From Macrostomum lignano (lineage: Eukaryota), in assembly GCA_002269645.1 (NCBI GenBank), contig NIVC01000542.1, positions 62,001 to 126,000 of the forward strand: DNA of 64,000 bases. The letters run 5' to 3'. Shown piece by piece: positions 1 through 64,000 of the stretch. A program made the position numbers and the translations under genes. Under the pieces are notes generated by a model, which saw nothing but the letters and a program-made list of their open reading frames with translations, ran no database searches and was not told the origin of the DNA. Each line of letters starts with the position of its first letter. Position 1 is the first letter of the stretch.

Positions 1-157
1 AACAGTGGAAAAGAGAAATGGAGCGAAGTGGCGGGCTTCGGGCTCCGCGGCCCGGCAGTCCCAATTACGACGGCATGCTGAACAGTGGAAAAGAGAAATG
101 GAGCGAAGTGGCGGGGGGGCGGCTGCGCTGGAAGGCGACATTCAGCCGGTGGCGCCA

Positions 158-172
158 GTTGCCCCTGGCAAC
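158..172. promoter_or_regulatory. RFX X-box GTTGCC-CCT-GGCAAC
   Basis: Strict match to GTNRCC(N0-3)RGYAAC, 2.4 kb upstream of the DCX-EMAP ATG. Confidence 0.45.
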
Positions 173-529
173 AGAGATAAGGGGGCCAGAGCCAAGGGGA
201 GAATGGAGACGATGGGAAGAGGAGGATGAGGAGGAGATGCTGAGGGACGCTGGATCTGAAGGAGGGGGGGAGGAGGTGGGAGAAAAAGCGACAATTCCGT
301 ACACTTTTTTTAATTCCCACGGAGGCGGATTTTTCAGCCTCATTGACGAGGAAGACAATGCGACAAAAATTTAATTTCGATGCTCATCCGTGAGGAGCAG
401 CTTGAGAGGCTGAATTAATTTTCCTATCGATTACTGGGAAACAACATTTGGCCCGTAAATTTGTTCTGTGCAGGTACGAATGACAAGTACAGAGCCAGAC
501 ATTTATGACTCATCTACCGATTCAAAGTT

Positions 530-800
530 ATAGAGTGACAGACAGAGTGACAGATCGAGTGATACATAGAGCGACACATGGAGTGATACATTAGAGTGAT
601 CCATAGAGTGTTACACAGAGTGATACACAGAGTGATACATAGAGTGATACACAGAGTGATACATGATGTAATACACAGTGATACATGATGTAATACACAG
701 TGATACATGATATAATACACAGTGATACATGATGTAATACACAGTGATACATGATATAATACACAGTGATACATGATGTAATACACAGAGTACATAGAGT
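530..800. repeat. Degenerate minisatellite (AGTGATACA-based, 10-25 bp units)
   Basis: Repeated agtgatacac and agtgatacatgatgtaatacac. Confidence 0.8.
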
Positions 801-964
801 GATGCAGATAGGGTGACATTTAGAGCGATAAGAAAAGTGACAGACAAAGCGCCAAAAGAGTGACAAAGAGAGTGACATGCTGAAGTGCCAGATGTAGCGA
901 TGAATAAACTGGCTAATGAAGTCCTCGTCACGGCGACAGTTAGTCCGCATGCAGGCGCTCACAG

Positions 965-1565
965 CTCACACAGGGTCATCATCAACCATGCACACTCTCT
1001 GTGCCTCGGAGACAGGGTCATCATCAACCATGCACACTCTCTGTGCCTCGGAGACAGGGTCACAACCATGCACACTCTCTGTGCCTCGGAGACAGGGTCA
1101 TCATCAACCATGCACACTCTCTGTGCCTCGGAGACAGGGTCATCATCAACCATGCACACTCTGTGCCTCGGAGACAGGGTCATCATCAACCATGCACTCT
1201 CTGTGCCTCGGAGACAGGGTCATCATCAACCATGCACACTCTCTGTGCCTCGGAGACAGGGTCACAACCATGCACACTCTTTGTGCCTCGGAGACAGGGT
1301 CACAACCATGCACACTCTTTGTGCCTCGGAGACAGGGTCACAACCATGCACACTCTTTGTGCCTCGGAGACAGGGTCATCATCAACCATGCACACTCTCT
1401 GTGCCTCGGAGACAGGGTCACAACCATGCACACTCTCTGTGCCTCGGAGACAGGGTCATCATCAACCATGCACACTCTGTGTGCCTCGGAGACAGGGTCA
1501 CAACCATGCACACTCTCTGTGCCTCGGAGACAGGGTCACAACCATGCACACTCTCTGTGCCTCGG
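965..1565. repeat. Minisatellite with 36-42 bp unit (cacactctctgtgcctcggagacagggtca(tcat)caaccatg)
   Basis: About 15 tandem copies. Confidence 0.9.
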
Positions 1566-1617
1566 AGGCTGGCACTCATGGGTGAGAAAAGCACAACAGG
1601 CCCCTGACCGATGAGCC

Positions 1618-1670
1618 TTAAAAATGAAACGGGAATCGAACCCACCAACTGCGGCACCAGAGCGGAGACA
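1618..1670 (-). mobile_element. Partial second copy of the tRNA-derived element
   Basis: Minus-strand GCTCTGGTG...GGTTCGATTCC with the same spacing as at 42768-42800, followed by TTTTT. No A-box is seen. Confidence 0.3.
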
Positions 1671-2568
1671 GGAGCCGAAAAATCACGCTGAAAAGAAATA
1701 TGGAGTGGCACATGGAGTGCCGAGAACCCCGTGAACAAGCTTTTTCACTTTTCTTGCCATTCCCAAGACTGCATCTTTCAACAAAGGAACTTCCTAAGAG
1801 CCAAGAAGCGGAGCGTCAACCAGGAAAACGCAGAATTCTAATCGGGTGGATGCGGAAAAAAGCATGCATTGTCTTCTGTAGGATTTCCCGCGGGACGCGA
1901 AGACAGACTCTGGGCATCAGGCAAGGAGAGGCACAGATGGCTGGCAGCCGGGCCGGGACAGTCAAGACACAAGCACCTGCAAACCCTCACAGAGCAAACA
2001 GACTTCCCTGCTCAGCCCATTCTAAACCCTGCTGCTTGCGCATATTCTGCTGCGCAGAGGCAGAAAAAGAGAAAAGCCAGAAGCAAAGGTTTTTCGGCTC
2101 TCTATTTGGCTTTTTATTCTAGTTAAAACATGCAGCTTTCACTTGTCGCTTCTGAGTCTGGAGCTCAACCCGGCAGCCTGGGGAGAGCAGCTCTCTGTTT
2201 GCTTTCAACAAGCTGACTGTTGAAAAGCCGAGAAATTCATTGCCGCTTCTGCTGTTGCCGCAGAAGCAGACAGAGGCGGAGAAACGAAGCCATGCTGAGG
2301 CAGAATAGAATATTCGAACTTGGTAACTAGAAGAAGTAATTGCCATATTAGCTGGTTGCTTCCAGAAGATATCTGGATGGGTGAGTGTTTCCCTGCTCCC
2401 CTGCTCACGACTGCGTGCCTCATTAACTCAACTTCATACTCTCGTTTTTTAGTCCACAGATCTCTTTGATGTCTAACCAGCTCCTAGAAACGAGTTAGCA
2501 ACCCCATGGCAACCCCAGGGGATCATATCTAGAGTAAAAGTCTTCTTGAGAAGCCGGTTAGCAACCGC

Positions 2569-13396
<10,828 letters not shown>

Positions 13397-14002
13397 CAGG
13401 GGGGAGAGAGCGCAACAGGACCAGCGGTACAGATTTTTAGCCTCGCAGATTTTCGTCGATTGACTTTGCGGCCAAACAGCTGAACCTTCTACCCGAATGC
13501 TAGGAGTAAAATGCAGTCGCTGGTGACCTCTGGGGTCTCCCGGGTTTTTCTCCCGACCGGTTTTTTTCTCCCGAAATGGTTTTTGCTGTGACTTTTTTAA
13601 CGAATTCAAGAATTTTTGTTTGCTAAGTATTTCTGCGACTGGGGCTCGATCGGGCGGGATCTCTGCGACCGACTTTTATCTTACTTATCTTGCGCTTTTG
13701 TTGCGGAATCAAATTATGAACTATGAACACTTTGAAGGCGAATTAAAACACGAATAGCGGATATTTTTCTTCTGGCGTTTCTCCCTTGGGGAGATTTCAT
13801 TACACGTTCACGCTCGAGCAGGTCGTTTACTACAAAGCTTCTGTGAAAGATTGTTTCTGCTGCGTTTTCGTAAGACAACCCCTTGATTTAAACAAGCTCA
13901 GCTTTATAGCAGCTAACTTAAGCAGTCATGCACAGGAAAATGGATAGTACGGAAAGCATTGTGGTTACATGCAGAAGCACTGATCGTGTTATCAAGGACT
14001 AG

Positions 14003-14420
14003 TTAGTTATCCATGTGTCTGATAGTTAGTTATCCATGTGTCTGATATAATTAGTTATCCATGTGTCTGATAGTTAGTTATCCATGTGTCTGATAGTTAG
14101 TTATCCATGTGTCTGATAGTTAGTTATCCATGTGTCTGATAGTTAGTTATCCATGTGTCTGATAGTTAGTTATCCATGTGTCTGATAGTTAGTTATCCAT
14201 GTGTCTGATAGTTAGTTATCTATGTATCTGATAGTTAGTTATCCACGTGTCTGATAGTTAGTTATCCATGTGTCTGATAGTTAGTTATCCATGCATCTGA
14301 TAGTTAGTTATCTATGTGTCTGATAGTTAGTTATCCATGCATCTGATAGTTAGTTATCTATGTGTCTGATAGTTAGTTATCCATGTGTCTGATAGTTAGT
14401 TATCCATGTGTCTGATAGTC
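14003..14420. repeat. 23-bp minisatellite (tagttagttatccatgtgtctga)
   Basis: About 18 copies between DCX-EMAP and the Rpt6-like gene. Confidence 0.92.
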
Positions 14421-14913
14421 AGTTGCTTACGAGCTACATGCATTGCAGGCAGACGCTCACACTGGGTGTACGATCGTAGTGCCCCTGAGTGTCTATCAGC
14501 AGGAATGCACTCTCCGTGCCCTAAGGTCTGGTCCTCTAGTCGTGAATCGCTGGACTCTGGAGCACGAGCCCCCTGATTTGTGTTGCATCGTGCAGAATCG
14601 ATCCAAAGACATCCCGTGAGATGCAGCTCCCCGCAGTTCTGCTCCTGTTCATGAGGATCAAAACATTGTTGGAAGCTTCAACCTTTTCATTGTACTTTAA
14701 AACCTCTTCAGTACGCAAGCAACCGAACAATTTCATGTCTCGAGCGGGCTGCCTCGGCCACAGACATTTCGCAGCGAGTTGCAGATCAGGTTGATTCTTT
14801 CTCTCATTGATATTTCATGCTCACAAGAGGATTCGAAGTACTCACAAAAGTGTCACAAAGGCTGGCAAATAAGATATCGAATCTCGGATTGCTCGAACCG
14901 CCGCCCGATCCTC

Positions 14914-16885
14914 ATGTCCGACTTGTGGAGTGGCCGGTCCCGCGGCCTGCCACGGCCGGACGTGAACGCGCCGGAGCGCGAGGCCTTTCGCACCGAGGAC
15001 GCCAGCTCGTCCACCCTGGAAGCCGACTGTTTCAACCCGGGCGGAGCGGCAGTGCAGTGCGGCACCGACCTGTTCCGGCTGTACATGCGGCACAAAATCG
15101 TGGACGCCAACCTCAGCCTGAACCACTGCAGCTACCGACTGAGCGTACTTGAGCAGCTCGCCAAGCACAAGCTGCGCTACCTCAAACAGCTCGAGACCGT
15201 CGCTGAGAAGCTCGAGGACTCGCCAAGGTACGTGGCGCTGGTGCAGTCCGTTTTGGGCCGCCAGATGGTCCGCATCAAGCTCGGCAGCGAGAGCTTCGTG
15301 GTGACGCTCAGAGAGCGGCTTCCGCTGGCTGACAAAATTCGGCCCAACTGCAAAGTGGGCATCCGGTTCACCCCGACCGGCGGCATGGAGATCTACCGGG
15401 TGTTCCCAGATGTCCAGGACCCGCTGGTGGCGCTGATGCTGGTGCAGAAGGACACGGAGTCCACCTACGAGATGATCGGCGGCCTGGAACGGCAGATTCG
15501 TGAGATCAAGGAGGTCGTTGAACTGCCCATCCTGCACCCGGAGCTATTCACCTCGCTGGGCATCTCGCAGCCGAAGGGCGTGCTGCTGTACGGGCCGCCG
15601 GGCACCGGCAAGACCATGCTGGCCAGGGCGGTGGCCCACCACACCAAGTGCGCCTTCTTCAAGCTGTCGGGCACCGAGCTGGTGCAGAAGTACATCGGCG
15701 AAGGCGCCCGCCTCATGCGGGAGCTGTTCATCCTGGCCAGACAGAAGGCGCCGTCCATCATCTTCTTGGACGAGGTGGACAGCATCGGCACCAAGCGGTC
15801 GGACGGTGGCGGCGGCAGCCACAGCAGCGGAGGAGGCTCGTCCTGCGAGCGCACGATGATTGAGCTGCTCAACCAGGTGGACGGCTTTGAGCCGGCTGAG
15901 AATATCAAGGTTGGCGCTCTCTACCTGTGCTTAGTTGAGGACTCTGGTGAAAGAAAGCTCTCAGCACAGCACCTGAGACAGTTCTCAGCACAGTCCATGA
16001 GACAGTTCTCAGCACAGCACCTGAGACAGTTCTCAGCACAACCCTGAGACAGTTCTCAGCACAGCCCTGAGACAGTTCTCAGCACAGCCCCTGAGACAGT
16101 TCTCAGCACAGCCCTGAGACAGTTCTCAGCACAGTCCCTGAGACAGTTCTTAGCACAGTCCTTGAGACAGTTCTCAGCACAGTCCCTGAGACAGTTCTCA
16201 GCACAGTCCATGAGACAGTTCTCAGCACAGTCCAGGAGACAGTTCTCAGCACAGCACCTGAGACAGTTCTCAGCACAGTCCAGGAGACAGTTCTTAGCAC
16301 AGTCCCTGAGACAGTTCTTAGCACAGTCCCTGAGACAGTCATCTATGGTATTCATTAAGTTTATTTGTAAACACTCGTAGTCTACCTGAGACAGTCAGTA
16401 AGACTAATACAGTACTCAAGACTGTCCCTAAAACAGTTCTAAAGGGACAGTCGTAAGCCAGTCGTAAAGACATTTTTTCTACCTAAGACGCAACTTCAAA
16501 GCCGTCCTTAGCCACCGGCTCGCACCTGATCCCCGCCCAGGTGATCCTGGCCACCAACCGCATCGACACCCTGGACGAAGCCCTGATCCGGCCAGGCCGG
16601 GTGGACCGCAAGATTTTCTTCCCGCCGCCCAACCTGGACGGCCGGGTTGACATTCTGCGCATCCACTCCCGACGGATGAACCTCGGGCGCGGCGTCTGTC
16701 TCCGCGCCGTGGCCGAGCGAATGCACGGAGCGTCGGGCGCCGAGCTGAAGCTCATCTGCCAGGAGGCCGCGTTCTCGGCGCTGCGCGAGGGCCGCCAGTT
16801 CGTGACGCAGGAGGACTTCCTGCAGCGAATCGATAAGGTGATGAAGAGTCTGAGCGCCAGAGACGAGTACCAGCACACCAAGTGA
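14914..16885 (+). CDS. PSMC5: 26S proteasome AAA-ATPase regulatory subunit 8 (Rpt6/PSMC5)-like, divergent paralogue, about 446 aa, 2 exons
   Basis: Exons 14914-15909 and 16541-16885 (NIK|VILATNR, phase 0). Rpt6-diagnostic [20 protein letters not shown] and LARAVAHHT. Walker A GPPGTGKT, Walker B IIFLDEVD, Arg finger [11 protein letters not shown], and [16 protein letters not shown]. The start Met is inferred as the first ATG of the GC3-rich region. Confidence 0.9.
15958..16340. repeat. 24-bp minisatellite (tctcagcacagtccctgagacagt)
   Basis: About 16 copies in the Rpt6-like intron; the unit has an internal tctcag/ctgaga inverted repeat. Confidence 0.92.
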
Positions 16886-16907
16886 CCGAAGGCTGCGATT
16901 GGTGGGA

Positions 16908-16913
16908 AATAAA
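16908..16913 (+). terminator. Polyadenylation signal AATAAA of the Rpt6-like gene
   Basis: AATAAA lies 23 nt after the stop codon. Confidence 0.55.
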
Positions 16914-17099
16914 ATATTCATTTGCAGCAGCGAGCCTTCATTTTCCATTCGGTTTGACAGTCTGATAAATTATGCTTTCTTGTCCTCCTATTTTGTTTCG
17001 GTCATGGCTGCAGCTGGGTCAGCCATCGGAGGCATTCTTAGTGCTCAGATAGTTGCTGCCTTGACGTGAATTCGGAGCAGGCTTTGAAGTGTCTGACAT

Positions 17100-19352
17100 T
17101 GGAATGGTCATTTGTGCTGTCATCTCTGGCTAGCTGATGTCTCTGACAGTGGAATGGTGAATGTGCTGTCATCTCTGGCTAGCTGATGTCTCTGACAGTG
17201 GAATGGTGAATGTGCTGTCATCTCTGGCTAGCTGATGTCTCTGACAGTGGAATGGTGAATGTGCTGTAATCTCTGGCTAGCTGATGTCTCTGACAGTGGA
17301 ATAGTGTATTTGCTGTCATCTCTGGCTAGCTGATGTCTCTGACAGTGGAATGGTGAATGTGCTGTCATCTCTGGCTAGCTGATGTCTCTGACAGTGGAAT
17401 GGTGAATGTGCTGTCATCTCTGGCTAGCTGATGTCTCTGACAGTGGAATGGTGTATTTGCTGTCATCTCTGGCTAGCTGATGTCATCTGACAGTGGAATG
17501 GTGAATGTGCTGTCATCTCTGGCTAGCTGATGTCTCTGACAGTGGAATGGTGAATGTGCTGTCATCTCTGGCTAGCTGATGTCTCTGACAGTGGAATGGT
17601 GTATTTGCTGTCATCTCTGGCTAGCTGATGTCTCTGACAGTGGAATGGTGAATGTGCTGTCATCTCTGGCTAGCTGATGTCTCTGACAGTGGAATGGTGA
17701 ATGTGCTGTCATCTCTGGCTAGCTGATGTCTCTGACAGTGGAATGGTGAATGTGCTGTCATCTCTGGCTAGCTGATGTCTCTGACAGTGGAATGGTGAAT
17801 GTGCTGTCATCTCTGGCTAGCTGATGTCTCTGACAGTGGAATGGTGAATGTGCTGTCATCTCTGGCTAGCTGATGTCTCTGACAGTGGAATGGTGTATTT
17901 GCTGTCATCTCTGGCTAGCTGATGTCTCTGACAGTGGAATGGTGTATTTGCTGTCATCTCTGGCTAGCTGATGTCATCTGACAGTGGAATGGTGTATTTG
18001 CTGTCATCTCTGGCTAGCTGATGTCATCTGACAGTGGAATGGTGAATGTGCTGTCATCTCTGGCTAGCTGATGTCTCTGACAGTGGAATGGTGTATGTGC
18101 TGTCATCTCTGGCTAGCTGATGTCTCTGACAGTGGAATGGTGTATGTGCTGTCATCTCTGGCTAGCTGATGTCATCTGACAGTGGAATGGTGAATGTGCT
18201 GTCATCTCTGGCTAGCTGATGTCATCTGACAGTGGAATGGTGAATGTGCTGTCATCTCTGGCTAGCTGATATAATCTGACAGTGGAATGGTGAATGTGCT
18301 GTCATCTCTGGCTAGCTGATGTCTCTGACAGTGGAATTGTCCTTGTGCTGTCATCTCTGGCTAGCTGATGTCATCTGACAGTGGAATGGTGAATGTGCTG
18401 TCATCTCTGGCTAGCTGATGTCTCTGACAGTGGAATTGTCCTCGTGCTGTCATCTCTGGCTAGCTGATGTCTCTGACAGTGGAATTGTCCTTGTGCTGTA
18501 ATCTCTAGCTAGCTGATGTCATCTGACAGTGGAATGGTGAATGTGCTGTTATCTCTGGCTAGCTGATGTCTCTGACAGTGAAATTGTCCTTGTGCTGTCA
18601 TCTCTGGCTAGCTGATATAATCTGACAGTAGAATTGTCCTTGTGCTGTCATCTCTGGCTAGCTGATGTCTCTGACAGTGGAATGGTGTATGTGCTGTCAT
18701 CTCTGGCTAGCTGATGTCATCTGACAGTGGAATGGTGTATTTGCTGCCATCTCTGGCTAGCTGATGTCATCTGACAGTGGAATGGTGAATGTGCTGTCAT
18801 CTCTGGCTAGCTGATGTCATCTGACAGTGGAATGGTGAATGTGCTGTCATCTCTGGCTAGCTGATGTCATCTGACAGTGGAATGGTGAATGTGCTGTCAT
18901 CTCTGGCTAGCTGATGTCATCTGACAGTGGAATGGTGAATGTGCTGTCATCTCTGGCTAGCTGATGTCTCTGACAGTGGAATTGTCCTTGTGCTGTCATC
19001 TCTGGCTAGCTGATGTCATCTGACAGTGGAATGGTGAATGTGCTGTCATCTCTGGCTAGCTGATATAATCTGACAGTGGAATTGTCCTTGTGCTGTAATC
19101 TCTGGCTAGCTGATGTCATCTGACAGTGGAATGGTGAATGTGCTGTCATCTCTGGCTAGCTGATGTCTCTGACAGTGGAATAGTGTATTTGCTGTCATCT
19201 CTGGCTAGCTGATGTCATCTGACAGTGGAATGGTGAATGTGCTGTCATCTCTGGCTAGCTGATGTCATCTGACAGTGGAATGGTGAATGTGCTGTCATCT
19301 CTGGCTAGCTGATGTCTCTGACAGTGGAATGGTGTATGTGCTGTCATCTCTG
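17100..19352. repeat. 49-bp minisatellite (tgctgtcatctctggctagctgatgtctctgacagtggaatggtgaatg)
   Basis: About 46 copies over 2.25 kb, with a few interspersed variant blocks. Confidence 0.95.
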
Positions 19353-20160
19353 GTTGTTTTTATGCAGATTAAAAGTAAACCTAGCGAAAAAAACTGCATT
19401 GGCTCTGGTGAGAGATAAAAAATTCAATTAAAATTTTTGATGCCGGATTATCGAGCTCTGCATTCTCGCGCAACAAATTCATTTCCATATTTGCCGCGAG
19501 AGCTTCAAAACCGGGTTTGAAAAGCAGGGCGAAAGTTTAAAATTAGGAACAATTAATCAGCCAGGTGAGCAGCCCTAGCAAGAAAATTCAATCGATAAAA
19601 AATAGGTCAAATCCCTCCATGTAAAAAATCCGATGGCGTCAACTGAGAATCTATCCCGCTGACTCCCTGCAGCCTCAATAATTGAGTCCAGAGCGTCTCC
19701 AGGGGGCAGCGCCGGGCTGCAAAGGGCTTGGCGAATCTCCCGGTTTTTCCCCGGGAGAAGGCGAGGCAAAAAGAGATTACTTTATCAGGCGACTGACAAG
19801 AACGCGGAGGGGATTTGGGGCAGAAGGCTGATCATTCCGACGGGGCGGCCCTGCCCGCACATGACTCCCTTGAAGCCTTTTTTATCTGCAGCCGCGTCCG
19901 GGGCTCCGGTGCGACTCCCCTGCCGACTGTTTCTCCTTTTTATCTCGCGCATTCTGAGCAGCGAGCAGCTCAACAGGACGCTGAGGCGGGCGGCACAGAA
20001 GCACAGCTGAGCTGTCAATATCCTATTCGCACAAAGAATATTGGATTTAGACAGCTGCCTGAGCATCAAAGAGTCAGAGAGAACAGCCGGGACTGCGCGG
20101 TGCAGCCAGATTCAAAGATAGAGCCAAGCTTCTCCTGCCTGATGCCGAGTGAAATATAGA

Positions 20161-21290
20161 GTTGGTGAGTGAGAGTGACAGGGACTGTGAGTGAGAGTGA
20201 CAGTGTGCTAGAGTTGGTGAGTGAGAGTGACAGTGAGCTAGAGTTGGTGAGTAAGAGTGACAGGGACTGTGAGTGAGAGTGACAGTGTGCTAGAGTTGGT
20301 GAGTGAGAGTGACAGTGTGCTAGAGTTGGTGAGTGAGAGTGGCAGTGTGCTAGAGTTGGTGAGTGAGAGTGACCGTGTGCTAGAGTTGGTGAATGAGAGT
20401 GACAGTGTGCTAGAGTTGGTGAATGAGAGTGGCAGTGAGCTAGAGTTGGTGAGTGAGAGTGGCAGTGTGCTAGAGTTGGTGAATGAGAGTGGCAGTGAGC
20501 TAGAGTTGGTGAATGAGAGTGGCAGTGAGCTAGAGTTGGTGAGTGAGAGTGGCAGTGTGCTAGAGTTGGTGAATGAGAGTGGCAGTGAGCTAGAGTTGGT
20601 GAGTGAGAGTGACAGTGAGCTAGAGTTGGTGAGTGAGAGTGGCAGTGTGCTAGAGTTGGTGAATGAGAGTGGCAGTGAGCTAGAGTTGGTGAATGAGAGT
20701 GGCAGTGAGCTAGAGTTGGTGAGTGAGAGTGGCAGTGTGCTAGAGTTGGTGAATGAGAGTGGCAGTGAGCTAGAGTTGGTGAATGAGAGTGGCAGTGTGC
20801 TAGAGTTGGTGAATGAGAGTGGCAGTGTGCTAGAGTTGGTGAGTGAGAGTGACAGTGAGCTAGAGTTGGTGAATGAGAGTGGCAGTGTGCTAGAGTTGGT
20901 GAGTGAGAGTGGCAGTGAGCTAGAGTTGGTGAATGAGAGTGGCAGTGTGCTAGAGTTGGTGAATGAGAGTGGCAGTGTGCTAGAGTTGGTGAATGAGAGT
21001 GGCAGTGAGCTAGAGTTGGTGAGTGAGAGTGGCAGTGTGCTAGAGTTGGTGAGTGAGAGTGGCAGTGAGCTAGAGTTGGTGAATGAGAGTGGCAGTGTGC
21101 TAGAGTTGGTGAGTGAGAGTGGCAGTGTGCTAGAGTTGGTGAATGAGAGTGGCAGTGAGCTAGAGTTGGTGAATGAGAGTGACAGTGAGCTAGAGTTGGT
21201 GAATGAGAGTGACAGTGAGCTAGAGTTGGTGAATGAGAGTGGCAGTGTGCTAGAGTTGGTGAATGAGAGTGGCAGTGTTTTAGAACTGTG
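20161..21290. repeat. 30-bp minisatellite (gagttggtga(g/a)tgagagtg(g/a)cagtg(t/a)gcta)
   Basis: About 37 copies; it explains the 419- and 344-aa ORFs. Confidence 0.95.
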
Positions 21291-21661
21291 AATAGGCCCG
21301 AGTGTTGTTGAGAACCCATTATCAATAGTGAGGTCAGTTAGCCCGAGGCAGTGAGCAGAGATGCCAGTGCTCAGAGCAGAGACCAGAAACAGGAAAATTC
21401 ATGCCAGAGCTCGTGAGCCGGGCCGAGCAGCAGTCGCAGCGCGGGCAGAAAAAGCAGAAATTCCTCTCTACGCCGTCGAAGCGGACGAAGGGAAATTGAA
21501 GCGACAGCCGGCCGGCCCGGCCTAAAGTGCATCCGCACTTCGTCGCACGGCGCACAAAAAGTCTCAAAACCGAAAACACGCGCCAGGATGGGGGGGGGGG
21601 TAAACAGCTTGGGATTTGCCGCGCCAATAAATCAGTCAGGCCGACCAAAGCCTGCTGGTTT

Positions 21662-21690
21662 ATGCGGCCTCTTGTGGCTGCCGCTGGCCG
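21662..21690 (+). CDS. Candidate first coding exon of the SCYL2-like gene (MRPLVAAAG-R)
   Basis: ATG at 21662 and a strong GTGAGT donor at 21691 in phase 2, matching the phase-2 acceptor at 22330. The alternative is a 5'UTR exon with the start at ATG 22379. Confidence 0.35.
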
Positions 21691-22039
21691 GTGAGTTTTG
21701 GTTATTTACTGTTAGTCTCCAGGCGCCGAGCACAATGGACCAGCCAGCTCATTCATCCTCGGAGGTCATGGGCGGAGGGGCATCGAGGCCTCCCAGCTTC
21801 CAGCATCCAACACCTATTGTTGTTACCTTCGGCTGTGGCTGCCTCAATGTAAAAATATTCATTGCCCATCCATTTTTCACGATTCAAAATTGCAGGCCGA
21901 GTCTGATTGGCTGAGCCAGAGGGCAGCGTGGGGGAGTGAGAGTGGAGAGGAGAGAAGGAGGCTGGCGTATAGAAAAGAGGAACCATTGAGCCTTGAGTCG
22001 CGGTAGCCTTCACAATCACCTGCCGTCTATCGGCAACTC

Positions 22040-22300
22040 TCAGCGACTCTCAGCGACTCTCAGCGACTCTCAGCGACTCTCAGCAACTCTCAGCGACTCT
22101 CAGCGACTCTCAGCAACTCTCGACCCTCAGCGACTCTCAGCGACTCTCAGCAACTCTCGACCTTCAGCGACTCTCAGCGACTCTCAGCGACTCTCAGCGG
22201 GTCTCAGCGACTCTACGGCTCGTAAGCGACTCTCAGCGACTCTCAGAGACTCTCAGAAACTCTAAACAACTCTCGACTCTAAGCAACTCTCAGCCATCCT
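22040..22300. repeat. 10-bp minisatellite (ctcagcgact)
   Basis: Lies just upstream of the acceptor at 22329. Confidence 0.85.
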
Positions 22301-22329
22301 CAGTGCAGGGAAATTTCTCAGATCCGCAG

Positions 22330-25300
22330 GGCAGGTCTGGCGCAACCTCAGCAGTCAGGCAGGCGCCGCCGCAACAGCATGCGCTCCTCCGCGGCCGGGC
22401 ACGACACGAACTCGAATCCGCTGCTCCGGATGTTTCAGACTCGGCGGCAGACGGGCAGCGCCGGGCAAGAGCTCGTTTGGAAAGTGTTTGAGGCTGTTCG
22501 GGCTGATGATGGAAAGGTGAGATCCTTTGGTCCTGCGTCCCTCTGGTCCTGCGTCCTCTGGTCCTGCGTCCCTCTGGTCCTGCGTCCCTCTGGTCCTGCG
22601 TCCCTCTGGTCCTGCGTCCCTCTGGTCCTGCGTCCCTCTGGTCCTGCGTCCCTCTGGTCCTGCGTCCCTCTGGTCCTGCGTCCCTCTGGTCCTGCGTCCC
22701 TCTGGTCCTGCGTCCCTCTGGTCCTGCGTCCCTCTGGTCCTGCGTCCCTCTGGTCCTGCGTCCCTCTGGTCCTGCGTCCCTCTGGTCCTGCGTCCCTCTG
22801 GTCCTGCGTCCCTCTGGTCCTGCTTCCCTCTATTCTGTACTTTATTTCTTCTTCAATACAACACACTTCCTCAGTCCTAGAGTTTCTGCAAAGTAAGCAA
22901 GGCAAAAGTCTCGAATAATCTATCATTCATTGCTTTGAGCTGCAGGATTCCCAGAGGTGGACGCTCTGCCTACGGTTTCCCTTCCCCTACAGAAGTAGCT
23001 TTGAGCTTCTGCTGAACGAGCCGAGCCGAAATCTTCTATCCAGCGGCTTTGCAAACCTCAGCGGTGACAAAAATCAATGCTAAACTAATTGAGTAGAAGT
23101 GAGTGAGAAGAAGAACCTCTTTCTCAAACCCGGCGGTGGGGGTTGCCCAGTGTGAGCAGCTGCTCAGGTGATCAATCAGCTGCGCTCGCTGTGAAAATTC
23201 AATCGCGTACGAGAAGAGACTTGGACGAGGGCTGAAAAAAACATTTAGAATGATGATGAAGAAGAGATTCTGGATCCGTGTCGCCTGCTTCCCCCAAGCC
23301 AGGTAAGCAGGTGCTCAATCACCGGTACAACTGGCCAACGGCTCTTCGTTCCCCGGGACTCATCTCGGCGCTGGCAGTTCATCTGAATTTTTCAGCAAAG
23401 CAAATCACGATTCAGAAATATGTTTTTTTGCCCTGACAGCGTCTTCAGGCTTGTCGCGATTCGGAATGGCAGGCCTTGAAATTGTCGATTGTCGACATGA
23501 AGTGCCATGTTGGGCATTGCTAATAAAAATTTGAATTCCGTTAACGGCAGAAGCGTTAAAGTTGAAATGAAAAAACATGGACAGCTGAAGTGGAAGGGTG
23601 CCAGACTAAATTTTCTTAAAACAACCTGCAGGCCGGTGAGGAACGCAAAGCTGTGGAAGGGTGCCAGACTCGATTTTCTTAGAAACAACCTGCAGGCCGG
23701 TGAGGAACGCAAAGTTTTGGAAGGGTGCCAGACTCGATTTTCTTAGAAACAACCTGGAGGCCGGTGAGGAACGCGTAGTTGTGGAAGGGTGCCAGACTCA
23801 ATTTTCTTAGAAACAACTTGGAGGCCGGTGAGGAACGCATAGTTGTGGAAGGGTGCCAGACTCGATTTTCTTAGAAACAACTTGGAGGCCGGTGAGGAAC
23901 GCAAAGTTGTGGAAGGGTGCCAGACTCGATTTTCTTAGAAACAACTTGGAGGCCGGTGAGGAACGCAAAGTTGTGAAAGGGTGCCAGACTCGCTGTTCTT
24001 AGTAATGGAGCTGGAGGCCGGTGAGGAGCTCGCAGTTGTGGACTTGTGTCTCGACATAGTTTGTCTATGGAAAAAGCTCATTTAGCGCTGTGCGTTCTCC
24101 AGCTAGAATGTGCGCTGTTAATGGATTAACTCGTATTGACGAATTAACCTTATTAACAGACTGTTGCCCTACACTGCACAAGAGCTTCATTTTGGATTCC
24201 TCATTTAGAATGAGGCCTGCCGGAACTCAAGAACCCGTCAGGGAGGAGGGAGTTGTCATGGGAGCGAATCTCGATGGGTGCTGAAAAAAAGCGCCTTTGC
24301 CGTCCCCGCCCCGTGCCAGGAAACAGCACGTGCTGCAGCTCACACGCGAGTCTCAATTCATCATCGATGACTCAAAAAAGCTGGGCGGGTGAAAATTCCA
24401 GAGACAGGGTGCATGGGAGGGAAAACAGACAGAGGGAGAGATAGCGAGGGGCCTATTGAGGAAAATTCCTAGCATTGAAGTCTGCGGACTGCGCGTCATC
24501 ACAAATGAAAGTGGGGCTTCGCCGCGAGAGGATCCCACCGACTGGGAAAATTGCTTTAAATAATTTTCCTGCGCACTCATGCCTTTCTTTTTCTATGCCG
24601 ACAGCGAACTGAAAGAGAAAAAGTCAATGTTCTTCTTTGCCTCTCCCCTTCTGTTCTGAATCCCCACTCATCTCTAATCTCCAATCTTCCCTCTCATAAC
24701 TACCCTCCCTAATCTCAGCAGTAAGTCTCAAGAATCTCTCCTCCCGAATCTCTCCTCCCGAATCTCCCCTCTCGAATCTGCCCTCCCGAATCTCCCCTCT
24801 CGAATCTGCCCTTCCGAATCTCCCCTCCCGAATCACCCCTTCCGAATCTCCCTTCTCGAATCTCCTTCCCGAATCTCCCTTCCAGAATCTCACTTCTCGA
24901 ATCTCCCTTCTCGAATCTCCCTTCCCGAATCTCCCTTCCAGAATCTCACTTCTCGAATCTCCCCTCTCGAATCTCCCCTCCCGAATCTCCCCTCCCGAAT
25001 CTCCCCTCCCGAATCTCCCCTCCCGAATCTCCCCTCCCGAATCTCCCCTCCCGAATCTCCCCTCCCGAATCTCCCCTCCCGAATCTCCCCTCCTGAGTCT
25101 CCCCTCCCGAATCTCCCCTCCCGAATCTCCCCTCCCGAATCTCCCCTCCCGAATCTCCCCTCCTGAGTCTCCCCTCCCGAATCTCCCCTCCCGAATCTCC
25201 CCTCCCGAATCTCCCCTCCTGAGTCTCCCCTCCCGAATTTCCCCTCCCGAATCTCCCCTCCCGAATCTCCCCTCCCGAATCTCCCCTCCCGAATCTCCCC

Positions 25301-28300
25301 TCCCGAATCTCCCCTCCTGAGTCTCCCCTCCCGAATCTCCCCTCCCGAATCTCCCTTCCGAATCTCCCTTCTCGAATCTCCCTTCCCGAATCTCCCTTCC
25401 AGAATCTCACTTCTCGAATCTCCCCTCTCGAATCTGCCCTTCCGAATCTCCCCTCCCGAATCTCCCTTCTCGAATCTCCCTTCCAGAATCTCCCTTCCAG
25501 AATCTCACTTCTCGAATCTCCCTTCCCGAATCTCCCTTCCAGAATCTCACTTCTCGAATCTCCCCTCTCGAATCTGCCCTTCCGAATCTCCCTTCCCGAA
25601 TCTCCCTTCTCGAATCTCCCTTCCCGAATCTCCCCTCTCGAATCTCCCTTCCCGAATCTCCCCTCCCGAATCTCCCCTCCCGAATCTCCCCTCCTGAATC
25701 TCCCTTCCGAATCTCCCTTCTCGAATCTCCCTTCCCGAATCTCCCTTCCAGAATCTCACTTCTCGAATCTCCCCTCTCGAATCTGCCCTTCCGAATCTCC
25801 CCTCCCGAATCTCCCCTCCCGAATCTCCCCTCCCGAATCTCCCCTCCCGAATCTCCCCTCCCGAATCTCCCCTCCCGAATCTCCCCTCCCGAATCTCCCT
25901 TCTCGAATCTCCCTTCCCGAATCTCCCCTCCCGAATCTCCCCTCCCGAATCTTCCCTCCCGAATCTCCCCTCCCGAATCTCCCTTCTCGAATCTCCCTTC
26001 CCGAATCTCCCTTCCAGAATCTCACTTCTCGAATCTCCCCTCTCGAATCTCCCTTCTCGAATCTCCCTTCCCGAATCTCCCCTCTCGAATCTCCCTTCCC
26101 GAATCTCCCCTCCGAATCTCCCTTCCCGAATCTCCCCTCCCGAATCTCCCCTCCTGAATCTCCCCTCCCGAATCTCCCCTCCTGAGTCTCCCCTCCCGAA
26201 TTTCCCTTCTCGAATCTCCCCTTCGAACTCCTAATTCTCGAATATCTTCTTCTCAAATTCCTTTCGCACAGTCTGCCTGCTGCGGAAATTGAAAATCTTA
26301 ATTTGACGAAGAGTCGAAGTCAGTCTTTTTTAACGAAACCCGACGATTTTGAAAACTCGAAGACAGACAGCAGGAGGGAGAGAGGGGACGCTCCGGAAGT
26401 GAGGGTCCGGCCCCCTGTCCGATCCGTTCCCTTCCGGTTCCGATGATCAATGCCGCCCAATGCCCCGACAGCCGCGGCACCGTCCGCTGCGAGCTGCTGA
26501 TCAAAGAGCTCAATCTGATTGGAGGTGATTAGTTGGCGGCCGGGTCTCATTAGGATGCCGCAGCTAATCTGATTCAGCCAGAGTTCCTGAGAGACGTGAC
26601 TGCCTCTGCCTCCCACTGCCTCTATTTTTACTCGCCCCTTTCACTTATCAACTGTGGGGCAGACACGGGGACAGACAAGTACATTTCCCCCCCCCCCCCA
26701 ACTCTGCTGCGCTCCCAGGGCGGCAATGAAATTCATGCGGCTCTGACAGGAGGCACGTAGGGATTCCCCTGCTGCCATCCGTCTGTAGCTTTAATGCCTC
26801 CCAAATGGGAAGTCGCAATTGATGCGGATGCCCAAAATCTGGCAGATTCTGTGAGAACTCAATCCTAGTTTTTCATATCCCCACCGGGTGTTGCTGCACT
26901 CCAGGAGGCCTCGCTGCTGCTGTTCGACAAGAAGATCGCCGACAAGCTGCACAAGCCCAAGCGAAAGGAAACTGTGTCGGAGATTCTGCGTCGCGAGGTT
27001 CGCTACCTGGAGCGGTTCAAGCACCCGAAACTGCTGCAGATCTGGCATCCAGCCGAGGACTGCAGGTGAGAGACAGCACCAGCTCACCTGCTATTGCGGG
27101 TGATAATAATTCTACTAAATACTGCTCGAAATTTGCAGCGACAGTCTGGGCTTCGCCACCGAGCCAATCTGGGGCAGCCTGGCCAATTTTCTTGGAAAGT
27201 GCGACCGAATTTCGTCGTCTGTGCCGGCCGAGATCAAGGTGAGGCTCTCTGCGCTGCCAAGGAAATTCAGCTGCGATGTACATTGAATAGTGGGGTGTCT
27301 GAGGGATAGAAATTCAGCTGCGATGTACATTGAATAGTGGGGTGTCTGAGGGATAGAAATTCAGCTGCGATGTACATTGAATAGTGGGGTGTCTGAGGGA
27401 TAGAAATTCAGCTGCGATGTACATTGAATAGTGGGGTGTCTGAGGGATAGAAATTCAGCTGCGATGTACATTGAATAGTGGGGTGTCTGAGGGATAGAAA
27501 TTCAGCTGCGATGTACATTGAATAGTGGGGTGTCTGAGGGATAGAAATTCAGCTGCGATGTACATTGAATAGTGGGGTGTCTGAGGGATAGAAATTCAGC
27601 TGCGATGTACATTGAATAGTGGGGTGTCTGAGGGATAGAAATTCAGCTGCGATGTACATTGAATAGTGGGGTGTCTGAGGGATAGAAATTCAGCTGCGAT
27701 GTACATTGAATATAACTGAGGTTGATGGCACGAAGGAGAGGAACTCAGCTGCAATGTACTTTTTCTATTGCTCGGAGTCTCTGACAAAAGAGGCCTAACT
27801 GGACCTGAGATACAAAATTATTGTTGAGAATCTAGCCCATTAAAAGCTTTTAGCATAACTGGCAGTAACAGTTATAGTGGAACACGAATTTGGAGCAAAA
27901 TGGAGCCAGCGCCGTACTACGTCTATATTTAACGAGCAGGGTTTCGGAGTCTGAGCACCAAAGATGAAGGACTATAACGCCTGCCAATCAAATAAAAAAG
28001 TACGACACGAGGCGTGCGCCACTCATTGTATCCGCGAGACGGATTCGCTGGGAGCTGATTGGGGATCTTGGCTGGTTATCCAGCGACCCCCATTTGTGTC
28101 TTTTTTCCGGGACAAGAGCGGTCGGGAGAGGGCATTCTAGGGCCATTGTGCCCCATCAGCATCTGTTCGCGATGGGAGTGGCGGGTAGAGCTAAAGTGCT
28201 CAGCCAGACAGAACCGCCCCGGGGCTGGCTTTACACAGACTTCCAAGACATTCTTTTTATTTTGGAAGACTGCAATGAATCGAAGCCGAAACCCTCCTTT

Positions 28301-31300
28301 TAAATATTGAGGCCTGCTGGAGTTTTTGACTGACGGAAGCCCAGGTTTCATTCTCTGCTTCGTTGTTTGCCTGCTTATCCGCTGGGAAACATTTCCCGGC
28401 GTTGTGCCTTGCAGTGTTTTCTGGCTTTTAGGAGATTTTTTGGGATCTGTCCCCTCACTCTGACATAGGATCTGTCTCTCACTCTGACATGGGGCCAGTC
28501 TATCACTCTGACATGGACCTGTCTATCACTCTGAAATGGGGTTTGTCTCCCACTCTGACATGGGATCTGTCTCTCACTCTGACATGAGGCCAGTCTATCA
28601 CTCTGACATGGATCTGTCTATCACTCTGACATGGGGTTTGTCTCCCACTCTGACATGGGATCTGTCTCCCACTCTGACATGGGATCTGTCTCTCACTCTG
28701 ACATGAGGCCAGTCTATCACTCTGACATGGATCTGTCTATCACTCTGACATGGGATTTGTCTATCACTCTGACATGGATCTGTCTATCACTCTGACATGG
28801 GATTTGTCTATCACTCTGACATGGGATCTGTCTATCACTCTGACATGGGATTTGTCTATCACTCTGACATGGGATCTGTCTCTCACTCTGACATGGGATC
28901 TGTCTCTCACTCTGACATGGGATCTGTCTCCCACTCTGACATGGGATCTGTCTCCCACTCTGACATGGGGTTTGTCTCCCACTCTGACATGGGATCTGTC
29001 TCCCACTCTGACATGGGATCTGTCTCCCACTCTGACATGGGGTTTGTCTCCCACTCTGACACGGGATCCGTCTCTCACTCTGCCATGGGGCCAGTCTATC
29101 ACTCTGACATGGATCTGTCTATCACTCTGACATGGGATCTGTCTCCCACTCTGACATGGGATCTGTCTCCCACTCTGACATGGGGTTTGTCTCCCACTCT
29201 GACACGGGATCCGTCTCTCACTCTGCCATGGGGCCAGTCTATCACTCTGACATGGATCTGTCTATCACTCTGACATGGGATCTGTCTCCCACTCTGACAT
29301 GGGATCTGTCTCCCACTCTGACATGGGGTTTGTCTCCCACTCTGACATGGGATCTGTCTCCCACTCTGCCATGGGATCCCTAACATAACTAAACCTCATA
29401 CGGAGTTGAACTCTGAGCATTTCAGAGTACATGAGTCTTTGATCACAGCAGCATAAAATTTGTTTTCCATTCTCAGGAGAGCCTGACGGATCTGGAGATC
29501 AAGCATGGAATTTTCCAGGTAAGTTACAGTTTACTGCATTTTGACTTATCCTATAGTGAACTAATCGGTTTAAACAACTCGAACTCGCAGATAAACGAGG
29601 CTTTGAAGTACCTTCACTGCACTCAGAAGGTGATTCACGGCAATGTGAGCCCCTGCTCCATCCTCATCACCAAGCGAGGATGCTGGAAACTCTCCGGCCT
29701 GGGGTTCGTGGAAAAGTCGAGCACGTTGCATGTGAGTTTCGCGTTTTGGCAAGTGATGCAGCATCCCATACCCAGTGATGCAGCTTCCCATACCCAGTGA
29801 TGCAGCTTCCCATACCCAGTGATGCAGCTTCCCATACCCAGTGATGCAGCTTCCCATACCCAGTGATGCAGCTTCCCATACCCAGTGATGCAGCTTCCCA
29901 TACCCAGTGATGCAGCTTCCCATACCCAGTGATGCAGCTTCCCATACCCAGTGATGCAGCTTCCCATACCCAGTGATGCAGCTTCCCATACCCAGTGATG
30001 CAGCTTCCCATACCCAGTGATGCAGCTTCCCATACCCAGTTTGTCACTACCGATTCCCAGTTTGTCACCACCGATTCCCAGTTTGTCACCGCCGATTCCC
30101 AGTTTGTCACTACCGATTCCCAGTTTGTCACTACCGATTCCCAGTTTGTCACCACCGATTCCCAGTTTGTCACCGCCGATTCCCAGTTTGTCACTACCGA
30201 TTCCCAGTTTGTCACTACCGATTCCCAGTTTGTCACTACCGATTCCCAGTTTGTCACCGCCGATTCCCAGTTTGTCACCGCCGATTCCCAGTTTGTCACT
30301 ACCGATTCCCAGTTTGTCACCGCCGATTCCCAGTTTGTCACCGCCGATTCCCAGGTGCACCCGTGCCCCTCTTCAATCCTAGGAGGCCTACAACTTCACC
30401 CAGTGGACCTCCAAGCTGCCGAAGATGGCACAGCCCGATCTTGACTACCTGGCGCCGGACCTGCAGATCTACGGCAAGGCCACTCAGGCCTGCGACATTT
30501 TCTCGCTGGGCCTCGTCATTCACGCCATCTTCAACGGCGGCGTCTCCCTGCTGGACGCTGGGCGCAGCAGCCAGCAGTATCACCGCAAGGTCGAGGAGGT
30601 GACAGACCTTAAGCAGACCCCTTATTTTTAAGTGTACATTCTCACTGAGGCAGGGCAACAGCTGAGAGCATCTCAAATTAATTCTCAAACCTCTTCTCAC
30701 TGCAGCTGCCAGTGAATCTGCCGAAGGCGCTGACGCAACTGCCCTGCGAGCTGGCCGAACTGGTGGAGAAGATGCTGGACAGGGAGCCGCGCCACCGGCC
30801 TTCTGCACAGCTGCTCAGCATGGTTCGTTCTGCATCATCTCTCACTCTTTCCTTCCGCCACTCACTCTTCCCTTCCGCCCCTCATCCTTCCCTTCCGCCC
30901 CTCGCTCTTTCCTTCCGCCACTCCCTCTTTCCCTCCGCCCCTCACTCTTTCCTTCCGCCCCTCACTCTTTCTTTCCGCCCCTCACTCTTTCCTTCCGCCC
31001 TCGCTCTTTCCTTCCGCCCCTCACTCTTTCCTTCCGCCCCTCACTCTTTCTTTCCGCCCCTCACTCTTTCCTTCCGCCCTCGCTCTTTCCTTCCGCCCCT
31101 CACTCTTTCCTTCCGCCCCTCACTCTTTCTTTCCGCCCCTCACTCTTTCCTTCCGCTCTCGCTCTTTCTTTCCGCCCCTCACTCTTTCCTTCCGCTCTCG
31201 CTCTTTCCTTCCGCCCCTCACTCTTTCCTTCCGCCCCTCACTCTTTCCTTCCGCCCCTCATCCTTTCCTTCCGCCACTGCCTCTTTCCTTCCGCCCCTCA

Positions 31301-34300
31301 CTCTTTCCTTCCGCCCCTCACTCTTTCCTTCCGCCCCTCACTCTTTCCTTCCGCCCCTCACTCTTTCCTTCCGCCCCTCACTCTTTCTTTCCGCCCCTCA
31401 CTCTTTCCTTCCGCCACTCACTCTTTCCTTCCGCCCCTCATCCTTCCCTTCCGCCCCTCGCTCTTTCCTTCCGCCCCTCACTCTTTCCTTCCGCCCTCGC
31501 TCTTTCCCTCCGCCCCTCACTCTTTCCCTCCGCCCCTCACTCTTTCCCTCCGCCCTTCATTCTTTCCCTCCGCCCTTCATTCTTTCCCTCCGCCCTTCAT
31601 TCTTTCCCTCCGCCCCTCATTCTTTCCCTCCGCCCCTCACTCTTTCCCTCCGCCCCTCACTCTTTCCTTCCGCCCTCGCTCTTTCCCTCCGCCCCTCACT
31701 CTTTCCCTCCGCCCCTCACTCTTTCCCTCCGCCCCTCACTCTTTCCCTCCGCCCCTCACTCTTTCCCTCCACCCCTCACTCTTTCCCTCCGCCCCTCACT
31801 CTTTCCCTCCGCCCCTCACTCTTTCCCTCCGCCCTTCATTCTTTCCCTCCGCCCCTCACTCTTTCCCTCCGCCCCTCACTCTTTCCTTCCACCCTCCACT
31901 CTTTCCCTCCGCCCCTCCCTCTTTCTTTCCGCCCCTCACTCTTTCCAAGCGCGCATTCAGTCCGTCACTTAGCGCTCCATAATCCCTGATCCGGATTCCC
32001 TCAACTCGGCGCCCAGCCTCCTTCATCTCAAAGCTCTCGGTAAATTCGATTAGCCAGCCGCCAGAGCGGCTCAGCATACTAACAGCAAAGCAGATTCATC
32101 CCGCGTTAGAAATCAGGCTAGATAAAAAGCAGAGAACAAGCGGGGAGTCTCGGAGCCCCCAGCCAGAAGCAGAATGGAAAAATTATTTAAATTAAAAGCT
32201 GAAAAATGAACGAAACACGGATAGCGACATGACAGCGGCTCAGAGGCAGAAGTAGCGACAGAGATTCGTCACACGCCCACTGGAAGCACTTTTCCATCCC
32301 TCTGCTGGCTGCTCTGCTTGCTCCACGGGATAAAATGCGATCGCTGATGCCGAACACAGCCTCCACCAGCTGAGGGCTCATAAGAGGGCTTGAGAAGGGA
32401 TAAAACCCACCTGCTCTAGGGAATCAGAGCCGCTGTTTAACTTGCATGACTTCTGTGGCATCTCCGCTTCCTGTGGGGGGATGGGAGATTCATGGGGATC
32501 TCATGCTGTCTTAGCAGAAACAAAACCTGCTGCATGTTGGAGCTGCTGCTATTTCACTTTTTGTGCTCCGCCTGCAGAACAAGTACTTCCAGGATCCGCT
32601 GCTGCTGGCTCTGGAGGGCCTGGTCACCTGCGAGGCCAAGACGGTTGAGCAGAAGAAGGAGTTCTTCAGTCTGCTCATGCAGACCATGATGAGGGAGCAG
32701 TTTCCCAAGGTGAGCTGGCTTGGATCCCTGACTACCCTTGGATCCCTGACTACCCTTGGATCCCTGACTACCCTTGGATCCCTGACTACCCTTGGATCCC
32801 TGACTACCCTTGGATCCCTGACTACCCTTGGATCCCTGACTACCCTTGGATCCCTGACTACCCTTGGATCCCTGACTACCCTTGTTCCCTGACTACCCTT
32901 GGATCCCTGACTACCCTTGGATCCCTGACTACCCTTGGATCCCTGACTACCCTTGGATCCCTGACTACCCTTGGATCCCTGACTACCCTTGGATCCCTGA
33001 CTATCCTTGGATCCCTGACTACCCTTGTTCCCTGACTACCCTTGTTCCCTGACTACCCTTGTTCCCTGACTACCCTTGGATCCCTGGCCACCCTTGGGTC
33101 TTTGACTACCCTTGGGTCCCTGACTACCCTTGGTCCCTGACTACCCTTGGATCCCTGACTACCCTTGGGTCCCTGACTACCCTTGGATCCCTGACTACCC
33201 TTGGATCCCTGACTACCCTTGGGTCCCTGACTACCCTTGGATCCCTGACTACCCTTGGGTCCCTGACTTTCCTAAAAAATATTTTTGCATTTAAAATTCC
33301 TTTCGAAACCTTGGGGAAAGTTGGAAGTTTCACTGATCGCATGCGCAGTTCATTTAGAAGTTACGCAATCGGCAGACTGCAAGCCTGAGTGCACTCAAAT
33401 CCCTCCAACCAATCAGTGAGCAATTAAATTCTATTGGAGAAGTTCCAAGCCCATTGAGCAGCTCAATCAAACTACTCAATGCAGAAGCACCCCTGCTGGG
33501 AAAAAAAGGGTAATTTTCCCTGCTCTGGCTGCACCGAGTTCCTACTATAAAGTTTAGCGATTCCGAAATCGCAAGCCGGCACTTGCTCTACTTTAATTAC
33601 TGGAGTTGGCTGGAAGCGACTGAGTCTTATCGATTCGGACTCGAGTCCTGAATTATTCACCAGCGGCTGCTCCACAAGGCAGCTGCCATTGTGATTTGGA
33701 AGTTTTTGCCCTAGGGACTCTAAGGCGGCAGATTAAATATGAGTATAGATATGGTTTGGCCACCTCCCTCTCAGAATCCAGGCAGCTCAGTACAAACTGA
33801 ATTGAGCAAGTTTTTAATAAAAAAATTCATGGCTTCTACGAGATGACCTTCAATGCCTCAACTTGCCCGCACAGAACATCCTGTTCAAGCGGGTCTGCCC
33901 GCTGGTGGCGGAGAATCTGCAGCTGACGGCCGACCTGACGCCCTACGTGCTGCCCTGCCTGCTGCGGGCGGTGATGCAGGTCGGGCCCGAGGAGTTCCGT
34001 CAGCACCTATGCGAGCACACACTGGGGGTGCTTCGACGGCCCAAAACGGCGCAGGTGCGTCTGCTAGGCTTGCGCAACACTTTTGATTATGCGTCTGACG
34101 TTGTCGTCTGCTATCTAAACCTTTATCATCGGTTCCAGTTCAACCCTGCCCAATCAGCTAGTGCAGGAGCCACACAATGTACATTGTCTTTTCCTTTCTA
34201 TCCAGTTCAGGCCTGACCATAGTGCGAGAGCTCACACAATGTACAATTTATTTTCCTTTCTATCCAGTTCAGGCCTGACCATAGTGCGGGAGCTCACACA

Positions 34301-37300
34301 ATGTACACTATTTTCCTTTCTATCCAGTTCAGGCCTGACCATAGTGCGGGAGCTCACACAATGTACACTATTTTCCTTTCTATCCAGTTCAGGCCTGACC
34401 ATAGTGCGGGAGCTCACACAATGTACAATGTCTTTTCCTTTCTATCCAGTTCAGGCCTGACCATAGTGCGGGAGCTCACACAATGTACACTATTTTCCTT
34501 TCTATCCAGTTCAGGCCTGACCATAGTGCGGGAGCTCACACAATGTACACTATTTTCCTTTCTATCCAGTTCAGGCCTGACCATAGTGCGGGAGCTCACA
34601 CAATGTACACTATTTTCCTTTCTATCCAGTTCAGGCCTGACCATAGTGCGAGAGCTCACACAATGTACACTATTTTCCTTTCTATCCAGTTCAGGCCTGA
34701 CCATAGTGCGGGAGCTCACACAATGTACAATGTCTTTTCCTTTCTATCCATTTTTCGTCAGTTCCACTCTAGCCCTCTCAAATTATCTTGCGTATGAGCC
34801 GCACAATGTACATTGTCTTCTTATCTAGTTATAATCGGCTCCATTTCAAACCTCCCCAAACTATCAAAGTAATGGGCCAGTTTCGTTTCTACTATTATCT
34901 CCTATCATCACCCCAGGTTTAAACTCAACCCCCCGCTGGAGTTAATTAGGTATATTAGCAATCTAATTAGCAATCTTACAAGCTATATTAGCAATCTGAC
35001 GAAAATAAAAATCCTAGCCCGTATTTCGGATTGTCTCATAAAATTTCGCTGTCTAACAATTTGCCAATATCGCTCTTATCCGTTCTTAAAGAAAATCTTT
35101 GTTTCCAAAGAGATCCTGTGTGAGTTTTAGTCTTTGACAGGATCTGTGCGGGCCGCTTTCATAAGACCGAAATTTCACAACGCCGAAAACTACTGCATTT
35201 TCCTTCAAAAGCCGTCACTTCACATCGTAGAAAACTTAATATAACAACAAAGACCAAGCAGTAGTTTGTTGGCGCTGTGAAATTTCGGTCTTGTGAACTC
35301 CCTCTCCATCTGTTCAAATAAGGATGTCAAAATCCCAGAAGCTTGTAATCCCGGGATTGCGAAGAACCCTATAGCTTCAATTCCTTAACTAATTTAGACA
35401 ATGCTCACCTGCATCACAGAGCTCCAGCATTCTCCGAGCGAGCTTTTCCTTGCCGTCTCCCTAATTAGCCATCAAAAAAGATCAGTGAAAGTGAAGTCGC
35501 GGCCGGAGCAGCTCGGGTCATTAGGGCTGCCGCTCCGAACTCTTTCAATCTGGACCAGCAGAGCTGCTTCGCCCCGTCCGTCCCAGCATTCCGCTGTCGG
35601 CCCTGATTTGCAGGCTCTCCGCTAAGCCTTTTTCGCCTCAATTTGCCTCTTTCAATTTTCGTAGTCGGAGTGGGGAGGTCAGCGTTTGAGTTGGGATGGC
35701 CCGAATTCCCCACTGGTGAGCACATCGGACGGGCTCGACATCGGCCAGGAGTCCATGTGGCTGTTAATACTGAATGAGTGTAGGGCAGATGGGTATCGCT
35801 GCGTGCATCAAGATGCGGCCAATTCAATAGCTGAACTCTCTGACTCCATGCAGAGAGGCCACTGCTGAGCGGCTCTGCTCTGCTCTGGCTTATTTGATCA
35901 GCAATGCAGATCTGCCATGCACTCATGGAGGGATAGTTGAGTTCAGCTCAACAATACCGCGGGAGAGGGGGGGAAGGGGTAAACACGAAAGTTTGACCTT
36001 TATTTAACTTTGATCAGACAGCAGAGGAACCATCGGTGCAACAGGAAACTCAATCCACCCCCTAAGGTCACCCTGGTGCTGGTTGAGCACAGCGACGTTC
36101 TGGTGGAGAAGTTGGACGACAGTCAGGTGAAAGGCGACCTGCTGCCGCTCGTGTTCACCACATTGGACTCGAACTCTTCCAGCGGCCAGGTGAGTTAATA
36201 GAAGTCAGACAGGTGTGAGATGCAAGCCTGGAGTTGACTTATACGAGCTACTAATTTAAACCCAACCCAGCTCGCTGTCAAAGACCCGGAACTGAATTGC
36301 TGCCAAATTCGTGGTACTTGGAGTAGAAATTCCTTTCAGAAGGTATAGAAACATTCCCCTAAAAATCAAACCATTGGCTTACATTGGATGTTTTGCTTCG
36401 GCAAAATCGTGACACAAACGAAGCGAGAGATCGTAAAATTGTCACGACTTTCAAATTTGAAGCTCATTGATTTCCTGCCCGATCCCGCAACTCAGGAGGC
36501 TGCGCTCAGTTCGTTCGTGGTGCTGCAGGATCATATCGATGACGCTACATTGAGGAAGCTGATCCTACCCAAAGCCAAGGCGCTGTTTCAAAAGAACAAA
36601 AGCATTACGGTGAGTGGGAGGTGCGGCTGATCGCGCCCTCAACAATCACACTCCAACAGCACCCCACTACACAGCACCCCACTACACAGCACACCACCAC
36701 CCCACTACACAGCACCCCACTACACAGCACCCCACTACACAGCACCCCACTACACAGCACCCCACTCCAACAGCACCCCACTCCAACAGCACCCCACTCC
36801 AACAGCACCCCACTACACAGCACCCCACTCCAACAGCACCCCACTCCAACAGCACCCCCACTGCAACAGCACCCCACTCCAACAGCACCCCACTCCAACA
36901 GCACCCCCACTGCAACAGCATCCCCGATTGCAACAGAGCCCAAAAAATAAATAACCAACCATTGACCAATGAATCAGCAGCAAATCCATCGCCCCCTTGC
37001 AGATGAAGGTAGGCGTGCTGTCCTGCCTGGAGCGGCTGATGGACCGGCTGGACAAGATGGCCATCTTGGAGGATCTGCTGCCTTTTCTGCTCGAGATCGG
37101 GTTTTCTGATCCAGACATCTACATGGCTGTGCTGAGTGAGTTGAGGTGCAGGGACTGTTGGGATCTGGACTAGCAGAGGGTTGAAATACAGTAACTCATC
37201 TATTGCAAATGTTTGTCAAATATGTCAAAGAGATTTGGGATAGAGCCGGATAGAAAGGCGGACAGAGAGGCGGATAGAGAAGCGGATAGAGAGGTGGATA

Positions 37301-39622
37301 GAGAGGTGGATAGAGAGGTGGATAGAGGCGGATAGAGAGGCGGATAGAGAGGTGGATAGAGGCGGATAGAAAGGCGGATAGAGAGGCGGATAGAGAGGCG
37401 GATAGAGAGGCGGATAGAGAGGCGGATCGAGAGGCGGATCGAGAGGCGGATAGAGAGGCGGATAGAGAGGCGGGTAGAGAGGTGGATAGAGAGGCGGATA
37501 GAGAGGTGGATAGAGAGGTGGACAGAGGTGGACAGAGAGGTGGATAGAGAGGCGGACAGAGATGCGGATAGAGAGGCGGGCAGAGAGGTGGATAGAGAGG
37601 CGGATAGAGAGGCGGGCAGAGAGGTGGATAGAGAGGTGGACAGAGAGGTGGATAGAGAGGCGGACAGAGAGGCGGGCAGAGAGGTGGATAGAGAGGCGGA
37701 CAGAGAGGCGGGCAGAGAGGTGGATAGAGAGGTGGATAGAGAGGCGGACAGAGAGGCGGGCAGAGAGGTGGATAGAGAGGTGGATAGAGGCGGATAGAGA
37801 GGCGGACAGAGAGGCGGGCAGAGAGGTGGATAGAGAGGTGGATAGAGGCGGATAGAGAGGCGGATAGAGAGGCGGGCAGAGAGGCGGACACGCAGATGCA
37901 GAGCGAGTGGGTACGCAGATGCAGAGTGAGTGGGTACGCAGATGTAGAGTGAGTTGGTACGCAGATGCAGAGTGAGTTGGTACGCAGATGCAGAGTGAGT
38001 GGGTACGCAGATGTAGAGTGAGTTGGTACGCAGATGTAGAGTGAGTGGGTACGCAGATGTAGAGTGAGTTGGTACGCAGATGCAGAGTGAGTTGGTACGC
38101 AGATGCAGAGTGAGTTGGTACGCAGATGTAGAGTGAGTGGGTACGCAGATGTAGAGTGAGTTGGTACGCAGATGCAGAGTGAGTTGGTACGCAGATGTAG
38201 AGTGAGTGGGTACGCAGATGTAGAGTGAGTTGGTACGCAGATGTAGAGTGAGTGGGTACGCAGATGTAGAGTGAGTGGGTACGCAGATGTAGAGTGAGTG
38301 GGTACGCAGATGTAGAGTGAGTTGGTACGCAGATGTAGAGTGAGTTGGTACGCAGATGCAGAGTGAGTGGGTACGCAGATGTAGAGTGAGTGGGTACGCA
38401 GATGTAGAGTGAGTGGGTACGCAGATGTAGAGTGAGTTGGTACGCAGATGTAGAGTGAGTGGGTACGCAGATGTAGAGTGAGTGGGTACGCAGATGTAGA
38501 GTGAGTGGGTACGCAGATGTAGAGTGAGTTGGTACGCAGATGTAGAGTGAGTGGGTACGCAGATGCAGAGTGAGTGGGTACGCAGATGTAGAGTGAGTTG
38601 GTACGCAGATGTAGAGTGAGTGGGTACGCAGATGCAGAGTGAGTGGGTACGCAGATGTAGAGTGAGTTGGTACGCAGATGTAGAGTGAGTGGGTACGCAG
38701 ATGTAGAGTGAGTGGGTACGCAGATGTAGAGTGAGTGGGTACGCAGATGTAGAGTGAGTTGGTACGCAGATGTAGAGTGAGTGGGTACGCAGATGCAGAG
38801 TGAGTGGGTACGCAGATGTAGAGTGAGTTGGTACGCAGATGCAGAGTGAGTGGGTACTCAGGCACTCGTACTCAGAAGTCCTCGGAGTAGGCAGAATTGC
38901 CTCACTGCTGGATGCAGGGCGCGCCGAAGGCGTTGTGTCGGGGTACCCGCAGCCCTCCTGCGAATATCTGTTTTATATTCAAGAGTGAGTGGCAGTGAGA
39001 AGGATTTAGTGAGTCATCCGTGAGTCGCACCTCAAAACGCCTCAGACATCTACAAGCGCATGCTGTCTGACAAGCGGTTCGGTCTCAGCTTCAACCTGAT
39101 CGCGACCAAGGTTCTGCCCCATCTGATCCCCTACACGGTGAACCCCAATCTGCGCCGGGACGATTTTCGCGTCGCCATGGAGACGCTGAACGAAATGTGG
39201 AACCGCCTGGAATCGGGCCGGTCCGCCCAGATGCGCCTGGAGGACGCCGAGGGCGCCGATTCCACGGACGAATTCAGGTGAGACTCGACGTGCAAATGCG
39301 TTGGCTCTACTAACAGTAGCCTAACGAGCCAAGACAACATTTTCTGTTTCTATGCGAGAAGAGAAGCATTGGAAACCCGCCCCGCCCGCCTCCGGCAGCA
39401 ACCTGATCCGGCCGCCGCTCATCACGATGCAGAAGCCCAGTTTCGACGCGGACGCGGCCTGCCTTCACTCGTCAGCGTCGGCTGCCGACCTGCCAGTTCA
39501 GCAGCAGCAGCAGCAGCAGCGGCGCCGGAGCTCCTCGGGCCTGCAGCAGCAGCTGCAGCAGCAGCGGGCGGAGGCGGCCAGCGGCAAACTTGGCGAGGCC
39601 AAGAGTGTCCGGTCCAACCCGG
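22330..39622 (+). CDS. SCYL2: SCY1-like protein 2 (SCYL2/CVAK104 family) pseudokinase + HEAT repeats, core exons
   Basis: Phase-consistent exons: 22330-22516, 26905-27065, 27139-27238, 29477-29518, 29591-29731, 30383-30598, 30706-30822, 32578-32709, 33875-34054, 36067-36189, 36496-36609, 37003-37135, 39046-39277, 39399-39622 (the last acceptor is less certain). Motifs [69 protein letters not shown] (HGN instead of HRD), [25 protein letters not shown]. Confidence 0.85.
22529..22825. repeat. 16-bp minisatellite (tggtcctgcgtccctc)
   Basis: Starts 12 nt after the donor at 22517. Confidence 0.92.
23590..24040. repeat. 63-64-bp minisatellite (gtggaagggtgccagactcgattttcttagaaacaac...)
   Basis: About 7 copies. 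Confidence 0.88.
24690..26230. repeat. 14-bp minisatellite (gaatctcccctccc)
   Basis: About 110 copies over 1.5 kb. Confidence 0.95.
27261..27712. repeat. 47-bp minisatellite (aaattcagctgcgatgtacattgaatagtggggtgtctgagggatag)
   Basis: About 9.5 identical copies starting about 20 nt after the donor at 27239. Confidence 0.95.
28440..29385. repeat. 23-24-bp minisatellite (cactctgacatgggatctgtctc) with higher-order blocks
   Basis: About 40 copies. Confidence 0.92.
29752..30354. repeat. Two abutting minisatellites: 22-bp (tgatgcagcttcccatacccag) then 21-bp (tttgtcactaccgattcccag)
   Basis: The switch occurs at about 30040 through a shared CCCAGT. Confidence 0.93.
30835..31950. repeat. 20-bp pyrimidine-rich minisatellite (ctcactctttccttccgccc)
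   Basis: About 55 copies starting about 12 nt after the donor at 30823. Confidence 0.93.
32720..33265. repeat. 18-bp minisatellite (ttggatccctgactaccc)
   Basis: About 30 copies starting 10 nt after the donor at 32710. Confidence 0.93.
34165..34750. repeat. 60-bp minisatellite (atccagttcaggcctgaccatagtgcgggagctcacacaatgtacactattttcctttct)
   Basis: About 10 copies. Confidence 0.93.
35158..35297. mobile_element. MITE-like element with about 39-bp inverted arms
   Basis: ttcataagaccgaaatttcacaacgccgaaaactactgc (35158-35196) is the reverse complement, with about 4 differences, of gcagtagtttgttggcgctgtgaaatttcggtcttgtgaa (35258-35297). The spacer is 61 bp and non-coding. Confidence 0.6.
36650..36925. 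repeat. 15-16-bp minisatellite (ccccact(ac/cca)acagca)
   Basis: Lies in the intron after the exon ending at 36609. Confidence 0.88.
37245..38860. repeat. Two abutting minisatellites: 12-bp (gagaggcggata) then 23-bp (cgcagatgtagagtgagtgggta)
   Basis: The switch occurs at about 37890. Confidence 0.93.
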
Positions 39623-39764
39623 GTGAGATTTGCTCAAAGTGTCCGGCTGCATTGGGGTGCTCAAATCCTCTGCAGGATTAAGTAGGAGACTGTTCCAGAA
39701 GTCTCAGAAGTGCCAGAATGCAAGTTCGAAAAGCCAAAACTCAGCAAAAAATTTTCGGATTGCT

Positions 39765-40190
<426 letters not shown>

Positions 40191-42754
40191 ATGTCTTTAA
40201 AGTTCTCTTTTTAAGCTGCTCACTCACAAACTTTCTTTTTTATTCTTTCCTATTTGCAACATCTGAAAAAGAATATTTGTTTTACTTGCTTGTTTATTTT
40301 ATGCTTGCTGGCAATTTTCCTCATTATCGTTTTCGTTAGAGCAGAATTTCCTCGCAAATTAGACGATAGTTTTTATAATTTAATATTTTTTCTATTTTGT
40401 ACTACCAATCCACGCAATGCTACTGTTAGTAAGGCTCCGAATCTCGGGGAAGTTCATTTTATATTTCTCCAAGCGCCCATTCATGCAGCCAGCCTCTTAA
40501 AAGCACTCAGAAGCAGTTTTTATTGCATGGGTCTTTCTTTCGCCTTTCAGCTCTTTTGTGAAGCTTCTGCCACTGCCTACGCATTCCCTCCCGGGCCCAT
40601 TGTTGTCAGGCAATTATTGCTGCTTCATGAAACTTTCAGAAAGAAGAAGCTGCAAGACGGAGCCGCAAAAGAGGAGCAGCCAGCGGATCTCCGTCTTGAT
40701 TTGCTTTCAAGCTTTTTTATCTTTTAGCCTCCCGTTGTTTCGTTAGGAAGAGAAGTTTTTGAAAAAAGACAATCCAGCCGTTTTCATTTGTCTTTTCCTC
40801 GGTTGCTATGGTTACTGTCCGGGATTGAATTTTCTAGTCAGCATCCGCTGGCCTCAGCTGAGAAAACTTTTGAGTCTTCTCAAAGGGTGCCGCTCTCCCG
40901 ACCCACCCCACCGGCCGGGTCCTCAGCTGCGGAGCGGCCTCCCCCAGCCTGCAGTTTCCGAGCTCATCTAAGGAGATTCAGGGCTAGGAGGCTGGAGTGC
41001 CGGCTCTTCCCGGCTTTTTGATCTCAGCTTCAAGCTGTGGACAAAACCTTAAAAGACTCCTGAGCGCTCGTACAAGCGCGCGAATGCTGACTCAGGCGCG
41101 CACTGGTACACACAGCTCACCCAGGATGTACATCGGCCCTGACTGTCTAATCGGCAGTCATGTAATTAGCAATTCGTAATTTATTAAATTTTTCATAAAA
41201 TTTATGAACAACATGTATACTCGTAAAAAGCACTGTGCCTTAGGACGAGCTGGCACTGCAGAGGCCGGTTCCAGATCCCTCTGGCTCAGCCCGCTGACCT
41301 GATTGTAAAACAGGGGAGAAAGCAGCGTTGGGGATGAGGAGAAGAAGGGGAAAGGCCGGCCAATCTCATCAATGGGAGCCTCTGGGCTCATCTCTCTGAT
41401 ATTCATCGGTGTGGGTAATTCAATTTGCAAACCTGGCAGCATTTCATTGGCAAAGTCTTTTATGACCCATCGGGGCTGAAGGCTGGGGAAGTGCAGCACA
41501 GTGAGAGCCGCGCCGACAGTCTGCAGGAGTCAAGACTTTCATTTGACAGAAGCTGTTCCCCGCTGCTCGGTGAATTCCGAGCCGGCAAGCCCGGGCCCCG
41601 CCTCACCGCCTGTCCACCTGCAGCCGCTCGCATCGACCGCACGGAACTGAAAATTGATCCGATGTAAAAAAAATTGGCCGCACTAACAGAGAGAGGCGGA
41701 GATCGAGACGCGGCTGCCCGGCTCGGATTAAAAAGTCATTTCGAATGCAATTTCTTCTCGCCTTCTTGGAAGCAGAGCGGCGGCATTCCCGGCGGGATGG
41801 CGTGAGGAACTGCTCAGCTGGGGAGAATTGCTTGCCTGCCTGCCATCCACAGGGGGATTTCTGGTCCGCTGGCCCACTCGGCAGCAGCACTCAAGTCCAG
41901 ACCTGCAGTAATCCCCTCTCCATCCCTCAGCCGGAGCGACTCTGAGCACACCTTGCTCGGTGCGGGCGGCTGCGGGGACCAGCGGGACTCCGCATCCTCG
42001 CGCGGGCCAATTCGAGATGAAATCTCACACCCACGGCCTGCAGCTTTGGGGATTTTAGTGGCACAGCTCCCCCCCCCCCTAACACCTGCCTCCGGACTCG
42101 CTCAGTCCTTCAGAATCCCCCAATTTCCTGAAACACAGCGCCAGTGCAGCTCAGGGTCGGCGATCCTCTTAAGCCTCCTGGCTGAGTGGCGAGTTGAACT
42201 CAGATTTGGTGGGCAGAATTATGACGGCCAGGTCCTGCAGAGCCTGGCCTGCATTTACTGGCAGCTGGCTGGCAGAGCCTGGAGTGACAGCTTCATCATT
42301 TCAGTGCGCCATTGGGGGGATCCGTTCAATGACGCCAAAAGTCCTTAAGGCTGCGAATCCGGCTTCGGAACCTGCCAAGGTGGTAAAGAAAGATTTCTGA
42401 TTGACCGATTCAGGTTGCAATGCATTTTCTAAGGGTTTACTGAAGTATAATCAGCTTTTACTGAGGTGCGTTTTTTATTAGAGGCAGGGGGTTGTGTGCA
42501 CCCTGGCGCACTTTAAGCGACATGGGCACACAACCGGCGAGAGGCATTACTGTCCATTCCGCCGACTCCCCTGATCAGGCATACAAGCGCGCGGATACGT
42601 ACGCAGGCACACACTCACATAGGAGTGTACAGGAGCCCTAACTTTATATTATCGTTAGGCATGTACACTTTACTGCGCCTTGGGGGGTTGGCTCTCAAGG
42701 CCGTTAATTGCACGAGCAGAGCCAAGCCGAGATTCCAATTCAGCCCCAAATTAA

Positions 42755-42826
42755 TGTGACTGCACTTGGAATCGAGCCTGGGTCGCTGGCACACCAGAGC
42801 AGCTGCGCTACCGCTGGGCTACGGCC
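42755..42826 (-). mobile_element. tRNA-derived SINE-like head or tRNA pseudogene fragment
   Basis: On the minus strand, A-box TAGCCCAGCGG and B-box-like GGCTCGATTCC lie at tRNA-like spacing. No complete cloverleaf was verified. Confidence 0.45.
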
Positions 42827-44002
42827 CCCCTCACTGAGGTGCGTACTGCATTCCAACCAGGCGTTGCTGTGGTGTGCTGATGTTTGTGCTAGAATTTAAT
42901 GAGGTCTACTAGGGTGTACACTGAGGTGTACTGACGTGAGTACTAAGACTAAATTAGGCCTAAAAGTCAGTACAATGAGGTCTACTGATTTGTGGTCAGG
43001 TGTACAAAGGTGTGTAATAAGATTTGCTGAGGCCTAATAGGGTGTACAATGAGCTGTACTGAGGCACACTCAGGCTTCAGCAACCCGATGAGCTGAGTAG
43101 GCAATGCATTGGTTGAACAGGAGAAGCTCAACCCATGGCTTTTGTTGTGCCGCCTCGGCCAAGAGGAAATTCTCGCAGACACAAAGCTTGATTGCGTGAT
43201 GAAGGAGCTGCCATCACGGAGATGCTGATGGGGCTGCTCCAGAAATTTTCCTCAACACCCTCCTATCAACAGTTGGAAGCTGAGAAGGCAGATCCACAAG
43301 GATCCACACTGGTCCATATTTTCCCAATTAAATTACACCTTTCTGAGCTCCAGTGGGAATCTGGAAGCGCGTTGGTTCCCCTCTCTGAGCTTCATCAACT
43401 CTTGCGATTGGCGCGCTGTCATCCGCAAGTCAGGCGCCCCATCGCCCGAGGGGCTGCGCCCGGTACTCCAGACTGCCTGCTCAGCTCTCCAGCTGGCGTC
43501 TCCCAGTCAGCCTCATTATTCAGCTGCATCACTCATTCCCTCTCCGCTTCATCTCAAAAAGATCTCTTTTCTCTGACAGGCCATTGTCTCTCGCAATTCC
43601 TCAGCCGCTGTCTCAGCCTACCTGGCCGGGAGACTGCAGACTTTTTAGATGGAGCAGGCCTCACCTCCCACTCCGCAGCTGGGAGCCCCTCAGCCTGCAC
43701 CTCAAAACTGCTTGACATCGTTCCCAATCGTTCCCACACACGTGGGAGGGACGCGCAGCTCTGAGAGGCAGCGCATGCTGGCTGGCTTTCCGTTTCCCCC
43801 CTCAGTTCCTTCCTGCCTGCCTCCCTGCCGACTTGCGCGAGTTATCAGGCTGAGGATCTATCCAGCTTCCCGACGTTTGTCTTCTTTTTAGCCGCATCCG
43901 CCAGGCTCGAATTTTCACACTTTTTATGTCTTACGGCGTTTCCCAAATCCCGGCTTCCGGCTGTGGCCAGCGCCCGGCCGGAACATTGCCCATCGTCCTG
44001 GC

Positions 44003-44016
44003 GTAACCATGGCAAC
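44003..44016. promoter_or_regulatory. RFX X-box GTAACCATGGCAAC
   Basis: Canonical 14-nt X-box with the AT spacer. Confidence 0.4.
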
Positions 44017-44782
44017 GCGTATAAAATGATTGTCAGCTTCGTAAGCAGACAGGAGCTTCACAATCGGGAAACATGAGAATTTAAAGCTCTCAAATCCTCG
44101 CAAAGTCCCACGGTTCATTGCTTGCTTATGCATCCCCTCAGCCTCGCTCACCTTTCCCGTGTTTATGCCAGTTCTCTTCCCACCCCCACCCCATTGCGCT
44201 GCGTCACCAGCCTCATCTCCTGAGTTGGGAGCGGCTGAATTATTCACCACCGGCTCGATATGCCGGCGCATCTTCGGAATGCCGGCAGAAACTGAGCAAA
44301 GCGAAGCGGCGGAATTCAGAGGGGAAAATCTGCCCAAAACCTGCTGTCCCTGCAGACCATGGGGCAAGTGGAGAATCTGGGGGGTGCAGGGGCTTAAGGG
44401 AGCCTCTCTGCTTTTCTCAATTCAGCTCCATCAAATTTGCCAAATTAATTTGAGGCTGGACGGGCCTGGCAGTCCTGGGATTTACCGACGCAGATTTCAA
44501 CTGTCTGACAAACACTGAAATTCTGAGCCGCAGTGGCTACAGCTGGAATAAGCGATTAACCACGGCTTCTGTTTGAGCCACCTCCCCCAGCCTCCTCCAC
44601 AGCTCCATCAGCTCACGGCTGCCCCGCTGCGCAGCTCATCCAAGCGATGGAGATGGAACTGTGGCCGGCTCAGCCCGACTCTTTCAATGGGAAAATTTAA
44701 AAAATATTTTGTTTAAATAGAGAACGGGCCCAGTGACATTTTACGACCTCAAATACTCCGTTGGCTGCGTTGGCTGGGCCGC

Positions 44783-45085
<303 letters not shown>

Positions 45086-45488
45086 TCCATGATCCCATTT
45101 ACCCCAGTCATTCCAGCCGTAGCCTAAATGGTAAACAAAGCAAACAATAAAATAAACATTCTAAAAAAGCCGCAGTAAGGGCATAAACTGCCCCCCATCC
45201 ACCCGTCTCGGCCATAAATCCGGAGCTGCCCAGAGCCCGAATTTCTCCCGCCCGCAGCCGCGCGCGGGATTTTCGGCCGCAGCGTCCGCCGTGATGAATT
45301 GCCCGCCCGCCGGCCTCCCGGGGCTTAAGAAATGTTTCCGCCTCCGCCTACAGGCAATCCGTTCCAAAAGTTTCAACTTTTTTATTGAGATTTTACTGGT
45401 TCAACTTGAAGCTCATTTTTCTAGCCAGTGAGCTGATTTTATCCGCGCCTCAAAACTCGCCGCCCCTCGCAAAATCGACGCCGCGCAG

Positions 45489-45799
45489 ACCTCACGGGCC
45501 GCATGGAGGCCATCGCCAAGCTGCTGGACTCTTCGGGCTCGAACTCAGCGCGCCTGTCCCGCGCCCTCAACCGCTACTGCAGCGGCACGGCAGCCGTTCG
45601 CCGCCTCAGCTCGCAGCTGGCGGCCGCCTCCTCCGCTGCCGGGCAGTCGGGGGGGCCGGAGGCTGCCTCGGTGCCCCGTCGTCGCAGTCAGGGCACGGCG
45701 GGGATGCGGACTGCCGCCTGGGAGCATCTCGGAGGAGGAGGTCGGGGAGAGGGGCAGATCGGGTGGCTCGATTGGCATAAGCGCGCATTTCAATCATAG
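45489..45799 (+). CDS. Probable downstream exon of the SCYL2-like gene (DLTGRMEAIAKLLDSSGSNSARLSRALNRY...)
   Basis: CAG acceptor at 45487-45488 in phase 1, matching the donor at 39623. About 55 codons have strongly GC3-biased usage. It either ends at TAG 45799 or splices at a weak phase-1 donor (45687 or 45741). Confidence 0.55.
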
Positions 45800-47068
45800 A
45801 TTCATAGCGCTGCAGGTGGCAACTTGGCCTTGAAAGGAAGCGCACTACTAGCACAATACAGTACAAGGGGAATGCTGAGAGGATGATATATTTATACGCG
45901 CTGCTGACATGCCGAACATCTCGATAGATGTCGGTAACACTGCCGGCTTGTACGCGCTTATGCCAATGCGCGCTCACTCAGAGGATTTTCCCGCTGTGCT
46001 CCCCAGCTGATCCCAGCTGTAACCAACCTGTAGGCTGACCTAGCAAACACTGAATGTCAATCCAATGTGTTTTGTGGCGTACTTTATTCAGTGTGTTGAT
46101 AGTATCCGTGCAAGCGACCTGCTACCCACGCCTTCATCCCGCATGCTCAAAGCCCATCTCGAGTCTGGTTATGATTCATGCGTCTGGCAGCACGGGCCGG
46201 GCATTGTGCGTAAATCAAATTCCTTGCCCGTGGGGATCCCCACGGGGATTCTGGAGGCACCGAACTACTCGCGCCGCCAAAAAAGAATCTGGTGGATTAT
46301 TCTTCCGAATCTGTAATCCGCAGGTTAATCCGGCTGCTGCTCGAGAGGGCCGAGCTGGCGGGCCCGAAAATTTACCGCGTAGTCTTGCTCAATTTGGCCT
46401 CTTATCTGTCCGATTGTATCCATTGTGAGCCGTCCGCCGCAGTGCCTTTTGGCCCCGGGGCCTCGGCCTCGATCCGTCAGACTTAATCTGCTCCGACCCG
46501 CAGCTGTAATTGGCGACATGCCGATTCGAACTTCGCCCCACCCGCCTGCCCCGGAGTGAGCTGGCTCGGATTCCGGGCGACCCCGGGAATTAAGCTGTTC
46601 GCCTCCCTGCAATTTTGCGGACTGATTGAGCAATTTGTGCTCGGACCAGCAGAGCGGGGGCAATTAGGAAGATTTAACTGCCGGATAAACGGAGCGCCGG
46701 GACTTCGAAGTCTCAAGGCAAATAAAAAGCTAGACATCGGCTAAATTGTTATGCATGCGCAAACTTGAGTGATCAGCTCTCTGTGCGTGTAATTTTCCTG
46801 CAATTTTGCTCGCATACTGGAGAGGGGCAATCTCAGCAAGGACTTGGAGCCAGCGGTTTTCCAGATTGTGCTTAGAAACAAGCTGAAGTAATTGGAGAGT
46901 AAGAATATTTAGATTTCAACATTGAAAGCGATGTTCGAAAATATATCAGATAGTTAGTGTTAGTATGGACAGTCGGGCTTTGACGCGCTGCAGGTCCGCG
47001 CAACTGAGGTGACGGTCGCTGCTTTTGCTGGGTTCATTAGGACCCCGCTCAGGATTTGGCTGCTGGCC

Positions 47069-47533
47069 TTACTCAGAGTCCCGCTTCCAGTCGTACTGAC
47101 CCGGCGCGGCGAACCTCTTCTTCCAGTCGTATTGCCCTGGCGCGGCGAACCTCTTCCAGTCGTACTGACCCGGGGCGGCGAACCTCTTCTTCCAGTCGTA
47201 CTGACCCGGGGCGGCGAACCTCTTCTTCCAGTCGTACTGACCCGGGGCAGCGAACCTCTTCTTCCAGTCGTACTGACCCGGGGCAGCGAACCTCTTCTTC
47301 CAGTCGTACTGACCCGGGGCGGCGAACCTCTTCTTCCAGTCGTACTGACCCGGGGCAGCGAACCTCTTCTTCCAGTCGTACTGACCCGGGGCAGCGAACC
47401 TCTTCTTCCAGTCGTACTGACCCGGGGCAGCGAACCTCTTGTGCTCGACCTCCTCCGTCTTGGCCTTGCTTCCGTCGGCGACAGAGAGCAGCAGCGCCAT
47501 GGTGGCCACGGCCGTAGCGAGAGTCAAATGCAT
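47069..47533 (-). CDS. Neuropeptide/peptide-hormone precursor: signal peptide + 10 x FAAPGQYDW flanked by KR/KKR
   Basis: 154-aa ORF. Hydrophobic N-terminus MHLTLATAVATMALLLSVADG with an A-x-G cleavage site, acidic spacer, and ten identical nonapeptides separated by dibasic sites. Differences between units are synonymous, apart from in-frame loss of one Lys codon in two spacers. Confidence 0.85.
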   Translation of the reverse strand: MHLTLATAVATMALLLSVADGSKAKTEEVEHKRFAAPGQYDWKKRFAAPGQYDWKKRFAAPGQYDWKKRFAAPGQYDWKKRFAAPGQYDWKKRFAAPGQYDWKKRFAAPGQYDWKKRFAAPGQYDWKRFAAPGQYDWKKRFAAPGQYDWKRDSE

Positions 47534-48351
47534 TGCGGGCGATTCAGGTTCTCAGCAGTGCTCAATGTTTCTCAACGCAGTCGCAGGGGGATTTTGCCTG
47601 TTCTTGAGTTCGCTCGTATCGCTCCAGCAGCTCGTGCGCAGTTGAAAGTGAAAAAAGTGGCGCCTTAGAGGGGCTGTCAAGCCGTCTTAATAGCGGAGAG
47701 TCGGGGCCCAGAGCGCGGAGATCTTGGAGGGAGCAGTGCCCCCAGATCCCCAACCCGTCTCATGGGATATCCATCCCCACCACCCAGCCTCCCTGCCCAC
47801 CCAGCAGCCAATGACGCGGCGGAGAAGAAGGGAAAAGGAGTTTGCACTCGTGGACTGAAGCGCAACTTCATTGGCCTCATTGAATTCAGAGGCTGCTTTA
47901 GACGCATTCCAAATTTGGAGATTGCTTTTCAGGAAACTGCGCTGGCGCGGGCGGTCGCGTGGCTGCAAGCAGCATGGACTTTGTGGAGGGCCAATATTTT
48001 TTCTACCGGAAACAGAATCCGAGCTAGATGCTGGCGCCTTCGGCACTGCTCATACATGTAGCTGTGGGCACCCCGATGAGCTCGCCAAAAGCGTGCTCGA
48101 GGCGACACATTAGTTTATAGACCTTGAGGCACAAAATCTGTGTCAACCATAAGTAAAGCACCGTGCCTTTGCCAAAACAATATGTGTGCGCAGACTCACT
48201 GTAGTGAATTTTCAACCTGTTGTATTCCTCAATATTCTTTCAATCTCATTCGTGAATCCGGAATTCTAGCGTGACCTTAGTAACCTTTAGTTACTAAGCA
48301 ACACCAATCTTATTGTCAAACCACAGCCAATTCACTTTGATCTGATTTCAG

Positions 48352-48563
48352 GACCTGACCATCACCAAAAACAACAGCAACAGCAGCAACCGCAGCAGCA
48401 GAACCAGCAGCAGCAGCACCTGAGGTCATTTGCTGGATTCGTCAGCGGAGGTGGCATTGGGAGCGGCAGGATGTGCAAAACGGGCAGCAGTCCGACTTTC
48501 AACCTGCGCACAGCACCCAGGAAAGGCTCCGCCACCGACATCTACGGCGCCGGAGGCGGGACG
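48352..48563 (+). CDS. Probable internal exon (poly-Q, RKGSATDIY), likely SCYL2-like C-terminal tail
   Basis: TTTCAG acceptor and GTGAGT donor. Open only as phase 1 in / phase 0 out among the frames checked. Encodes PDHHQKQQQQ...FNLRTAPRKGSATDIYGAGGGT. Confidence 0.55.
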
Positions 48564-49494
48564 GTGAGTTCTGACTTGTTGGGAGGGGCTGGGCAACACT
48601 GCGGGCACATACCCTGCGCACCCTTGCGGCCGGGCTCAGCTGGCTGATTGCCGCTGCTGACCCAGCTTCCGGGACGAGCCCATCATCAACTCAACTCGGC
48701 CGCTTGTCTCCGCTCAAACCCCCTTAGAGGCGAAGATTAACTCAGCATTTTGCTTAACAATTTTTTTTGCTTTTTCTTGAAATCTAAAATAAGTTGCTTT
48801 GTTGGCGTGTCCTCAAACTGGGCGCGGCCTGCCAGTTCAACACGCCTTCCTGTCTAAACGGGTGCGCACATGGATTCGAGACAGCCGTCGTAGATCTCTC
48901 CACTCCGAGATCAGACCCCCGGCAGTTGATCGCCTCCGGTAATTGGCAAAAAACCGGTAAAAACTTTAGCACTGAAAATTTCAGCCAGGAGCAATAAAAT
49001 TTATTTGCTTTTTGTTTCTAGGGTGTGTAAACACATCCAAGTTCCGTGACGTGTGCATGAGTAATTTTTGCTTCCTTGCCGAAATGCTGGGCAGTCTTAA
49101 TTGAAACTTACATCTGTGCGACTCAGTGGATGCAAAACTAAACGGGGGGGGGGTTGAAACCCGCTTTAATTATACCTGCAAATTCACATGTCTTCTCCAG
49201 GAAAATGATCTCAATCCTGAGTTGCTCATACAGATGCAGGGTAGAGCAGGGTAGACAAGATCGTGGAGCTGGTGAGGTAGGCAAGATTGTAGAGCTAGTG
49301 GGGTACGCAAAAAAGAGGGTGGAGTTAGTCGAGGGGGTTAAGGAAGAGATGAGTGAGTCTCTCAAAGACGACGCGGACGCGCATGTCACGTGACGGGTTT
49401 ATACTGGCTGCGTCATTCACAATCCACGCCAAACGAGTTCTGAACGGCTGGAAAAACTTCCCATTAGCTGAGCCCGTCAGACAGCCAGCCGCAG

Positions 49495-49668
49495 CTCCTG
49501 GTTGCACCGGCCGCCTCCGAGTCGCTCCTGCGCGCCGCCCTGATGCGCTCCGGTCAGGCGCGTCAAGTCCAACGAGTCAGCAGGCGCAGCGCCTCCTGCG
49601 CCATTTCCATGGCCGAGTCGGAGCTGCTGCAGCCGCCAACGCGGCCAAAGCACTCTCTATCAGTGCCG
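49495..49668 (+). CDS. Probable internal exon (LLVAPAASESLLRAALMRSG...KHSLSVP)
   Basis: CAG acceptor in phase 0, matching the donor at 48564. GC-rich codons. GTAATG donor in phase 0. Confidence 0.5.
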
Positions 49669-52600
49669 GTAATGTCGAATGATTTGTTTGTTTCTGAGCT
49701 GCTTCATCTTGCTCTGAGCGCAGCAATCTTTGTGTCTGCTTATTTGCCAGAACTTCTTGCAAGATGGTGCTCTGCTTTCTTTTCAAGACGTTCTTGCCTG
49801 CTTCGGCTCTTTGGCAACAACTGTGTGCCTTTGTTTCTCTCCCTGTCTGTGATGTGTTAATGTATCGAGCAGCAAAATAGCTCCAAGAGCTGCTGCAGAA
49901 AATGCTACAGTTACAGTCAAATAGAAAAAGTAGCAGTGAGAGTTGGGGAAGTCAGTACTGGGATCCCTAAATTAAACTCCCGAGAATCCAGTAATACCAA
50001 CCACGGGATTTTAGCAAGTTTCGGGATCGCGGTATCCCTAGAAAAGTAGCCTGAATTTCTATTTATTGTCTGTCAGCTTTAAATTAAGTAAGCAAGTTAA
50101 GTGAATTAGTGCTCGTGTACATTAGGTTTAATTTGAACTATTTGAATCTTATTTATTAACGTAACAGTACACCGCAACAACAGCAAAACAGTAATTGTTT
50201 CTAGTGCACAGCTATCATCAAATGAGGTCCAATTTTTGCATCGTACGTACATCATATATTTTGACGAATTGATGGTCATTTTGTTGGAATTTGAGTTTCA
50301 GTTTAAGTTTATGGCTTAAAGTTTTTAGAGGTTTGGAGTTGGTTATACGAGTCAGACTAACGTCAGTCTTTTTATTTTTATTTTAATGAGACATTCTGAG
50401 GCGGTGCCACCGAAGCGCGGGTGAAAGCAAAGCTTTGAATACGAGTTAGAGTTGTAGAGGGGGGTATAGTGGTGAAATTGGAGAGGGGTGGGCCGGAGAG
50501 GGGTAAGGGCGGAGAGGTTGGACATGGTCGGTCTTAGGGCCGATCGATAAGCAATGTACATTAGCGATGTACATAAGCTAAGGATCAGAAGAAAACAGGG
50601 AGAGAGAGAGATGTACAGTGGGGTCAGACTGAAATTTCGCTAATAAGATTTCGTATGTAGGATGGATGTTTACGCCGTAAGTTGAGGCAAAGGGTGGTGT
50701 CTGGTGTGGTGTCACGGACTCACGGTGTGGCTTGGCATTGGCATATCTCCCTGCCATCGAATGAGCCATCAGCTTGTACACAGACAGACACAGCTTGTAA
50801 TGAAAGTTACAGTTGCGTTACTGTTTTACCATTAGCTTTTCACAAGGCAGTCAGTTTAAAAGTATGTGGCAGCGGCTGGATATTCCGTCCGCAGTAAGGA
50901 AAATGGAAAGAATAATACGAGCTCGAACATCGTGTACTCAGCAGCATTGAAAAGTCATCACCCTTGCCCCAGTGAGCAGTGTCTTTCGACCAGCGTCTAT
51001 CACCTGGCAAACCATTTTGATATTAAAAAATGCTTGAAAAAAACAATGAAAACCGGGCGGAAGCTTCAATCCATCCGATCTTCGCCCTCCGCTCTTCCCA
51101 ATGCCTCATCACCCAGCCCAACTCTGCGTCGCGTGCAAGTTGCGTCACTCAAGTAACTTAATACTGAGCTGGAATTTACTGCGCACTCTCAAAGGCGGCG
51201 ACTTTTTAATGGTGTTGACTGTTGAGTGTAATGTTGCTGAGTATATAATGTAAGGTATACGTAAAACAGAAAGCCAAAAGGAAAAATCACAAAGAATCAT
51301 TCATTTTTTACTGCCAGGTGTCAGTCTGAACTATTTCTTAGAAATACACAGATAGAAACTGCAGCTGCAGTACCTGCAGCGCCACTTCCGACCGAGTCCG
51401 CATCTTGCCTGTTGCTCAGCAGAATTCCGGCAGCTCAATTTTGAGCAGAGTTGACGCGGCGGAACTGAGCTGCCATTGCAACTGGAGAAAAAAATTGATG
51501 CGGCAATAAATGCTCCGCTTATTGTTGCTGCGCCCGCGGTTGAAGCTCAGCGAGGGAATAAGAAATATGGCTATTGAACAGCCTCACGAAGGCGAAGCCG
51601 GTCTCATCCCCGCACGAGAACCTCTATAGGTCAGAAAGAGAGTCATGTGGCTTCACTGCGGCACATCAGCCATTGTTCCGCCCCTGCTTTACTTCTAATT
51701 TAATTTGCTGTAATAATAGTGCAATAATATGAACTTTATGCTGCTGCTGCAGCTGCCGCTGCTGAGCATGAGACCTGAGCACTTCTGCGATGCCAGCCGC
51801 ATGCATCTCTTCAATGCCTGCAGTTTATTTACTCTAACAATTCATAGTCCTATATGAGGCTGAGAGTCGCTGGCTTGTGCCGAAGGTGCGCAGACTGAAA
51901 GCATTTCCCCGTAAGCCATTGTCGCAGTCAAACATCGCCGGGCCCATGGAGTGGCCACTTTTTCTTTTCGTCAGCGCGTCCGTGTCGGGGCTGCAAATAT
52001 TCAAGCTAAGAGATTCCTCTCCAGATGCTGTCTAAAATTGAGAAATGGGCAAAATTCCCAACTCAGAAAATTCCCATTCGTCTTGCACTTTTTTTCTGTT
52101 GTCGTGGTCTTCCTCCCCAAGCCTGTTTGTAGAGGCTTTTGGAAGGAATTGAATTTCTGCGAGGCTATGAAACTAGAAGAAAGACTTTCGTTTATTAATT
52201 AGATTGCCGACCCGCGGATCTGTCCACAAAACCGAATCGGTCTAAGCCGCTGACGATTAGCTGATGGCGGCTCTTTGCTGATTAGGACGTCTAGCTGCAA
52301 GCAGCCCGAAAGTTTCCAGTGAAGCTGACTCAGGCGCGCAGGAACTTAGCAGTAGGCGCGCTGGAAAGCGGCTAGGCTCCCCCGAAAGTTCAACAGAGTT
52401 GTTCAGGGTTAGTTTTTCCTAAAATTAGACAAGCATCTCGAGCGACTGGCAAATTGAGCGGAACTCCAGCTCATCCTGCTGATATAGGGTAGCTTTATGT
52501 GCTGCGTTGGCTATGGAGGGTGCCATTTACAAGCTTTGCGGGGCACCTCAAGCTCAAATTCGCTGTTGGCCACACACGCCTGCACGGCTACCTTTGCAAT

Positions 52601-52909
52601 TTACGGCTCATGCAAAATTGCTGCATTGGCCCATCGAATTCGCGGGGTTACGACGCTGACCTTAAGACAATCAAAAACGACACAAGAACACGAAAAATAT
52701 GGACACCGAGGCCCTAGCCTTCCACCGAGGGGAGGGGGGGGGGTCGCGGTGCCACTAATTGGCTGGCAAAAAGTATATGGCGTCCGTTGGAGTAGCGTTG
52801 ATGCTGCATGGCGCCCCTGATAGACATGCAGGATCGTACGCTCGTACAAGTCGCAAAGGCCAGGAAGCCCCATTGAACCGCCCGTTGCCACCCCCTCCGC
52901 CGCCGGCAG

Positions 52910-53089
52910 GACGAGGCCAACCGCAGCTTCACCTTGTCCATCCCGTCAGTGCAGGCGCGGCGTCACAGTCTGACGGCCACCGCGGCGGCTGGCGTTCCGA
53001 CATCGTCGGGCGTGGCCAGCGGCAGCTTCATCACCCCGCCCAGCTCCCGGGTTAGCAGCAGGCGGCCCTCCGCTCAGAGCTTTTTGGCG
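52910..53089 (+). CDS. Probable internal exon (DEANRSFTLSIPSVQARRHSL...RRPSAQSFLA)
   Basis: CAG acceptor in phase 0, matching the donor at 49669. Exactly 60 codons, then a GTGAGC donor. Contains RRHS/RRPS basophilic kinase-site motifs. Confidence 0.55.
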
Positions 53090-53384
53090 GTGAGCTTCTG
53101 CTTGCTTTTTATTTAATTAACTGTTCGGAACAGCCTACTTTTAGTAGAGATTCGAAATTGCAAATACGGGATCCTAAGCTGCCTTATGGTTCGGTTCCTC
53201 TTTGGAGGGTTCAAAGAGGAGCCAATTTAAAGATACGAGAGAACAATGCAAGAAAATAGTGATCAATCAGAAGAGTACCCAATTGAGACTGGTGACCAAT
53301 CTGAGATAGAAATTCCCCGTAGGAGTGCTCAAGATAGGAATGCTCAATCCGAGATTGGATCGTGCCCAATTCGGGATAGGAGTG

Positions 53385-53810
53385 CCAAACTCGAGATTGG
53401 AGTGCTCAATCCGAGATTGAAGTGCCCAACTCGGGTTGGAGTGCCCAACTCGGGTTGGAGTGCCCAACTCGGGTTGGAGTGCCCAACTCGGGTTGGAGTG
53501 CCCAACTCGGGTTGGAGTGCCCAACTCGGGTTGGAGTGCCCAACTCGGTTTGGAGTGCCCAACTCGGGTTGGAGTGCCCAACTCGGGTTGGAGTGCCCAA
53601 CTCGGGTTGGAGTGCCCAACTCGGGTTGGAGTGCCCAACTCGGGTTGGAGTGCCCAACTCGGGTTGGAGTGCCCAACTCGGGTTGGAGTGCCCAACTCGG
53701 GTTGGAGTGCCCAACTCGGGTTGGAGTGCCCAACTCGGGTTGGAGTGCCCAACTCGGGTTGGAGTGCCCAACTCGGGTTGGAGTGCCCAATCCGAGATTG
53801 GAGTGCCCCA
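53385..53810. repeat. 19-bp palindromic minisatellite (gagtgcccaactcgggttg)
   Basis: About 20 copies; each contains a CCAAC-TCGG-GTTGG hairpin. Confidence 0.93.
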
Positions 53811-56800
53811 TTTAGAGATCCGAATTCTGGCTGTCTGTACTCCAGCAAACGAGCTCACCCAGCTTTCCTCGGGCACAACGGCTGTTTACAGCGGCTGGCG
53901 CAAGATTGGTAGAAAAAATGAGGGAGAGGGGAGGCGAAGAAGACCATGCAGACAGGCGAGAGTTTGCTCAAATTGATGAGGCACAGGGGAGGCTGCAGAT
54001 CGGGTCAAGTTTCGAGGCCTGCAGCTCATTAGGGCTTTCCAGCTCCAGTCCACGGTCAGCAAAATCGGATTAACTGCAATCACACGAGATCGGGCAAAGG
54101 GAGGGGGCTGCGGGAAGAGTCAAAGGTCACTGCTGTAGCTCGTACTCGTATACGTGAAGTGACAGGCTCGTGAGGAATGGCTAAATGAAACGGAAAAAAA
54201 CGTTTGACTGGAGACAGGCGACACAGGAAAATGAAGCCGACTTTTTCGGTCTTTTTTATAAAACAATACGTTACGAAGAACCATCTGTGTATGTAGCTCT
54301 GAGGAGCTGTACTCTTGGGTCCTAAAGATGTTCAAGAATGCACAGGATAACTAGTGGCTAGCGGTTAGGGGTGTTCGGAGTTTGGGGTTGGGTCGGGATC
54401 GGGTCCCGAAGAACATCTTTCGGGAACTCTCTCTCGTTTAGCTTATTGGACTGGTGGCTTGTATAGCTTAGCTCAAGCCTCCTTAAGTAACGTGTCACGA
54501 TTCAGTCTGGTTCTCTGATCAGTGTCCCAGGTTCGCGAAAGATATTTGGGATCGGGGTTAACCCCGAACCACCAAAAATGGTCATCCCGAGTACCCAATC
54601 ACTAACTTCCAACTATACATGGTTCCGCTATGTCTATGGCTCGAAGACAGAAAATGTGCTTCCGGCAACACAAAAAGGACAAATCAAAATCCAAAGTTGC
54701 AAAGATTCTTGAACACTAAAGAGTGCTTCATCGGCGAAAGCCAATGAGACTAAAGATGCACGAATTCGCGTTCATATTCTATTTGATTCTATTTTAATCA
54801 TAGACCATGAAGTTCAGCCATGTAGGCCCTAAAATCAATACTGCACGCGTGGAGGGTGAGGGTAGGGGTGAGGGGTAAGGATATTACAAAATGAACTTTT
54901 TTCGTTTCTAAAAATACACGCACACAGTAAATTTCAATCCTGCATTAAAGCCATGGATAAGCCTGGGTAATACTGTGATTGTACCATAGACTATGTGGCT
55001 GAGTTATACGAGCGCATGAGCTGCATTGATGAATAGGGGCATGGGGGTGTGGGGGCGAAGCCCCCACATTTCAACCATAGACATAATGATTTAGTGATTA
55101 ACTATACAGTTCAATTATAAGAGAAAGAATAAAGCAAAGGTTTAAAATATATGAAATAGAAATAATCCATTATCGGCCCGACTTTTCGGGCCAAAATGAA
55201 ATCGTCTATGGCAATAATCGAATATCAGCCGATAGCCACGTGGTCATGGTGCAATATATAGCAAAAACAGATTGTGCTTTCAACAACAATTGATTTTGCC
55301 ATAGACAAAATCAATTTAGCAACTGGATTCTGCCCGCAGAAAGAAATAAGACGCTCTCAGTCAGCCTGTCTCCACACGAATAGCAGTGAAGCCCTAATCC
55401 TATAAACTCCTCATGTGGAATCCCTCTGACAAACGAGCATCCCAAATTTCAGGAAAAGCTGGGCACTTCGCCAATACGCCGGTCCAGTTTCAATGCCCTG
55501 AGCGACACGGTGGTAAGTACCCTGGTCAAAGTGCATGGGCAAAAAGCAGCAACGTCTCAAACAAGTCGGACGGGGACCCTTGGTTTAGTAGAAAAGTGTT
55601 AAAGACTGACTGAATTACAAAATAATGCTTGGCCGAGAAAGACCTAAAAAAGCACAGATAGTTTTTATTTTAGAAGCGAGTCGTATCAGCTCGTTTTGAA
55701 CAAAACGACTTGCCTGTCTTTTTGCAATTGATTTCCGAAAGGCTTTCGCCGTAAGAATATGGAACTCATTTAAAGAGATTTCTCTGCTTAAGTTTCTAAT
55801 ACGAAAGTTCCTTTTCTCACAGTTTCTCACAGCAAGGAAGAATTTATTTAGCTTAAACAAATTCCATGAATTTGGTCGAGTCAACTTAAGAGATGGGCAT
55901 TAGCTAATTATAGGAAGCTTGTCATCCCAAAATGTCTGACTTCGCATTCCAGATGAACCTCTTCAGCGGAGCGGGCGGCAGCAAGTTCAGCTGAATTTGC
56001 ACAGGCAGGCACAGTGAATATCATTACTTGACAGCTGGCTGAACCGCGGGACGCAAGTTATTTCTCTGGCGTATTTATTCAAGTCAACCCTACCTGAAGT
56101 ACACGTGTTTATTAACATCCAACGCGCACTAAACTATACAGGAGAAAATGAATGTAGCTTCGGTTTAGTAAATTGTAGAACAGCCATGCACTGTAACTAT
56201 AATTATTGAACTACTTTTACTCGTTGTTGCTGTTCGAATGATAGCGAGGGGGGGCAGCTGCAATCTGGGTGCGTGACTCATCTCTGGCAAGGCAGAATTC
56301 TTCAGACACGGCTGGCAGCGAGCCAAGGCCGCCGGGGTAGCCTCCCCCTCCCTACAGTGGTAACTGCGATGCCAGACTCGGGAAAGTGCACCCCGCAGGC
56401 AGGGTCACGCAGGCCTCGCGGGCTGGATGGTCGGTGCGAGACGCAAGAGGGGGTGAGAGGGAAAAGCTGGGCGAGAGGCCGCAGTCTGGCCGATCCCAAA
56501 AGGGGATAAAGTGTTTAGGGAGGCGCTCGTGGATTTTGGAAGTCGCGCAGGCGTCTGCAGGGTGTCTGAGGTCGAACAGCCCATCCCTGTCAGAGCCGAG
56601 GAAACCCGCGGGGATCCGCTAGCCCGCGCAGCGCTGGTCACTCCATCTGTCTGTCTGTCTGTCGGTGTCTCTCATTTCTGCCCCATCCCCCATCGGCACC
56701 CGCAGCTGCGCCGGGACGGTGAAAAAAACTGGGAGAAAAGAAGAGCCGACCGACCGAGTGCGGCTGGAAATCAGGGGGATCAATCGATGAAGATAGCATG

Positions 56801-57334
56801 AGACACCCATTGGGAGGGGAGATTAGTGCTAATCCGGCTCTGAGGGCGAGACTGAGAGTCAGAGATGCAACTCGAATCGGCCAGTCGCAATAACGCAGTC
56901 AATTTGCACTTTAACCGCTCGCGAAATAAAAGTACACAGCGCCGCTTCGGCGAATGAATGAAACAGTTGGACAACCGGCACAAACATCGAATTTTTTCTT
57001 TCTCTTCTCGGACGCAAAAGCAGCAGCAACTTGTGTCTTGTATAAAAAGCAATTATATAATTTTCTTAAATTGAATAACCAAGGACCAGCAATGAAAACA
57101 ATAATTCGGTAAGTTAATAACGGCATGTGGAACACTGAACTGAGTCGCCAACAGTCCAGAGCGCGGGGCGAACATGCAGTACAATAAAAATAATGGAAGC
57201 GGCTTCCAGCATGCCGAATTCGGTTATGAGCCAGACAGACCGTTGCCAGCCGCGACTGCCCTCAGCTGCAAGGAGTCTCAGCTGCCGGATTTCTCCTAGC
57301 TGGCATTAGGAATCCTCTATAGAAATCCCAGCTC

Positions 57335-57670
57335 AGTGCGGGGATCTAAGAGGATGCCAGTTCTGTGTGGGGATCTGTGAGGATGCCAGTTCTGTGTGGG
57401 GATCTGTGAGGATGCCAGTTCTGTGTGGGGATCTGTGAGGATGCCAGTTCTGTGTGGGGATCTGTGAGGATGCCAGTTCTGTGTGGGGATCTGTGAGGAT
57501 GCCAGTTCTGTGTGGGGATCTAAGAGGATGCCAGTTCTGTGTGGGGATCTGTGAGGATGCCAGTTCTGTGTGGGGATCTGTGAGGATGCCAGTTCTGTGT
57601 GGGGATCTAAGAGGATGCCAGTTTTGTGTGGGGATCTGTGAGGATGCCAGCTCTGTGTGGGGATCTGTGA
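57335..57670. repeat. 29-bp minisatellite (gatgccagttctgtgtggggatctgtgag)
   Basis: About 11 copies. Confidence 0.92.
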
Positions 57671-58354
57671 GCATGGAAGATCGCCAAACTTCAAGCGAAG
57701 ATGGCAGGCCGGACTCAGAGCAGCAGAGTTGCAGAGGCTGGCAGTCTTTAGTCAAGTAATAAAAAAGACTCGAATCGCCAGAAAAAGCGTTACTCGTTCT
57801 GAATGCGCGGACAACAGCCCGGTCATCAAGGAAGCGGATTAGAAACGGCGAATACTCGTTTAGAAAAAAAGAAGCAAGTGGAGCAAAAACTGAACGGTAA
57901 AAAATATGCCTAAATAAGAAGCAACAAAAGAGCTTGCTTGCTGTTATATTGCGAACAAAAGCTGCAGTAAATGGAGGACTAGGATAAGGGAGAGACAGGC
58001 AGACAGCGCTGCGAGATGCGGGAGTAAAAAATGAACTATGCAATACATTTATCATTGCTATGCAATAATTATTGCACTAGATTATGTTATGTAAGGTGTA
58101 GACATTGTGCTGCTACATAATATATACCAATACAGAAATACAGAACAGCCCTCAGCAGTCACTGCGGACGGGAGGCAGAGGGACACAGACGGAAGCAAAT
58201 ATGCGTTAATCAATAAATAATAAACATCTCGAGGGCGCAGGGGCTAAACGGGCTAACAAATTAATATGGGAGATGCAAATACTGACTAATAAACAGAAAC
58301 AAAAAAGTTTTCTGTAAAAGCGCGCAATGAACTAGCAAGCAAAGTCTGACAGAC

Positions 58355-59365
58355 AGTTGAACGCAAAAACGATTTGCAAGAAGGCCTAGGCTAGGGTGAT
58401 ACTGGCAGGGGGGGGGGGTTGAACGCAAAAACGATTTGCAAGAAGGCCTAGGCTAGGGTGATACTGGCAGGGGGGGTTGAACGCAAAAACGATTTGCAAG
58501 AAGGCCTAGGCTAGGGTGATACTGGCAGGGGGGGGGGGGGGTTGAACGCAAAAACGATTTGCAAGAAGGCCTAGGCTAGGGTGATACTGGCAGGGGGGGG
58601 GTTGAACGCAAAAACGATTTGCAAGAAGGCCTAGGCTAGGGTGATACTGGCAGGGGGGGGGTTGAACGCAAAAACGATTTGCAAGAAGGCCTAGGCTAGG
58701 GTGATACTGGCAGGGGGGGGTTGAACGCAAAAACGATTTGCAAGAAGGCCTAGGCTAGGGTGATATTGGCAGGGGGGGGGGGGTTGAACGCAAAAACGAT
58801 TTGCAAGAAGGCCTAGGCTAGGGTGATACTGGCAGGGGGGGGGGGGTTGAACGCAAAAACGATTTGCAAGAAGGCCTAGGCTAGGGTGATACTGGCAGGG
58901 GGGGGGGGTTGAACGCAAAAACGATTTGCAAGAAGGCCTAGGCTAGGGTGATACTGGCAGGGGGGGGGGGTTGAACGCAAAAACGATTTGCAAGAAGGCC
59001 TAGGGTGATACTGGCAGGGGGGGGGTTGAACGCAAAAACGATTTGCAAGAAGGCCTAGGCTAGGGTGATACTGGCAGGGGGGGGGGGTTGAACGCAAAAA
59101 CGATTTGCAAGAAGGCCTAGGCTAGGGTGATACTGGCAGGGGGGGGTTGAACGCAAAAACGATTTGCAAGAAGGCCTAGGCTAGGGTGATACTGGCAGGG
59201 GGGGGGGTTGAACGCAAAAACGATTTGCAAGAAGGCCTAGGCTAGGGTGATACTGGCAGGGGAACACAAAATCGATTTGCAAGAAAGCCTAGGCTAGGGT
59301 GATACTGGCAGGGGGGGGGGGGGTTGAACGCAAAAACGATTTGCAAGAAAGCTTAGGCTAGGGTG
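58355..59365. repeat. About 53-bp minisatellite with a variable poly-G tract
   Basis: About 19 copies of gttgaacgcaaaaacgatttgcaagaaggcctaggctagggtgatactggca(g)n. Confidence 0.93.
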
Positions 59366-59775
59366 AACACAACACGCCGCAGTCCTTCAGCGCGGCAAAT
59401 TCGGGTTCTACCTGAACTGCAGCAGCAGATATTTATTTGAATACGCTTTGCACTCTGAGACTGTACCTTTGTTAAATTAATTAATACTATATAAAAAATA
59501 ATTCTGTTAGTACTGCATTGTTTATCTCTGATGCATTCCGAATTGTCAACAAAGTAAATTTACTATTGAATTAAAGATTATGCTTAATAAACAGTGCACA
59601 ATTATCATTTATTATTAGTATATTGGATTATAATTGTTATTGTGAAGTCCCAGAACCGACAGGGAGCATATTATTAAAGACGCACGAATAAGTAGAGCAA
59701 CAACACAGACTCAGCTGGCCTAAAATTAGCAAACTTCCGGGCTTGACTTAAGCGCAGAACAACTGAAATTTATAA

Positions 59776-59781
59776 TTTATT
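59776..59781 (-). terminator. Polyadenylation signal AATAAA of UGCG
   Basis: TTTATT on the + strand, about 110 nt downstream of the stop on the - strand. Confidence 0.5.
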
Positions 59782-59891
59782 TATTTGCACTTTCTTATTT
59801 TGAACGGCTCTGCACTCGAAGGGATTGCTGGGACATTGTGTGGCATAGTGCAACCGGGCGGGAATGGAGAAAAGCGACACCAAGACGGCCC

Positions 59892-61175
59892 TTAGATGGC
59901 CACTTTCTTCTGGCTGGCCGGGTCTGCCGACTCCGCAGCAGCTGCCGTCGTCGCAGCCGCCACCGAAGCCTCCAGCGGCAGCTCGCGGGTGACGCCGCCC
60001 CACTCCAGGCGGAAGCGGCGGCCGCGCCACTCCACGCCGCGCTGGCACTGGGCGCAGAGGACGTTCAGCGGCGACATGCAGGCGCAGAGCAGCCAGGCGC
60101 AGACGAAGGCCAGGCGGCTGAACGGCGCGGGGCTCTCCATGCAGTTGAGCATGAGCAGGTAGTCGCAGAGCAGCCAGGCTAGACAGTGGATGAGGAAGTA
60201 GGCGTACACATTGACGCCGCTAGGCCAAAGGAAGGCGAGGGCCCAGGCGGCCATGAGGCCGCTGAGCAGGCAGTCTGAGAACGGCTCCAGCAGCACAACG
60301 TGGGGAATCATGGCCGAGCGCAGTTTAATCCAGCGAATGAGGCGGCGCCGCAGGTTGCCAACGGAGGTGCTGCCGTCCTGCAGGGCCGGGTAGTGGGACA
60401 GCACCACCCGGAAGCCGCGCGACCTCACGTACTGCGACAGGAAGAAATCCTCGGCCAGGTAGCGGCCAAAGTAGGCCAGGCCGCCGGGCAGCGGATCCAG
60501 GATGGACTTGCGGAACAGGCAGGACATGCCGGTGGTGCAGTTGATGCCGACCAGGTTAGCCGTGATGTACACCTTGGCGTGCGTGCCGCCGAAGTAGGCC
60601 GATTGGACAACATTGTGAAAGCCGGGCCGCTGCTCGGTGAACGGCATCTGGTGCACCATACCGACGTCGCGGCCCATGCAGCGAACCATGTCAGCGAGGG
60701 CCTGCGGCAGCATGCGGACGCCGCTGTCTGAGATGAGCAGCAAGTCGTACTTGGCGCACTCGAATCCCTGCATCATGTTGTTCACCTTGGGATTCACGCT
60801 GTGCTGCTTGGGAGATTTGAATACGCGCGCATCAACGTGGGGATATTTCTCCATCAGGGTGTCCACCACCATGCTGACAATGTCCTCGGAGCTTTCCAGG
60901 CAGAACAGCAGCTCGTAGCGCGGGTACTGCAGGGTGAAGTAGGTCTCCAGGTTGGCGTACACGTTCTTGTCGATGCCCACCAGCGGCTTGAGGATGGAGA
61001 CGCCGGGCAGGCGGTCGGCCTCCGGGTCCAGCGGCTCCAGCCGGCGGTAAAAGTACAGACGAGCCCACACGATGGCCACCAGGTGGAGGACGGCCAGGCC
61101 GGCCAGGAAGACAAGGGCGCCAACCGCCAGTGACAGCTGGGCCAGGTAGGCGTAGCTCAGCTGCAGCGGCAGCAT
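59892..61175 (-). CDS. UGCG: Ceramide glucosyltransferase (glucosylceramide synthase, GT21), 427 aa, no CDS intron
   Basis: N-terminal TM helix, then GVSILKPLVGID (D1), VNPKVNNM, LLISDSG (D2), VHQMPF, YFGGTH, TGMSCLFRK, YLAEDFF (D3), RLIRW ((Q/R)xxRW), and C-terminal hydrophobic segments with WRGRRF. Confidence 0.96.
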   Translation of the reverse strand: MLPLQLSYAYLAQLSLAVGALVFLAGLAVLHLVAIVWARLYFYRRLEPLDPEADRLPGVSILKPLVGIDKNVYANLETYFTLQYPRYELLFCLESSEDIVSMVVDTLMEKYPHVDARVFKSPKQHSVNPKVNNMMQGFECAKYDLLLISDSGVRMLPQALADMVRCMGRDVGMVHQMPFTEQRPGFHNVVQSAYFGGTHAKVYITANLVGINCTTGMSCLFRKSILDPLPGGLAYFGRYLAEDFFLSQYVRSRGFRVVLSHYPALQDGSTSVGNLRRRLIRWIKLRSAMIPHVVLLEPFSDCLLSGLMAAWALAFLWPSGVNVYAYFLIHCLAWLLCDYLLMLNCMESPAPFSRLAFVCAWLLCACMSPLNVLCAQCQRGVEWRGRRFRLEWGGVTRELPLEASVAAATTAAAAESADPASQKKVAI

Positions 61176-61256
61176 GGCCGGGGCGGCGGGGGGTCAGCTG
61201 AGGTCAAGCGGTGCCGTTAGGCGTCGGCGCATATCGACATCTCGCCTAGCCGCTGG

Positions 61257-61639
61257 CTGCAATGAAGTTTCAATTACAGCATGGGGCAAATTCAGGGCCA
61301 GTTCTCAGTGAGGCGGACACTTGGAAACTGCCTTACTGCTGTTCCTAAAGAAATTTGTTCAAGACAAAGCAATCGCCAGAGCGAGTGGGTGGAAGACGGG
61401 GAATACGTGTAGCATTGGGAAGCTTAGAAAAAGAAAATATCTCTTATTCAAAGAAAGACATTTCCCTCCTCCACTCCGATATTCCCGGAGCTCCCCTATC
61501 CAATTGTTTCTGCCTGCCTGCCGTCCTCGCCCTCTCCTCTGTCACGATCCACCCTGCTGCTGGCTGAAAACTGGAGCACAGTTGCAGCACGCCCAGGACC
61601 TGCCCTCTACTTCTAGAAGCAGAAACTAAGAATGCTTAC
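61257..61639 (-). other. Putative 5'UTR intron of UGCG
   Basis: Minus-strand GG|GTAAGC donor at 61639 and TTCATTGCAG acceptor at 61257, 81 nt upstream of the ATG. Confidence 0.5.
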
Positions 61640-62295
61640 CCCCCCCCCGCGCGGTAGTTCGCGTCTCGCAGACAGCCCCGTCGAATGAATAAATAGGCAA
61701 CTTAAACGCGTAGCACCGTATCGATTTCGAGTCGGAGTCCGAACACCCAAACCAGGAGAGAGCCAGCCCCGGGCTACTCACTCTCGCTAATATGGAATAA
61801 AAAATATGCAAGCCAAAATTTGCAGCGACTACCAACTGCTTCACAATTTTCCACTTGACTATGCGAGGCAAGTGCCTGCCCAATGCGCGCTCTCCTCCCT
61901 TGCTCTGCAGCACAAAAATTATCGACTTATCGAGACGGGGGGAGGAAGAGGCGCCCAACTCAACAGACACTTGAAAAACTCTCCCGCCCGCCACCCCTTC
62001 CCCGGTCCAAGTCTTGCAGCGCATCCAAACTGGCTCAAGTTTGGCTAAGTCAGCGGGGGGCAGCCAGTTTTGTGTGCTCAGTGCAGCCGGGGAATCGGTT
62101 TGTATTGGGACTGGGACGGAGCTGCGGGCTTGCAAGCTCTGTTTAGTTGCACAGCAGTTCAAGAGCTGGGCCGCTAATTAGCGCATTAATTACTGAACTG
62201 AAACACTTCGTTCTACAGTCATTATCTAGTAAATAACTTTACTAGACTGAATTCTTAGGCTCTTGAAGGCATCCACTATGGTGAAAGTCCCAGCA

Positions 62296-63345
62296 ACTGA
62301 GAATCTGGAAGTTGTGGTGGCCCAGTAACTGAGGATCTGGGAGTTGTGGTGGCCTAGCAACTGAGGATCTGGGAGTTGTGGTGGCCCAGCAACTGAGGAT
62401 CTAGGGGTGGTGGTCTAGCAACTGAGGATCTGGGAGCTGTGGTAGTCTAGCAACTGAGGATCTAGGGGTGGTGGCCTAGCAACTGAGGATCTAGGGGTGG
62501 TGGCCTAGCAACTGAGGATCTAGGGGTGGTGGCTTCGCAACTGAGGATCTAGGGGTGGTGGCTTCGAAACTGAGGATCTGGGAGTTGTGGTGGCCTAGCA
62601 ACTGAGGATCTGGGAGTTGTGGTCGCCCAGCAACTGAGGATCTGGGAGTTGTGGTGGCTTAGCAACTGAGGATCTAGGGGTGGTGGCCTAGCAACTGAGG
62701 ATCTAGGGGTGGTAGCCTAGCAACTGAGGATCTAGGGGTGGTAGCCTAGCAACTGAGGATCTAGGGGTGGTAGCCTAGCAACTGAGGATCTAGGGGTGGT
62801 GGCCTAGCAACTGAGGATCTAGGGGTGGTGGCTTCGAAACTGAGGATCTGGGAGTTGTGGTGGCCTAGCAACTGAGGATCTGGGAGTTGTGGTCGCCCAG
62901 CAACTGAGGATCTGGGAGTTGTGGTGGCTTAGCAACTGAGGATCTGGGAGTTGTGGTGGCCTAGCAACTGAGGATCTGGGAGTTGTGGTGGCCCAGCAAC
63001 TGAGGATCTGGGAGTTGTGGTGGCCCAGCAACTGAGGATCTGGGAGTTGTGGTGGCCCAGCAACTGAGGATCTAGGGGTGGTGGTCTAGCAACTGAGGAT
63101 CTGGGAGTTGTGGTGGCCCAGCAACTGAGGATCTAGGGGTGGTGGTCTAGCAACTGAGGATCTGGGAGTTATGGTGGTCTAGCAACTGAGGATCTAGGGG
63201 TGGTGGCCTAGCAACTGAGGATCTGGGAATTGTGGTGGCCTAGCAACAGAGGATCTGGGAGTTGTGGTGGCCTAACAACTGAGGATCTAGGGGTGGTGGC
63301 CTAGCAACTGAGGATCTAGGGGTGGTGGCCTAGCAACTAAGGACC
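62296..63345. repeat. 29/32-bp two-type minisatellite with an X-box-consensus core (GTGGCC(T/C)AGCAAC)
   Basis: About 34 units of caactgaggatct(gggagttg/agggg)tggtggcc(t/c)ag. Confidence 0.93.
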
Positions 63346-64000
63346 TAATGGTTGGCAGTGGATCAGCAATTGAGGATCTAAGAAGGCAAATTATAGCAAA
63401 AGGCAGACTATTAGGTGCAACTAAGAATCTGGAAGGTTTGTAGCCCACAAAAGAAAGGTTATTTTAGAGAAAGATAGACCAATATCAGTGAATACATTTA
63501 AAGGGACTTGAAATTTTAAATCAGTTGAATATGAACAATGGGTATTTTTAATAATAAAAGGTTTTAGATTGCTTTCTTTGATAGCAATATAAAATAAATT
63601 AATTTTGTATATAAATTATCAAATATTTTAAAAGCATATAAAGCTGAACATGATTGGGTAAGATTGGGTTATAGCACGTAGGAATATAATTAGTCTACTA
63701 TTTATAGAATTGAAAACCTATAAAAGGATCAATAGACCAAAGAATAGTGTTAATAATGATACTTTATTAGTTTATTTTGAATATTTTGCACAATTTGCTA
63801 CTAGGTCATAATAAATTTTGGAATTAAAATATAAATGCTTATTTTACAAAGAGATATCTTTTTATTTTATTGGATAATTAGGAATGAATCCTTTTTATAG
63901 TCTAAGAGCCTTTATGCTAGAAAATGTTAACATTTTTGCTCCTTTTTAAGAAGAACTTGTTTTTATAGAATTTACATGTCTAATATTGGTATATACACCA

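What the first reader, a model, noticed from the sequence alone, without database searches (positions are those of the whole stretch)
47069..47533. Candidate novel neuropeptide precursor (10 x FAAPGQYDW) disguised as a 36-bp tandem repeat
Seen: a signal peptide (MHLTLATAVATMALLLSVADG|), an acidic spacer, then ten identical FAAPGQYDW peptides, each cut out by KR or KKR, and a short DSE tail. Unlike every other array in the window, the variation between units is confined to silent positions (Ala GCT/GCC, Ala GCC/GCG, Pro CCG/CCA, Gly GGT/GGG, Gln CAG/CAA, Arg AGG/CGG) plus in-frame loss of one spacer Lys. This is the signature of purifying selection on the peptide. Established: prohormone convertases cleave at KR and carboxypeptidase E trims basic residues. 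With no C-terminal Gly, the product should be a non-amidated nonapeptide, a class missed by amide-focused (RFamide etc.) mining. I do not recognise the PGQYDW motif from any named family; the resemblance to APGWamide is only superficial (inference). Repeat-masking would hide this gene.
Basis: partly seen in the sequence, partly recalled or inferred. Interest (0 to 1): 0.85.

Follow-up and report, generated by a model that had tools for sequence, protein, structure and literature searches.

The report
Flatworm multi-copy secreted peptide precursor gene
What looks like a 36-bp tandem repeat is a real, selectively conserved small gene in a Macrostomum-type flatworm that encodes a signal peptide followed by ten copies of the peptide FAAPGQYDW between protease cleavage sites; it is most likely the precursor of an undescribed, non-amidated neuropeptide or peptide hormone whose relatives are found only in Macrostomum lignano.

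Summary
Window 47069..47533 (-) is a complete 154-aa ORF with a hydrophobic leader, a short spacer, HKR, 10 identical FAAPGQYDW units separated by KKR (8) or KR (2), then DSE-stop. It is not a neutral minisatellite. All 5 variable nucleotide sites in the peptide codons are synonymous third positions (p~3e-4). It is the only one of ten period-3n arrays in the window with codon-phased variation. The locus is collinear over ~30 kb with Macrostomum lignano contigs that carry single-exon co-orthologs (8x FSAPGTYDW; FAQAGTYDW + 7x FVQPGTYDW), and a third paralog has FSAPQAFDW. Across these, only F1, P4, [YF]7-D8-W9 and the [KR]-K-R sites are conserved, often with different codons, while leader and spacer have diverged. 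This is the classic signature of a prohormone. The M. lignano gene models derive from RNA, so the family is transcribed. Exhaustive protein searches find it only in Macrostomum, no Pfam family matches, and no searchable paper mentions the motif or gene IDs. Neuronal expression, processing and receptor remain untested. Verdict: a real gene and a new family of a well-known kind (multi-copy neuropeptide-like precursor). It is a good lead for flatworm neurobiology but not a conceptual surprise.

The parts
47069..47533 (-). Complete single-exon CDS (154 aa + TAA stop) of the peptide precursor
   Evidence: an in-frame TGA 7 codons upstream bounds the start
47471..47533 (-). Predicted signal peptide, aa 1-21 MHLTLATAVATMALLLSVADG (cleavage after G21 or A19)
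   Evidence: Maximum 11-aa Kyte-Doolittle hydropathy 2.33 at aa 8-18. Small residues at -3/-1 (A-D-G|S or S-V-A|D) are read from the sequence. Co-orthologs have equivalent hydrophobic leaders of unrelated sequence. Heuristic only.
47435..47470 (-). Spacer SKAKTEEVEH plus the first KR cleavage site (aa 22-33)
   Evidence: The spacer is not conserved, but the KR directly before the first peptide is invariant in all four family members.
47081..47434 (-). Array of 10 x [FAAPGQYDW + KKR/KR] (aa 34-151); units 1-7 and 9 end KKR, units 8 and 10 end KR
   Evidence: all nucleotide variation is synonymous or an in-frame codon loss
47069..47080 (-). C-terminal tail DSE and stop codon
   Evidence: co-orthologs end in similar short acidic tails (SME, NEE)
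47686..47692 (-). TATA-like TATTAAG, 159 nt upstream of the ATG (possible core promoter; unverified)
   Evidence: Read from the sequence. It lies in the ~940-bp interval between this gene and a divergently oriented neighbour exon. Promoter regions of the three loci do not align.

Best explanation
This is a protein-coding gene for a small secreted pre-propeptide, most likely a neuropeptide or peptide-hormone precursor. Proposed mechanism: the N-terminal signal peptide takes the 154-aa product into the ER and is removed. In the regulated secretory pathway a prohormone convertase (PC2-type) cuts after each KR/KKR. A carboxypeptidase E-like enzyme trims the C-terminal Lys/Arg. This releases ten identical copies of FAAPGQYDW as a free-acid nonapeptide (no C-terminal Gly, so no amidation; calculated [M+H]+ 1054.463), plus a spacer peptide and a DSE tail. 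The peptide then acts on a cognate receptor, probably a GPCR. The determinants are F1, P4 and the C-terminal [Y/F]-D-W, which are what the family conserves. The multi-copy array arose and is kept uniform by tandem duplication and unequal exchange under purifying selection on the peptide. Shown: the ORF, its architecture, selection on the peptide and cleavage sites, orthology to transcribed M. lignano genes, and a nervous-system-expressed PC2 homolog in the lineage. Inferred: secretion, cleavage, trimming, neuronal expression and receptor action.
For: Architecture and bounded ORF. Within-array variation is only synonymous (5/5 sites, p~3e-4), and the same holds in the M. lignano paralog L001 (4 sites, 5 variants, all synonymous). 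It is the only codon-phased array of ten in the window. Orthology: the window minus strand is collinear with M. lignano contig NIVC01000415.1, covering the GT21 gene (68% nt), the peptide gene and six further blocks, and with the upstream part of NIVC01004175.1. The co-orthologs are single-exon ORFs with the same layout and 8 copies. Conservation is confined to F, P, [YF]DW and [KR]KR, with different codons between species (TTC/TTT, CCG/CCT, GGT/GGG/GGA, AGG/CGC). The leader and spacer share only M1 and the KR, and the KR before the first peptide is invariant although it lies outside the repeat. The peptide array is more conserved at nucleotide level (76% to L001) than the neighbouring enzyme gene (68%). 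The M. lignano GenBank models derive solely from RNA-seq and transcriptome evidence, so the co-orthologs are transcribed: (PMC5730564). A PC2 homolog in M. lignano shows an in situ pattern suggesting nervous-system-specific expression and is essential: (PMC4490696).
Against: There are no expression data for the window species and no tissue localisation for any family member. No peptide has been detected and no receptor is known. The signal peptide was judged heuristically only. No canonical AATAAA/ATTAAA lies within 470 nt downstream of the stop. All six frames but one are open across the array, so ORF openness alone means nothing; the case rests on phase-specific variation and cross-species conservation. 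Multi-copy dibasic-flanked peptides are also made by exocrine glands, so 'neuro' is not established. The family was not found outside Macrostomum, so there is no deep conservation to lean on.
Confidence: 0.75

Rival explanations
1. It is a secreted multi-copy peptide precursor made by exocrine or reproductive glands rather than neurons, for example a seminal-fluid or prostate peptide, pheromone or allohormone, or a mucus or defence peptide. Processing would be the same (furin/PC cleavage at KR) but the peptide would act outside the animal or on a mating partner.
For: The same architecture evidence fits equally well. Kexin/furin-processed repeat precursors are used for exocrine peptides and pheromones in other organisms (general knowledge). 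Lineage restriction is typical of reproductive and secretory genes.
Against: The M. lignano gene IDs were not found in the held supplements of the seminal-fluid screen, the adhesion study, the reproduction-related RNA-seq comparison or the germline/neoblast lists. This is weak, because files may be truncated or use other IDs. The peptide is highly conserved between diverged species, unlike the rapid evolution reported for reproduction-related Macrostomum genes (title and abstract of PMC7336406). The released peptide is small and anionic (pI ~4), unlike typical cationic defence peptides.
Confidence: 0.15
2. It is an unprocessed repetitive structural protein, such as an eggshell or adhesive precursor, in which Tyr and Lys in each repeat serve in quinone or DOPA cross-linking and the KKR motifs are not cleavage sites.
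For: The protein is secreted-type, repetitive and has Tyr, Gly and Lys in every unit. Flatworm eggshell and adhesive proteins are repetitive and rich in Tyr/Lys/Gly (general knowledge). Macrostomum adhesive proteins are repeat-rich (PMC6410801, listed).
Against: P1 is Arg at every site, the one exception being the terminal KKK of L001, and P2 is always Lys, while the third basic residue varies or is lost (KKR/RKR/KR). This fits a convertase site, not a need for Lys as such. A KR is conserved at the spacer/first-peptide boundary outside the repeat. Tyr is replaced by Phe in one paralog (FSAPQAFDW), which a DOPA role would not tolerate. The protein is very small (133-154 aa). The IDs were not found in the adhesion study supplements.
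Confidence: 0.05
3. It is a non-coding minisatellite that happens to be open in frame, one of the many in this repeat-rich genome.
For: The window holds dozens of minisatellites. Many give long spurious ORFs. Five of six frames are open across this array.
Against: Variation is confined to one codon phase and is wholly synonymous. Length changes are in-frame. The unit is conserved at the protein level with changed codons in syntenic M. lignano loci that are otherwise only ~68% identical in coding exons. The ATG, leader, stop and flanking KR are all conserved in position. The homologs are transcribed.
Confidence: 0.03

Closest known systems
Macrostomum lignano hypothetical proteins BOX15_Mlig001773g8 (PAA48327.1), BOX15_Mlig017890g3/g1 and Mlig030851g1 (PAA83548.1, PAA73271.1, PAA59548.1), and UniProt A0A1I8HD77 / A0A1I8IJ07
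   Same: True homologs with the same layout: leader, spacer, KR, [F-x-x-P-x-x-(Y/F)-D-W + (K/R)KR]n, short acidic tail. Two of the loci are syntenic with the window.
   Different: Different peptide variants (FSAPGTYDW, FVQPGTYDW/FAQAGTYDW, FSAPQAFDW against FAAPGQYDW). Eight genomic copies against ten. Unrelated leader and spacer sequences. None is functionally annotated, the database models are truncated or fused, and one carries the spurious automatic name 'Coat protein'.
Multi-copy invertebrate neuropeptide precursors in general (e.g. FMRFamide-type and the planarian spp/npp prohormones of Collins et al. 2010, PMC2953531)
   Same: Signal peptide, many identical or near-identical short peptides flanked by KR/KKR, and conservation restricted to the peptides and cleavage sites. 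PC2-dependent processing is documented in flatworms.
   Different: No sequence similarity to any of them. No [YF]DW motif was found in the planarian prohormone supplements or in a cestode npp set. There is no C-terminal Gly, so the product is a free acid rather than an amide.
APGWamide precursor (molluscs)
   Same: Multi-copy short peptide between KR sites; the window peptide contains A-P-G and ends in W.
   Different: APGWamide is a tetrapeptide with a Gly amidation donor. Here G and W are separated by three residues, there is no Gly before the basic site, and the APG tripeptide is not conserved in the paralogs (QPG, APQ). The resemblance is superficial.
Non-amidated multi-copy families: orcokinin/pedal peptide and achatin (GFGD/GFAD)
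   Same: They give free-acid peptides, are acidic, and occur as many copies between dibasic sites (general knowledge).
   Different: Different length and motif. Orcokinin/pedal peptides are 13-16 residues with an FD..GF core and achatin is a tetrapeptide. No profile or word-based similarity was detected.
P0020, a 114-aa ORF on an unidentified eukaryotic contig in environmental metagenomes (ENA ERZ23486787, ERZ27333047)
   Same: Leader, spacer, then 3 x DADFGFYDDF-KKR plus further KKKR sites; weak full-length profile match (E=1.9e-4).
   Different: The peptide differs (ends YDDF, not YDW), the organism is unknown, and the score may come from shared layout and KKR spacing rather than common descent.

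Membership tests
Classical multi-copy neuropeptide / prohormone precursor | N-terminal signal peptide | tested here: met
   Hydrophobic core aa 8-18 (KD 2.33) with small -3/-1 residues. All family members have an equivalent leader. Heuristic only; no SignalP was available.
Classical multi-copy neuropeptide / prohormone precursor | Repeated short peptides each flanked by mono- or dibasic convertase sites | tested here: met
   HKR|, 8 x KKR|, 2 x KR|. P1 Arg and P2 Lys are conserved in the paralogs, the one exception being the terminal KKK of L001.
Classical multi-copy neuropeptide / prohormone precursor | Selective constraint concentrated on the peptides and cleavage sites, not on the spacers | tested here: met
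   Synonymous-only variation within arrays. Invariant columns are F, P, D, W, K, R only, while leader and spacer are unalignable.
Classical multi-copy neuropeptide / prohormone precursor | Processing machinery present in the lineage | tested here: met
   Literature only: an M. lignano PC2 homolog is nervous-system expressed and essential (PMC4490696).
Classical multi-copy neuropeptide / prohormone precursor | Transcribed | tested here: inconclusive
   The M. lignano co-orthologs are RNA-derived gene models. No RNA data exist for the window species.
Classical multi-copy neuropeptide / prohormone precursor | Expression in neurons or endocrine cells; mature peptide detectable; cognate receptor | not testable with these tools
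   This needs in situ hybridisation or single-cell data, peptidomics and receptor assays. Supplement searches for the gene IDs returned nothing.
APGWamide family | APGW core followed by a Gly amidation donor and a basic site | tested here: not met
   The peptide ends ...YDW-K(K)R with no Gly, and APG is not conserved among the paralogs.
MIP / allatostatin-B, W(X6)Wamide | N-terminal and C-terminal Trp six residues apart, C-terminal amide | tested here: not met
   The spacing is F-x7-W, there is no N-terminal Trp and no Gly for amidation.
Any curated protein family (Pfam-A) | Score above the family's gathering threshold | tested here: not met
   The best hit scored 20.2 bits against a cutoff of 25.9 (YtkA, spurious); none passed.
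Neutral minisatellite | Variation independent of codon phase and no cross-species protein-level conservation | tested here: not met
   Phase distribution [5,0,0] against a spread in nine control arrays. The peptide is conserved with changed codons in syntenic M. lignano loci.

The most novel reading that the evidence does not exclude
F-x-x-P-x-x-[Y/F]-D-W peptides are a new, Macrostomum-restricted, non-amidated neuropeptide family with its own orphan receptor, unrelated to any bilaterian peptide family. The family may have been born and amplified from a coding minisatellite in a genome unusually prone to tandem-repeat expansion. The Y-D context could also carry a modification such as Tyr sulfation. 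Because M. lignano has RNAi and transgenesis, ligand, receptor and phenotype could all be tested directly.
Probability: 0.4. Interest if true: 0.55.

Novelty: new member of a known kind. Interest (0 to 1): 0.42.

Why it matters
If confirmed, this adds an undescribed peptide signalling family to a flatworm genus used as a model for regeneration, stem cells, ageing and sexual conflict. Non-amidated peptides are invisible to the amide-directed antibodies and motif searches that have shaped flatworm neuropeptide catalogues. It is also a concrete case of repeat handling damaging annotation. In M. lignano, two models have lost half their peptide copies, another is frame-disrupted, and one paralog is absent from GenBank and elsewhere fused into an unrelated model. 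Masking a period-36 array would remove the gene altogether. The practical lesson is that period-3n arrays with codon-phased variation should be rescued from repeat masks, and this applies well beyond this genome. The kind of gene itself is entirely familiar.

Tried and rejected
1. Literature searches for the peptide motifs (PGQYDW, GTYDW, QAFDW, YDWKKR, FDWKKR and others) and for gene IDs Mlig017890, Mlig001773 and Mlig030851 returned nothing relevant. The broad YDWK search gave only noise.

2. McVeigh et al. 2009 (PMC2749192) is not held, and Koziol et al. 2016 is a subscription paper I could not read. A prior mention there cannot be excluded, although Koziol's species set, as quoted in PMC11196405, contains no Macrostomum.

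3. No [YF]DW motifs were found in the supplements of Collins 2010 (planarian prohormones), in the Taenia crassiceps npp set, or in the S. mansoni neuropeptide paper.

4. Gene IDs were sought in the supplements of four M. lignano expression studies (reproduction-related RNA-seq, germline/neoblast, seminal-fluid screen, adhesion) and none was found. There is therefore no tissue evidence either way.

5. An exact-sequence lookup of the window protein in public assemblies found nothing on record.

6. Promoter alignment between the three loci showed no convincing conserved motif.

7. The conserved block ~1 kb upstream was tested as a possible 5' exon or enhancer of this gene. It turned out to be the first coding exon of a divergently oriented neighbour on the other strand.

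8. Considered and rejected: the plus-strand ORFs 47009..47668 and 47056..47517 as the real frame (variation phase and cross-species conservation fit only the minus frame); membership of the APGWamide, MIP or orcokinin families (defining features not met); and the idea that the window is M. lignano itself (only ~68% nt identity in the neighbouring GT21 coding sequence).

9. Structure prediction was not run, because it is uninformative for a cleaved repeat propeptide.

Full report
**1. What is in the sequence**

An ATG at 47533 opens a 154-codon frame ending in TAA at 47071..47069.
- The product is MHLTLATAVATMALLLSVADG-SKAKTEEVEH-KR, then ten identical FAAPGQYDW units, then DSE.
- Units 1-7 and 9 are followed by KKR; units 8 and 10 are followed by KR.
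- An in-frame TGA lies seven codons upstream (47554..47552), so the ATG is the first possible start.
- Tandem Repeats Finder reports the array as 47084..47440, period 36, 10.0 copies, 95% matches.

**2. Is it more than chance?**

The window is packed with minisatellites (75 TRF rows). Many of them give long meaningless ORFs, and five of the six frames are open across this array. An open frame alone is therefore worthless as evidence. Three things set this array apart.
- Silent-only variation. All five variable nucleotide positions inside the 27-nt peptide unit are third-codon, synonymous changes. Only 19.8% of random substitutions in that unit would be silent, giving about 3e-4 for five out of five. 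The other changes are AGG to CGG (Arg to Arg) and two in-frame losses of one AAG.
- A control against the other arrays. I aligned the units of ten arrays whose period is a multiple of three. This is the only one whose variable columns all fall in a single phase ([5,0,0]). The rest are spread, e.g. [3,4,4], [4,5,2], [7,7,3].
- Uniqueness in the window. A scan of all ATG-initiated ORFs for a hydrophobic leader plus at least three dibasic sites found this ORF and one non-repetitive ORF antisense to another gene.

**3. Origin and orthologs**

A protein search gave two hits, both Macrostomum lignano hypothetical proteins with the same layout: 4 x FSAPGTYDW, and FAQAGTYDW + 3 x FVQPGTYDW.

I fetched their genomic loci.
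- The window's minus strand is collinear with contig NIVC01000415.1 over about 30 kb. The blocks are a glycosyltransferase-21 gene (window 59892..61175, Pfam E=4e-47; 68% nt identity), the peptide gene, and six further blocks down to window ~30.7 kb.
- The window is also collinear with the upstream part of NIVC01004175.1.
- The window therefore comes from a macrostomid flatworm related to, but clearly diverged from, M. lignano. The two M. lignano genes are co-orthologs.

In the M. lignano genome both genes are uninterrupted single-exon ORFs with eight peptide copies. The deposited proteins lack exactly 144 nt, which is four units.

An exhaustive HMMER scan of 1.84 billion cluster representatives with a family profile found only M. 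lignano proteins as convincing hits.
- These include a third paralog group, FSAPQAFDW. It appears as UniProt A0A1I8HD77, auto-named 'Coat protein', and as A0A1I8IJ07, fused into a 1378-aa ankyrin-repeat model.
- A second word-indexed search with a four-member alignment again returned only M. lignano.
- No Pfam family reaches its threshold.

**4. Pattern of conservation**

Across the four family members the invariant columns are the initiator Met, the KR immediately before the first peptide, and, in every unit, F1, P4, D8, W9 and the K-R of the linker. The one exception is the first unit of the Mlig017890 gene, which has Ala at position 4. Position 7 is Y or F.
- Conserved residues often use different codons in different species: TTC/TTT, CCG/CCT, GGT/GGG/GGA, AGG/CGC.
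- Leaders and spacers cannot be aligned.
- The peptide array is more similar at nucleotide level (76% to L001) than the neighbouring enzyme gene (68%).
- The paralog in L001 shows the same synonymous-only variation within its array.
- Private variants sit in the edge units (units 9-10 here, unit 1 in both M. lignano genes), as expected for arrays homogenised by unequal exchange.

This is the textbook signature of a prohormone. Selection acts on the bioactive peptides and their cleavage sites, and the rest only has to be a signal peptide and a spacer.

**5. Mechanism (shown and inferred)**

Shown:
- the gene, its architecture, and purifying selection on the peptide and the basic sites;
- orthology to genes whose GenBank models were built exclusively from RNA evidence (Wudarski et al. 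2017, PMC5730564), so the family is transcribed in M. lignano;
- a PC2 homolog in M. lignano whose in situ pattern suggests nervous-system-specific expression and whose knock-down is lethal (Arbore et al. 2015, PMC4490696).

Inferred from established prohormone biology:
- signal-peptide removal (after G21 or A19);
- convertase cleavage after each KR/KKR and carboxypeptidase trimming;
- release of ten FAAPGQYDW free-acid nonapeptides ([M+H]+ 1054.463, pI about 4);
- action on a receptor.

There is no Gly before the basic sites, so the peptide is not amidated. The Y-D context could allow tyrosine sulfation, but that is speculation.

**6. Rivals**

- Exocrine or reproductive-gland peptide (seminal fluid, pheromone). 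This fits the architecture equally well and cannot be excluded without localisation. I give it about 0.15. Against it, the peptide is strongly conserved between diverged species, and the gene IDs are absent from the supplements I could search. That absence is weak evidence.
- Unprocessed Tyr/Lys-rich structural protein (eggshell or adhesive). Three observations argue against it: P1 Arg is invariant apart from the terminal KKK of L001, while the third basic residue is dispensable; a KR is conserved outside the repeat; and Tyr is replaced by Phe in one paralog.
- Neutral minisatellite. Sections 2-4 effectively refute this.

**7. Comparison with known families**

The gene works like any multi-copy invertebrate neuropeptide precursor, such as FMRFamide-type precursors or the planarian spp/npp genes of Collins et al. 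2010 (PMC2953531). By sequence it belongs to none of them.
- No [YF]DW motif occurs in the planarian prohormone supplements, a cestode npp set or an S. mansoni neuropeptide paper.
- APGWamide membership fails: there is no Gly donor, and APG is not conserved in the paralogs.
- MIP/W(X6)Wamide and orcokinin/pedal-peptide motifs are not met.
- A 114-aa ORF from an unidentified eukaryote in environmental metagenomes (3 x DADFGFYDDF-KKR) has the same layout and a weak profile match. It may be only analogous.

**8. Novelty and limits**

No paper in the searchable library mentions the motif or the gene IDs. However, McVeigh et al. 2009 and Koziol et al. 2016 could not be read here, and the public Macrostomum transcriptomes could not be searched. 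Homologs already exist in databases, but only as truncated, fused or misnamed hypothetical proteins.

I classify this as a new member (a new family) of a well-known kind. New lineage-restricted prohormones are found routinely in flatworms, so the surprise for a specialist is modest. The value lies in a testable orphan peptide system in a genetically tractable model, and in showing how repeat masking and short-read transcript collapse hide or mutilate such genes. The M. lignano pipeline explicitly dropped transcripts overlapping repeat annotations.

**9. Verdict**

- Observation: confirmed.
- Interpretation: supported as a candidate; the 'neuro' part is untested.
- Confidence that this is a processed, secreted multi-copy bioactive-peptide precursor of neuropeptide or peptide-hormone type: about 0.75.
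- Interest: 0.42.

Noticed in passing
L001 10001-10402 and L002 10001-10423 (M. lignano NIVC01004175.1, NIVC01000415.1): The deposited M. lignano proteins PAA48327.1 and PAA83548.1 have 4 peptide copies, but the genome encodes 8 in an uninterrupted ORF. Exactly 144 nt (4 x 36) are missing, which points to a false intron or a collapsed short-read transcript. PAA59548.1 (Mlig030851g1) is a frame-disrupted model of the same gene.
   Followed up: yes
UniProt A0A1I8HD77 (P0003) and A0A1I8IJ07 (P0004): A third M. lignano paralog group (FSAPQAFDW repeats) exists only in models derived from the older assembly. One is auto-named 'Coat protein' and the other is fused to a 1378-aa ankyrin-repeat model with an apparently translated intron inside the array. 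It is absent from the GenBank annotation, consistent with that pipeline's removal of repeat-overlapping transcripts.
   Followed up: partly
window 48471..48563 (+): A conserved first coding exon (MCKTGSSPTFNLRTAPRKGSATDIYGAGGGT, followed by a GTGAGT donor) belongs to a divergently oriented neighbour gene about 940 bp upstream of the peptide gene. It is conserved in both M. lignano loci (L001 7847-7921, L002 9101-9189). The gene's identity was not determined.
   Followed up: partly
window 7761..8384, 8501..9889, 10421..11026: Two exons of an EML-type (echinoderm microtubule-associated protein-like) beta-propeller gene on the + strand flank a 1.4-kb (ATGGG)n array of about 284 copies, which presumably lies in an intron.
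   Followed up: partly
whole window: The density of minisatellites is very high: 75 TRF rows and several dozen distinct arrays with periods of 4-182 bp. This agrees with the report that simple and tandem repeats make up 15% of the M. lignano genome (PMC5730564). Other genes present are a DCX-domain ORF (2569..3399 +), an AAA-ATPase exon (14779..16047 +) and a glycosyltransferase-21, ceramide glucosyltransferase-like gene (59892..61175 -).
   Followed up: partly
window 24732..26222; L002 ~18012-18769: A 14-bp satellite (GAATCTCCCCTCCC, ~107 copies) has a similar array in the M. lignano locus but off the collinear diagonal. The same satellite family therefore persists in both species near this locus.
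   Followed up: no
L003 6001-6345, L004 6001-6345 (ENA metagenome contigs): An unidentified eukaryote, on a contig next to a histone gene cluster, encodes a 114-aa precursor-like ORF: leader + 3 x DADFGFYDDF-KKR + DADFGFPEYEF-KKKR. This may be another undescribed non-amidated multi-copy peptide precursor.
   Followed up: partly
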